This document shows, one piece after another, positions 1 through 64,000 of a stretch of 64,000 nt of DNA. Source of the stretch: a virus (Duplodnaviria; Heunggongvirae; Uroviricota; Caudoviricetes); IMG/VR virus record IMGVR_UViG_3300025133_000019, one strand, 5' to 3'. The position numbers and the translations under genes are program-made. The notes under the pieces were generated by a model. It was not told the DNA's origin and did no database searches. It saw only the letters and a list, made by a program, of their open reading frames with translations. Within the stretch, counting starts at the first letter, position 1, and every line of letters starts with the position of its first letter.

Positions 1-9593: not shown

Positions 9594-10796
9594 GTGGAAG
9601 TTAGACAGTCTTATATAACCAAGTACAGGCCAAAAAGGTTTGAGAATGTAATTGGTCAAGACCCAAGTACCATCTATTTCCGGAAAGCAATATCCAAGGA
9701 TATGCACCCTAGCGGGTGGTTGATTACTGGACCCTATGGATTAGGTAAAACTACTATAAGTAGAATCTATGCTAAGTCAGTTTTATGTCCTAATGTAGAA
9801 GAAGATGGTAACCCCTGTAATCAATGCGATTCATGTGTTCAAGTAGATCAAGACTGTAATCCGAATTACATCGAGATTGATGCTGGATCAAATTCTGGGG
9901 TTAAAGAGATTCAAGAGATACTTGATCAAAGCAGGAATTTACCGTTGAACGGTAGCAAGTATAAGGTTATTGCTATTGATGAGTGCCATGTGATCTCTAA
10001 ACAGGCTCAGATTAAGCTATTGAAGCCGGTAGAAGATGGCATAAGTCATCTTATCATGGTTTTTCTGACTACTGACCCTGACAAACTGAATGACGCATTC
10101 AGGTCGAGGCTCTTTAGAGTTGATATATCTGTTCCAGACTTAGATAAAGTCGTAGAGGTATTGGAATCTATTTGCACAGAGGAAGGTAGAGAGTACGACA
10201 AGTCTGTCTTAGAAACTATATCCAGACAATCCAGGGGCCACTTTAGGGACGCTGTAAATTCCTTGGAGAAGTATTTAAGTTTAGGGGGAGATCAGATAAC
10301 TGGTCTTGAGGAAAGGATTTTAAAAGTATCTGATCTGCTATTAAAGATCCCCAAGGATGTTGAGGGAGCTATTAAAATTTTCCAGCATTTAACAACGATG
10401 ATGTCTTCCAAGGCGATTTGGGAATCTATGCTAGAAGTTTTAAACAACAGTACTAAAGTTAAGTACATATCTTCTAGTTTCTTTAGTGAGAACGAGATTA
10501 TAAAGTACAAGGAAATAGAAGAAGAGTACACAGAAAAGAATCTTTTCGGGGTTTACGATTTTCTATTAAAACAGCCAGTCTCTTCCCTGAGCTATGGTCC
10601 ATTAGAGCAGCTTGTTATTATGTTGCATGCCTATTTGAAGAATAGGGTGGTGTATTCTGTCGAAGATCACGTAGAAGATAATAATAACGGGTTTAAGTCA
10701 GACCATTTTAAGAAGTCTTATAACAGAAAAGCTCAATCGAGAGCCGAGGAGTCCGTACCACTAGAAGAGTTCACGGATTCCCTCAAAAGCACCTAA
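9594..10796 (+). CDS. dnaX: DNA polymerase III gamma/tau-like clamp loader subunit
   Basis: KYRPKRFENVIGQ, Walker A GPYGLGKTT, Zn module C...PCNQCDSC, EIDAGSNSGV, Walker B IDECH, RSR, GHFRDA. Confidence 0.92.
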   Translation: MEVRQSYITKYRPKRFENVIGQDPSTIYFRKAISKDMHPSGWLITGPYGLGKTTISRIYAKSVLCPNVEEDGNPCNQCDSCVQVDQDCNPNYIEIDAGSNSGVKEIQEILDQSRNLPLNGSKYKVIAIDECHVISKQAQIKLLKPVEDGISHLIMVFLTTDPDKLNDAFRSRLFRVDISVPDLDKVVEVLESICTEEGREYDKSVLETISRQSRGHFRDAVNSLEKYLSLGGDQITGLEERILKVSDLLLKIPKDVEGAIKIFQHLTTMMSSKAIWESMLEVLNNSTKVKYISSSFFSENEIIKYKEIEEEYTEKNLFGVYDFLLKQPVSSLSYGPLEQLVIMLHAYLKNRVVYSVEDHVEDNNNGFKSDHFKKSYNRKAQSRAEESVPLEEFTDSLKST

Positions 10797-10820
10797 GATA
10801 TTATGTTATATAAGATGTAG

Positions 10821-10849
10821 TTGATTTATTACAGTAATTTTGTTATAAT
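10821..10849 (+). promoter_or_regulatory. Sigma70-type promoter upstream of the nusG-like gene
   Basis: TTGATT (10821-10826), 17 bp, TG-n-TATAAT (-10 at 10844-10849). Confidence 0.7.
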
Positions 10850-10902
10850 GAATTCATAACTATTTAATTACTGTATAATCTTCTACTCCTATAAAATTCA
10901 TA

Positions 10903-11508
10903 ATGCCAGAAAAACAATTTATCGCTTTCGAATCTAATAATAATTCAAAAAAATACGAAAAATCAGAAATAATAGGGTCTATACAAAGATCTTTAATGGA
11001 TTTAAACAGGTCCCGCAAAAAAAACTACAAGGTACTGTTAAAAGATATTAAAGAAAGTATCCAGAATCTAGAGATATTCCTCCCTTTTAGAGAACTTCAA
11101 AAGGGAGGCTATTTTTTAAAAGAGAAAGAGTTTTATCTTCCTGGGTATGGATTCATTGAGTACGATCCTAATGTAACCTACTTAGGTTTAGATGAAAATA
11201 TCCACGTTAATCAGATTGTTTTGAATGAGGATTCTGAAGAATTAGATTTAGTCTCTGGCGAGGTTATAGAGTCAGAACAAATGAAGATGGATGAGTTCTT
11301 TAAAGGCCAGTTTAAATCAGGACAATTAGTTCAGATTATAGGCGGTACTTACGCTGACTTACCAGCTAGGGTTGTCGAGTTAGATGATTCTGATGGAAAA
11401 TACAAAGTAGTGGTATGTTTCAGGTCTGATATAAGGTATCTAAAAGTGGATTCGGACAAACTACGGATATTCGAGTTTGACAGAATTATTATAGAAGAGG
11501 ATTTTTAA
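10903..11508 (+). CDS. NusG/RfaH-family transcription factor (NGN + KOW)
   Basis: EIFLP...FYLPGYGFIE (end of NGN, cf. FPGYvlv) and KOW FKSGQLVQIIGGTYADLPARVVELD...YKVVV. Confidence 0.8.
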   Translation: MPEKQFIAFESNNNSKKYEKSEIIGSIQRSLMDLNRSRKKNYKVLLKDIKESIQNLEIFLPFRELQKGGYFLKEKEFYLPGYGFIEYDPNVTYLGLDENIHVNQIVLNEDSEELDLVSGEVIESEQMKMDEFFKGQFKSGQLVQIIGGTYADLPARVVELDDSDGKYKVVVCFRSDIRYLKVDSDKLRIFEFDRIIIEEDF

Positions 11509-11519
11509 GACGTTCCTAA

Positions 11520-12209
11520 TTGGAACTCAAGGCAGGTACTATAATGTCCAGTAAAGGTTATTACGTAATTCCCCTTTCTCCCGACAAGTTCGAGACAATG
11601 GGGAACGACAGATCTCTTTATAATGATACTGTTGAGGAAGAGGTAGAAAAGAAAGAATCCGGAGATATCGAGGAATCACCGGCTGAGCTATTAGAAAAGA
11701 GGTGGAAGAAGTACCAGGAAATCAAAAGTCTCTTGCCCGAACGTGAGATAGATATGCTAGAGATGTCCTTTTTACATGGAAAAGACCAGACTAGTATAGG
11801 GGAGATTTTTAATGTAACTCAGGGAGACGTTTCGTACAGAATAAGAAGAGTTTCTCATAGAATAATGTATTTAATGTCCCTCCCTGAAATTGATATGGAA
11901 GAAATGAGGCTAGACTTGTCTAAAGTATTAGACGAAGAGAAAGTTATAATACTTTTTCTATTGCTAAAATATACTTCTCAGTCCAAAGTTGGAGAAGAAC
12001 TTGGAATGCCTCAAGGAAAAGTTAGACATAGGTACATAAGCGCCATGTCTAGTATACGTAAAAAAGCGTTCAAGGACCTAAAATTTATTATGTATTATGA
12101 TCTTTTTTGTAAACTACAAGGCAACTATAATGCTCTAAGAACTTTAGATGTTCAGGATAGATGGAAGCATAAGTTTACTAAGGAAGAGCCAGAATTTGAG
12201 ATGGATTAA
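11520..12209 (+). CDS. Protein with two sigma70 region-4-like HTH domains (no sigma2)
   Basis: LPEREIDMLEMSFLHGKDQTSIGEIFNVTQGDVSYRIRR and LDEEKVIIL...SQSKVGEELGMPQGKVRHRYISAM. Start may be ATG 11544. Confidence 0.75.
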   Translation: MELKAGTIMSSKGYYVIPLSPDKFETMGNDRSLYNDTVEEEVEKKESGDIEESPAELLEKRWKKYQEIKSLLPEREIDMLEMSFLHGKDQTSIGEIFNVTQGDVSYRIRRVSHRIMYLMSLPEIDMEEMRLDLSKVLDEEKVIILFLLLKYTSQSKVGEELGMPQGKVRHRYISAMSSIRKKAFKDLKFIMYYDLFCKLQGNYNALRTLDVQDRWKHKFTKEEPEFEMD

Positions 12210-12296
12210 TAAAATATCTTCCTGATAGTCTTTTTATTTCAGGTTGTATTTAAACTGTATTCAAAAATTTTTTGAGCTGTCCGAGAGAAAAAGCAT

Positions 12297-14057
12297 ATGT
12301 CAGATTTTATAGATTCTTTTAGCATGGGAAGTCAGTATACCATTACTGACGAGGGATTTAATATTGATGATTCCCCTAGTATAAATACCGACGACGAGTT
12401 GGGGAATAGATTCTCAACGAATTTAGGTTTGGTCCAAAGTAACACTAGGATAGCCAATTCTCTAGAGGACTTATACAAGGATGAAGAAGAATTAAATTTA
12501 AGAGTTTTTATACACAACCTCATACTAAAGAAAGGTATAAGGGGTAAGCATCTGGTTTCTGCTCTTGAGAAAGTCTACGAACCAAATTTTTTAAATTCTT
12601 ACAAAAAGCTTGTTGCCTCTTATGTTAAGAGAGACTATTTAATCGGAAACGTTTATGACGACTTGAGTCCTTATGGATCGTGTGTACCGTTAAAATCGGT
12701 TATTAAAAGAAGCTCTGCTAAGCTTATAGTAAAGTGTGGAGAGTGTAGTGCATGCCCTTTTAATGTTAAGAATAATTGCGGTGCTTACGGAAAAACCCTT
12801 GTAGATTCCCCTTCCCAAGTAGATTACCAAAAAGTAGCGAGTCAAATAGGTATAGACGGCGACCCTACAGCCATAAACATTAATGCCCATTATAAGAAAG
12901 AATCGGAATCTCTAAAGGTTCCAACCATTAAAAAGAGTGGGCACACAGTATTTAATAGTAATCATAAAAAAGAGTCTCAATACAATTTAAAAGCCGAGAC
13001 CAAAAAGAACGATCCTACTAAATTAAATTGGGACCAGATTAAGAAAGCTAGTAAAAGCGGAGACACTAAAAAAATTCTCTCCTTTTTCATTAGGAAAAAC
13101 ATAGATGCCGGAACATTGGATTTTAAAAGGATGTTCCAGGGCTGTGATGTCAGCGATTTGAGAAATCACAAGACTTTATTAAAAAAGGTAGCTTATAAGT
13201 ATTTGGCCGAGGATTCAGTGCTAGGAGAAGTTATAGATTTCTACGAGCTTCCTTTATTAAATAGAAGGTTGCCTGCGAGTATTCAGGATGAATCTCAGTG
13301 GTATAATCTTAGAGCAGAAGAAGAGGCAGAAAAGAGTTTGCTTTTTGTAAGAGATGGAGCTAATAAAAAGAAATCTTCTCTCGATCAGGGTAGCATGACT
13401 TGGAATTCATTTAGAAATAGATATTCAGGGTCTGAAACCAAAGACGTTTTAGATCATTTTATTCTAGCTAGGATTTCGTCTGATAGTGTTAATCTGGATC
13501 AGATGTTTTCTGGATCTAATTTGGAAGAAGTCAACATTAATATTAAAGCAAGCACTAAACGAGCTTTAAAAAAATATAAGGGCTTTAAGAAATATTTTGC
13601 CAAGACTTATTCGGAAGATACCTTTAAAACGCATAAGAAAGAAGCTAACTTAGAACCTGATCTTCCTTATTCTTCGTCCGGACAAGCCGGAGATGTAATG
13701 AAGATGGTTAGCAGCAAAACTAAATTAGATTTGACAAGTCTACAAAGCGAGTTTAATAAGGTCTTAAAGACTAATAATTTGAACTCTACTATGAAATTTG
13801 TAGCTAAATATGAAATAAAACCTGATGATTTAAGTTTTTTAGTTAAGGGGTCTGTTAAGAGTTTCCCTGAAGTAAAAAATCTTTGTTTCAAGCTTTTATC
13901 TAAATTAGGAGTTATTAAAAAAAGTTCCAAAAAAGTTTCTTCAACAAGAAGAGAAAGTAAAGTTGATTTTGACAGCTTAACTATTGATGGATCAGAATTA
14001 GAAAATAACAATGACTCTATAGAAGATATCAAGCTTTCATCGGGAGTAATTTTATAA
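12297..14057 (+). CDS. Hypothetical, possibly head-associated protein with Cys cluster and internal duplication
   Basis: CGECSACPFNVKNNC cluster; two ESQ.YNL.AE...W...F repeats; first gene of the morphogenesis block. Confidence 0.7.
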   Translation: MSDFIDSFSMGSQYTITDEGFNIDDSPSINTDDELGNRFSTNLGLVQSNTRIANSLEDLYKDEEELNLRVFIHNLILKKGIRGKHLVSALEKVYEPNFLNSYKKLVASYVKRDYLIGNVYDDLSPYGSCVPLKSVIKRSSAKLIVKCGECSACPFNVKNNCGAYGKTLVDSPSQVDYQKVASQIGIDGDPTAININAHYKKESESLKVPTIKKSGHTVFNSNHKKESQYNLKAETKKNDPTKLNWDQIKKASKSGDTKKILSFFIRKNIDAGTLDFKRMFQGCDVSDLRNHKTLLKKVAYKYLAEDSVLGEVIDFYELPLLNRRLPASIQDESQWYNLRAEEEAEKSLLFVRDGANKKKSSLDQGSMTWNSFRNRYSGSETKDVLDHFILARISSDSVNLDQMFSGSNLEEVNINIKASTKRALKKYKGFKKYFAKTYSEDTFKTHKKEANLEPDLPYSSSGQAGDVMKMVSSKTKLDLTSLQSEFNKVLKTNNLNSTMKFVAKYEIKPDDLSFLVKGSVKSFPEVKNLCFKLLSKLGVIKKSSKKVSSTRRESKVDFDSLTIDGSELENNNDSIEDIKLSSGVIL

Positions 14058-14069
14058 AAGGAGCTTTGA

Positions 14070-14537
14070 ATGGCATCGACCAGTAAAGCTTTAATCTCAT
14101 CCAAGAACCCTCAAACATTAATAAGAGAGGTTCGAGAATCCTTAGAGAATAGACTCGTAGGATCTCCTAGCGTAGACCAAGTTAATATTCTTCTTCTTTT
14201 ATTAGATGAAGTTCAAGAGACTAAATATCTTTTTGACAAATTGAGAGAGGGAGACGAGGGTGGGACACGAAACCTTGTTGATTTAACTAAGGAACAAAGT
14301 AGGTGGCTCAAGTTAGTTGAGACTCTGCTAAAGGGTGTTCAGGATTTAGACAAGACAGAATGGAATAATGACGATCTCATAAAGGTTACTAATTTCGTTT
14401 TGTATATTTTTAAGGATATTTTAGCCAAAGACTTCGGGTTTGATGATACTCAAATGAATAGGTTTTTTGCAATTTTAAAGACTAGAAGAGAAGAGATAGA
14501 CGAATTCGTAGCCAATGTTTCGAGTAATAAGAGGTAA
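14070..14537 (+). CDS. Possible terminase small subunit
   Basis: 155-aa helical protein directly upstream of TerL, SD AAGGAG. Call is from position only. Confidence 0.4.
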   Translation: MASTSKALISSKNPQTLIREVRESLENRLVGSPSVDQVNILLLLLDEVQETKYLFDKLREGDEGGTRNLVDLTKEQSRWLKLVETLLKGVQDLDKTEWNNDDLIKVTNFVLYIFKDILAKDFGFDDTQMNRFFAILKTRREEIDEFVANVSSNKR

Positions 14538-14542
14538 TTATA

Positions 14543-16465
14543 ATGTCAGGAGTTCCCTCTTTTTTGGACACTGTTTTAGATTCTCAAGACAACTTTGAGG
14601 ATTTAGTTGAGTACAAAGATGAAGAGCTTTTAGAGGGTCCTGAACTAAACATAATTGAATTCACAGAGTCTCCTAAAGGTCTGCACCTAGAATTAAGACC
14701 CACGCAAAGGGTTATACTTAAACTCCTCTATGGAGTCCCTCTATCTACTGTTATACCAGATGAGCCAGAAAACACTCCTCCTTTGTATTCCCGCAGGATC
14801 TTAGTTAGGCATCCTGTTAGTGGTCAGGTAAACGGGCCTTTCTCCGAAGTACAATACTTAGAGTTTCTGCGAGAAGAGGGAAGAACTAATGGTATAGAAG
14901 GAAAAGAATATACTTCCCTTATTTTGAATATAGGCAGAAGGGGAGGCAAAAGTACTTTGTCTACCGTAATAAGTTCCTATGAGATATACAGGCTACTAAG
15001 AAAAAGGTGTCCACAAAGGCATTATGGTATTAGAGATAACGCTGTGATAAGGGTTATTGTAGTAGGAACTGATAAATCACAATCAGAAGACTTGTTTTCA
15101 GATATATCTAGCTTTTCTTCCTCTTCACCATATCTCCGTAAATACTTGTCAGACGATATCAAAAGTGAGATAACTTTTTTCACTCCCTATGACTTTCAGA
15201 AAGCAAACAGATCTGGAACTAGGATAAAGCCTACTTTACTTATTAAGCCTGTCAGTTGTAATGCTCCTGCGGTACGAGGTCCTAATACTATTGATGGTAT
15301 TATGGACGAGTGTGCTCACATGATGGATAGCACAAGTAAGAAGGCTTCTGCAAACTCAGTTTATGAAGCCCTGGAGCCTTCTGTTAGCACTTTTTATGAC
15401 GGTAAAATGATTTTAATTAGCACCCCAAACGGCCCACAAGGATTTTTTTATGATATTTTTACCATGGCTGCTCAGGAGGGGGACGACAGCGATATATTGG
15501 TAATAAAAGCTCCTACATGGGAAATAAATCCAGGCCGAGTGACTGATGTTAAATACAGGAACAAATGGAAGTTAGATAAAAATTCTTTTAGACAAGAGTA
15601 TGGGGCAGATTTTACTAGTACGGTAAGGGATTATATTGAAGATCCGGACATGTTTTTCAAAAATATTTATCCTATTCCTGGGGTAACTGAAAATGAGGAG
15701 TGTAAGTTACCTGAACAAGAGCCTGCTGAGAAGGGTCAGCAAGGTATAGATTACTATTTTGCTGCTGACCTAGGGTTTAAACAGGATAGCACTTGTTTCG
15801 CTATTGGACATGCCGAGGGGGATGGCGAAGACAAGAAAATTGTAGTTGATTATGTGGCCGAATACCAGCCGGGGGAAGAATTTGAGTGGACGAATGATCA
15901 AGGAGTGATTTCGTTTGAGAAAATGTCTAAGGAAACAGTGGACCTAACAGAGAGCTTTAATATTGTTAAAGGTGCATTTGACCAACACCACGGACCTGCA
16001 TACAGTGAGCATTTATTGAACAATGGAATAACTAATTTTGTAGAATTGCCTCCAAGTGATAAACTGCATAATGATGTTTATCAGGTTTTCCGTAGGTTGT
16101 ATCAAGAAGAGAGACTAGTTCTTCCTGGTTATGACTGGATTATAGATGGGTTTTTAGATCTAATTATGGTTAAAAAAGGCGTGGGAGACAAAGAGAAAAT
16201 AAAAGTTGCTGCTACTAGAGGAAAACATGATGACGTGCCGGATGCTATATCCAGATTAGTGTACTTAATTTTCAAAGAAGTTTATTTGAAAGAGGGGGTC
16301 GGGGCTAAGGTGTCTAAACCCGTGAAAACTAGTGGGTACAGGGTTGTAACTGATTTAAGGCACAACAGAAATTTATTGAATAAGCATAATTCTAATGCAG
16401 TGGATTCTTACATGAGGAAACAGGGACATTCTAATTCACGGGGCCGAATGAAGAGAAGATTTTAG
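14543..16465 (+). CDS. terL: Terminase large subunit
   Basis: LRPTQ, Walker A GRRGGKS, Walker B GIMDE, ISTPNG, RQEYGADF, nuclease ADLG and HDDVPDA. Confidence 0.95.
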   Translation: MSGVPSFLDTVLDSQDNFEDLVEYKDEELLEGPELNIIEFTESPKGLHLELRPTQRVILKLLYGVPLSTVIPDEPENTPPLYSRRILVRHPVSGQVNGPFSEVQYLEFLREEGRTNGIEGKEYTSLILNIGRRGGKSTLSTVISSYEIYRLLRKRCPQRHYGIRDNAVIRVIVVGTDKSQSEDLFSDISSFSSSSPYLRKYLSDDIKSEITFFTPYDFQKANRSGTRIKPTLLIKPVSCNAPAVRGPNTIDGIMDECAHMMDSTSKKASANSVYEALEPSVSTFYDGKMILISTPNGPQGFFYDIFTMAAQEGDDSDILVIKAPTWEINPGRVTDVKYRNKWKLDKNSFRQEYGADFTSTVRDYIEDPDMFFKNIYPIPGVTENEECKLPEQEPAEKGQQGIDYYFAADLGFKQDSTCFAIGHAEGDGEDKKIVVDYVAEYQPGEEFEWTNDQGVISFEKMSKETVDLTESFNIVKGAFDQHHGPAYSEHLLNNGITNFVELPPSDKLHNDVYQVFRRLYQEERLVLPGYDWIIDGFLDLIMVKKGVGDKEKIKVAATRGKHDDVPDAISRLVYLIFKEVYLKEGVGAKVSKPVKTSGYRVVTDLRHNRNLLNKHNSNAVDSYMRKQGHSNSRGRMKRRF

Positions 16466-16467
16466 CA

Positions 16468-16905
16468 ATGGCTGGAAAATTTCCTGGGTTTGATTCCGAC
16501 ACAGCTTCTCATAATAACAGTTCTTTTAGTACTACTAATATACCAGATATTATAGAAGATAGTGACGAGATACAGGATATAAGAGCAGAAGCTAGTAAAA
16601 GTAAGCTAAAATCAGATTCTGGGTATAATAAAGCTATACAAGATAAGATAATGGAAATTAATAGAGCTATTTCTGAAGTTGAGTCCGATTATCAAGCTAG
16701 ATTACAAAATAGGATTAAAGTAGATTCGAAGAAAATCTGGGAAGAGCAGGACTATATAGAACAGGTTATAAGAGAGAAGGGTCAGTACCCAGAAGTTCAT
16801 ATTAATGCCAAGTATCACCACATGAATGACGTTCAAACAAAGATGTTTGTAAAAACTTTGAAAGATATAAGAACTTCTTTGGAATTATTATTTGGTTATC
16901 TGTAA
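16468..16905 (+). CDS. Hypothetical protein
   Basis: 145-aa helical ORF between TerL and portal. Confidence 0.7.
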   Translation: MAGKFPGFDSDTASHNNSSFSTTNIPDIIEDSDEIQDIRAEASKSKLKSDSGYNKAIQDKIMEINRAISEVESDYQARLQNRIKVDSKKIWEEQDYIEQVIREKGQYPEVHINAKYHHMNDVQTKMFVKTLKDIRTSLELLFGYL

Positions 16906-16917
16906 AAGAAGATAGAA

Positions 16918-18702
16918 ATGAAAAATAAGCATATAGGGTCAACTAAATTTAACAGGTCTAGAGATTATTTAGTCAGGGGCTCTGATAGTAAAATGTTTGG
17001 AGGCTCTGGATTAACAGCTAATTTTGAGACCGACTATAATACTTCTGGTGCAGGGGATATAAGTAACTCTAGGTTTGACAATTTTTTTCACCCAAGTTAT
17101 TCCCCGGACCTTTTTTCTTTGCCCTATACTCTTTCAGACGAAAGAGATCTTTTCTTGTGGTTTTACGAGAGAGACCCTTATGTAGGTCATGCTATAGATT
17201 TATTGACTGAGCTTCCTATTTCAAGAGTTCACCATACATTACCTCTTACCGAGGATTCTGACAAAGCTTACGAGATACTTAGGTATACTAAATTACTGTC
17301 AGATAAGTTTGACCTTTTTCAGTTGTTAATGGAAATAACCCATGAATACTGGTTATACGGAAACGTATACATTTACGTGGAAAAAAACGCAGCAAAAGAT
17401 AGTATCGAAAGGATTTTAGTTTTAGATCCTAATCTCATCAGAACTGAGAAGTCTCACTTTTCAACTGATAATATGATATTTCTAGTTCCTGATGAGGAAC
17501 TCAGGCATATGATTAAGAGTAGTTTTATTGATAATGATACCAGAAAATTACTGCAAACGATTCCGGATGAGATTCAGAAAGCTATTTATGATAACAAAAT
17601 GATTGAGCTGAATACAGATCCTTATGATGGAACGTTCGTTCATCATTTATCTAGGAGTAGAAGTCAATATCATACTTTAGGAGTGCCTATACTTAGAAGA
17701 TGTCTTAATGATCTTATGTATAGAGAACGATTAAGACAAGCTCAGATCATGGTTGCTATGAGAAACCTGACTCCTAAGCACCTTATTACTACTGATGCTC
17801 CATTAGATCCTACCGAAGTAGATAACTTGAGAGATCAGGTAGATGCTTCTATGGAAACCCCTGATTATACTATTGTTACTACTTTTCCTGTTAATTGGAC
17901 TCAGGTAGGGGCAGACACTAGAATTTTACAGCTAACCTCTGAGTGGGACGAAGTTAATAGCAGGATAGCTGCTGGACTCGGTCTTAGAAAAGAGATGATC
18001 TTTGGTGACGGAGTTTTCGGAGACACTAAACTTCAGGTTGACATAATGGATAAAAGGTTTTCCCTTCTAAGAGATAAACTTCAAGAATTTATAGAGGGAA
18101 AGTTGTGGGCTCCGTTATGTTACCAGAAAGGATGGACTGAAGGGGACGATGAATCAAAAGTTATTCTAACTCCTGGGTTATCGTTTAGAAGATTAGGTCT
18201 TAGAGACAATGAAACTGCTTTCCAGAATTTGTTCCAGCTTTATAATAAAGGTTCATTGAGTGTCAGAACTATATTAGACCTATTCAACATTGATCCGGAT
18301 CAGGAATTAGAATATTTACAAAGTGATTTGTTTACCTTGAACGATTCCAGGTTTAATGATCTTTTGAATTCTATGTACACGGAAGTTGGTAATCGTCTAG
18401 GACAAGACCCGAGATTCCATAAGTTATTGGCAGAACGTGGCATGGGAATAAAGGAATTCCAGCAACTTCCTGTAGATAGTACTATGGCAAGAAAGATAAC
18501 TTCTGATTACAAGAATAAAGTTGTTAGTGAAACGGTAGATAATATAGAATCTAAAGACACCAAAAAGGTAGCAGAAGGTACTTATCATCTAGGAAAAGAA
18601 GATGCTATTAAAGCTGAAAGTATTCACGGGGTTATGTTAGAAGGTATGAGAAAGAGAGTTCTTAACAAGTACCAGAGTTCTAAAAAAGTGAGGACTAAAT
18701 AA
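16918..18702 (+). CDS. Portal protein
   Basis: 594 aa; position; DPYVGHAIDL, EYWLYGNVY, GVPILRRCL, IAAGLGL portal-like motifs. Confidence 0.85.
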   Translation: MKNKHIGSTKFNRSRDYLVRGSDSKMFGGSGLTANFETDYNTSGAGDISNSRFDNFFHPSYSPDLFSLPYTLSDERDLFLWFYERDPYVGHAIDLLTELPISRVHHTLPLTEDSDKAYEILRYTKLLSDKFDLFQLLMEITHEYWLYGNVYIYVEKNAAKDSIERILVLDPNLIRTEKSHFSTDNMIFLVPDEELRHMIKSSFIDNDTRKLLQTIPDEIQKAIYDNKMIELNTDPYDGTFVHHLSRSRSQYHTLGVPILRRCLNDLMYRERLRQAQIMVAMRNLTPKHLITTDAPLDPTEVDNLRDQVDASMETPDYTIVTTFPVNWTQVGADTRILQLTSEWDEVNSRIAAGLGLRKEMIFGDGVFGDTKLQVDIMDKRFSLLRDKLQEFIEGKLWAPLCYQKGWTEGDDESKVILTPGLSFRRLGLRDNETAFQNLFQLYNKGSLSVRTILDLFNIDPDQELEYLQSDLFTLNDSRFNDLLNSMYTEVGNRLGQDPRFHKLLAERGMGIKEFQQLPVDSTMARKITSDYKNKVVSETVDNIESKDTKKVAEGTYHLGKEDAIKAESIHGVMLEGMRKRVLNKYQSSKKVRTK

Positions 18703-18745
18703 TATAGACAACCACTAATCCATTTTAATTCAATTTTATACTTTT

Positions 18746-18784
18746 TTAGTATTGTCTTTCTTTAAAGTCAATACTAATTTTTTT
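18746..18784 (+). terminator. Hairpin plus U-tract between portal and protease (putative intrinsic terminator)
   Basis: TTAGTATTGTCTTT / AAAGTCAATACTAA stem with one mismatch, then T7. AT-rich, probably weak. Confidence 0.5.
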
Positions 18785-18798
18785 ACCTGGATTTTTGT

Positions 18799-20469
18799 AT
18801 GGAAAGTAAACGACGACCAATTTTCATGACTGATTCTACAGTCATAGCTTTAAAGCAATATTTTTTAAAGAATTCCTCTATCTCATATGAAGAGTTGAAG
18901 TCTGGATTTTTGTTAACTCCAGAGCAAATTAACTCCTTGATACTTGATGATTATTTTAAACAGCAAGGTGCAGGTAGGAATAAAAGATATTCTCCAGGCT
19001 TGAAGTGGGAAACAACAGGTGTCTTTTATAGATATGGAAGCAGGGTTAAACCAGTTGATGTTTCCAAAGCATTCAAAGATATATCCACTCTAGCTGAGAA
19101 GCGTGTCTCCCATAGAACTAAAGAAGACTATCAAAGAGCTTACCTTTTTAGGATAGGAGATATAGTTTCTCTCTCTTGGGGAAACGCTCCTGCTGGTCTA
19201 GGTGTTGTCGTAGATGTTCAACCAGTTAATCGAAAGGTTTCGGTAAGGTGGCCTTATGGTACTTACCAAGAGCATGTAGACAACTTAACATTACTTCCTA
19301 GAGATAGCGGGGATAGACAACTTTCCCAGCCTACTATTGATAAAGATATATTAGGTAAAGTTCCAGAGTATTTTGACCCAGTTTCATATGTAGATGGTCA
19401 ATCTGACAATGATTCCTATTCTAATTTAGGGGAACCTTCTTTTACAGCTTCTTCAAGCAGAAGTTCAGTAATGTCTAAAGATTCTCTTAAGGTTATAGCG
19501 AAGGCTCTAGTTCCTAAGAATAGCACATTAACTGACTCATTAAATCAAGATTACATTCTTAGTCAAGCTGAGATAGTTGTATCTGTTAATACCGAGAAAG
19601 ATAATCCTTTGTATAAAGACACTCCTTGGTACATTACTCCTGAGACAGCCAGCAACGTTAATGACAATGGTGATGCCTGGACTTCAGAGGTATTGACAAA
19701 TGCTTATAAGTCCTTTAGAGGAGCTTATAATTTTTATGAGCATGAGCAAAAAGTATCTGCTAGCAAAGGAAGAGTAGTAGATGCTGTATTAAGAAAAGTT
19801 CCTTTGGGTAACGGGAAGCATCACTACGCAGTAGAGATTTTAGTAGCCACCAATAAAAAACATAAAAAATTAGCAAAAAGAATTGAAGACGGCTCAATAA
19901 AAACTCTTAGCATGGGATGTACTTGCACTTATACACAGTGCTCACAGTGCGGTCACGTTTCCTTTAACCCAGAAAATAAATGTGTTCACTTGAAGTATAA
20001 CAAAGGTGGGTCATTTATTGATCAGTACGGTGTAAGAAGAGTTGTTGCTGAGTTATGTGGTGGAGAAGCTCACCAGGATTCTGTTGAATTCGAAGAAGCT
20101 AGTTGGGTGGAGATTCCGGCATGGAGGCATGCCACTGTTCACAACATTATTAATGCATCTACTAATGTAGCTAATGTAGTCGGATATTTACAGACTAGAT
20201 TATACGGAAAGGATAGTTTTGAGATTATGTTAGAGGACGGAAAATTTCAGGATATAAAGCTTAAGTTTAAAAAGACGGCTGCTGATGATGATTTTTTCGA
20301 GGATTTTTCGGAGGAGGAGACTCCAGAAGAAGGAACTGAAGAAGAGGAAGTTAAAGAAGAGAGTCCTAAAGAACTTGAGTTTAGTGATCCAGATAATATG
20401 GATTTTAAGCCTAGTACGGAGAAAGAATTATTGGAAGAGAACCTTATTACGAGTAAAGTTCTAGTTTGA
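18799..20469 (+). CDS. Prohead maturation protease (HK97/assemblin-type fold) with N-terminal extension and Zn-ribbon insert
   Basis: NFYEH (His), KGRVVDA, LSMG (Ser), CSQCG...CVH insert, EEASWVEIPA; lies between portal and scaffold. Confidence 0.82.
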   Translation: MESKRRPIFMTDSTVIALKQYFLKNSSISYEELKSGFLLTPEQINSLILDDYFKQQGAGRNKRYSPGLKWETTGVFYRYGSRVKPVDVSKAFKDISTLAEKRVSHRTKEDYQRAYLFRIGDIVSLSWGNAPAGLGVVVDVQPVNRKVSVRWPYGTYQEHVDNLTLLPRDSGDRQLSQPTIDKDILGKVPEYFDPVSYVDGQSDNDSYSNLGEPSFTASSSRSSVMSKDSLKVIAKALVPKNSTLTDSLNQDYILSQAEIVVSVNTEKDNPLYKDTPWYITPETASNVNDNGDAWTSEVLTNAYKSFRGAYNFYEHEQKVSASKGRVVDAVLRKVPLGNGKHHYAVEILVATNKKHKKLAKRIEDGSIKTLSMGCTCTYTQCSQCGHVSFNPENKCVHLKYNKGGSFIDQYGVRRVVAELCGGEAHQDSVEFEEASWVEIPAWRHATVHNIINASTNVANVVGYLQTRLYGKDSFEIMLEDGKFQDIKLKFKKTAADDDFFEDFSEEETPEEGTEEEEVKEESPKELEFSDPDNMDFKPSTEKELLEENLITSKVLV

Positions 20470-20550
20470 TAAAAACAGCAGTAAACAGTAATACTTTATT
20501 TATATCATAATAATTATATAACTCATAATATCTTATTTGAGGAGAAAACA

Positions 20551-21624
20551 ATGAAACAAACTGTACAAGAAAGAGCTAAAGTCGCTTATGACATTGCTAG
20601 GGCACTCCTTCCTGAGCTATTCGTAGCTGATAAGGAAACCTTTAAGGCAACTGCCGGTAGGATTGCTAGACTAGAAAGCCCTCTGTTATTTAAATTGCAC
20701 GAAAGAAGCCTGCTATTAAACCACGTAGCTAAATTTGTAGACGCTTCCGCTGCTGATTACAGATGGCTAGTTGATAAGTACAATGCAGAGCACGATAGCC
20801 TTACGGAAAATTATTCAGGGCCAGAAGATGGTTCTAAAGAGGATTATGCTTATACTCCTCAAGAATGGAAAGATAAGTCAGAGGCTGACAAACTAGACAA
20901 GCATATGTCTGAAGGTCCTCTTGAGGAATCAAGAAAGGATTCAGAAGGTAGCTACGGTCCCCCTGAAGGTGGATTGGACTATCCGGATAAAAATATGCCT
21001 AAAGAATGGCCTAGCACTAAGGCTTCCGCAGAGATGGATAGTCTTAAGGCAGAGATTGCTGAACTTAAGGATCTTGTAAAAGCTTCTTATAAGTATGGTC
21101 TTTCTGATAAAGAAGATGGAGACGCAGAGAAAAAAGCGGAAGAAGAAGTTGAAGACGCAAGGGAAGCTCAAACAGATTCCGGAGCTTCTTGGACCAAGGC
21201 TTCCACAGAAGTTGTTGCTGAACCAGTAATCGCTGAAGAAGTAGAAGCTCCTATCGAGCCTATGGCTATGGAAGAAGAGATCGACGAAGAGCCTATCATA
21301 ATGGAAGAGGAAGAAGATATTGGTCTTGATGAAGAAGACGATATATTTGAGGCCGGTTTCAATATGGAAGAGGAAGAAGAGGAAGATCTAGAATTGAACT
21401 TGAACGACGATATGAGTGCTATGTATTCAGCAGCTCTAGTCGATCATGAACTCATGGATCTTTTCGGAGATGAGGGATTTAATTCCCAAGCTTCTCTCGA
21501 TGGGATTGAGGATTCAGTTAAGCTAGGTGGCGACCAAGTTCTGCCACAGGTTTTAACTAAATCAGCTAGTAAAAAAGAAAAAAATAAGGCGAACGAACTA
21601 GATAGTTTGTTTTCCCAGGATTAA
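20551..21624 (+). CDS. Capsid scaffolding protein
   Basis: Acidic, coiled-coil segment (LKAEIAELKDLV), between protease and capsid genes; SD GAGGAG. Confidence 0.65.
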   Translation: MKQTVQERAKVAYDIARALLPELFVADKETFKATAGRIARLESPLLFKLHERSLLLNHVAKFVDASAADYRWLVDKYNAEHDSLTENYSGPEDGSKEDYAYTPQEWKDKSEADKLDKHMSEGPLEESRKDSEGSYGPPEGGLDYPDKNMPKEWPSTKASAEMDSLKAEIAELKDLVKASYKYGLSDKEDGDAEKKAEEEVEDAREAQTDSGASWTKASTEVVAEPVIAEEVEAPIEPMAMEEEIDEEPIIMEEEEDIGLDEEDDIFEAGFNMEEEEEEDLELNLNDDMSAMYSAALVDHELMDLFGDEGFNSQASLDGIEDSVKLGGDQVLPQVLTKSASKKEKNKANELDSLFSQD

Positions 21625-21646
21625 TTAATATTTAAGGAGAAAGACA

Positions 21647-22153
21647 ATGGCACTTGAACAATTACATAAAGTAACTGCTCGTCCTGTATCTCTAGGTGAT
21701 GACGCTAAAACTCAGGAAAATTTCGATTTTTCTCAGAATGGGTCACCCTACCAAAATAAAACCATGGGTAAAGGTAATGACACAAACAAAGGAGTTCTAG
21801 GAGGATCTATAGGTGCTATGGATACTGACGGAACTCTAAAGAAGTGTACTGAGACCCTTAGAGCTATGGGATTATTTGGACATGACGCAGCAGGGGAAGA
21901 CTTTGAGAGCAACCGCCCAAAGGATTCTGGAGTTATTACTCTAGTATCTCTAGGATTTCATTTTGTTGATATCTATGAGACTAGAAATAAAGCTAATGGG
22001 GGAGATTTAACTTACGTTTCCGGAGAGACTTTGTACTCTTCTGGTAACGGTCTATTAACCAATGAAGATTGGGGATCTGCTCTAGTGGTTGGTGTAGTAG
22101 AAACAGCTCCTTCTGCCCTAGGCGAGAAGATGCTTATTAAGCTGTTGGTATAA
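21647..22153 (+). CDS. Capsid cement/decoration protein
   Basis: 168 aa, Gly-rich, YVSGETLY.SGNGLLT...VGVV pattern, immediately before MCP; SD AAGGAG. Confidence 0.65.
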   Translation: MALEQLHKVTARPVSLGDDAKTQENFDFSQNGSPYQNKTMGKGNDTNKGVLGGSIGAMDTDGTLKKCTETLRAMGLFGHDAAGEDFESNRPKDSGVITLVSLGFHFVDIYETRNKANGGDLTYVSGETLYSSGNGLLTNEDWGSALVVGVVETAPSALGEKMLIKLLV

Positions 22154-22163
22154 GGAGAAAATA

Positions 22164-23048
22164 ATGAGACGATTATTTGACAACGAAAATTTAAGCAGCC
22201 GAAAGAAGCATGAGCTAATTGCTAAGTATATCAGGACTCCTAAGGGACGAATGGTATTAGCAAAGTACCTTCAATCACCAGTAAAAAGACAACTTCTTTA
22301 TGAAGGGGTTTTACGAAAGGCTTTCTATGTAGAAGAACTTCTACCTGGAGCTAGCCCTTACTACGATAAGGACGTTAATGTTCCTGCGTATGTAGTTTCA
22401 GAAGAAGCGGATTCTGTAATGGCTATTCAGAGGAGCACCAGAATTGATGTTCCTATGTTTGAAATTGCAGCTAATCCAATGATTCCTTTCACTACTATTC
22501 AGGAAAAGCGATTTGACATCGTAGAGAGGACGTTAGAGCAAGGTAAGTCGGCTATCATGGAAGAAGAGGATACTCGTGGTTTTAATTTGATTGCAGCTAC
22601 TGCAACTCAGAATACTACTAACGCAGTTAACCCTACCATCGGTGTGGGTACTGGTGTAACACCAGCTCTTTTGGCAGATGCCTTCGGACAGGTAGAAAAG
22701 TGGCGATTAAGAGTTTCTAGAGTATTCTTGAACCCTCTTAACTATGCTGACATCAGGAAGTTTGATAGAGATATCCTTGATATCGAATCCCAAGCTTTCC
22801 TTTTGAAGACTGGTATTCAGAACTCTCTTTGGGGAGCACACTTGATTCAGTCTAGCGTAGTACCTGTTGACACTGTTTACGTGGTTGCAGAGCCTGAGTA
22901 TTTTGGTAGAATGCCAATTAGAACAGACTTGACTATCTTGTCTGCTGACGACAATCGCCAGCGTATGATCGGATTCTCTATGTTTGAGATTATTGGTATT
23001 GCAGTAACCAATCCACTTGGATTACAAGCTCTTAGCATTAACGAATAA
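22164..23048 (+). CDS. Major capsid protein (HK97 fold)
   Basis: 294 aa, strong SD, IMEEED, VFLNPLNYADIR, LWGAHLIQS.VVP, C-terminal IGIAVTNP; followed by a terminator. Confidence 0.88.
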   Translation: MRRLFDNENLSSRKKHELIAKYIRTPKGRMVLAKYLQSPVKRQLLYEGVLRKAFYVEELLPGASPYYDKDVNVPAYVVSEEADSVMAIQRSTRIDVPMFEIAANPMIPFTTIQEKRFDIVERTLEQGKSAIMEEEDTRGFNLIAATATQNTTNAVNPTIGVGTGVTPALLADAFGQVEKWRLRVSRVFLNPLNYADIRKFDRDILDIESQAFLLKTGIQNSLWGAHLIQSSVVPVDTVYVVAEPEYFGRMPIRTDLTILSADDNRQRMIGFSMFEIIGIAVTNPLGLQALSINE

Positions 23049-23069
23049 ACACAAGAGACAACAAAAATT

Positions 23070-23094
23070 GGCCCCTCTAGTAGGGGCCTTTTTT
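23070..23094 (+). terminator. Intrinsic terminator after MCP
   Basis: GGCCCCT-ctagt-AGGGGCC followed by TTTTTT. Confidence 0.9.
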
Positions 23095-23130
23095 ATATTC
23101 AATTGTTTTTCGATTGTTAGTAACATAGAT

Positions 23131-23155
23131 AAAAAGCTGTTTTGACAGCTTTTTT
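23131..23155. terminator. Second hairpin, possibly a bidirectional terminator
   Basis: AAAAAGCTGT-tttg-ACAGCTTTTTT. Confidence 0.6.
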
Positions 23156-23174
23156 GTTATTCTAAGGAGAATAA

Positions 23175-24041
23175 ATGAAGAAGAGATATTTTATTTGTAA
23201 TTCCGCTATTCACTTAAGCGATGCTAAGCGCACCCTATACAAGGGCAGGTATTTACTTGTGAGCCGGGGTAAAGTTTTTATCCCTTCCAAGGGAAAGCTA
23301 AAAGAGATTAGCAGTCAAGGAGACTGGGTTATTAGTAAAGCTGAGAAGGGTTTTCTTATTGAAAAGTCTGAAAAGGAATTTAACGAGTTTCTAAAAAGTG
23401 ACGTTAAAAAAGAGGTAAAAGCTGTCAATTCGACTACCGATTATCAAGAAGTCGTAACTCATGTTAAAGTTGATGATAGAATAAAAAGAGTAGATGCTCA
23501 TAAAGCTTTCTCTCAACCTTTAGCTTCTCCTTCTGTATTACGACCTCCTAAGACCGCCAGCGAACCTAGAGTTGAGACTAAGATTCATACTAACGCTGTG
23601 ACCAAGGAGAAGCCAGCTTATTCTGTAGGGTCTGGGAGCAAGGTTTCTGGTGAATTGGCAGAAAAGTTCGTGGTTATAGACACATCTGAACTAAAAAAGG
23701 CTAATCCCTTTGACTCGGAGAGTGCGTATAAGAAGGAAGCTTCGAAAGACCTTATAGTAGCGGACAAAATTGATCCTCCGGTTAAAGAGGATAAAGAAGA
23801 GAAATCACACAGAGAAAAATGGGAGGAATACGTAAAGCTTTCTAAAAAAGCTCAGAGAATTTCTTTTATAGGAGAGTTAACGTATCCAAAACTGCTTATG
23901 TTTTTCATAGATAAAACAGCAGAAATAGTGAGTACCGGGGAGTTAGATGGCCGAAAATTAACAGCTAATCTGAAGAAAATGCACCAAAATTTAATGGAAA
24001 TAATGGAGTCTCAGTTAAAGTTAGCTAGGTTTTCAGCCTAA
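23175..24041 (+). CDS. Hypothetical Lys-rich protein
   Basis: 288 aa, SD AAGGAG. Confidence 0.72.
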   Translation: MKKRYFICNSAIHLSDAKRTLYKGRYLLVSRGKVFIPSKGKLKEISSQGDWVISKAEKGFLIEKSEKEFNEFLKSDVKKEVKAVNSTTDYQEVVTHVKVDDRIKRVDAHKAFSQPLASPSVLRPPKTASEPRVETKIHTNAVTKEKPAYSVGSGSKVSGELAEKFVVIDTSELKKANPFDSESAYKKEASKDLIVADKIDPPVKEDKEEKSHREKWEEYVKLSKKAQRISFIGELTYPKLLMFFIDKTAEIVSTGELDGRKLTANLKKMHQNLMEIMESQLKLARFSA

Positions 24042-24080
24042 TTTAGTTTTATTCATTTTTTCTTCAGTTGATAAGAGGCT

Positions 24081-24584
24081 ATGAATAACTTTTTAACTAT
24101 TCCTTTATTTAATTTGAATGATGACGATTGCGGGTGTGACCACTCAGTGGTGTCCTATACCCTGGATGAGCTGAGAAATACTACCGCACCTCTTTCTAAG
24201 AGATTCGTGGGAGGGTGTAGCTCAACTTTGTATAGAGTAGACGCTAGAAATGCTAGGTGGCTATTTAAAGTTGTGTGTAACAAGCCTAAATCAGAGGGTC
24301 CTTATGTTGTAAGAGTGGGGATAGCAGATAAGTCTGATATGGATACTCCGGTTAAAGATAGGGACATGAATGTTTATTGTTCTTGCCCGTTCTTTTGGTA
24401 TTACGGAGCTGCGTATAATGCGTATGTAGAAGGTTATTTGGAAGGTAGAGATAAAAGAGGAATTCCTAGCACTCCACAAGTACCGGGAAAACAGAATATA
24501 AAAATTTGTAAACATATAACTGCGGTGATACCAAAGGTTAGAACTTATTTGTTAACGACATTTAAAAAGAGTAGAGGAAATTAA
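24081..24584 (+). CDS. SWIM zinc-finger protein
   Basis: VYCSCPFF...ICKHITAV matches CxC-x(n)-CxH. Confidence 0.8.
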   Translation: MNNFLTIPLFNLNDDDCGCDHSVVSYTLDELRNTTAPLSKRFVGGCSSTLYRVDARNARWLFKVVCNKPKSEGPYVVRVGIADKSDMDTPVKDRDMNVYCSCPFFWYYGAAYNAYVEGYLEGRDKRGIPSTPQVPGKQNIKICKHITAVIPKVRTYLLTTFKKSRGN

Positions 24585-24585
24585 T

Positions 24586-24855
24586 ATGCCGTTTTATAGT
24601 TATAGATGTGAAAGCTGTTCTCACGAGTTTGAAGAAATGAGAAGTATAAGTTCTATGGATGAAGAAAGCAGTTGTCCCGAGTGCTCCAAAAACGGTAAAA
24701 GGTTTTTTAATGTAGGCAGTGAAGTTAGTGTTATTTACACAGGTTGGGGATGGCATGATAAAAATGTTAAGCTGGCTCAACATAGAATGGAACAGAGTAA
24801 AAAAATGGAGAAGCTTCAGAAGGACAATCACCCTAGCCTGAGAGCTAGAAGATAA
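24586..24855 (+). CDS. FmdB-family zinc-ribbon protein
   Basis: MPFYSYRCESCSHEFE...CPECS...GWGWH. Confidence 0.85.
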   Translation: MPFYSYRCESCSHEFEEMRSISSMDEESSCPECSKNGKRFFNVGSEVSVIYTGWGWHDKNVKLAQHRMEQSKKMEKLQKDNHPSLRARR

Positions 24856-24864
24856 GGAGATATT

Positions 24865-25770
24865 ATGCCCGTTCGAGTACAAGTAGAGAGTAGGGATAAT
24901 GAAAAGGTTCTTCTATTTTGGAAACCCTCCGATATAAGTCTTGTTAAAGCTTATAATGTATATACTTCTTTAGAAAGAGAAGGTGTTTATACTAAGCGAG
25001 TAAGCAACCTTTTAAATAAAGCGGGGGAAACAGGGTCTGCCCCAAAGAAAATAAGAAGTTTTTATAGACAGGGTGCTGTAACTCTATCTGTTTCAGTGAA
25101 TTCTTATATAGCTGCTGATAAAGAGTTCTATGTAAAAGTAACTGAGGTTTACAAGGATAATACAGAGGAGCTTATAACAGTAGCTCCGTTTCGTTATGTA
25201 AGACTGCCAGGACGTGCCTCCACTATTATTAGAAATATAGATTTTGATAGAGAAAGAGGAATTCTGGGATGGGACGAAGAGAATAACACATACAAAAGAT
25301 TGGGAACCTCCTTATTATTGGAGGAAATAGATGAGAAACACGCTTTAGATGTAAAACTACAAGAGTCTTTAGTTAAGATAACTAATAATACAGATACAGA
25401 TTCAAACCCCATTCCAATTAGTATATCCAGAACTTCAGATCCAGTGGTTCTAAGGAAGTCAGTTTCTGTTACTGATGGTCCAGACGATGTTTTTGACAGT
25501 TTGAACTTTACCCCGGATTCGGATAAAAAATATGGTATTAGGGATATTAAAATAAGTTCCTCTAATGATATAAAATATTATTTGAAATACAACACAGACA
25601 CATTAGATCAGGGCCACTTAATTGCTCAAGACACTGTTCATACAGTGTTTTCGGGGGACTACTTTTTTGATGGGGCTGTAGCAGGCGGAGACCTAATATT
25701 AGAGATAACTTCTGAAAATGGAACAGCAGATGTGTTTTGTTTAGTTATTTTGGAGAGGCTTACTAAGTAA
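24865..25770 (+). CDS. Putative virion protein (fn3-like N-terminus, beta-sandwich C-terminus)
   Basis: VLLFW...AYNVY...FYVKVT fn3-like pattern; SD AAGGAG. Confidence 0.55.
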   Translation: MPVRVQVESRDNEKVLLFWKPSDISLVKAYNVYTSLEREGVYTKRVSNLLNKAGETGSAPKKIRSFYRQGAVTLSVSVNSYIAADKEFYVKVTEVYKDNTEELITVAPFRYVRLPGRASTIIRNIDFDRERGILGWDEENNTYKRLGTSLLLEEIDEKHALDVKLQESLVKITNNTDTDSNPIPISISRTSDPVVLRKSVSVTDGPDDVFDSLNFTPDSDKKYGIRDIKISSSNDIKYYLKYNTDTLDQGHLIAQDTVHTVFSGDYFFDGAVAGGDLILEITSENGTADVFCLVILERLTK

Positions 25771-25779
25771 GGTGGAATT

Positions 25780-26181
25780 ATGACACAACGAAGATTAGCT
25801 ATAAAATCTAGTGAAGATAGCGTATTAGTATCTCCTAGATCTCTCACTAATACGGTTAGTAGCAGTGTTGACATGTCATCTGCTGAATTAGCTCTATCCA
25901 TTACTTCTGGAAGCTCTTTTTTAATGCATTTTGTCGGAGTAGGTTTTTCTTCTAATAATGCTTTCGAAGGAGAAATAATAGTGTCTATTAAAATCGGGAC
26001 TGATCAGTTGATAATAGACTCTAGGCCCTTAGTAGGACCCTCAGGGAGTATAGATTATTTCTATCAATTCGACACTCCAATAAGTTTAGAGGCTAACAAT
26101 GAGATTATAGTAGAGACAACTACTATGAAGGGCTCTACCGTAACAGCTAAATTATTCTGCTCTAAATCAGAGTTAGTATAG
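25780..26181 (+). CDS. Small beta-rich putative virion protein
   Basis: Context and beta-strand pattern. Confidence 0.55.
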   Translation: MTQRRLAIKSSEDSVLVSPRSLTNTVSSSVDMSSAELALSITSGSSFLMHFVGVGFSSNNAFEGEIIVSIKIGTDQLIIDSRPLVGPSGSIDYFYQFDTPISLEANNEIIVETTTMKGSTVTAKLFCSKSELV

Positions 26182-26189
26182 GAGTAAAT

Positions 26190-26741
26190 ATGCCTAGCAA
26201 AGTAAACGGCAAAACTATAACAGACGAGACTTTATTAGACATTGCTTCTACTACGTCTAAAACTGATGATTACGGGGAAACGTTTCCTTTTATTCAAGCC
26301 ATAGGGGTTATTGATGCTGATCCAAAAGAATTCAAAATATCTGGCACTCAAATAACTAGCGTTAATGATAGTGTTATTCACGAGTTTCAGATTGATCATC
26401 ATGCCCCCGGACCTGTGAAGCTTCAATCATTAGAAATAGATTTATCCTGGGATGTGCTGGTAACAGGAAGTAATGCAGGGGACTTTGCTTATATTAGATG
26501 GCAATGGGCAGACTCTAGCACAGAAGTTTTTAATTACGAGGATTTTACTGATGATATCAAGGTTTTTAAAAATAATCCTACTGGAGAGGTGTTTCATCGG
26601 TACGCAAGATTTAAGGCAGTTAATGTAACAGTGCTTCCAATAAAGATTAGAGTTTTAGGCAGGGTAAGCGAAGCAGGAGTTACTCTGGACGCTCTATTTA
26701 ATAGTGATAGCCACTTTAAACACACTGTGACAATTGAATAA
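26190..26741 (+). CDS. Small beta-rich putative virion protein
   Basis: SD GGAG; resembles the C-terminal domain of 26788..28146. Confidence 0.55.
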   Translation: MPSKVNGKTITDETLLDIASTTSKTDDYGETFPFIQAIGVIDADPKEFKISGTQITSVNDSVIHEFQIDHHAPGPVKLQSLEIDLSWDVLVTGSNAGDFAYIRWQWADSSTEVFNYEDFTDDIKVFKNNPTGEVFHRYARFKAVNVTVLPIKIRVLGRVSEAGVTLDALFNSDSHFKHTVTIE

Positions 26742-26787
26742 TTTTTTGATATTCGCTTGGTTTATCAATCTGCTTTTGAGGTAAAAA

Positions 26788-28146
26788 ATGACATTATTAA
26801 GAAGAATAATTGAAAAAGAGCACGGATTAACTCGTGTTGAAATAGCTTCTGTAGAGGGTAAAGTAGATCAGGTATTGACTGACCTTACTACTCAGACTAC
26901 TACTATTACTACAGCTATAACTGACCATGATACTAGTATAGACTCCCAGTTAACAGCGATAACTGCTGCTGTAAACGCTCTTCAAAATGATGTTAGTGCA
27001 GCAATCTCATTTCCGTATGTTATTGAAAGGCCGGATGAAAATTCTAATAGAATCAATAAAATCTATTTTTATAACTACTCAGACGGAATAATTGCAGATT
27101 TATTAGGCAGTAATACCGAGCTTCCTACACTTAGAATTCTAGACGGAGCTGGAAGTGCTTTGACCAATGGTTCCAATGCTTCCACTGGCCCCAGCACTCT
27201 TATAAATAATTTAGATATGACCCGAGAGTCTGAAGGTATTTACTTTTTTGAGTTTGACCATGAGTTTCCTAATGGAGGGAGTCCTAACGCAGATGTAGGA
27301 ACCTACAGATTAGAGATCAAGTCTAAGGAATCGGAAGGGCCAGACACATTTGCTTTGCACCCCAGATCTTTTGAGGTAGTTGAATTAACAGGAATGGCTT
27401 CAGGGTTTGCAGGTTTAACCTCTGACATAGCTGATTTAGACGGGGACGTTGTTGCTTTTAGAGCTGCTGTTGATGGATGGTTAGGCGGGGCTGCTATGGT
27501 TACCGCAGGAACTGATATTTACGCAGAAATACTAGATATTAAAGGAGATATAGCTACTCTTTTAAATGAGACCCAGCAGAATATTCCGAATAAAATTGAT
27601 CTAGTGACCACAGCCGTAAATGACAATCACGGAATTACGGATGGTGTGTTTGAGGTTACCCTACCTATAATAGGGTCTACTTCTACTCTGTTGTCTGGAG
27701 ATCCTACTGATATAGCAGGAACTCCGGTGAATGGTACTTCTAATGTGATGAAAAAGTCTTCTGAGTTTAATATCCAAGTTCCTACTAGCAGTAGGGTAAC
27801 CACTGGGGTATACCAGAATATAGTTACTTACGATTTGTCCTGGAAGAGTATTATGGGAGGCGCTGGCCAAACAGGAGGCTCTGTCTGGGCTATAAGTAAT
27901 ACCGCCTACGGAGTAAATGATGATGTTACTTTGTCAGGCAGAGTATTTACTGCGACTTTAGCAGCATCTGATACAGAGACTAGGCACACTCTATACGGAG
28001 AAATTCAAGACGCTATACAGGATGGGGATTGGTACTTGACTTTAGCAGGGCAATCTACTGTTGATACTAACACTTTGACACTCACTCCTATGTCAGAAAC
28101 ACGAGTTTCTTTTGCATATACTGTAACGAGTGTGAGTCCAGTTTAA
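26788..28146 (+). CDS. Putative whisker/collar-like fibre (coiled coil plus beta domains)
   Basis: Heptad-like N-terminus (VEGKVDQVLTDL...VNALQNDV), central Ig-like domain, second coil, C-terminal beta domain. Confidence 0.5.
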   Translation: MTLLRRIIEKEHGLTRVEIASVEGKVDQVLTDLTTQTTTITTAITDHDTSIDSQLTAITAAVNALQNDVSAAISFPYVIERPDENSNRINKIYFYNYSDGIIADLLGSNTELPTLRILDGAGSALTNGSNASTGPSTLINNLDMTRESEGIYFFEFDHEFPNGGSPNADVGTYRLEIKSKESEGPDTFALHPRSFEVVELTGMASGFAGLTSDIADLDGDVVAFRAAVDGWLGGAAMVTAGTDIYAEILDIKGDIATLLNETQQNIPNKIDLVTTAVNDNHGITDGVFEVTLPIIGSTSTLLSGDPTDIAGTPVNGTSNVMKKSSEFNIQVPTSSRVTTGVYQNIVTYDLSWKSIMGGAGQTGGSVWAISNTAYGVNDDVTLSGRVFTATLAASDTETRHTLYGEIQDAIQDGDWYLTLAGQSTVDTNTLTLTPMSETRVSFAYTVTSVSPV

Positions 28147-28161
28147 TAAAACCCTTGTATA

Positions 28162-28170
28162 TGATATAAT
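28162..28170 (+). promoter_or_regulatory. Extended -10 element TGATATAAT
   Basis: Perfect TG-n-TATAAT ending 7 nt before ATG 28177. Confidence 0.55.
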
Positions 28171-28176
28171 GTGAGG

Positions 28177-29574
28177 ATGACTTTTTCATTCAGATCGTCT
28201 ATACACATATACAAAAAAGATACTAATTTCTCTCTTTCTTTTCTAAGAAGTTTAATAAATACTTTGGAATCAGAAGTCAGTGTTTTTGTATATTCTGAAA
28301 TAGAGCTTCCTAGTGACATAAAGTATACTTTACTAGAGAATCCCTTGGAGGAATCCTTTTATTTACCTATAGATATAAGGTTCTTTTTCTCAAGAATTCC
28401 ACAAAAAAAGCTAAATTCTCTCAGTTCAGATAGTATCTTGTTTGAGGAGGACTCCCAAGAATTTTTGACAAAAGTTTTGAAGAGGGTCCAGAATATCAAA
28501 TGGGACCGGGGACGGCTTTTAAGATCATTAGACCTAGATAAAAGTTTGTCAATATCATTCTTAGCCGAGAAATTATCAACGGGCTTCCATTCCTTAATAA
28601 CCGATACAATCAGAAAAGGGTTCCATTCTAGAGCTTGTATACTAGATAATGTTGATTACCAGTTTAAAGGCAGTCTAGAGAACCTAAAGTATTGTGATGC
28701 AGTGGTTTTTTACAATTTTATAGACGTTTCCATATTTGATCTAGGAAAGCCTGTAGTACTTTGCATAGATGATTTAAGAGTGATGAAAAATATGGACAGA
28801 AATGAGCGTTTCTATCTACTCAAAACCAAGTTAATACAAAAAATATACACGGATAGCACAGAGATAAAAGATTTTTTCAGTGAGTTTGGTTTAGACTGTG
28901 AGCTGCTTACTAACACAAGTTTAAGTCTTACAGGCTTTTCTAAATGTTTGGCTAGCTTATATACGAAGTTTAATCCTGCTGTAGTAGAAAACCTAAAGAT
29001 TGACCACAAGTTTCTGGGGGAGGGCGACACGGAGCTAGTCATTCCCAGTGATTTGTCCAAGTCTTATGCCGGAGTTCTAGAAAGCTATGATACTAGTTAT
29101 GGAAGTCAGGAAGAAAGCTGGAAATATAGTCATCTTGCAGAGTCCTTGAGACTACTTGGAAAAAGAGAAGCCCTTTATATAGGAGAAAATGCTCTATTTG
29201 TAGAGGATCTTAGGGCCAAAGGATACGACGTTTTGTTTGTGTTTGCTTCAGAGAACCTGGAGAGTCCTGACTTAGAGGAAGTATTAGAGATAGAATCTCT
29301 TCCGGAATTAACTAGAGAATCTCATAGGTATGTGATTTGTGATAGCATATTTGATGATGATGATTACCTTAGTTGTTGCAGTTTTTTATGGCTACTTAGG
29401 GATATGGGATTTGGCTTTACAAGCATTTCTTTTTTGAGAAAGAATAATTTATTTTTACAGTCTAATATATGTTCACAGTATTTACAAAATTTAGGGTGGA
29501 AAATCAATTGTAACGGATTCCAATCAGAGGTCCCGGATGATAAACTATCTATTATTAATTTAATTCCAGCTTAA
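28177..29574 (+). CDS. Hypothetical protein with degenerate glycosyltransferase- and methyltransferase-like segments
   Basis: GKPVVLCIDD...KIYTDSTEIKDFF (GT-B N-domain-like); ALYIGENALFVEDLRAKGYDV (class I SAM-MTase-like, degenerate). Confidence 0.4.
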   Translation: MTFSFRSSIHIYKKDTNFSLSFLRSLINTLESEVSVFVYSEIELPSDIKYTLLENPLEESFYLPIDIRFFFSRIPQKKLNSLSSDSILFEEDSQEFLTKVLKRVQNIKWDRGRLLRSLDLDKSLSISFLAEKLSTGFHSLITDTIRKGFHSRACILDNVDYQFKGSLENLKYCDAVVFYNFIDVSIFDLGKPVVLCIDDLRVMKNMDRNERFYLLKTKLIQKIYTDSTEIKDFFSEFGLDCELLTNTSLSLTGFSKCLASLYTKFNPAVVENLKIDHKFLGEGDTELVIPSDLSKSYAGVLESYDTSYGSQEESWKYSHLAESLRLLGKREALYIGENALFVEDLRAKGYDVLFVFASENLESPDLEEVLEIESLPELTRESHRYVICDSIFDDDDYLSCCSFLWLLRDMGFGFTSISFLRKNNLFLQSNICSQYLQNLGWKINCNGFQSEVPDDKLSIINLIPA

Positions 29575-29588
29575 TATAAAGGGGAATC

Positions 29589-30017
29589 ATGTCCACAAGA
29601 AAATCCACTAGGTCTATTTATAAGAAGGTTTCCGTTAACAGGGCTCATTCGGTTCTGCCCTATGCTGATACTGGGGATTCTACTATATTTACCATACGTA
29701 CAGAAGACACCTATATTTTGTATGGTATTAGCTTCAAACTAACCACTTCCTCAGGGTCGTTTACTGATCCTAAATTCTATATAGGAAGTCAATCAGACAT
29801 AGTAAACGCCTCCGGGTATAAAGTTTTTCCTTTTGATACGCATGAGAATATAGTTTTTAAGGACCTAGGTGACGACACCTCTTTATATGATTCACAGTTT
29901 ATTCATCCCATCACTATTCCTAGGGGATTTTATATTTCTTTAGTTTTTAATGAGAGCGGGGTCACAAGTAACCCGGTTGTGGCTTTTGATCTTAATTATG
30001 TGGTAGAGCAGACTTAA
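29589..30017 (+). CDS. Small beta-rich putative virion protein
   Basis: Similar to 25780..26181. Confidence 0.55.
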   Translation: MSTRKSTRSIYKKVSVNRAHSVLPYADTGDSTIFTIRTEDTYILYGISFKLTTSSGSFTDPKFYIGSQSDIVNASGYKVFPFDTHENIVFKDLGDDTSLYDSQFIHPITIPRGFYISLVFNESGVTSNPVVAFDLNYVVEQT

Positions 30018-30019
30018 TT

Positions 30020-30358
30020 ATGACAACTTTAGTTCAGATAAACACTACCCATACTGTCAGAGCCGTTTTTGAAGACGGTTTTGGAGGCCCTGGAAGTATC
30101 ACCAGTCCTAGCACAGAAGTTGTTAGCTTAGACGGAGCTACCAGAACAGTCATAAACGCAACAGTAACCCTTACTGAAAATAATACCGGAGAATACTCTC
30201 TTTCATTGTCAGTTTCCGATACCTTGTTTTCTATTAACAAAGATTACTTTATAGTGCTATCCGGAATTGAAGCGGGGCAAGGCTCAGTTAACGAGCTTAT
30301 TTCATTTCAGTTTAGACCAGTAGATGTACCTATCACTTACTCCGTAGATTTTTCGTAA
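30020..30358 (+). CDS. Single Ig-like domain virion protein
   Basis: TGEYSLSL...DYFIVL motif; TAATG overlap with the next gene. Confidence 0.55.
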   Translation: MTTLVQINTTHTVRAVFEDGFGGPGSITSPSTEVVSLDGATRTVINATVTLTENNTGEYSLSLSVSDTLFSINKDYFIVLSGIEAGQGSVNELISFQFRPVDVPITYSVDFS

Positions 30359-30690
30359 TGAAAACTCTATTTGATGTTAGTGATTTGAGTATTTCAACTG
30401 GCCCAGAAGACCTAGATATTACCATAAAAGATATAAATGGAACTCCTATTGCTGTAGACCAGATTTCGGCATCTCTATATAAAAAAGGAGATGTAGGAAT
30501 GTTCAACTACAGTAATCTCATTTACGCCGATTTAGAGCCGGAGAGTGATAGTACAGGTCATTACTACGTAGAAATTATAGTAGGAACTGATTTTATTTTT
30601 ACCGGCGAATACAAGCTAACGTGGTCGGTAAAACGGGATTCCGAACATAACCTTACCGCTTATTCCTCTTTTTTTACTGTTGTGGCTTAA
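30358..30690 (+). CDS. Single Ig-like domain virion protein
   Basis: STGHYYV...GEYKLTW. Confidence 0.55.
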   Translation: MKTLFDVSDLSISTGPEDLDITIKDINGTPIAVDQISASLYKKGDVGMFNYSNLIYADLEPESDSTGHYYVEIIVGTDFIFTGEYKLTWSVKRDSEHNLTAYSSFFTVVA

Positions 30691-30749
30691 TAGCTTGTAA
30701 TAGTTTATTTTTCGCTCTCTATGAAGCTTAGACTTTGTGAGGTTTTAAT

Positions 30750-31640
30750 ATGGCTAGAGCGTTTTATAGAGGGCAAACCCTAACAGAAAAAGATTTAAAA
30801 GTTACTTTTCGTGACGAAATAGGAGCGTTGTTTGATCCGTTTAGTGTTACTTACGGAATTGTGGATATAACACAAGGATTTGACATACTTGTTGACAATA
30901 ATAACGCAAGAGTCCCAGATAGGATTTCAACTGGTCTTTGGTACGCTCCGTATTCGATTTATCCGGACGCTTCCATTGGAGAGTATAAAATAATTTGGAC
31001 TATACAAGAAATAGATGGTGGTGCTACAAAAACTTTTGATGATAAATTTCATGTAGTAGCAGATAGTACTAAGACTAAATCTCAGTATCCTGATCAAGTT
31101 GCTTCCATGATAGAGAAACTGAGGATAAGACTAGGTGATAATGATCCTGATAGAAATTACAGGTTTGCTCCGCCAAGATCTGCTCAAGAGGTTAATAACT
31201 TTACCACTAATCATGGTTATATATGGCAAGACTACGAACTATTATCAGCCTTACAGGACAGTACAGATGATGTTAATTGGTATCTTAGGGGCACAAACTA
31301 CACGATAGGGTCAATCCCCTCCCCACTGAGGTCCATTGTTCTTAATGGAGCAGTGGTATTTGCTCTTCAGCATATTACCATGATTTGGATTCAAGATGAA
31401 TTTGGTTACTCTTTGAATGGTATTTCTTTGGATTTAAGTAAATCTGAGAAATATAGATCCATGTTAGATTCCTCTATAGAATGGTTCAGAAATGAACTGG
31501 AAAACCTACAAACTAATAGGTCTCATCAAATAGCGGGACTAAGGCAAGCTAGGTTTAGTGTTGGATATGGCTATGGTAAGGGTCAGTACACTTTTAAAGG
31601 AGCTGGAGCTGGGTCCTGGCGACGTAGAAACAGAGCGTAA
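30750..31640 (+). CDS. Head-tail adaptor/neck protein with N-terminal Ig-like domain
   Basis: KLRIRLGD helical domain, YSLNGISLDL motif typical of head completion proteins; position. Confidence 0.6.
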   Translation: MARAFYRGQTLTEKDLKVTFRDEIGALFDPFSVTYGIVDITQGFDILVDNNNARVPDRISTGLWYAPYSIYPDASIGEYKIIWTIQEIDGGATKTFDDKFHVVADSTKTKSQYPDQVASMIEKLRIRLGDNDPDRNYRFAPPRSAQEVNNFTTNHGYIWQDYELLSALQDSTDDVNWYLRGTNYTIGSIPSPLRSIVLNGAVVFALQHITMIWIQDEFGYSLNGISLDLSKSEKYRSMLDSSIEWFRNELENLQTNRSHQIAGLRQARFSVGYGYGKGQYTFKGAGAGSWRRRNRA

Positions 31641-32959
31641 TGGCAGATGAGATTGCACCTAATAGTATTACTGGAGCTGTTGATAATAACAGCTTAGATA
31701 ATACAGATCCCCTTAATATTAAGGGGCTTCCTAGATATAATTACCCTTTTCCGGTATCCCCTAGAAACTTTAGGGTTTATTTTGCCTATGACACAGGAAG
31801 TTTTGATCTTTATTGGGATAGCCCGTTAATTGATCCGAAGAATTCCGTTCACGCTGTTCAAGGAGTTAATATATATAGAAGTATTGATTCGTCTGAAGGC
31901 CCTTGGACATTAGTAAATCAGAGTCCCATACAAGTTAACTTTTTTAGGGATGAATCGAGGAATACGATAGTCACTGATGAAATAGTTACTTCTGGCAGAT
32001 TAAGTTTAGCTGAGAATAAGGCATTTGCTAGAACAGAGAACAAGCCTCTAGTCGTTAGTAAAACTGATCAAACTTACGTGTTTAATTCTAGTGATATAAC
32101 AGCTAAGATTGACGGTAAAACAGTCGAAGTAAAGAATATAGAACCTCAAACTGGAGAAATAGAGTTTCACGTAGATCCAGTGTGGGACCCAGTGTTCGAA
32201 AGGTTTATCAATTTTCCGGTTCCCACAGATCAAACAGAAATAAAGTTGACCTATACGTATAATGCCCTGTTTTTGCAAGAATACAATAATATAGACCAAA
32301 GAATTTTTTATAAGATAACTAGTGTTACCAGTGAAAAAGAGACTCCTCTTGATAACGCTCCGTTAGGATCGTACCAAGACCTGGACTCTATGTTTTATAT
32401 TTGGAAAAACGCTATTTCTAAGCAGAAGTTTATGCTGGATCAGGGTGGAGAGGAAGTTAATTTCTTTATCCAAAAAAGTGCGGGAGACAGGTGTGATAAT
32501 CACGATATAGTTGATCGTAATTTATATGATGACACAGTATATAGATCTTGCCCTGTTTGCTATGGAACAGGATTTATAGGAGGATATTTAGGCCCATTCA
32601 AGTCTAGAATGGCCCCTTTCGATGCTAGTTCTACTTATAATCGAACAAACAAAGGATCTAAAAGGACCAAGACACAATCCACCTGGATTATAAATAGTCC
32701 AGTTCTTAGACAAGGTGACGTTCTACTCCGACAAAACGGAGAGAGATATATTATAGGACCTGTCCAGCGTAAGGAGCCTAATGGGGTTCTGGTGCAACAG
32801 AATTTTGATGTCCATATACTTCAGCCCACGGATATTTTATATAAGGTAACTGTTCCTGGAGTTCCTAGTATTTACCCTAAACCAGATAAGCCTAATATTC
32901 CTGATTATAAAGAGAGTAAAGGTAAGTCTCCGACTTTTGGAAATTGGGAACGCTCGTAA
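31640..32959 (+). CDS. Neck/head-closure protein
   Basis: GEEVNFF...RC...CPVCYGTGFIGGY, PVLRQGDVLL...RYII; N-terminal fn3-like region. Confidence 0.6.
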   Translation: MADEIAPNSITGAVDNNSLDNTDPLNIKGLPRYNYPFPVSPRNFRVYFAYDTGSFDLYWDSPLIDPKNSVHAVQGVNIYRSIDSSEGPWTLVNQSPIQVNFFRDESRNTIVTDEIVTSGRLSLAENKAFARTENKPLVVSKTDQTYVFNSSDITAKIDGKTVEVKNIEPQTGEIEFHVDPVWDPVFERFINFPVPTDQTEIKLTYTYNALFLQEYNNIDQRIFYKITSVTSEKETPLDNAPLGSYQDLDSMFYIWKNAISKQKFMLDQGGEEVNFFIQKSAGDRCDNHDIVDRNLYDDTVYRSCPVCYGTGFIGGYLGPFKSRMAPFDASSTYNRTNKGSKRTKTQSTWIINSPVLRQGDVLLRQNGERYIIGPVQRKEPNGVLVQQNFDVHILQPTDILYKVTVPGVPSIYPKPDKPNIPDYKESKGKSPTFGNWERS

Positions 32960-34059
32960 TGGATGTAATACCAGGAATAAAAGCTTTAAAGCAAGAGATT
33001 AAGGATAGACTTAGGGACGTTCTTGATAAAGCTCCTTATGTTACCAGAGAAGGCGTTAGAGTCCGTACCTTACAAGATATTGACGTTATTGACGAGTATA
33101 CTACTAAGAATATAAGTAATAACACAATTTATATCTCAGTCAAAGGCTTTACGGATAATCCTGTTGGTATAGATAGTTATGGCGGAGTAAGACACTCCAA
33201 CTATCTTTTAGCCAAGAAAGCTGGAGCTGATTTTAACGGAACTAGTGTTCAGTGGATTCACGAAGATCCTCGTACTTATGATTTAGAGGCTAGTAAAGGG
33301 TATTATTTTATAAGCATAGCTACCCAGGATAACTCGGGAAATGGAAATTATCAATACATGAAAGTAATTGATAAAACCTCTGTGCTAACCACTAGTTATA
33401 CTGAGAACAATGATAATACTATAGAACTTCCTGAAGAGCCTATTGACCCTTCTACAGTAAAACTGTGGTTCGGTAGTTACCTTCTTATCAGAAAAGAGCA
33501 TTTCGAAGTCAGTGGAACTACCGTGAGCTTTAAAAGGTCCTTTCCTAGCGATATGACAGTCAAAGCTGCTTGGAAAGTTCAAGAAGGCGAAATAGTTACT
33601 AAGTCTTATGAGTCTGGTAGAACTTCCGAGTTAGTACCTGGAATCACCTTGTATTTTAACGAAGAGGTTGTTCTAGGGGACGAGCAGGTTTTAATCTTAT
33701 TACCAGAAACTAGGCCAGCTTTTCATGTATTTACTTCGAGAGGAAGATTTGATGTCAATTTAATTTTTTCCATGCCGGACAAGAAGAAAGAAACAGATCT
33801 TTTCGATTTCATGTTACCTAGGCTAAAAACTGAGATAGCTTCTATGTTTAATCGTAATAATTGGAGCATGAATGATATTAACTGGTCGGACAATGATTTA
33901 GAAGAATGGACCGACGACGGGTATCTAAAAACCGCCAATTCAACCTTATCTTTTACTATAGACTTAGAGTGGGCTAGGTTTGTTCCTATGTCTAGAGAAT
34001 ACCACGGGTTTATTTTTGTAGGAAGCATCCAGGAAGTACTTGGATTTTATAAAGGGTAA
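32959..34059 (+). CDS. Putative tail completion/terminator protein
   Basis: TAATG overlap suggests ATG 32959; lies between neck and sheath. Confidence 0.45.
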   Translation: MDVIPGIKALKQEIKDRLRDVLDKAPYVTREGVRVRTLQDIDVIDEYTTKNISNNTIYISVKGFTDNPVGIDSYGGVRHSNYLLAKKAGADFNGTSVQWIHEDPRTYDLEASKGYYFISIATQDNSGNGNYQYMKVIDKTSVLTTSYTENNDNTIELPEEPIDPSTVKLWFGSYLLIRKEHFEVSGTTVSFKRSFPSDMTVKAAWKVQEGEIVTKSYESGRTSELVPGITLYFNEEVVLGDEQVLILLPETRPAFHVFTSRGRFDVNLIFSMPDKKKETDLFDFMLPRLKTEIASMFNRNNWSMNDINWSDNDLEEWTDDGYLKTANSTLSFTIDLEWARFVPMSREYHGFIFVGSIQEVLGFYKG

Positions 34060-34061
34060 TT

Positions 34062-34388
34062 ATGCCACTATATGATTTTGTATGCGAAAACGGGCACACC
34101 ACTGAGCATTTGTGTAAAGATTCTGGTGTTGAAATGATGTGTCCTGTTTGTAATAAGTCTTCGACCAGGAAACAAGTAAATAGAATTAGCACTGTATTTT
34201 CTGACTTCAATTCGGTTAAAAATAGCATTGATGTTAAAGTTGGGCGAGATTCTAATAAAAGGTGGGAGCATTACTATACAAAGTTTAAGAAGAAAGAGGA
34301 TTTAAAACTCAAGAACCCTGGAGTGAGTAACGATCAGATAGTGGCTACTCAAAACGGGGATTACACGATTGTTGACAATAACAAATAA
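34062..34388 (+). CDS. FmdB-family zinc-ribbon protein (second copy)
   Basis: MPLYDFVCENGHTTEHLC...CPVCN. Confidence 0.8.
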   Translation: MPLYDFVCENGHTTEHLCKDSGVEMMCPVCNKSSTRKQVNRISTVFSDFNSVKNSIDVKVGRDSNKRWEHYYTKFKKKEDLKLKNPGVSNDQIVATQNGDYTIVDNNK

Positions 34389-34476
34389 TTTATATTGAGT
34401 AATGGTTAATTTTTTATTTATTTTGTATTTCTTTAAAAGGAAATCATTATTATCAAGATTTTAAGAAGGTATTACT

Positions 34477-37400
34477 ATGGCAGATAGAATTTCATTTTTG
34501 GATTACCAACCTCCTGGTGTTTATACGCAGACAATTTTGTCTAGCGAGAGTATAAATTTGTCAGCAGGGTTTAGGATTCCTACGTTTATAGGAACGGCTG
34601 ATGTTCTTATTGAGAACACCGATGTTCCGGTTGTTCGTGGTAGTTCTAAGAATTTTCCTGTTTTTGTTGAACGAGAAGATGTGTCTTCTCAGGCTAACGG
34701 ATCAACCTCTATATTTAAAACAAAATTCGGACCAATTGTAGATCCATTAACATTTTTGGCGACGGAGAATATTGAAAATGTCGTTATATCAGTTAATGAT
34801 AAGAGCACTAATCCTCTGTTAATTGAGCCAGAAAATGTGGATGGAGTAGGAGAAGTTCATCTCACTTTTACCCCTGATACCGGAGACGAAATTTACATCT
34901 CGTATTACTACATTATAGAGGATGTTGCAGTAATTGATGAAGATCTTTCATACCAAATTGAAAATGGATCTCAAAAGACATTCTATACTAAGCACAAGAA
35001 AGTGGTAGACTCTGAGGGAGATGTTACTAATGATGTGACTGATATAGCAGTAAAAGTTAATGGAGCTAGCTCTATAGTTAGTACATTAAATGGTACTACA
35101 GGACAGTTTGTTTTACAGACCGCTCCTGGATTATCAGCAGTCTTGACCATATCTTATACATACAGTAATCATATAGACAAAAATGATCCTCTCCCAAATA
35201 AATACATTCACAGTATTTCCAGAGTTGGTAATGTTTCAGGAAGAAAAGATTATGTTAATGGTGTAGACTATAACTTCTCTTTTGAGAGAAGTATAAATGA
35301 TACTACATTCCATGAAATTTCCTGGGGAAACTCATTTGCACTGACTTCTATGCAAAAAGAAGATCAAGATTTTCAGTATGACTGGATTCCTGGTGACCAT
35401 TTGACTATAGATGTTCACGATAAGCTTATTTTTGCTGAGGTTGCTATTCCTGTTGATACCACTGAAGCTACCACTGCCGTATTTAAAGTCAAGAATCCTA
35501 TTATGGACGGAACGGGAAAAGGGTCTTTTTTAAACGATCCTGAAGTCGATCCCGGAGTGTTTGATTTCTATGTTGGAAGTGACGTTGATACGGCTATAAC
35601 CGCAGAAGATAAGAAGTGGACTACCGATTCCGATGCTTTACGGGTAGTAAGAGTTGAGGGAGACAAGGGCTACATTCATTTAAACAAGGCTGTAGATCCG
35701 TCTTTAGACAATCTCTACATAATTTACAGAGCTAGTTTTACTACCTCAGATCAGTTTACTTTGTCCAAGACTCTGGCTGCTTCTGGCGGTAATTTAGGTC
35801 AGTATACCATGTTTAGTCCCAGCACAGGGTATGTATCCTCGGTTTCTGAGGGAACTCATACTGTTGCGGACGGTTCCTTTACGTCGGTCCTTGGAACTTC
35901 TGGAATGTACGCACCAAATTCTTGGTTAGCTACGTTACAAGGTCAAGGCAAAACTAGTACAGCGTCTTTCCCGTCATATGCTGATATAATTGCCCCTCTT
36001 AATATGTCTCAAGACGAAGTAGTGACTGTGACAGTTATAGAGAAGCCAGCAGCGTCAGGGAAACTTAGATACACAGTTACTTCTGATGGCCTAATAGGAT
36101 CTGATGTTAGTGTTAATACTTATTATGCAGATACATTTAGGGCCGGTACTTTAAGTAATGAGGGGTTCTTTGGGGAGGCGTTTGTAGATCCCGCTTCCGG
36201 CTTATACTTAAACTTATCCAATCCAGGAGACATTTTAGTCAAAGACGACATACTCAAGTTTAATGTGACTAAAACAGGGGTTTTTGAGTTGCAGGACGCA
36301 GGAGCCGGAACTCCTGTTTATAACATGATGATCCCAGGAATTTCTATCCTAACTGATGAAGAGAACTCGGAATTGACAGTGGGAGACGAGGTAATTCTTA
36401 ATACTTATGATAATGCAGGTGCGGAGCCTAATGTTGGTGACACTTACTATGTTTCCTATAAATATTTTAGAACTGATTTTAAACACAGGCTGTACTTGAG
36501 ATTCAGCGAGGTTGTAAGAGATTTCGGAATCCCTAATATGAGTAACCCATTGTCAATGGCTGCTAAACTAGCTTTTGAAAACGGAGCACCTGTGGTGGGA
36601 GTTAAACCTCTCCCAAGATATCTTGATAGCACATTCCAGGATTTCTTGAAAACAGAGGATTTTATCTTGAATCCTGATAGTGCTACTGCTATTCAGCTTT
36701 TTAAAGATGCTTTCGATGATATAGAGGCACCTTTTGATTCTAATTCCGAGTCAAAGCCGTATGTTGTTGTCCCTTTGTCTGACGACTCTCAGGTATGGTC
36801 TTATGGTAAAGCTCACGTAGAAAAAATGAGTAGTACTGAACGTAGAATGAACCGTTACATGATAACAGGTTTTAATACAAATAAGAAAGATTCTTTGGTT
36901 ATTGAAAGAGCTAGAAATCTCAAGAGTAACAGGATGATGATTACTTATCCTGTAAGCGCTGTTATGGATCTAGAGACTAGCGTAGGAGAGTTTACTTCAG
37001 CGGTAGTTCCTGGTTGGTTCTATGGTGCAGCTATTGCAGGTCTTATAGCTAATCCTGGGACATCTCCAAGTGAGCCATTGTTAAATAAAAATTTACAAGG
37101 ATTTAAAGAAACAGGTATTTTTAAGAATCCTTTGGAATATAACCAAATAGCTAAGGAAGGGGTTACTATTTTAACTACTAAGAACCCTGTTATTAATGTT
37201 AGAGATGCTTTGAATACAGACATGACTTCTGTAGCTACTAAAGAACCTAATGTAACTTTTATTGCTGACTTTGTAGAGGGTCAAACAGAAATAGTTATGA
37301 ATAGGTTTGTAGGGCGACCTTTTATTAATACTATTCTTGGTGAAGTAGAGACAGTGTTTTCTGCTTTTCTACAGGAATTACAGAGGGCTGGTATAATATT

Positions 37401-37527
37401 TGACTATAAGAATATTGAAGTCAGAGAGAATGAGAATGACCGAACAATAGTTGAAATATCGGCTGGGTACAGACCTGTTTTAGGAGTTAAGTACGTATTC
37501 GTGACATACAGAATTCAAGGGTCTTAA
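34477..37527 (+). CDS. Tail sheath protein with large insertions
   Basis: YQPPGVYT N-terminus, AKLAFENGA, YGAAIAG, GVTIL, C-terminal YRPVLGVKYVFV; 1016 aa. Confidence 0.92.
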   Translation: MADRISFLDYQPPGVYTQTILSSESINLSAGFRIPTFIGTADVLIENTDVPVVRGSSKNFPVFVEREDVSSQANGSTSIFKTKFGPIVDPLTFLATENIENVVISVNDKSTNPLLIEPENVDGVGEVHLTFTPDTGDEIYISYYYIIEDVAVIDEDLSYQIENGSQKTFYTKHKKVVDSEGDVTNDVTDIAVKVNGASSIVSTLNGTTGQFVLQTAPGLSAVLTISYTYSNHIDKNDPLPNKYIHSISRVGNVSGRKDYVNGVDYNFSFERSINDTTFHEISWGNSFALTSMQKEDQDFQYDWIPGDHLTIDVHDKLIFAEVAIPVDTTEATTAVFKVKNPIMDGTGKGSFLNDPEVDPGVFDFYVGSDVDTAITAEDKKWTTDSDALRVVRVEGDKGYIHLNKAVDPSLDNLYIIYRASFTTSDQFTLSKTLAASGGNLGQYTMFSPSTGYVSSVSEGTHTVADGSFTSVLGTSGMYAPNSWLATLQGQGKTSTASFPSYADIIAPLNMSQDEVVTVTVIEKPAASGKLRYTVTSDGLIGSDVSVNTYYADTFRAGTLSNEGFFGEAFVDPASGLYLNLSNPGDILVKDDILKFNVTKTGVFELQDAGAGTPVYNMMIPGISILTDEENSELTVGDEVILNTYDNAGAEPNVGDTYYVSYKYFRTDFKHRLYLRFSEVVRDFGIPNMSNPLSMAAKLAFENGAPVVGVKPLPRYLDSTFQDFLKTEDFILNPDSATAIQLFKDAFDDIEAPFDSNSESKPYVVVPLSDDSQVWSYGKAHVEKMSSTERRMNRYMITGFNTNKKDSLVIERARNLKSNRMMITYPVSAVMDLETSVGEFTSAVVPGWFYGAAIAGLIANPGTSPSEPLLNKNLQGFKETGIFKNPLEYNQIAKEGVTILTTKNPVINVRDALNTDMTSVATKEPNVTFIADFVEGQTEIVMNRFVGRPFINTILGEVETVFSAFLQELQRAGIIFDYKNIEVRENENDRTIVEISAGYRPVLGVKYVFVTYRIQGS

Positions 37528-37543
37528 TCTAGGAGAATAAGAG

Positions 37544-38272
37544 ATGCAAACTGATAATTATATTTACAAACAAACTTTTGCCCCAGAAGGTACGCATACC
37601 ATTATTGCTGCAAAGCATAGGGTATTTGCTCCTCAAGTTGGGATGAGTGGATTGACTCTTATTGGAAATCTTAGCCAGTTTAATCTGAACGAGTCCAGAA
37701 CAGTAGAGCCTGTACGAGGTATTGGTAAGGGTATGCAGATTGCAGAGCTAGTTCCTGGGGTAGTTGAGCCAATGGCTATAAGTTGTCAGTTTTTCGCTCT
37801 TTATCTAGCTAATACAATGCAAATTTTTGGTTATAATTCTGGAGTGGACGGATTTGTTAGGTCCTTGAAAGAGCACCAATGGCCTTTTGACATCAAATCA
37901 GAGGTTGTAATGAGCCGTTTAACCAAGGATAGCCCTGCTGCTAGCGGGAATACTGGAGCATTAGGAACTGGTACTCAGAGAGCTACTACAGATGGAAACT
38001 ATCTCAATTTAGCTGGATATGATGAGAGAGCTATAGTTACTATTTATGAAGCTTGCTGGATGGAATCTAATACTATGGAGACTGATCAGGGCAATGCTAT
38101 TGTGACTTCTGGAGTAGAGATCAAATCTACTGATGTGATAGATGGTAGGTATGCGGGTCAATTAGGAGCCAGCACTGGTAATGAGCCTAACAGTAAAGGT
38201 GGGGGTTCTAATAGAACTAGTGTAGGTTATAACTTACTAGGAATAGCTGGACAGCTTACGGGATTATTCTAA
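37544..38272 (+). CDS. Tail tube protein
   Basis: Follows sheath, strong SD, VRGIG...ELVPG, PFDI, TIYEACW; followed by a terminator. Confidence 0.8.
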   Translation: MQTDNYIYKQTFAPEGTHTIIAAKHRVFAPQVGMSGLTLIGNLSQFNLNESRTVEPVRGIGKGMQIAELVPGVVEPMAISCQFFALYLANTMQIFGYNSGVDGFVRSLKEHQWPFDIKSEVVMSRLTKDSPAASGNTGALGTGTQRATTDGNYLNLAGYDERAIVTIYEACWMESNTMETDQGNAIVTSGVEIKSTDVIDGRYAGQLGASTGNEPNSKGGGSNRTSVGYNLLGIAGQLTGLF

Positions 38273-38283
38273 GAAACCATTTT

Positions 38284-38314
38284 AAAAAGGGTCGGAGTTT
38301 TCCGACCCTTTTTT
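38284..38314 (+). terminator. Intrinsic (bidirectional-type) terminator after tail tube
   Basis: AAAAAGGGTCGGA-gttt-TCCGACCCTTTTTT. Confidence 0.92.
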
Positions 38315-38372
38315 ATTTTCTTTTATTTATTTGTATTTCATGAAACTACATTAAATTAAGGGAAACTACAAA

Positions 38373-39047
38373 ATGGCACTACCTAAAGAATTAAATTTTT
38401 TAAAAACAGTTGAAAAGTATAAAGTTGAAGGGACAAAAGATATCTCTATAGGGGATGATATCTTTACACTACGGGCTCTTTCTGTCGATGAGACTCTGGA
38501 ATGCGTAAAAAGGTCTTGGGAGGAAGTTCCAAATATAGGGGAGCAACCTGCTGTCTTTGCTTCTGCTTTGAAAACAACTGTTTTAACTTATTGCATCACT
38601 AGAGTTAATGGGTCAGAGTGCCCCTCACCAAATACAATAGTCTATGATGATGATTCTGGAGAGGCCGTAGGATCATTCTTTGACATTCTTAGAGATATAA
38701 TTAAAGGGTGGGATGACGCTATATTTTCTTACGTTCTCAATGAATATGAGGAATTTAAAGATAAGCATACTAAATCCATTGAAAAAAAGTATGGTATAAA
38801 AGTAAATAATGCCGATCTCTCTAAGATATTAGATTTCCAGGAAGACATAGAAAACATGGAGTCTTACGACAAGAGTTTAGCGGATAGTGTCAACACTCCA
38901 GTTTCTGAGAACGCATTTGACCCAGAGCCAGTTCCGGAGTATAGCAACCTAGAGAATAGAACTTATCAAGAGGAACCTGAAGAGGTCGATAAAGTAGTAA
39001 TACCAGAAAATCAGGGGGCAGTTGTAGCTAAACCGCCCAGGATTTAA
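38373..39047 (+). CDS. Tail assembly chaperone
   Basis: Between tube and tape measure; FTLRALSVDE, LTYCITRVNG. Confidence 0.65.
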   Translation: MALPKELNFLKTVEKYKVEGTKDISIGDDIFTLRALSVDETLECVKRSWEEVPNIGEQPAVFASALKTTVLTYCITRVNGSECPSPNTIVYDDDSGEAVGSFFDILRDIIKGWDDAIFSYVLNEYEEFKDKHTKSIEKKYGIKVNNADLSKILDFQEDIENMESYDKSLADSVNTPVSENAFDPEPVPEYSNLENRTYQEEPEEVDKVVIPENQGAVVAKPPRI

Positions 39048-40052
39048 ATGCTAACTCAAGAGATATGTGTAAAATTAGAGAACCTTATACTTTTTTCCGG
39101 TCTTTTTTATAGGGTAGAAGTAGATAGTGGTGTATCTATTCTATTTAAAACAGTATCTCAACAAGAGGAAAAAGCGTTAGAATTACAAACGGGCTTTTCT
39201 ATTCTAAAAGTCTCGGAAGTGTCTTCTAATCAAGATATAACTTCTATTTTAGAATATGATAAGCTAAAGAGATACGCAAGCCTTTATTTAGCTAGATCTG
39301 TAGTTTTTGTAAATGATCACAACCTTTTGTTGAATAGATCGAGTACTTTACCGGACCTCGAAGACTACTTTAAAACTTTACCTTTAGAACTGTTATTTTA
39401 TTTGTTTTCCGAAGCTGTTAAGAAAAGGGCAGAGGAGATGAATTTGGCTAAACATTTAGAGGACTTCCATAGACTTTATTATTCGAAAGTTTTATGGACT
39501 TTAGTTAAAAGGTGTGGATTTAACGCTTTTGCCGTAACAGGTATACCAGGATCTGACAATTTTTGCTTATCATATATTCAATTGTTATTTATGAATTATA
39601 TGGAGCGACGTGAAGAGTTTGAGAGACAAAAGGAGATGTTCCAGCCGTTCCAATTTATATCTGGTTTATTTAGTAAAGACGCATCAAAAAAAGTAGAAGA
39701 GCATTTCCAAAGGCTAGAGCTTTCTAGGATTAAAAAAGAAAAGAGAGATGTTTTTGTACATGGGGTTACAACTAAGGAAGAGTTGGTGAGACAGTTGGAC
39801 AGCATGATGAGTGGTCAAGAAGACGATGCTGATAAAGCTGTAAAAAGAGCTGAGCGCCATTCTTACGAATTGTGGAAAAGAGACTACCTAAGCACCCACA
39901 AAAAATTAGTCGATTCAGATATACCAGTTTTAGGCAAAAGGGAGCAAGAAATAACCGAAGAGTATTTGTTAAACGAATACTTGAAACACAGGAATTTTAA
40001 ATTTAGTTCCTGGATGTTGGATGAAATAAAGAGGTTCGAAAACAATGGCTGA
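39048..40052 (+). CDS. Second tail assembly chaperone-like protein
   Basis: ILFKTVSQQEE, LARSVVFVND parallel the preceding gene; overlaps tape measure start. Confidence 0.55.
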   Translation: MLTQEICVKLENLILFSGLFYRVEVDSGVSILFKTVSQQEEKALELQTGFSILKVSEVSSNQDITSILEYDKLKRYASLYLARSVVFVNDHNLLLNRSSTLPDLEDYFKTLPLELLFYLFSEAVKKRAEEMNLAKHLEDFHRLYYSKVLWTLVKRCGFNAFAVTGIPGSDNFCLSYIQLLFMNYMERREEFERQKEMFQPFQFISGLFSKDASKKVEEHFQRLELSRIKKEKRDVFVHGVTTKEELVRQLDSMMSGQEDDADKAVKRAERHSYELWKRDYLSTHKKLVDSDIPVLGKREQEITEEYLLNEYLKHRNFKFSSWMLDEIKRFENNG

Positions 40053-42177
40053 TGAATTAAAGATTGACGTAAATAAGTCTAAGAAAGATTTGGACTCCAT
40101 TCTTGAAACTGTCCAAAATGTTCGTACCGGACTTTCTCAGGCTGGTAAAGAAGCTGAGGGATTCGGTAAGAGTGTCAAAGGGGCACAAAAGGCTGCTGAC
40201 GTAACTGGCAGAGCTATGGAAAGAAGCAATAAGTCTACTAAGGAGATGTCTGACAGCCAGAAAGAGACCACAAAGAACATGAAAGAGTTTGACATGTTGA
40301 CCCACAGGATAAATAGGTCTCTAGGAGATACCAGGACTATTATGGACGACATAGCTGATTTTTCGGAGACATGGGGAAGTTCTAGCGGGTTTCCCACTCT
40401 TACGAAAGCTTTGTCGGGAGGTATAGGCAAATTACAGAATAAAGATTCTATAATAGGAAAAGTAGGATCGGCTTTCGTGTCTATGTCAAAGGGCATGCAG
40501 TTTATGGGGCAAACTAGTAAATTACTAGGTTCTGTGTTTAGACCTCTCTTGTCAATGGTAAGTCTTGCTGGAGGTCTATTAAAAGGTCTGTTCTTTATTT
40601 TAGTAGGCACTCACGAAAAAGCAGCCCAAAATGCAGGAGCCTTTCAAAAAATGGCTTTGAGCATGGGTACTTTTGGTGAAAACATAGATAGGCTAGATAA
40701 AACGAATCTTACTGCGTTACAGGTTGCGGTTAATAAGGCGGGTAAAGAGCTTGGTTTCGTGGGTTCCGAGATGATAGAAGCTTTTGGGGCTCTTGCGGAG
40801 TCGGGAGGCGTTTTCGATCTTACCGAGAAAGGGGTGGACAGGCTATCTAGATCCATCCGTCATCTAGCTGTTGTTACGGGGCAGGACTTTAAACAAGTAG
40901 CTTCTCAACTAGGAAAGCTAATTAGTATGACTGGACGTGGCGAGGAGTATAGTAGTGCTGTTCTTAGCACGGTAAAAGATAATTTTATAAATAGTGGAAT
41001 GGAGGTAGGACAGTTTACTAGTACTGTCATGGAAGCTGTGGATTCCATGGGTGACTTTGGGACAATGATAAAAGGTAACGCTAGATACCTAGCTTCTCTT
41101 AAGAACGTCACTCATTCTAATACTAGGGCTTTAGAAGCTTTTAGAAGTGCTCAGGAAGGAAGAAAACGGGAGATAGGAGAAAGCTCAGCTTTGTTAACCG
41201 ACTTTTTAGGGTCAAAAGAAGGTAAAAGGGTTATTGGTACTATGATACTAGATGTTCAGAAGAAGCTAGATGATAGTAAGAAAGAGGGAGGAAAACCCCT
41301 ATCTAAAGAAGAAAGTGTTATTGCAACAACTCAGTTGAGATCCTTTAAAAAACTACTGAAATCCCCTAGTGATATAGGGGCGATTAATATATTTCGAAAA
41401 GGTGTTGACGCTCAGGTTCTTGCTTCCGCTGAAATGGCTGGATTATTGAGACTAATGGTAGGTAATACCGAAAATTTTGATATTAACAAGTTTCTTGATA
41501 GAGGAGACTTTAATATAACTCAATTTGCCGAGGGTTTTAAAATAAGAGAGGAAAGCTTTAGAGTTTTTATAAACAGCTTTGCTAAAGCCCAGAAAAAAGA
41601 CCCTTCTATGGGACTAAATGAATTTATTGGCCAATATATGACGAAAAGTGTGGCCCAATCTGAAGAGGACAAGGTAAAAAAGGAAGCTGCGGAAAAGGCT
41701 GCTGCTGATAAATGGGCAAAAGAACAACTAACCATAGCAAAGCAGGCTGCTGCTTTTACAGAGAGTCTTACTACACACGTAGCCGATATTTTTCCTGAGA
41801 TTGGTAAGATGGGGGGTCTAGCTGATATGGGTCTGGGGGGACTAGAAAAAGCTGCGGTTTGGATTTTACATGGAATAAGGTCTGTAGTGGATATGATAAA
41901 AAATGTGTGGATGGAGATAAGCAATTTAACAGCAACTATTGCAAGCTCTTGGTTTTTCAAGTCGCCTCCGCTCCCCGTGACACCTGCATCGGCTCCCCCA
42001 ACTCTAACCGTAGCTAACCTTACAGAAGGTCTTTATGAGGATATGGTACGGGGGCATAACAAACATCTAGATAACCTTTATAAGCCGGGAAGAGGTGGGA
42101 ATACCACTCTCAATCTTCATAGTAATCTTAGCAAGTTTTCCCAAGTGGTGAGCTATACTGTAGAGCAGAGTCGTTAA
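40045..42177 (+). CDS. Tape measure protein
   Basis: 710 aa, Ala/Gly/Lys-rich helical, canonical position. Confidence 0.8.
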   Translation: MADELKIDVNKSKKDLDSILETVQNVRTGLSQAGKEAEGFGKSVKGAQKAADVTGRAMERSNKSTKEMSDSQKETTKNMKEFDMLTHRINRSLGDTRTIMDDIADFSETWGSSSGFPTLTKALSGGIGKLQNKDSIIGKVGSAFVSMSKGMQFMGQTSKLLGSVFRPLLSMVSLAGGLLKGLFFILVGTHEKAAQNAGAFQKMALSMGTFGENIDRLDKTNLTALQVAVNKAGKELGFVGSEMIEAFGALAESGGVFDLTEKGVDRLSRSIRHLAVVTGQDFKQVASQLGKLISMTGRGEEYSSAVLSTVKDNFINSGMEVGQFTSTVMEAVDSMGDFGTMIKGNARYLASLKNVTHSNTRALEAFRSAQEGRKREIGESSALLTDFLGSKEGKRVIGTMILDVQKKLDDSKKEGGKPLSKEESVIATTQLRSFKKLLKSPSDIGAINIFRKGVDAQVLASAEMAGLLRLMVGNTENFDINKFLDRGDFNITQFAEGFKIREESFRVFINSFAKAQKKDPSMGLNEFIGQYMTKSVAQSEEDKVKKEAAEKAAADKWAKEQLTIAKQAAAFTESLTTHVADIFPEIGKMGGLADMGLGGLEKAAVWILHGIRSVVDMIKNVWMEISNLTATIASSWFFKSPPLPVTPASAPPTLTVANLTEGLYEDMVRGHNKHLDNLYKPGRGGNTTLNLHSNLSKFSQVVSYTVEQSR

Positions 42178-42179
42178 TA

Positions 42180-42680
42180 ATGCTCTCAGAGGTTAAGGAT
42201 AAAGAGAAAGATCTATCCACATCTCTTCTCATTACTGTCCCTTCTTTAGGGGATATATCTTTTGCTATGTTTGTAAACCCTTCTAAATTGGAGTGGGATT
42301 TGGGGGCCAAAAGACAACAAATAGATGAGAACTGGGAAGGTAATACGGAATCAAACTTTCCAAGTGATTACGAAATCCTTACTATAACAGGAACAACTGG
42401 GGCTTTTATACACAATTCTGAAGGAATACTACATATTAATAGGGAAGATAGTACTGCATACCAGAAGTATCAAGCTCTTGTGGAAATTATTAAGAATAAT
42501 GGTATGGAATACAATAGTGCTGGCAGACCTTTAGATGTGTCTCCTATTAGAATTCACTATTTAGGAGCAGTTTGGGAGGGAAATTTTAGGTCTTTTTCTT
42601 CTGTGGAAGAAGAAACTAGTCCTCTACAGTTTACAATTGATTTTGAGTTTCAAGCGGAAAGGAGCATAATTAGAACATGA
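42180..42680 (+). CDS. Tail tube initiator-like baseplate protein
   Basis: FVNPSKL...LTITG...WEGNFRSF...FTIDFEF. Confidence 0.6.
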   Translation: MLSEVKDKEKDLSTSLLITVPSLGDISFAMFVNPSKLEWDLGAKRQQIDENWEGNTESNFPSDYEILTITGTTGAFIHNSEGILHINREDSTAYQKYQALVEIIKNNGMEYNSAGRPLDVSPIRIHYLGAVWEGNFRSFSSVEEETSPLQFTIDFEFQAERSIIRT

Positions 42681-43456
42681 GTGAAAAGGCTTTTAATAAA
42701 TTCTTAGAACTCAATAAGCAGGTAACTGCTGCTAACCACACGAAAAGAATTTTTGATGATATCAGAAAAAATTTAAGGGAAGAGGAGGCTGTGCCAAAAG
42801 GAAGATCGGGAACTAGTTTAGACAGTTCTAATTTTATAGTTTATGTTCCCCAGCATTTAAATCCATCAGATTTTTTTATGGTGAATAATTCGGAGGATTC
42901 TGGAAAATTAGTTATCCCTAAGAACGAACGAACAGAAGATATTATGAAAATACGTTTAATAGAGATGTCAGTGAACATTCCTGAGTTGTACTTGTTAGTA
43001 AATCCTAGCTCTCTTTCTATTAACCAAGAAAAATCTTATACTACTTATTATACTAGATATGGGCCTAAAACAGAATGGAATGGTAATAAACCTACGGAAA
43101 TTACTATATCTGGTAAAAGCGGAGGATTTTACCGAGAAAATCTGGATTATGATGGTGCAGGGTATAATGTTAGAAACTATTTTAGTACACTAGCATTTAA
43201 GAATATAATGAGCTTAGTTTCTATGTATAAAAACAATGGGTTCGTTTATGGTACTACTTCGATAGGCGAGAAGGATACAATATTTAGAAATATGGTAACT
43301 GATTTAGGTAAAGTGGAAATAGTATACAAACATAAAATTTATCAAGGCTCTTTTAAGACAATGTCTTTGTCATTTGAAGACTCCGATCCATCTAGACTAG
43401 ACTTTAATTTCTCTTTTGCAGCTTATAAAGAAATAGACGGAAGGCCAGTATTCTAA
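42677..43456 (+). CDS. Tail tube initiator-like baseplate protein (paralog)
   Basis: LVNPSSL...ITISG...YQGSFKTM...FNFSF; ATGA overlap. Confidence 0.6.
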   Translation: MSEKAFNKFLELNKQVTAANHTKRIFDDIRKNLREEEAVPKGRSGTSLDSSNFIVYVPQHLNPSDFFMVNNSEDSGKLVIPKNERTEDIMKIRLIEMSVNIPELYLLVNPSSLSINQEKSYTTYYTRYGPKTEWNGNKPTEITISGKSGGFYRENLDYDGAGYNVRNYFSTLAFKNIMSLVSMYKNNGFVYGTTSIGEKDTIFRNMVTDLGKVEIVYKHKIYQGSFKTMSLSFEDSDPSRLDFNFSFAAYKEIDGRPVF

Positions 43457-45378
43457 TGTCAAATAAATTAGGAAATAAGCAGTATACTCGTTTATACAGG
43501 GATTGGATCGTTTTGATTAACGACAAACCAGAAGTTGAACTTATTTCTGAAGGCCGTTCTTACAAGAGAGATATAAATGAAGATGTAACTAGTATTAGTG
43601 CTAATTATAATATTGATGCTCCTCCCGCAACATGTGATATAGAAATACAAGCTCCGAGACATAAAAGTCAGGGAGAGCCTTTGCCTTATAGGGATGGATC
43701 TAAAGTACAAATAAAAGATTTTGACGAGATAAAAGTGTACGCAAGAAATAGATTCAAATATCCTGACGGAAAAACAGAGTTTTCAGAAATTTTTAGAGGG
43801 ATAGTTATCAGAATAGTTGATTCTGGGGAAGGCAATAATCACAGGATAACATTGAATTGTGTGGATATGTTGTACTGGTGGAAAATAATGAGAATGAATA
43901 TCAACCCTTCTCTAATTAATAGGTTGACTTATTCATTTAGAACAAAGAATGATGCCAAAAAAACTATTTACGGGGACAGAAATCCTTACGAAATAATTTC
44001 TTATATATCTAAGATTTATAAAATAGATTTTGCAGGAGATAATACTAAGTTTGTGCCTAGAACTCAAGCAGAGGCTTTTGTTGCTGACACCAATGCTTCT
44101 TGTGCTATGGAGGTTTGGGAAGACAGATTTAAAAAAGTTGAGAGAAAGTTAGCTTTTTACGGTTTAGCTGGAGCCACGGACAGCGATGAGAGTAAGACAA
44201 ATAAACGTGATATAAAGGCACAAAGTGGTAGCAAGGCAAAAAGAGATTCTAATAGATCTAGGTCGTCTTCTGCTGACTCTGTATCTCAGATAGATGAAAC
44301 AGACCAATTTAAAACGGTCACCATAGATATTGACAAGAATAGTCTAATTAAGTTCAAGCCTTTTGAACAAATATTTATACCCAGTGCTTTTCAAGATGAG
44401 TACAAAACGAGGTTGGAGATAGCTCAGGAACTTGCTAGAATATGTGGTTACGAGTTTTTCCAGGATACAGGCGGTTACATAACGTTTAAGCCCCCGTTTT
44501 ACAATGTAAAAATAGATAGAAGCGCTGCCCCTGTTTATGTGGTGGAGGAGCCGGATTTAATTAGTGCGGATTTTAGCTCCAATTCTGAAGAAGTAGTTAC
44601 GGAAATGAGTGTTAAAGGGGTGTATTCAACTCAATATAACTCCTCTTTAGATGAAGGTGTTAGGGCATTCTATCGAGATGGTTATATGGCTTGCCAATAC
44701 GGGATACAAACTCAGAATATGGAGGTGGCCTGGATTAGGTCTAGTACACAAGCTCTGCAATATGCTGTAAGCGAGTTAGACAAGATAAATTCTTACCGAT
44801 TTCAAGCTAGCCTTTCAATTACAGGAAGGCCGGAGCTTAGGCTGGGCATGCCTATTTATATAGCTAGTCATGATGCTTATTGGTATATAACTGGCATCGC
44901 TCATAATTTATCAAGTGATTCGTTTACTACTACTATAACAGCAACTGCTAAAAGGGATAAGTTTTTTCATAAAGGCCAAGAGATGAAGAATGCAGTTCTT
45001 AAGTCTGAGGCCATGGGAGTTGATCCTAATAATGATAGCAGAATTAAGACCCACGTAGTCCAGTCTGTTAATGGGGTGATGTCTACGGGTAGTGTATCAA
45101 CAGTGACTGTTTCTAAAGATACTATAGAATTACCAGTATCTGATGAATTGGGGTACGAGTTAACCGGAGGATTTCCTTACGGAAGAAGTTTCACTGTTAA
45201 TGAGAAAGGCAATATAGAAGATTCTTCTGGGAGAGTTATCTCCCCTTCTACTGTACCAGATATTTTGACTAATTATGAAATAAAAAATAAGACCAAAGGT
45301 GCTCAGGATCAGGATGTTGCATCGCCTCAAGACGGGGGAGTGGAACCCAATCCCAGGTTTTTTAAGGGTGCGGTCTAA
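43456..45378 (+). CDS. Baseplate hub protein (gp27/gpD-like)
   Basis: FRGIV...TLNCVD, GYEFFQD.GGYI.FKPP, ASLSITGRPELRLG...YITGIAH. Confidence 0.75.
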   Translation: MSNKLGNKQYTRLYRDWIVLINDKPEVELISEGRSYKRDINEDVTSISANYNIDAPPATCDIEIQAPRHKSQGEPLPYRDGSKVQIKDFDEIKVYARNRFKYPDGKTEFSEIFRGIVIRIVDSGEGNNHRITLNCVDMLYWWKIMRMNINPSLINRLTYSFRTKNDAKKTIYGDRNPYEIISYISKIYKIDFAGDNTKFVPRTQAEAFVADTNASCAMEVWEDRFKKVERKLAFYGLAGATDSDESKTNKRDIKAQSGSKAKRDSNRSRSSSADSVSQIDETDQFKTVTIDIDKNSLIKFKPFEQIFIPSAFQDEYKTRLEIAQELARICGYEFFQDTGGYITFKPPFYNVKIDRSAAPVYVVEEPDLISADFSSNSEEVVTEMSVKGVYSTQYNSSLDEGVRAFYRDGYMACQYGIQTQNMEVAWIRSSTQALQYAVSELDKINSYRFQASLSITGRPELRLGMPIYIASHDAYWYITGIAHNLSSDSFTTTITATAKRDKFFHKGQEMKNAVLKSEAMGVDPNNDSRIKTHVVQSVNGVMSTGSVSTVTVSKDTIELPVSDELGYELTGGFPYGRSFTVNEKGNIEDSSGRVISPSTVPDILTNYEIKNKTKGAQDQDVASPQDGGVEPNPRFFKGAV

Positions 45379-47393
45379 TGTTTTTAAGTTCTTTTCCTAA
45401 TGTTTATTATCCTCAATCTGGATTTCGTAATAATAATGATAGCTTTAATTATTATTTAGGAGTTGCCAGAATAGTTCACTATGATCCTAATTCTAAGAAA
45501 GCCGATATTCAGTGGTTGGATGGATTTGGAGGCAGTGCTAATAGTGTAGATGTCGCATTCATGGAATCCAATAGGGACTCTTTTTTCGGAATCCCCCCTA
45601 GTGACGGTGATGTGGTTTTAGTTTCTAGGGGCCGAGGAAATCTCTCCTCTGGATTTCCTTATATTGTAGCCAAGTTACCAATTTCCTCGGAAGCCACTAG
45701 AATAAATGCTTTTGTATATGACTTTTTTGAGGATAGATATGATTTCTCTTATACTAGATCTCCAGAATCCTCTGATCCGTATTTAAAATCTAAGAAGGGA
45801 TCAGAACTCCATCTTACTCAAGATATTTTTTTGGGGACTTCTTCTTTTTCCCAGATAGAAGGAATATCTTCCCAAGATATTTTTTATAATACTTCTAGGG
45901 CATTCCATTTCTTTGGCGGAGGTATTTGGGGGAATTTTGGAACTGTCAATTTACCAATGGCATTTCAGAAAACAGGGGACTCCGGAGACATAAAGTCTTT
46001 ACATAAAAATGAGTATGACAGACAAGCTTCTAAATCTATAGATTCCGGGATAACTCCTATTATTTTGGAAGACGGGACTTTTTTATATGCTCCTACTGAG
46101 AACGACAGTAAGAAAAACGGCGATGAGTCTGACCCATACACCGAATTTGATTTCATGCTGTCAGAGACTCACCCCCTAGAACCTGTATCTTTAGGGTCGT
46201 CTGATTTGATTAACGAAGACTTTTTAAAGGCCGGGGAAGATACAGGTATTTTTGCAAGACTAGGTTTTGGAACAAAAATCGGCAAGGACCCTGAACGTAA
46301 GGATTTATATTCTCGTCCTGTAAGAAGAGCTATATATTCTGAAGATTCCGAAGATCAACTTAAATTTGAAACCGACAAGAAAAAATTACAAGAAGGAATT
46401 AAAACTAAAGATGATAACGATAAATTCGGAACTAGCTTTTGGTTCAATTTATATCAAAAATCTAAGGAAGTCGGTTTTTTTGAAGTAATAAGATCCGGGG
46501 CTATAAAAATATTCTCGGGAGTCAAATCCGAAAGCGACGGAGGAGACGGAGATTCAGGAAATTCTTTGGAATTAGATCTGAAAGGCAGAGTAAAGGCTTC
46601 TATAGGCAATTTTGAGGACTACAACCCCGATATAGATGAATGCAGCGATGACCAATTTCCGGAAATCAAAAAGTCTTCCAAAACAGAGTCAGTCATAGGG
46701 TTCTTTAAAAAAGGTATAAATTTATTTATAAAAGAGAAAGACGATAATGACACCGCTTTTCAAATTTATGCCGAAGAAGGTCATGGTAGATTGAGGTTCG
46801 GAGGAGACTTTCATGTTCATGTTGAAGGCAAGGAAAGAAGGTATGTGAAAGGAGATGGAGTTTCCACTTATAACGGAAATTTTTTATTAAGAGCTTCTAA
46901 GAGTTTTGTTGCAAAATCTAAAAAGACTTTAGGATTTCAGGGGTCTCCTTTGGTGTTTGCATTAAAGCCCTCCACATTTACAGATAGCTGCGGGGGTAGT
47001 AGCTCTTCGGGAACGTCTAGTAATGTGATAACCATAGGATTTGGGTCTGATATTACTGACACGGGAGAGGTACAAGGTGGGAAACAAGCAAAGGCCACAG
47101 TAGACAGCATAGAGTCTCCTACTAAACTTACGTTAGATTTAGCTGGTTTAAATGAGATCTTGGTGCAGAATTTTACTAAGTTTGTGTTTGATGGTAAAGT
47201 AGATGTAGGCAAGAGTCCTAAACCAGTTGGTGTTAAAGGAAGTATATCCTCTTTCAGCGGATCTAACGATGTACATACTAATCATACTTTAGATCAACAG
47301 TTGAGCGGGTCCTTAAGAGCCAGTGGGGGAGGATCTTCCTCAGGTTCTACTGGAGATTCTGGAACCCAACGTTATGAAAGTGTACCGTTGTAA
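45378..47393 (+). CDS. Baseplate spike (gp5/gpV-like)
   Basis: N-terminal OB-fold (ARIVHYD...PPSDGDVVLV) and beta-helix-like repeats GDFHVHVEGKERRYVKGD. Confidence 0.65.
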   Translation: MFLSSFPNVYYPQSGFRNNNDSFNYYLGVARIVHYDPNSKKADIQWLDGFGGSANSVDVAFMESNRDSFFGIPPSDGDVVLVSRGRGNLSSGFPYIVAKLPISSEATRINAFVYDFFEDRYDFSYTRSPESSDPYLKSKKGSELHLTQDIFLGTSSFSQIEGISSQDIFYNTSRAFHFFGGGIWGNFGTVNLPMAFQKTGDSGDIKSLHKNEYDRQASKSIDSGITPIILEDGTFLYAPTENDSKKNGDESDPYTEFDFMLSETHPLEPVSLGSSDLINEDFLKAGEDTGIFARLGFGTKIGKDPERKDLYSRPVRRAIYSEDSEDQLKFETDKKKLQEGIKTKDDNDKFGTSFWFNLYQKSKEVGFFEVIRSGAIKIFSGVKSESDGGDGDSGNSLELDLKGRVKASIGNFEDYNPDIDECSDDQFPEIKKSSKTESVIGFFKKGINLFIKEKDDNDTAFQIYAEEGHGRLRFGGDFHVHVEGKERRYVKGDGVSTYNGNFLLRASKSFVAKSKKTLGFQGSPLVFALKPSTFTDSCGGSSSSGTSSNVITIGFGSDITDTGEVQGGKQAKATVDSIESPTKLTLDLAGLNEILVQNFTKFVFDGKVDVGKSPKPVGVKGSISSFSGSNDVHTNHTLDQQLSGSLRASGGGSSSGSTGDSGTQRYESVPL

Positions 47394-47395
47394 AT

Positions 47396-48349
47396 ATGAC
47401 TATTAATCAAGCTATATTAGATAAGTTCTCAGCCACAGTTTCAGAGACTATTAAAGATAGGATAGACTCTTTATTTCTAGATGCTAGTATTGAAGAAGAT
47501 TACTTTGAATCTATTGACGAAGCTATTGCTTCATCAGTTGAATCTGTTGCCTCTTTAGATCTTGAGATAGAGGTTTACGACTTTTTGCTGCAAGTAGTGG
47601 TGGAATCTATAAACGATCATTTGGATACAGCCATTCAAACTATAAAAGATATGGATACTTCACAAGGGAACGTTTTATTGTGGAGCCCTAATTCGGTGGT
47701 ATCTCCCTTAGACTCAAGCAATATAACTCCAGGATCTCCTGTACTGTCAGGGGAATATACGCCAGCACAAGGTTTACCTAGCTTGGAGGAAACAGGGAAT
47801 AATTACAAGATTCCTTATCAAATAAATTATTCCTACATTGATCACGATTCAGGAAGCAGATCCAATGGAGTTGATCCTGATGGCCCATCAGAGTTAAGTT
47901 CCCCTGGACATAGAGAGCCAAATGACCCAGTAATTTCCTATACTTATGAGGGAGACACAAGAATTTTACCGGGAATCAGAATTAAAGACACTGAGCCTAG
48001 TTATGAGTTTTTTACAGACGGAATAGAGGTTTATTACTACAGACCAGTGTATTCGTCTAGTGACGAGACTCCACAAGGCGGGGGTCCTCCCGAAACAGTT
48101 ATTGGTATAACTGAGGAAAAGGTCATAGTTTATGACACATCTTCGGCACAAGCTCTTTCCGAGTTGGTAAACAGTGGTAAAATTTTATTTTATATATTTG
48201 AGCTTCTCAGAAATGGGGTAGAGCAAACTTCTGGGGCCTACACACAAACAGTTAATTTATATTCTTCTATTGATAGAATGTTAATTCAAAAAGATAACTT
48301 TATATTTAAGACTGATTTACTTAAAGAGTTGGTTAATAATGGCGATTAA
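47396..48349 (+). CDS. Hypothetical baseplate-region protein
   Basis: 317-aa ORF; context only. Confidence 0.6.
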   Translation: MTINQAILDKFSATVSETIKDRIDSLFLDASIEEDYFESIDEAIASSVESVASLDLEIEVYDFLLQVVVESINDHLDTAIQTIKDMDTSQGNVLLWSPNSVVSPLDSSNITPGSPVLSGEYTPAQGLPSLEETGNNYKIPYQINYSYIDHDSGSRSNGVDPDGPSELSSPGHREPNDPVISYTYEGDTRILPGIRIKDTEPSYEFFTDGIEVYYYRPVYSSSDETPQGGGPPETVIGITEEKVIVYDTSSAQALSELVNSGKILFYIFELLRNGVEQTSGAYTQTVNLYSSIDRMLIQKDNFIFKTDLLKELVNNGD

Positions 48350-49085
48350 TTTAGGCTCGAAAGCAGGCAAGATTTCAGATATAGAGCTGCCTTCTGGCAC
48401 AAGCACTTCTGGAATTCCAGAGCCGACTGGGGATGCTACCTCCAACGAGGACGTAGAGTTAATAAAAAGGCAAATTTTTGAGTCAGACTTTTTAGGGTCT
48501 ATAGGAACTTATTTCCATGAAGATGATTATAAGAGACTAGAAGAGTTTTATAAAGGTCTGGACAAAGATGTTGAGAAGATAAAAACTCATATAAACAAAG
48601 AATTAGGGCGGATAGAGAAAAAGCTTAAAAAGATGTTTAAACTGCAAGAAAAGCTAACTAAAAAAACATCAGAGAAGAAGTTTGAAGCCATAAAAAATGG
48701 ACTAGATTCTAAGGATGATTCCGTAGTGTGTTTTGGCGGTAAACACGATACTGATCTTGGCGGAGGCTCTGAGTCCTCAGGTGAGATTCAGAAGATAATA
48801 ACAGTTCCTCCTCCTTTACAGGACAACAGTGCTTTAGTGATGACCACAGGGTACTATAAAAGAAAGTTTTCCCATGCTAACGAGAGGGCCAAGTCTATTA
48901 CTAATAGTATAATGTCTTTACTTTCTAAGTATCAGAACTTAATGAGGATATCCGAGTATATAGAAGATTCTGAAAATAAGCATGAGGTAGGCAAAGTCTA
49001 CATAGATACAGCTATTGATAATAAAGATGTATATCCTACTATAGGCCCTATAGAGAACACTACTCTCACTCCTACCTCTACCTAA
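48339..49085 (+). CDS. Hypothetical baseplate-region protein with coiled coil
   Basis: 248-aa ORF; context only. Confidence 0.6.
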   Translation: MAINLGSKAGKISDIELPSGTSTSGIPEPTGDATSNEDVELIKRQIFESDFLGSIGTYFHEDDYKRLEEFYKGLDKDVEKIKTHINKELGRIEKKLKKMFKLQEKLTKKTSEKKFEAIKNGLDSKDDSVVCFGGKHDTDLGGGSESSGEIQKIITVPPPLQDNSALVMTTGYYKRKFSHANERAKSITNSIMSLLSKYQNLMRISEYIEDSENKHEVGKVYIDTAIDNKDVYPTIGPIENTTLTPTST

Positions 49086-49134
49086 GATTTCATCAAACTA
49101 AAAAAGAATAGTTTTTTTGTTCTGGGTTATGCAT

Positions 49135-50133
49135 ATGAGCTTCGACTTCAGGATAAGAAATTTTTGTGACCATAAAGTTTTCAAAGAAAAGCTTGAGTTA
49201 CAAAGTGATCTTCTTAGTTTAGTTATACCTAGAAAAATTAGTAATACGTCTTTGCTCAGGGTATTTGTAGACGGAAAAGAAGTAGAAAGACTAGACCCAG
49301 TTTTTGGCTTTGATGTGGTATTACAAGAGCATTTCAAAGAAACTAAAACAACGGGGTCTCAGTTATTTAGACTTTTGAAAAATAAAAAAATTGTTTTAAA
49401 TACTTTAGATGTTGATATCAGCACTCTTAAGTTTTACGAGAATTTGGACAGAACTAAAGAAATACCTAGTAATGCGTTTAAAATATCTACTAGCATAGAC
49501 TCAACGACTATAGAGGTTAATGACAATTTAGAAGAAGATCAACTAGGTAAATTTTGTTTTATCACATTTTCGTATTCTATTTTTAATAAGGAACTCACTG
49601 AAACTGCTTTGCATGAAATACAATTTCTGAAGTTTTTACCCAATCAAAATAGTCATGTTTTTGAAGTTAGCTATATCACTACTGTAAAAGAGTGTAGAAA
49701 GTGTAATGGATTTGGCTATCACAATGACTTAGAACTAGATAGCACGGGAAACTTTAAAACTGTTGTGAACAACGAGAAGTTAATTCAAGACTCACATATA
49801 TTCACATTTACCGAGAAAGGGAGTGATCCATTTTATCTCTATTTAGGCACGACTATACTAAGTATAGTAGGATCTCCTTACATAAGAAACTTTACTGAAT
49901 TAGAATTAGTTAGAACAACACGGGATTCCCTAGAGAATTTACAGGATCTGCAAGAGTCCCAAAGCACGGTACAAGACGTACCTAAGCAAGAAAAATTATT
50001 GGAAATTAAGGAAATAAAGTTAACTAGAAGAGCGTCTGATGATACCTTTTTTGATTTAGGCGTTAAGATATCGTCTGAATTAGATGAAGAATTAGAATTA
50101 GATACTCTTTTGAAGTTTAGCAGGGTAGTTTAA
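49135..50133 (+). CDS. gp25-like baseplate wedge / sheath-initiator protein
   Basis: C-terminal KLIQD...TEKGSDPF...GT gp25-like pattern, CRKCNGFG motif; ATG 49135 likely start. Confidence 0.6.
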   Translation: MSFDFRIRNFCDHKVFKEKLELQSDLLSLVIPRKISNTSLLRVFVDGKEVERLDPVFGFDVVLQEHFKETKTTGSQLFRLLKNKKIVLNTLDVDISTLKFYENLDRTKEIPSNAFKISTSIDSTTIEVNDNLEEDQLGKFCFITFSYSIFNKELTETALHEIQFLKFLPNQNSHVFEVSYITTVKECRKCNGFGYHNDLELDSTGNFKTVVNNEKLIQDSHIFTFTEKGSDPFYLYLGTTILSIVGSPYIRNFTELELVRTTRDSLENLQDLQESQSTVQDVPKQEKLLEIKEIKLTRRASDDTFFDLGVKISSELDEELELDTLLKFSRVV

Positions 50134-50134
50134 T

Positions 50135-53100
50135 ATGGCGTTTGGAGCACCTCAAATAGTACATCCCTTTACGGGCCAGGATTTTTCAACCAACAGATCG
50201 TCAGTAGATCTCGTTATTAAAGTGACCGATGGGGTTCAATTTTTGCAGGTTAACGGAGTAGACGTTAGTAGTAGTGTGGTAGCTGTCTCTGAGACGGACT
50301 ACGATGTTAAGGAAGATAACGCAATTCCAACCGGGGAGACATTAGAATCATTTTTTATTGTAGCACTTGAGCTTGTCCCCAATAAAACTAGTTTATTTGA
50401 TATAACGTCTGTATCTCAGGCTAATAATAGTGTTAAAGAAACAGTTTCTATTTATATTACTAGCATACCCTCTTCTTCTGTTGGAGTAGAAGTATTAAAT
50501 CCTGTGGAGATTTTTACGGATAGTAAAAGCGAATCAGTTGAATTGTCTTGGATAGATAATAATGATATTTTAGAGTCCCCTGATGGGTCAGGTTACAATA
50601 TATACGTTAGCACCTCTTTAGACAAGAGGCCAGGAACTTATAAAAAAGTCAATAACGTTCCTGTATCCGATACTAGCACTTCAGACCAGATAAAGACTGT
50701 TCTAAGTGAGATTTCTGTCGAAAGCACTACAACTCAGGAATTTACAGAGGCAACAGTAGGAGCAGTAAAAACTTCTTTTTCTATAAGCACGGGGTTGGAG
50801 AAGACTAGATACTTTGTCATAGAAAGGACTGTATTAGATGATGAGACAGGAGATCTAGATGCTCTTAAAGTTACTCTTAAGTCACTAGCTCTGTCTGAGT
50901 TGACTAGTATTAATAGTTTCTTGGCATTCCAGCACACTGATTCCTCCGGGACTAATGTGAGCACAGAGTCAGAATCAGAGACTTTGTTAACTACTATTAA
51001 TACTGCACTTACAGCGTCTGATTATGCTGATGAAGCTGAGAAAAAGCAGTATTTGCATGATGCTGGACTAATCTTAAAGAAACACACTAAGCTATTTCCT
51101 TTATATACTTTCAAAGAAACAGATTTAGTGTTGTCTACTGATACCGATTTAGATATAACTGATGACAATATTCAAGACGCTGTTAAAAATGCTAATCTTA
51201 TTTTGTCGGTATACCCGGATTTGGTTTCTACATACACATTTGGGGTCACAGAAGTAGTATCTAATCCTCATGGGCTATGGACAGTTCAAAGTGATTCCGT
51301 AGTTGCGGGAGGGTTCTCTGGATCTTTTTACAAAAACATAAAAACTTTTATAGCAGATGACAATATCGGGACCTATGGAGATTTTATTAAGTCAGAGCTT
51401 GTTTTCACGGAATACCCTCTTTACGAGTATAGATACGTGCTAACAAAATCTGTAGACACCACCACTAAAATTGAGGAGTCAGATCCAAAACTTAAGCTAA
51501 AGTTCTTGTTGACTAAGGATAATATGCCGGAGGATTTGTCTTTCTTGGTGGGAGAACCTATATTTTTTAGGATTGCTTTTGAGTATATAGACGATGTGTC
51601 TCAAGTTACGGTAGAAAGTTCTATGTCTCCCGAAACAGTGGGAGTTCCAATTACTCTGAGCAATTCTTTGGTCACTCTAAAACACCCTACTCCCACAGAA
51701 ATACAAAACTCTCTTATAACCAGTATTAATAGCAGTTTGCCAGACTTAGACGTGAAACCAGGAAGCATAGCTAGATCAGTGTTCATAAATCCTATTTCTA
51801 CTGTCCATCAAACACTGCATTTTAAGGAGTATTTTAGGGAAGTGTCACAAAGTTTTACTGCTCTTCTTGAGTTTGACGGTACTGATGCAGACGGCAAGAG
51901 TTTAGATGTGTCTAAAAGCCCAAATAAGCAGGCATTACGAGCAGCTTACGGGCTAGACGATACTTCAACTAGCAACGAGTTAATACAGGACTTTATAGAT
52001 AATAGATTTGATTTGCTGGCTTCTAATTTTGGAGTCTCCAGGAAAGAATCCAGCTTTTCAGAAGGGAAAGTTATTTTCTCTGCCACTTCATTATCAGGGG
52101 ACGAGGATACTATACAAATTAGTGCTGGAAGTCTTGTGTCAACCAATTCTCCGGCTGTAGAATTTTCCGTTTTAAACACACTTACTAAAAACGATTTCAC
52201 CAGCTTCAGGAATGGGGATGGATTTTACACTGCTAATGTTAATATAAGGGCTGTTATTTCTGGAGTTTCTGGGAATATCCCTGCTAATTCTATTACAGTA
52301 GCAAAAGGAGGGTCTAACACGGGTTTAAGTGTTACTAATCCTGCTTCTACCTTTGGAGGAAAAGACAAGGCTAATAATAGAGAGCTTGTGGAGAAAGTAG
52401 AAGCCAGACAGCTTAGCTCTGATACTGGGACTATTCCTGGATTAACTAGAGCTATTTCTGAAACAGGGTTGGCTCAAAAGTTTAAAGTTGTGGAATCAGG
52501 AGACCCCTTCCTCAAAAGAGGCTTTGATTATGTGGCCAGGAAAGACTTAGCTGGTTATGTTGATGTTTATATCAAAGGTAAGTTTCCACGAAATTACACC
52601 GAAACTTTTGGGGTTTTTTATGAGAAAAAAATTGGATCATTAGTCAATTTTAAAATAAATTCCTTGGGGGATGATCCATATGACTTCGGGACTCCTTTTG
52701 CTGAGATAGATTTCTTGGTGGATAATCCAGGGCTAGATAATGATTACATTGATATCTATGAGATCACTAGGGCTGAGATCACCAGTCCTCCAGGCAATAC
52801 TTTTTCCAAATCGACTAACCTAATATTAGAGTCTGTTGGTACAATTCCGGTGTTTATGAAGTCTGGAGATTTTAAGGTAGCCCTTGATCTAGGTCTTTCC
52901 GAGAAGACTGTTTCTGGGTCTGTTACAACAAGTATAGTGGACGGTAATATACACTATGACCTAGGAGACGCAGTAGATTATTCTAAGTATAAGAATAAAG
53001 CAATTAGTATATCTGGATTTGATTCTACAGATAATAATGTTGATCCTCTGGATAACCTGAAAGGCAGGCCACTCAGTATTAGTGATGCTGGAAGTCAGTA

Positions 53101-55681
53101 TCTAGAAGTTGATGTAGCAGGGCTGGAGAAGACTGTGAGCGTGTCAGGAGAGGATTTGTCTTCCCAGATAGATTCTACGGACTCTGTGTACCAAGAGGCT
53201 GTTGTAGGTGAAGATTTAAGTGGTCAAATATCAGAGGGGGTTACTCTTTTTTCTCTGGAGTTTCCTAATGTAGTTGACTCTACTAATCAAGTCACTACTG
53301 ATATACAGGATGTGACTGTCAGGTTGAACGGAGAGGAAATAAGCACCTTCTCTTTAAACGGGGGAGTAGGTAATATAGTATTAGATGGGGAACCTTCTGC
53401 TGGAGACAGCTTAAGTATAGATTATTCGTACAGGATATTTAAAACTGAGTTTACAAGAATAGTAGACGGTTCAGATGTCATAACAGATGATACTCAGTTT
53501 TTAACTGCCGTAGTAAATGCGGTTGGTGTAACTCCTATTTGGTTAGACGGTTCAGAAGGGAAATTTGCTCTCCAGACTCTACCTGTTACTAATGAGACTT
53601 TTACAGTTTCTTACAGTTATACTAGAGAAGAGACTGTACAAGCTATAATATCTTTGGGCCAGACTAATATAGTGTCTCCAGAGAAAGTTATTAATGCGGT
53701 TGTAGCTGCTACTATACCTTCGACAGGAAAACTCAGATTTACTACTACGGATTCTGTGGATTATTCTAGTTACACAGGAAAATTCATACAGTCAACAGGA
53801 TTTGAACACAGTGTTATTAATATAGGAGCCTTGCTTACTGTAGATCCTGTTTTTATAAAGGACTCCGGAGTAGGTTATATAGAGATTACAGACCCCGGAA
53901 GTGGATCTGTGGAAACAAAGACGGCGACCATAAAAATAAGCGGGAACTTAGATCTTTATTTGTTTGATGAAGAATCTGCTATTTCCTTTGACTTGCTTAT
54001 GAGGAGGGATTTTTTACATAGAGTCCTTAAAAAACCTTTGGACACTGTAACATCTTTGGTTGATTCTAATAATATTGTGTATAAGGAAAATCTTAATTAT
54101 GTTCAATTCAATAACTCCAAGGTTTTAATGGAAGGTGGGTCTTTGCTTGAGGATAGTGGAGTTAAAATAGTTTCTAGCCCTTTAGAGGAAGTAAAGTCGG
54201 ATTCTTTTGCGGAAGCTGATTTAACAAATTCCAAGCTGTATTTATTAGGAGATTGTTGGCTGACTAGCATGCCCGTGTTGGAGACTGTATCAGGTACTCT
54301 TCAAACATATACTTTTGGGGAACATTTTACGGTACAGAAAAATGCTAAATTCCTGTTTATAAGATTAGATCTAGATTTTGAGTTAGATGAGGGACAGTCT
54401 TCAGTTAGATTGAAAGTTATATATGGAAAGAATCGTGCAAAAGAAAAAGAACTGATACTTGTTCCTGGATTGGACACTTATGTGGATTTAGTTAAGTACT
54501 GGTATTTTCCCAGGATAACTAATGAAGCAGAGGATACCCTTTTAGAGGGGACTGATTACGAGCTATTGGCCACGGATGGAAATTCTGTATATATTAGGAT
54601 GAAAGACTATGTTTTTAATGGTTCTGAAGACTTAGACATTCAGTATTATGAGAATACTAATATTGGGGCACCTTCAAATGTTAACGATCCCGTTTTAACA
54701 GGAGTAGATTATAGACTTTCTCTGGCTTCCGGAGTACCTAAATCATTAACTCATTTCGGGATAGAGCCAAGTAGTGTGGTAGTTAGGCCATATACAGATC
54801 TTAATATACGGCTAGACCCTTATATCAAGGATTTAGATTATAGAGTAGTTACTATTCCGGATACTGAAGTTAAGATAGAAAGAATTAAAAGTGGAAATAT
54901 TCAAGATACTTCTTTTGTTAATGTAGAGTATACTTATGCAGATGAGGTTACCGCTAATTATGTATTTGATGAACAAATAGGATTACTGACCGACGAATTA
55001 AAATCTTTTTCTCACGGGGGATCTGATCTTTTGGTTAAGCGTTTGCAAACCATAAAAGTAGATATAAAAGCCTTCATATATCTATATGACTTGAATTTGA
55101 AGAGTTCAGTTGATCAAAAAATAAGAGAGGGCGTTCACACTTATGTTAATAAGCTTGATGTTGGGGATTCTTTGTTTGAATCTGATATTGTAAGAATAAT
55201 AGACGATACCTCTGGTGTCAGAAATGTTAAAGTAGATTTGGCATTAATGACCATTTCTGATGGAGAAGTCAATTTTTCTGAAGTACTGGATAAAGGGTTC
55301 TTTTCTGTATATGAGCAAGGCGCAGTTAATTCTTATTTCTCTCCTTCTAAGATTACTAATGTAGACGGAAAAGAAACCACTCTTTTGAAGTATGTTCCTC
55401 AAGAAGGAGGAGGTACTGATGACAAAGAGAAATCAGTAGTTGTGGATAATGTGGAATACACTCTTAAGGACAGTCCTGGAGATATATCCAAAGAGAAAGG
55501 TCTAGCATACATTTCTAGTAATGGAAGCATTTACATATCATTTATAGAGGAGACTAAGTCGGACTCTTCTATAGAAATAACATACCAAGTTAAAAAAACA
55601 GAAACATCTACTGATATAGAAGTTTCTCCCTTTCAATTAATAGAGATTAACGATTTAGAATTTGTGTTCTTGCAGAAATAA
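50135..55681 (+). CDS. Baseplate J/gp6-like wedge protein with many inserted domains
   Basis: DVKPGSIAR, LASNFGVSRKE..FSEG.VIF, GNIPAN.I, VTNP..TFGGKD, GYVDVYI, LDVGDSL.ESDI. Confidence 0.85.
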   Translation: MAFGAPQIVHPFTGQDFSTNRSSVDLVIKVTDGVQFLQVNGVDVSSSVVAVSETDYDVKEDNAIPTGETLESFFIVALELVPNKTSLFDITSVSQANNSVKETVSIYITSIPSSSVGVEVLNPVEIFTDSKSESVELSWIDNNDILESPDGSGYNIYVSTSLDKRPGTYKKVNNVPVSDTSTSDQIKTVLSEISVESTTTQEFTEATVGAVKTSFSISTGLEKTRYFVIERTVLDDETGDLDALKVTLKSLALSELTSINSFLAFQHTDSSGTNVSTESESETLLTTINTALTASDYADEAEKKQYLHDAGLILKKHTKLFPLYTFKETDLVLSTDTDLDITDDNIQDAVKNANLILSVYPDLVSTYTFGVTEVVSNPHGLWTVQSDSVVAGGFSGSFYKNIKTFIADDNIGTYGDFIKSELVFTEYPLYEYRYVLTKSVDTTTKIEESDPKLKLKFLLTKDNMPEDLSFLVGEPIFFRIAFEYIDDVSQVTVESSMSPETVGVPITLSNSLVTLKHPTPTEIQNSLITSINSSLPDLDVKPGSIARSVFINPISTVHQTLHFKEYFREVSQSFTALLEFDGTDADGKSLDVSKSPNKQALRAAYGLDDTSTSNELIQDFIDNRFDLLASNFGVSRKESSFSEGKVIFSATSLSGDEDTIQISAGSLVSTNSPAVEFSVLNTLTKNDFTSFRNGDGFYTANVNIRAVISGVSGNIPANSITVAKGGSNTGLSVTNPASTFGGKDKANNRELVEKVEARQLSSDTGTIPGLTRAISETGLAQKFKVVESGDPFLKRGFDYVARKDLAGYVDVYIKGKFPRNYTETFGVFYEKKIGSLVNFKINSLGDDPYDFGTPFAEIDFLVDNPGLDNDYIDIYEITRAEITSPPGNTFSKSTNLILESVGTIPVFMKSGDFKVALDLGLSEKTVSGSVTTSIVDGNIHYDLGDAVDYSKYKNKAISISGFDSTDNNVDPLDNLKGRPLSISDAGSQYLEVDVAGLEKTVSVSGEDLSSQIDSTDSVYQEAVVGEDLSGQISEGVTLFSLEFPNVVDSTNQVTTDIQDVTVRLNGEEISTFSLNGGVGNIVLDGEPSAGDSLSIDYSYRIFKTEFTRIVDGSDVITDDTQFLTAVVNAVGVTPIWLDGSEGKFALQTLPVTNETFTVSYSYTREETVQAIISLGQTNIVSPEKVINAVVAATIPSTGKLRFTTTDSVDYSSYTGKFIQSTGFEHSVINIGALLTVDPVFIKDSGVGYIEITDPGSGSVETKTATIKISGNLDLYLFDEESAISFDLLMRRDFLHRVLKKPLDTVTSLVDSNNIVYKENLNYVQFNNSKVLMEGGSLLEDSGVKIVSSPLEEVKSDSFAEADLTNSKLYLLGDCWLTSMPVLETVSGTLQTYTFGEHFTVQKNAKFLFIRLDLDFELDEGQSSVRLKVIYGKNRAKEKELILVPGLDTYVDLVKYWYFPRITNEAEDTLLEGTDYELLATDGNSVYIRMKDYVFNGSEDLDIQYYENTNIGAPSNVNDPVLTGVDYRLSLASGVPKSLTHFGIEPSSVVVRPYTDLNIRLDPYIKDLDYRVVTIPDTEVKIERIKSGNIQDTSFVNVEYTYADEVTANYVFDEQIGLLTDELKSFSHGGSDLLVKRLQTIKVDIKAFIYLYDLNLKSSVDQKIREGVHTYVNKLDVGDSLFESDIVRIIDDTSGVRNVKVDLALMTISDGEVNFSEVLDKGFFSVYEQGAVNSYFSPSKITNVDGKETTLLKYVPQEGGGTDDKEKSVVVDNVEYTLKDSPGDISKEKGLAYISSNGSIYISFIEETKSDSSIEITYQVKKTETSTDIEVSPFQLIEINDLEFVFLQK

Positions 55682-58660
55682 ATGACAGAATTTAATAAAA
55701 ACTCTAAACTCCTAGAACGAGTAGATAAGAGAGAAGGACAAGATAAATGGGCCTCGTTCATCCTATCTGAGATGTCCTCTATTTATTCTGACGAGTTCAT
55801 TCATTCCTCTAATTATATGGTAATAATAAGGGAGTTAGCGGAAATTTTTGCTGCTAGCGAAATACTATTTGAAAAAGTTTCTTTGGATAACTATCTGGAA
55901 ACAGTACGAGCCACTAGATTATTTAGAAATTTTGGAGATTTAATTTCTGATAGACCAGTTGGATTTAGTGATGAGGAATATAGGATCTTTTTAAAGACTT
56001 TAATAAAAATAGTTTTTAATGGATTTACTATTGTATTTTCAAAAGGTATTCCTGAAGAACTTAACTCTACTCAAGTTAGTATTAAATATCCGGAGCAAAT
56101 AAGAAATACTTCTGTAGTAAGCACGGGTTTAAATCATAAGAATTCATTGTTATCACAGTCTGGCAAGCTAGGTTTAGCATTAACAGAGAGTTCTGATGCT
56201 AATAACGTTTTAGGTGGTAGCAGAGAAAATAATAGAGTTATTATTGAGGCCGAGTTAGATAGTGTAGGTAAATTTGATAGATTTGAATTAGATCTTATTT
56301 CTAGCGTAGTATCAGAAATACTTAGTTCTATAGTACTTTTAGAAGTACGAATCAAGAATATCTCTGGAAGGTCTGGAGTAGGGTCTAAGACTTCTGATTT
56401 AGTTAGATATGCAAGCTTTAATAATTTTGCTTCTATTATGGAGAAGATATCTTATGTTAAGAACGGGGCAGTGTCCTATATAGAGGATATCTCAGCTTAC
56501 GAAGAAGTTATTACTGATTCTTATAGTGTTGGAGATATTGTAGAAGCGTCCCCAGCTCCATCATACACTCATACCTACACCATAGAAGATACTTACGATG
56601 TAGTTGCTAATATTCAAGAATCATTTACTGAGGACCATTCCAATCCCAGTATAACTAGTACGTATCCAGTGGATGGAGCTGTTAAAATACACCCCAGTTT
56701 TACGGCTCTAATAAATTTTAGTGAGCCTTTAGATGTTGCAACAGTTATTCCGGCTAATATCTTTGCTGAGATAGAGACAGCGACTCCAGGAGTATTTCAA
56801 TCCTTGGATTCTACATTGACCTATAACTCCTCTTTAGATAGAGCTGAGCTGGAGTTTGACTCCCAAGCTCTAGAGAGTTTTTTAGGTAGAGACATTAGAA
56901 TCTCTGTAACCCAAAGTATAACAGACACTTTTTCTAATATATTGGATGTTGCCTCAGTTATTACATTTACTTTAACCACCGATATAACAGCTCCAATAGT
57001 TTCTAGCACAGTTCCAGTGGACGGAGCTGTGGACATAACAGCAGACACCTCAGTGGTCACAATAACTTTTTCTGAGGACATGGATGCTTCTACTATAACT
57101 TCTTCTAATATAAAACTTTTTAAAGGGGTAGAGGAAGAAGTTGTTACGGTATCTCACCCTAGTCCAGACACGGTACAACTTACTGTGGATGACGGGAATT
57201 TAGACTTTGAGACTGTGTATAAAGTATTTGTAAGCACGGGAGTAAAAGATTTAGAAGGTAATAATTTAGAGCAGGATTACAATTCCCCAACTGGATTCAC
57301 AACGGAGGATTTGCCTACAGCACCTACTTTTGATGCTGGTGCAGGGGTCCAAACTACCAATGCAAATTATACAATAGAGTGGACAGATACTAATGCTCCT
57401 GGTTACGTAGATTATTTCAAGGTTTATAAGAATGGGGCTTTCCTAAAAACAGGCAATGAAATTGGAGTTCAGATTGATTTGTTTGATTTATATTTAAATG
57501 AGTCGGCTAATTTTACAGCAGCCCCGGTCAAAAATGGAGTGGAAGGAGCCTTGTCGTCTGCGTTTAATTTGGAAAAAATAGTTGATACTCCAGTGTTTGA
57601 CGGAGGCTCTTCCATAGATGCTCCAGGGCCTGATAATCTTGAGGATATCAATCAGGTGTTATCCTGGACTTATACTGTTAATGGGGTATTGGCTAATTAT
57701 CCTGAGCTAGAAGAAGTTACTATAAATCCTGATACTCAGAATATAGAAAACACAGAACCAAATATAGCTAATTCGGGGTTTTCTAGGGCTGACCACAAAG
57801 ATTATCAATACAGAGTGAGAATCAGAGTGGATGGTGGGACTTCTTTTTCCGATGCTTATGGACCTTGGTCAAGTGTAAAAACAATTTATATAAGGCAGAA
57901 GTTAGATCCAATTGTCTCTTTGTCTCCAAAAGTTCAGCACATTCCGAGTGGCATATGGTCTGTTAATTGGCCTAGTGTTGATTACGCTGAGACTTACAGA
58001 GTGAGGATGGAGAAGAGACTAGATTATGACGATGATGGGAATTCGGATTTAATTCTAAGCTCTGCCAGCACAACTTTCAATTTTGATGGCAGTTCTGGGT
58101 CTTGGGATGATAAGATTCACATTGTTACGGTTATGTCTATTGATTCCGGGCTTCATAATCATGAATCGAGTGATTGGAGTGATGGAGTTAATCATTCCGG
58201 ATTTGATGAGTTCTATCCGTATGACGTAGATCCGATTTTACATACTGATATAAACGACGCTTGGGAAACTCAGGCGGAAAGGCAGTTTGGGGTAATTATT
58301 GAGACAGCCATGTACAAGAGTCCTGATCTACAGGCAGTAGGAACAGCAGGATTGAACGTGACTAAAGAAGCTCATATATATGCGGAAGAGGATCACGATC
58401 ATCCTGTAGACGGTCAAAATTTCCCTCAAGCTGACCCCGTGAATTTTACGGCATCTTCTCCTACGGCGGGAATCACTCATTACGAATTCAGGTATAGGGC
58501 TTCTAATAGCCCGGATTGGATCTACGCTGGGCCAAACACTAGCCCAGTATTTGGAACCTCTGTATGGATAGTTCCCGATTTTGTGATACAGGCTAGAGTT
58601 GGAGATAATACCGATTGGTCAGCGTGGAGTAATTCATTAGTGTTGCAAGCTACTGATTGA
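55682..58660 (+). CDS. Baseplate wedge protein (gpI/gp7-like N-terminus) with Ig-like and fn3-like domains
   Basis: LFRNFG...DEEYR N-terminus; two P.(I/V).ST.PVDGA...FSE..D Ig repeats; fn3-like YRVR...GPWS / SAWS. Confidence 0.7.
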   Translation: MTEFNKNSKLLERVDKREGQDKWASFILSEMSSIYSDEFIHSSNYMVIIRELAEIFAASEILFEKVSLDNYLETVRATRLFRNFGDLISDRPVGFSDEEYRIFLKTLIKIVFNGFTIVFSKGIPEELNSTQVSIKYPEQIRNTSVVSTGLNHKNSLLSQSGKLGLALTESSDANNVLGGSRENNRVIIEAELDSVGKFDRFELDLISSVVSEILSSIVLLEVRIKNISGRSGVGSKTSDLVRYASFNNFASIMEKISYVKNGAVSYIEDISAYEEVITDSYSVGDIVEASPAPSYTHTYTIEDTYDVVANIQESFTEDHSNPSITSTYPVDGAVKIHPSFTALINFSEPLDVATVIPANIFAEIETATPGVFQSLDSTLTYNSSLDRAELEFDSQALESFLGRDIRISVTQSITDTFSNILDVASVITFTLTTDITAPIVSSTVPVDGAVDITADTSVVTITFSEDMDASTITSSNIKLFKGVEEEVVTVSHPSPDTVQLTVDDGNLDFETVYKVFVSTGVKDLEGNNLEQDYNSPTGFTTEDLPTAPTFDAGAGVQTTNANYTIEWTDTNAPGYVDYFKVYKNGAFLKTGNEIGVQIDLFDLYLNESANFTAAPVKNGVEGALSSAFNLEKIVDTPVFDGGSSIDAPGPDNLEDINQVLSWTYTVNGVLANYPELEEVTINPDTQNIENTEPNIANSGFSRADHKDYQYRVRIRVDGGTSFSDAYGPWSSVKTIYIRQKLDPIVSLSPKVQHIPSGIWSVNWPSVDYAETYRVRMEKRLDYDDDGNSDLILSSASTTFNFDGSSGSWDDKIHIVTVMSIDSGLHNHESSDWSDGVNHSGFDEFYPYDVDPILHTDINDAWETQAERQFGVIIETAMYKSPDLQAVGTAGLNVTKEAHIYAEEDHDHPVDGQNFPQADPVNFTASSPTAGITHYEFRYRASNSPDWIYAGPNTSPVFGTSVWIVPDFVIQARVGDNTDWSAWSNSLVLQATD

Positions 58661-58704
58661 TAGTAATTTTTTTATAACTTTATATAACTATAGGAAATTA
58701 AAAA

Positions 58705-59187
58705 ATGTCAACAAAAACAGAAAAATACAATTTAGAAGGTGTGAAAGGTGTTTTAGAAGTATGGGCTTACCGTTCTGGTGAGCTACTTTCCTACTCTAAA
58801 AATAATAATGCCATCACTCTAGAGTACAAAAACTTCTTAGCAGGGGCTGTCACAGGCGAACTTGCCATGAATACTTTTGAAATAGGTACTGGAAATACTG
58901 CTCCAGTGCTGGCAGATACTGCATTAGTGGCTTCGGTTTTCTCTAAGGACATAGAGGCCGGAGATCTTTCAAAAGAAAATAATGTTTTATCCTTGTCCTT
59001 AAGCGTAGAAGCTGGAGAGGCTAATTCTGGGTCTCCTCTTGTCAAGGAAGTAGGAGTTTTTATGGGTGCTACAGGGGGTTCAGGGGATTCTTTAATAGCA
59101 AGGGCTTTGATTGTAGACCCGGTAACAAAAAATGATGCCACAACAATAAATATTTTGTGGACATGGACTTTCGGTGACCCGGCTTAA
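58705..59187 (+). CDS. Tail-fibre attachment protein (P2 gpH N-terminus-like)
   Basis: IGTGNT.P...DTAL, GEAN, VKEVGVF, LIAR. Confidence 0.6.
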   Translation: MSTKTEKYNLEGVKGVLEVWAYRSGELLSYSKNNNAITLEYKNFLAGAVTGELAMNTFEIGTGNTAPVLADTALVASVFSKDIEAGDLSKENNVLSLSLSVEAGEANSGSPLVKEVGVFMGATGGSGDSLIARALIVDPVTKNDATTINILWTWTFGDPA

Positions 59188-59744
59188 TGAGTATCAAAGG
59201 AACCGTATTTTATACTTTAGGAGATTTAGAGTCTCCTGAGTTTGTGTCTGAGATAAGAAGTAATGAGAGATTGCCTTCTATAGAATCTTCGGTACTAGCT
59301 TCCTTTGCTAAAGGGGATAAAACTGTATTCTATAAGTATTTAGGTATAGGCGGTGGATCTAGTACATTATTCACAGATCCCGAAACTCCTCCAACGAGTA
59401 AAAGTGTTATTGGTAGCAATTTGGATTCTGTTAATCCAAGACTACTATCTGAGTTTCATAGAAAACAAATTTCTAGTGCTAGATTTATAGATACTAATAT
59501 AGTAGGAGATAACCAATTTACAACTTCTAATTTAGGAGTAATCGAGTTAATCTGGACTTTTTCTAAAGAAGAAGCAGTAGGAACTTGGAGAGAACTAGGA
59601 ATATTTTCTGGGGACGCTACTGATAAATTGAATACAGGAAGCTTAGTGCATTATATAACCATACCGGATTTTGTTAAGACTCCCTCTTTTATAATAGGTA
59701 GAGATTTTAATTGGCATTGGAGACTGGATTTTAATCAGGAATAA
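59187..59744 (+). CDS. Tail-fibre attachment protein (paralog)
   Basis: LGIGGG, EAVGTWRELGIF, W.WRLDF. Confidence 0.6.
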   Translation: MSIKGTVFYTLGDLESPEFVSEIRSNERLPSIESSVLASFAKGDKTVFYKYLGIGGGSSTLFTDPETPPTSKSVIGSNLDSVNPRLLSEFHRKQISSARFIDTNIVGDNQFTTSNLGVIELIWTFSKEEAVGTWRELGIFSGDATDKLNTGSLVHYITIPDFVKTPSFIIGRDFNWHWRLDFNQE

Positions 59745-59746
59745 TT

Positions 59747-62700
59747 ATGGCTGACGTAAAATTTAAAGGTACAGATTACTATAAGGTTAAGACACAAGAT
59801 TTTAGGTCTTTACTCAGTTCTGAAGTTCATGAGATTCAAGATATACAGTCTTTTGAAGGTAGGGAATCTACCAAACTAACTGTAGGAGATGGTCCTAGCG
59901 GAGAATCCTGGAAAGTTGTTGTCAAAAGCAGCGAAGAAATAAGGATTCAACCGGGAATATTCACTCATAACGGTAATGTCTTACATTTAAGTTCTCCAGT
60001 AGATATAAAGTATAACGACAACACTCAAGTATTGACTACTAATGCTAGATACATAGTATTTTGTACTTACAAAGATGTTGAAGTCTCCTATTTAGATGAC
60101 CCAGATTTAAAAGACCCAAGCCTAGGAGAGACCAGCACTAGAATGGGTAGAGAGTACACGTTCGGAGTTCATAAAGAGTGGACCCCCGTGTCTGTGGGAG
60201 TTAATTATATTCCGCTGTCCTATTTTACATGGACAAATTCTGTACTCAGTTCCGGGGATCTGTTTGACTTAAGATTTAAGTTTGCCCAACATTATGTGGT
60301 TGACGGATTTAACGTCTCGTCCTATTCAGTGGACGGCAGTAATGCTGTAGTAACTTTAGAGCCAGGAAGTTTTTCTTATTTAGGATCTTTTAAGAGATTG
60401 ACTTCTCCTACAGATGATGAGGATCTAAAATTTGAAATTCCCTTGGCATCTTTAGGGACACAGTCTCGTTACCGAATAGGTTACGAACTCAGTTCTCATT
60501 TAAGTAATTCTGCAACCACAGTCAAAGTATCAGTGAGTACAGTTTCGACGAGCACTCATTCTGGGCCTTTTGTGTCTTTATACAATATTACCGTGGATAG
60601 TTCAGGGGCTGTTGAATCAGAGACTAATGATGTAAGAAGATATGAGCCTTTAACCAGAAGAATCGCTTCTAACAAGTCTTTAGCATTAGCTGACGTTTCT
60701 TTCTTGAAACCAATGCAATCTCCCTCTCCTAACATGGGAGTTACTGTAAATGAGGGATGGTACTTTTTTAAAGGTGTGTATAAGTTTTATGCTGGAGGCA
60801 TTATGCCTCATGACACAGTTTCGAATGTCGGCAAACACAGGCTGGATGTTGCGGGGTTATCCTCAAGTAACGTTCTTACTTTGTATAAAGGAACAGAAGT
60901 AGCTACAGGGGTAACACCAACAGAAAATACTTCTGTACCAGATGACTTTTTTAGGCTTTATCAAGTTATTATAAGTGATACTACCTCTTATATCACTGAT
61001 CCAGCAAGTTTAAGTTCGCCTACAACGGGAGAGATAAAAGATTTTAGAAAGATATTTGACCATTTTCCGAGCGCTTCTACAGTTGGGGTGGATAGATCTG
61101 GGTTTGCTGGAACTAGTACGGGAGGTTTGCCCTCAACGGGAACTTCAGATTCAACTCAAGAAGTCCTGGATGATATTGATAATGCCTTAGTTTCAAAACA
61201 GAATTTTACAAATTCTTTAGGTATTACTACTCAAGAGGGTCCTTCCGATGTTACTTTCAATTCTGTCACAGGTAAGATAACACTTGGACACGAAAATTAT
61301 ACAGGAGGAAATAGTGATCCTGCTACTAAAGTAGGGATAGCGGTAGAAGAAGATTCTTTGTTACCTAATAAAGTCATTATAAAAAATACTTGGGATTCCG
61401 AATTGAGGAAGTTATCTTCTGGGGGAGTAGTTCCTACAACTATGCACTCACACCCAGGAGCGGGTGCAGTGGAAAACGGAGCGCCGATTGTAGTTAATAG
61501 ACAGATAGTTGAGGGCAGAATCGAAGACCGAATAGCTTTTATATCTGATTTTGTTGTCGATGAGGTACTTAATTCCCCTTTTGCTCTAATTGAAGCTACT
61601 GAAAGTATACCTACTCATATAAATCTTAATATAAATACGGGAGGAGCACTAGAGTTAACAGAAAGTGGATTTACCGTAAAAGTTGACAGTACTAAAGGTT
61701 TAAAGACATCTAACGACGGATTGTTAATTTATACTCATGCTACTCAATCTGGATTAGATTTTATAGATGATGGAACCGGAGACTGTTATTTAAAAGTTCA
61801 GCTTGCTCCCGGATTTACTATAAATGGTTCTAATGAAATTGAATATGACTTAGCTCCTTTAGGGGGCCTTGTTGTTGATCCAGCTAATGGGTTAGCAGTT
61901 GGAGAAGCCTCCGAGATAGTAAATACCTTTAAAGGGCTGGGAGTAGAGGGAAGCTCGCCGTCCGAGAAGCTGATTGTAAAAAGGCTAGGGGCTATTGATT
62001 TTGATGGAGCAGGGTATCTTAAAGTCAATCTTGCAGATGGAGGGGACGGTACTAATCCCGGAAGCTCCTTTTTATTAGAGCAGGCGTTCAGTATTCCAGG
62101 AGATGCGGGCAGTTACTTAAGAGTCAATATAAATGAGAATAAAGGTCTGGAGGATGTTGGGGGCGCATTGGCCGTCAATCTTGGAGCGGGACTATCTTTT
62201 TCCGGGGCAGGAGCAGTTGATCTGGACGTAGATTCCTTGGTAGTAGCTGATCCTGAGACTAATAAAAAAGGTCTAGAAGTGTCTTCTGGAACACTAGGAG
62301 TAAAGCTAGAAGCTACCACGCCTTCTCTAAAGGTTGCTGCTACAGGAGAATTGGGTGTTAAACTGAATACGGCCTCTGGATTGGCAGTCACCGCCTCTGG
62401 ATTAGAAATAAATCTCGAATCCACGAATTCTGGTCTGGAATTTACAGGGGTAGATCCGGTTAAAGAGTTAGCCCTTAAGATATCCCCTAATAAAGGTTTA
62501 GCCACTACTACAACAGGTCTAGAGGTTAAGCTAGCGAGTGGTGGAGGGTTAGAGCATAGTGCAAATGGCTTGAAAACCACTAGCGGGTTCTCTCCTACAG
62601 GGACAATTTATTTATTCGGTGGAGAAATATACGACTCTGCTTTGGTAACTCCGGAAGTTTTAACAGATAGTTTTAATACCTATGACGTAGAGACCAAGAC

Positions 62701-63508
62701 CTTTAATTTTTTGGCTAATCCTACTACACACAAGAAAAAATCTTTAGGCAGTTTTGGGTTTAGTTCTGATAATACAGTTCATGTATTCGGCGGTACTACT
62801 AATTTTGTAGATACTAATGATTCACATTTTAAGTATGATATAGGAACTATGGTTTGGACAACAGAAGCCAACATGAATCTTCAGGGCAGAGAGATGGCCT
62901 CCGTAAATATTTCAGACTCTGTTGGAATTATGTTAGAGGGAACTGCTGGAACTAGTGTGGAGGCGTACCAGACTTCTGGAGGGTGGACTAACATTGGGAG
63001 TAGTACTGGTAGGGACGGAGTTGCAGCAGCAACCTCGAACACCGATTCCCCTGGAGCAGGTAATTCGGCCAGGATTCTGTATTTTGGTGGAAATTTGGGA
63101 GTGACTTATTACAATGAGTTGAAAGAGACCGTAATTGATGATGTTATAGCCGTAGGTACTACTTCATTAATAGGAACCGTAGCCCCGGCTTTACAATACG
63201 CTTCCGCTTTTAAAGTTGTTGATGATGAGATAATGGTTGTGGGCGGGAGAGACGATTCTCTTCATTATACTACTGTTTTTCAAGTAGATAATGGTGGAAC
63301 TAGTACCTCTAAAAATCCTTTGCCGTTTTTATCCAAAAGTGATATGGCTTCAGTAGTTAATGGAGGCAAAGCTTTCTTTTTTGGAGGGATTACCTCTAAC
63401 GATTCTGTGATTAGTGACATTTTATCATTTGATATAGCTACAGAAACGTGGTCTTTTGAAGGCAAAACAATGATACCTATTAGGAATTCTACAGCAACTA
63501 TAGTATAA
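59747..63508 (+). CDS. Long tail fibre / receptor-binding protein with beta-spiral-like shaft and Kelch-like head
   Basis: N-terminal SEVHEIQ anchor, GL(E/A)x...L.(V/I)KL repeats, C-terminal YLFGG/HVFGG/LYFGG/MVVGG/FFFGG Kelch blades. Confidence 0.8.
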   Translation: MADVKFKGTDYYKVKTQDFRSLLSSEVHEIQDIQSFEGRESTKLTVGDGPSGESWKVVVKSSEEIRIQPGIFTHNGNVLHLSSPVDIKYNDNTQVLTTNARYIVFCTYKDVEVSYLDDPDLKDPSLGETSTRMGREYTFGVHKEWTPVSVGVNYIPLSYFTWTNSVLSSGDLFDLRFKFAQHYVVDGFNVSSYSVDGSNAVVTLEPGSFSYLGSFKRLTSPTDDEDLKFEIPLASLGTQSRYRIGYELSSHLSNSATTVKVSVSTVSTSTHSGPFVSLYNITVDSSGAVESETNDVRRYEPLTRRIASNKSLALADVSFLKPMQSPSPNMGVTVNEGWYFFKGVYKFYAGGIMPHDTVSNVGKHRLDVAGLSSSNVLTLYKGTEVATGVTPTENTSVPDDFFRLYQVIISDTTSYITDPASLSSPTTGEIKDFRKIFDHFPSASTVGVDRSGFAGTSTGGLPSTGTSDSTQEVLDDIDNALVSKQNFTNSLGITTQEGPSDVTFNSVTGKITLGHENYTGGNSDPATKVGIAVEEDSLLPNKVIIKNTWDSELRKLSSGGVVPTTMHSHPGAGAVENGAPIVVNRQIVEGRIEDRIAFISDFVVDEVLNSPFALIEATESIPTHINLNINTGGALELTESGFTVKVDSTKGLKTSNDGLLIYTHATQSGLDFIDDGTGDCYLKVQLAPGFTINGSNEIEYDLAPLGGLVVDPANGLAVGEASEIVNTFKGLGVEGSSPSEKLIVKRLGAIDFDGAGYLKVNLADGGDGTNPGSSFLLEQAFSIPGDAGSYLRVNINENKGLEDVGGALAVNLGAGLSFSGAGAVDLDVDSLVVADPETNKKGLEVSSGTLGVKLEATTPSLKVAATGELGVKLNTASGLAVTASGLEINLESTNSGLEFTGVDPVKELALKISPNKGLATTTTGLEVKLASGGGLEHSANGLKTTSGFSPTGTIYLFGGEIYDSALVTPEVLTDSFNTYDVETKTFNFLANPTTHKKKSLGSFGFSSDNTVHVFGGTTNFVDTNDSHFKYDIGTMVWTTEANMNLQGREMASVNISDSVGIMLEGTAGTSVEAYQTSGGWTNIGSSTGRDGVAAATSNTDSPGAGNSARILYFGGNLGVTYYNELKETVIDDVIAVGTTSLIGTVAPALQYASAFKVVDDEIMVVGGRDDSLHYTTVFQVDNGGTSTSKNPLPFLSKSDMASVVNGGKAFFFGGITSNDSVISDILSFDIATETWSFEGKTMIPIRNSTATIV

Positions 63509-63515
63509 TGTGATT

Positions 63516-64000
63516 ATGAAAAATAATTTAGATAAAATATTCAGCGAAATAGAAGAATCACGAGAAGACCTAGTGGATAAGTCAGAAATTTTGCCCCTGT
63601 TTTCGTCAGAGTTTCAGTTGGCCAACTTCTCTTTGTCTAAAGGGGCTATTAATGAATTTGGTTTGTTTAAAAAAACTAAATTAGAATTGCAGGGACGATT
63701 AGATATGCTGCAAAGTTTATATTTTAGCTATGAGGGATTAAAAATAGACATTGATGAGATAAATGAGGCTTTAGAAAACGAAGATAACAAGTTTTCAGTA
63801 AGAAGGTTACAACTAAGTTTAAAAGAGAAAGAGGCAGCACTTTTTAATATCGAGAGATCTGTGTCTAATCTCAATCAAGAGTACGGAATGATGAGAGATG
63901 TCTTTCTGAAGTTGTATGATAAATTTAAAGATTCTGACATCAATTCTTTGGAGATAGAATATTGGATAGAAAAATATAGACTAGACGTTTCCAAGCTTCT
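63516..64000 (+). CDS. 3'-truncated helical protein following the tail fibre
   Basis: ATG 63516; I translated it open to the window end (MKNNLDKIFSEIEESR...EIEYWIEKYRLDVSKL). Not in the ORF track because it has no stop. Confidence 0.75.
   Translation, partial: MKNNLDKIFSEIEESREDLVDKSEILPLFSSEFQLANFSLSKGAINEFGLFKKTKLELQGRLDMLQSLYFSYEGLKIDIDEINEALENEDNKFSVRRLQLSLKEKEAALFNIERSVSNLNQEYGMMRDVFLKLYDKFKDSDINSLEIEYWIEKYRLDVSKL

What the first reader, a model, noticed from the sequence alone, without database searches (positions are those of the whole stretch)
10797..12296. Phage NusG paralog plus twin-sigma4 protein at the head of a >50 kb late region: candidate late-transcription system
Seen: a promoter-driven gene pair (NGN-KOW protein; protein with two sigma4-like HTHs and no sigma2) sits between the clamp-loader gene and the first of ~40 co-oriented morphogenesis genes, which contain internal terminators (18746, 23070, 23131, 38284). 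Known: specialised NusG paralogs (RfaH, UpxY, LoaP) antiterminate very long operons; NGN binds the beta' clamp helices, where sigma2 also binds, and sigma4 binds the beta flap and -35 DNA; T4 late transcription uses a split sigma (gp55 + gp33) tied to the sliding clamp. Inference: the pair reprograms host RNAP, either as antiterminator plus activator or as a composite sigma substitute, perhaps coupled to replication through the adjacent DnaX. I know of no characterised phage system with this composition.
Basis: partly seen in the sequence, partly recalled or inferred. Interest (0 to 1): 0.8.

Follow-up and report, generated by a model that had tools for sequence, protein, structure and literature searches.

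The report
Huge-phage NusG paralog plus twin-sigma4 protein
A marine-type huge phage, like at least ten related lineages, carries a divergent copy of the RNA-polymerase-riding factor NusG next to a protein made of two sigma-region-4 DNA-binding domains; the pair sits between its DNA-replication and virion genes, probably reprograms the host polymerase, and I found no paper describing it.

Summary
ORF-A (10903-11508) folds as NusG: an NGN domain plus a KOW barrel (AF2 pLDDT 91; about 30 top Foldseek hits are NusG/RfaH/Spt5). ORF-B (11544-12209) has one true sigma region 4, Z about 11, and a second, weaker sigma4-like HTH. It has no sigma2. A conserved sigma70-type promoter drives the pair, and all four named terminators are real.

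The string primase...DnaX, NusG-like, twin-sigma4 recurs in 11 lineages. terL lies 2-8 kb downstream in nine of them.

- In four lineages the NusG-like gene is fused or adjacent to a 5'-3' flap exonuclease. This scan has already reported that fusion in other huge phages.
- In one relative the pair stays with DnaX and no terL lies in the 10 kb held downstream.
- The virion region has its own non-sigma70 motif (TTTATTT, 1-4 nt, TTGTATTT) before three gene blocks. A single operon of more than 50 kb is therefore unlikely.

Best reading (0.42): ORF-B activates these late promoters and ORF-A makes host RNAP terminator-resistant. The rivals are a replication-coupled role and a split sigma substitute. 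No function has been tested. I found no paper on phage-encoded NusG.

The parts
9594..10796 (+). DnaX-like clamp-loader ATPase, the conserved upstream neighbour of the pair
   Evidence: PF13177 2.5e-22 and phrog_5846 2e-56. It stands directly upstream of the NusG-like ORF in 9 of 11 lineages. The L022 contig is cut just upstream of its NusG-like gene, and L013 has no DnaX there.
10821..10849 (+). Sigma70-type promoter with extended -10 (TTGATT-17-TG-n-TATAAT). A second TGTATAAT lies at 10872-10879.
   Evidence: The equivalent promoters are TTGATT..TGTTATAAT in L007, TTGACA-17-GATAAT in L010 and TTGATT-17-TATACT in L003, read.
10830..10875 (.). Imperfect dyad across the promoter (TACAGTAATT ... 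AATTACTGTA); candidate operator
   Evidence: 23-nt arms, 74% complementary. A GTAATTAA/TTAATTAC dyad occupies the same place in L007.
10903..11508 (+). ORF-A, 201 aa: divergent NusG-family protein. NGN domain about residues 1-134 with one extra helix, KOW barrel about 135-190, acidic-hydrophobic tail 191-201.
   Evidence: Conserved NGN positions LPFRE and PGYGF; KOW signature GQLVxIxxGTYAxLxARVVE.
11544..12209 (+). ORF-B, 221 aa. Layout: acidic disordered N-terminus (1-45), sigma region 4 (46-114), second sigma4-like HTH (115-192), conserved tail LRSLDVQDRWKHKF.
   Evidence: The recognition helices QGDVSYRI and QGKVRHRY are invariant or nearly so across 26 members.
12233..12251 (+). Motif TTTATTT-N4-TTGTATTT, 46 nt before the first virion-region gene; candidate late promoter or ORF-B site
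   Evidence: 3 matches in the window, 0 in 100 shuffles. Partly conserved in L007 and L037. The leader RNA 12215-12296 shows no significant structure (z 0.27).
18748..18784 (+). AT-rich hairpin plus T-run after the portal gene (terminator-like)
   Evidence: -11.1 kcal/mol, z -5.1. Conserved in L007.
23070..23154 (+). Two tandem intrinsic terminators after the major head protein gene. A weaker motif copy, TTTTTTATATTCAATTGTTTTT, lies between them at 23089-23110.
34413..34430 (+). Second full copy of the motif, before the tail sheath gene
38284..38313 (+). Strong intrinsic terminator after the 242-aa gene that follows the sheath gene
   Evidence: 13 pairs, 6 G-C; -19.9 kcal/mol, z -5.0
38322..38338 (+). 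Third full copy of the motif, directly after the terminator and 35 nt before the next gene
14543..16465 (+). Large terminase, the conserved downstream landmark
   Evidence: phrog_2 2.7e-26. terL lies 2-8 kb downstream of the twin-sigma4 gene in 9 of 11 lineages.

Best explanation
The two genes form a phage transcription-control cassette that acts on the host RNA polymerase. Host holoenzyme makes them early or in the middle of infection, from a sigma70-type promoter or, in relatives, together with the replication genes.

ORF-B is a monomer with two sigma4-type helix-turn-helix domains. I propose that it binds the paired sites TKTATTT, 3-5 nt, TKTATTT that stand where a -35 element would be in front of virion gene blocks. 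There it would replace or assist region 4 of the host sigma and switch on late promoters that lack a sigma70 consensus.

ORF-A would bind the beta' clamp helices through its NGN domain, as all NusG proteins do. That would make the elongating polymerase pause- and terminator-resistant across the hairpin terminators inside the virion region.

Shown: the folds, the lack of sigma2, the conserved gene pairing, the promoter, the terminators and the motif.

Inferred: binding to RNAP, binding of ORF-B to the motif, activation and antitermination.
For: Folds and families:
- ORF-A has the NusG fold and family.
- ORF-B has a true sigma region 4 plus a second sigma4-like HTH, with ECF-type recognition helices that are invariant across 26 members.
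- The look-alike clusters in the ESM Atlas are 96-100% viral, 188-216 aa long and carry sigma4 only.

Genomic setting:
- The pair is adjacent in 11 lineages and lies upstream of terL in nine.
- A conserved host-type promoter stands in front of the pair.
- ORF-B is the last gene before the virion block and sits directly upstream of the first motif copy. [quoted passage not shown]

Late promoters and terminators:
- The full motif occurs three times, always intergenic and 35-47 nt before a + strand gene, against 0 expected.
- The two half-sites are near-identical direct repeats 10-12 bp apart, which suits two tandem HTH domains in one chain (sequence).
- Related T-rich motifs sit in intergenic DNA of relatives. 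Both TTTATTT copies in the 54%-GC L015 locus are intergenic.
- Sigma70-like matches in the virion region do not exceed chance.
- Four real terminators lie inside the co-oriented block.

Relative genome: the 485-kb relative has no RpoB-type polymerase gene detectable by Pfam, so host RNAP is the likely target.
Against: - No binding or activity has been tested.
- The motif-to-ORF-B link rests only on position and geometry. The motif is T-rich in an AT-rich genome, and its second half is not conserved in the 86%-identical relative L007/L037.
- A motif copy directly follows the 38284 terminator and a weaker one follows the capsid terminator, which lowers the need for antitermination there.
- The NusG-like family is fused or adjacent to a flap exonuclease in four lineages and overlaps DnaX, which points to replication.
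- In L003 the pair is not followed by the terL block within the 10 kb held downstream.
- ORF-B is acidic overall (pI 5.5) and larger than known Ltr proteins.
- The Phe of the NusG KOW loop that binds S10 and Rho (my recollection of E. coli NusG) is not conserved in the family.
Confidence: 0.42

Rival explanations
1. Replication-linked role. The NusG-like protein places RNA polymerase and the replication or repair machinery together: flap exonuclease/RNase H, clamp loader and clamp. This would remove R-loops, process transcripts into primers or settle transcription-replication collisions. The twin-sigma4 protein would direct the transcription that this needs, for example at origins. On this reading the pair belongs to the replication module, and its place before the virion genes is incidental.
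For: - About 15 of 94 family hits are about 600 aa long, and all seven of those scanned are fusions of NGN-KOW to PF02739+PF01367.
- L022 and L025 have the order NusG~FEN fusion, sigma4 protein, preceded by DnaX in L025; the L022 contig is cut just upstream.
- L015 and L023 have separate but adjacent NusG-like and FEN genes.
- DnaX overlaps the NusG-like ORF in L015, L023, L025 and L016.
- In L003 the pair stays with primase and DnaX, while the terL block is absent from the 10 kb held downstream.
- In Chimalliviridae an RNase H-clamp protein supports both replication and late transcription, probably through R-loops (abstract of 10.64898/2026.10.01.755736).
Against: - The window's lineage and six others have no FEN at this site. 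The 485-kb relative has no PF02739 hit anywhere, so the NusG-like and sigma4 genes persist without it.
- The pair has its own promoter in the window's lineage.
- A sequence-specific sigma4 protein fits promoter control better than repair.
Confidence: 0.22
2. Composite sigma substitute, like T4 late transcription. The NGN domain would occupy the beta' clamp helices, which is the site of sigma2 and of T4 gp55. The sigma4 domain would occupy the beta flap, which is the site of T4 gp33. Together they would replace the host sigma at late promoters, perhaps activated by a sliding clamp loaded by the neighbouring DnaX.
For: - Both docking surfaces are covered by the two domain types found (the sites themselves are established knowledge of NusG, sigma70 and T4 gp33/gp55).
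- The late-type motif lacks a sigma70 -10.
- The clamp loader is the constant neighbour.
- ORF-A ends in a conserved acidic-hydrophobic disordered tail. I recall this as reminiscent of T4 clamp-binding tails.
- Pfam Sigma70_r2 finds nothing in the 485-kb relative.
Against: - No NGN domain is known to recognise or melt a promoter.
- The weak ECF-like region-2 candidate in the relative (18 bits, E 3.4e-4) leaves room for an ordinary phage sigma.
- No phage clamp gene was seen (PF00712 absent in the relative), and only 64 of about 374 kb of this genome could be read.
Confidence: 0.12
3. ORF-B is not an activator. It is either a repressor or autoregulator that binds the dyad over its own promoter, or a sigma4 decoy that competes for the beta flap and shuts off -35-dependent host promoters. 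The phage's extended -10 promoters would stay active. ORF-A would then be a general elongation aid.
For: - A dyad covers the spacer, the -10 and the start of the ORF-A promoter and is partly conserved in L007.
- The pair's promoters carry extended -10 TG motifs.
- The second domain of one family member resembles the KorA repressor (PF16509, 9e-5).
Against: - The dyad half-sites are inverted and 36 bp apart, which does not suit a monomer with two tandem HTH domains.
- The invariant DNA-recognition helices argue for DNA binding rather than a pure decoy.
- The gene's position is that of late activators.
Confidence: 0.1

Closest known systems
Specialised NusG paralogs (RfaH, UpxY, LoaP, TaA, ActX)
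   Same: Both have the two-domain NGN-KOW architecture. Both are extra copies encoded on or beside the long, foreign or specialised gene block that they are thought to serve; PMC7819879 notes that loaP, taA and upxY lie adjacent to their target operons. Terminators lie inside the presumed target.
   Different: ORF-A is phage-encoded. Its scores fall far below every family cut-off (nusG 25 bits against 135.7, UpxY 20 against 100, RfaH 18 against 144.5). It has an extra helix in the NGN domain. No ops-like or leader-RNA recruitment signal was found. The KOW is predicted as a barrel, not an RfaH-type helical hairpin. It is always paired with a sigma4 protein and a clamp loader.
NusG-flap-exonuclease fusions of huge phages
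   Same: The NGN-KOW family is the same: profile hits at E 1e-10 to 1e-4. The neighbours are also the same, with DnaX before and a sigma4 protein after.
   Different: The window's protein stands alone. No flap exonuclease lies in the 64-kb window at this site.
Late transcriptional regulators of Gram-positive phages (RinA, ArpU, LtrC; the 'Ltr' families)
   Same: The gene is the last one before the packaging and head genes and sits directly upstream of the presumed late promoter (PMC13123087). It is an HTH protein.
   Different: No sequence match to those families was found. ORF-B is 221 aa and acidic rather than about 130 aa and basic. It has two sigma4 domains and is partnered with a NusG paralog.
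T4 late (gp55/gp33/gp45) and middle (MotA/AsiA) transcription
   Same: In both cases phage proteins take over the sigma docking sites on host RNAP. The promoters lack a normal -35/-10 pair. There is also a genetic tie to the clamp loader.
   Different: The protein families are different. No gp55-like sigma2 was seen. No clamp dependence is shown. This comparison is by analogy only.
Lambda Q and N antitermination
   Same: A phage factor made earlier in infection allows host RNAP to read through terminators in the late region.
   Different: The proteins are unrelated. Here the elongation factor is itself a NusG homologue, rather than a protein that recruits the host NusG.

Membership tests
NusG/Spt5 superfamily | NGN domain fold | tested here: met
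   AF2 pLDDT 91. Foldseek finds NusG, RfaH and Spt5 at E 1e-8 to 1e-4, including NGN-only RfaH chains (8pen_P, TMt 0.60). 30 of 61 profile relatives carry PF02357. The positions P61 and PGYxF are conserved.
NusG/Spt5 superfamily | C-terminal KOW beta-barrel | tested here: met
   Pfam KOW E=1e-3, 19.1 bits against a cut-off of 22.3. Structural match to the E. coli NusG C-terminal domain 2jvv: TMt 0.82, rmsd 1.6 A.
NusG/Spt5 superfamily | Binds the RNAP beta' clamp helices | not testable with these tools
   The host is unknown and no RNAP co-fold was run.
Housekeeping NusG, RfaH, UpxY (NCBIfam equivalogs and subfamily) | Score above the curated family cut-off | tested here: not met
   TIGR00922 25.1 against 135.7; NF033644 19.8 against 100; TIGR01955 18.4 against 144.5
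RfaH-type paralog | Autoinhibited helical KOW and an ops-type recruitment element | tested here: inconclusive
   AF2 gives a barrel KOW, but AF2 usually shows only one state. No recruitment element was identified, and the leader 12215-12296 is unstructured.
Sigma70-family sigma factor | Region 2 (-10 recognition, core binding) | tested here: not met
   No Sigma70_r2 hit in ORF-B or in any of 26 family members. The N-terminal 45 residues are acidic and disordered.
Sigma70-family sigma factor | Region 4 (HTH, -35 recognition, flap binding) | tested here: met
   PF04545 8.4e-12, above the cut-off. Z 10-11.6 to region 4 of WhiG, SigL, SigD, SigB and SigE. The second copy is below threshold: PF04545 1.5e-4 and Z 6.7.
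Ltr late regulators (RinA/ArpU/LtrC) | Sequence membership in one of the Ltr families | tested here: not met
   No such hit in Pfam or NCBIfam at E<=1
Ltr late regulators (RinA/ArpU/LtrC) | [quoted passage not shown] | tested here: met
   Gene order in the window and in 9 of 11 lineages. The definition is taken from PMC13123087.
T4-type late system (gp55/gp33/clamp) | Sliding-clamp-dependent activation and a gp55-like sigma2 protein | not testable with these tools
   Only 64 of about 374 kb of the genome is readable. The relative LR745208.1 has no PF00712 or PF04542 hit and one weak ECF-like candidate.
Small terminase (TerS) | Gene directly upstream of terL, with an oligomerisation domain after an N-terminal HTH | tested here: not met
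   Another conserved 134-179-aa gene holds the place directly before terL in all lineages. ORF-B has two HTH domains and no coiled-coil core.

The most novel reading that the evidence does not exclude
The NusG paralog and the twin-sigma4 protein together replace the host sigma factor. The NGN domain would sit on the beta' clamp helices and sigma4 on the beta flap and the promoter DNA. The pair would be coupled to replication through the clamp loader, the clamp and, in relatives, the fused flap nuclease. That would make it a T4-like, replication-coupled late-transcription machine built from different parts. It would also be the first case of a NusG-family protein acting in initiation.
Probability: 0.12. 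Interest if true: 0.92.

Novelty: new variant of a known kind. Interest (0 to 1): 0.66.

Why it matters
NusG is the only transcription factor conserved in all cellular life. Its specialised paralogs are known from bacterial chromosomes and plasmids, and the reviews and searches I read name no phage-encoded one.

This cassette is conserved and virus-specific. It pairs such a paralog with a sigma4-only protein and ties both to the replication genes. It may show how huge phages that appear to lack their own RNA polymerase time their late genes.

It also gives a concrete set of parts for testing: two small proteins, a 19-bp motif and four terminators. In vitro tests with standard RNAP could ask whether transcription and replication are physically linked in these phages.

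Tried and rejected
- Co-folding ORF-A with ORF-B gave no verdict: score 0.31 against a mark of 0.32, controls 0.00. It counts neither for nor against binding.
- An IMG/VR scan with the ORF-B family found no relatives. The one metagenome scan added only 8 loci, mostly close relatives.
- No whole genome is held for the window. The 374-kb contig was never offered as a locus. I therefore could not search this phage for sigma2, a flap exonuclease, a clamp or further paralogs. I used the 485-kb relative LR745208.1 instead.
- BLASTP between the two halves of ORF-B shows no detectable internal repeat. The duplication shows only at profile and fold level.
- A profile search of PDB sequences with the ORF-B family gave only marginal sigma hits. 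Whole-model Foldseek gave nothing below E 1e-3. The wide VIA search was needed.
- TerS was considered for ORF-B and rejected; see the membership test.
- I looked for a -10 hexamer at a fixed distance after TTGTAT and found none. I therefore do not call the motif a sigma70 promoter.
- The early-promoter pattern TTGAC-N12-TAYTAR, noted elsewhere in this genome by another reader, is not enriched in this window: 4 matches against 8.2 expected.
- The weak sigma2-like ORF of LR745208.1 has no sigma hit in PDB by single-sequence search and no homologue in any held locus.
Full report
WHAT IS THERE

The window is one strand-biased stretch of a huge phage. The proteins occur on a contig of 374,268 bp. 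The nearest phage record by terminase is the 485-kb uncultured phage LR745208.1, at 32% identity.

The gene order, left to right, is:
- class II ribonucleotide reductase, M16 peptidase, a fibre-like protein;
- primase (7856-8569), a 337-aa protein, DnaX-like clamp loader (9594-10796);
- ORF-A (10903-11508) and ORF-B (11544-12209);
- a 586-aa and a 155-aa protein of no known family;
- terL, portal, prohead protease, major head protein, and further on the sheath and baseplate-like proteins.

All of these lie on the + strand.

ORF-A IS A NusG-FAMILY PROTEIN

Direct Pfam evidence is thin: KOW at E 1e-3, below the cut-off. Four other lines agree.
- PHROGs gives 'transcription antiterminator' at 2e-4. 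NCBIfam gives nusG at 1.3e-5, followed by UpxY and RfaH, all far below their cut-offs.
- Of 23 weak PDB sequence hits, 21 are NusG or Spt5.
- A profile of six close homologues, run against 1.84 billion representatives, found 94 proteins at E<1e-3. Of 61 aligned, 30 carry Pfam NusG (NGN, best 1.4e-18) and 34 carry KOW.
- With that alignment AF2 gives pLDDT 91 and pTM 0.81. About 30 of the best Foldseek PDB matches are NusG, RfaH or Spt5, with E down to 1.2e-8.

The NGN hallmark positions LPFRE and PGYGF and the KOW signature GQLVxIxxGTYAxLxARVVE are visible in the alignments.

ORF-B IS TWO SIGMA4-TYPE HTH DOMAINS WITHOUT SIGMA2

- Pfam Sigma70_r4 scores 8.4e-12, above its cut-off.
- The second half alone scores Sigma70_r4 at 1.5e-4, below the cut-off.
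- The AF2 model is confident for residues 46-192.
- The wide structural search aligns residues 43-114 to region 4 of many sigma factors at Z 10-11.6, rmsd about 2 A.
- Residues 114-191 align to RpoS region 4 only at Z 6.7.

Both recognition helices have the ECF-type pattern: QGDVSYRI and QGKVRHRY. The first is invariant and the second largely so across 26 family members of 161-225 aa, none of which has a region 2 hit. The ends carry short conserved motifs in disordered stretches. ESM Atlas look-alikes form at least six clusters of 65-182 members that are 96-100% viral.

I ran local profiles of both families, and of DnaX, terL, primase and flap exonuclease, over six-frame ORFs of the loci I had fetched. 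The 11 distinct lineages are the window, L007 (with L036 and L037), L039, L010, L003, L013, L015, L016 (LR745208.1), L022, L023 and L025.
- In all 11, a NusG-like ORF lies no more than 2.7 kb upstream of the twin-sigma4 ORF.
- DnaX lies directly upstream of the NusG-like ORF in nine.
- terL lies 2-8 kb downstream in nine.

Two facts change the picture.
- About 15 of the 94 NusG-like hits are about 600 aa long. All seven of those scanned are N-terminal NGN-KOW fused to a PolA-type 5'-3' exonuclease. In L022 and L025 this fusion sits directly before the sigma4 gene, with DnaX upstream in L025 and the L022 contig cut there. In L015 and L023 the two genes are separate but adjacent. Earlier follow-ups of this scan reported the same fusion in other huge phages.
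- In L003 the trio DnaX, A, B is followed by unrelated genes, and no terL lies in the 10 kb held downstream.

The pair is therefore bound at least as tightly to the replication genes as to the virion genes.

PROMOTERS AND TERMINATORS

The ORF-A promoter is TTGATT-17-TATAAT with TG, at 10821-10849. It has sigma70-type counterparts before the orthologue in L007, L010 and L003. In other relatives the gene overlaps DnaX and needs no promoter of its own. An imperfect dyad covers the promoter, as another first-stage note said, and L007 keeps a dyad in the same place.

They follow the portal gene, the major head gene (two in tandem) and the gene after the sheath.

Sigma70-like matches in the virion region are no more frequent than in shuffled sequence. 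Instead, TTTATTT-N(1-4)-TTGTATTT occurs three times, with none expected:
- before the first virion-region gene;
- before the sheath gene;
- just after the 38284 terminator.

A weaker copy follows the capsid terminator. The half-sites are near-identical direct repeats 10-12 bp apart. I found no -10 hexamer at a fixed distance from them. Related T-rich elements lie in intergenic DNA of relatives, and both TTTATTT copies in the 54%-GC L015 locus are intergenic. The second half-site, however, is not kept in the close relative L007. I treat the motif as a candidate late promoter, not a proven one. It makes a single operon of more than 50 kb unlikely.

SIGMA2 AND RNAP ELSEWHERE

The window's own genome could not be searched. 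In LR745208.1:
- Pfam Sigma70_r2, RpoB domain 6, NusG, 5'-3' exonuclease and the beta clamp all find nothing;
- a second twin-sigma4 paralog of 269 aa lies elsewhere in the genome;
- the ECF model finds one weak region-2-like stretch (18 bits, E 3.4e-4) in a 244-aa ORF, which I could not confirm.

'No phage sigma2' is therefore likely but not settled.

HOW IT MOST LIKELY WORKS

I favour, at 0.42, a two-part takeover of host RNAP. ORF-B would act as a late activator that binds the paired motif in the -35 region. ORF-A would act as an elongation and antitermination factor. The basis is the folds, the invariant recognition helices, the position typical of late regulators, the motif geometry and the internal terminators.

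The replication-linked reading (0.22) rests on the exonuclease fusions, the overlap with DnaX and the L003 arrangement. It has a published parallel in the Chimalliviridae RNase H-clamp protein, which supports late transcription. A repressor or decoy role for ORF-B is the fourth option (0.10). The remainder allows for something else.

The one co-folding job gave no verdict and is not used as evidence.

NOVELTY

Two reviews of NusG paralogs name none encoded by a phage. The phrases 'phage-encoded NusG' and 'viral NusG' occur in none of about 8.4 million texts. PHROGs does hold a family annotated as antiterminator, so such genes are catalogued but not studied.

Both components belong to known superfamilies, and no function has been shown. 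I therefore class this as a new variant of a known kind. It is of good interest because it is conserved, virus-specific and directly testable.

Noticed in passing
L022:293-2194; L025:8001-9890; proteins P0018, P0038, P0047, P0050, P0064, P0071, P0101: Proteins of about 600 aa that fuse an N-terminal NusG-like NGN-KOW to a PolA-type 5'-3' flap exonuclease. They sit directly before the sigma4 gene in related huge phages, with DnaX upstream where the contig reaches that far. This scan has seen the same fusion before in other genomes.
   Followed up: partly
L018:1210-2019 (LR745208.1, about 154 kb): A second twin-sigma4 paralog of 269 aa with a 95-aa N-terminal extension, far from the first copy. 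It hints at a cascade of such factors.
   Followed up: partly
L029:1375-2109 (- strand; LR745208.1, about 74 kb): A 244-aa ORF with a weak ECF sigma region-2-like stretch (TIGR02937 positions 22-110, 18 bits). It could be a very divergent phage sigma factor.
   Followed up: partly
window 24587-24860: The 280-nt 'gap' between called ORFs holds a small ORF that begins MPFYSYRCESCSHEFEE and has a second CPEC pair. This looks like a zinc ribbon of the FmdB/Zn_ribbon_8 kind. L003 has a 66-aa Zn_ribbon_8 gene.
   Followed up: no
window 1-1923 and L007:1-358: The ribonucleotide reductase orthologue is called as a 1226-aa product with intein and LAGLIDADG hits in a relative.
   Followed up: no
L033:17166-18517 (same phage, about 3.7 kb beyond the window's end): Two adjacent genes hit Glyco_transf_29, the sialyltransferase family. 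They lie next to tail-fibre-like genes with Peptidase_S74 and Kelch-type propeller hits.
   Followed up: no
window 3354-4547: M16 metallopeptidase. Its orthologues hit Peptidase_M16 and M16_C, and it is conserved upstream of the replication genes in L003, L007 and the window.
   Followed up: no
ORF-A residues 191-201; ORF-B residues 5-25 and 198-212: Short conserved motifs in predicted disordered ends: an acidic-hydrophobic tail on ORF-A, and on ORF-B YYVIPLSP-type and LRSLDVQDRWKHKF motifs. They are candidate docking peptides for unknown partners.
   Followed up: no
L023:12035-13873: A Mom-like (PF25680) 612-aa gene directly follows the sigma4 gene in one relative.
   Followed up: no
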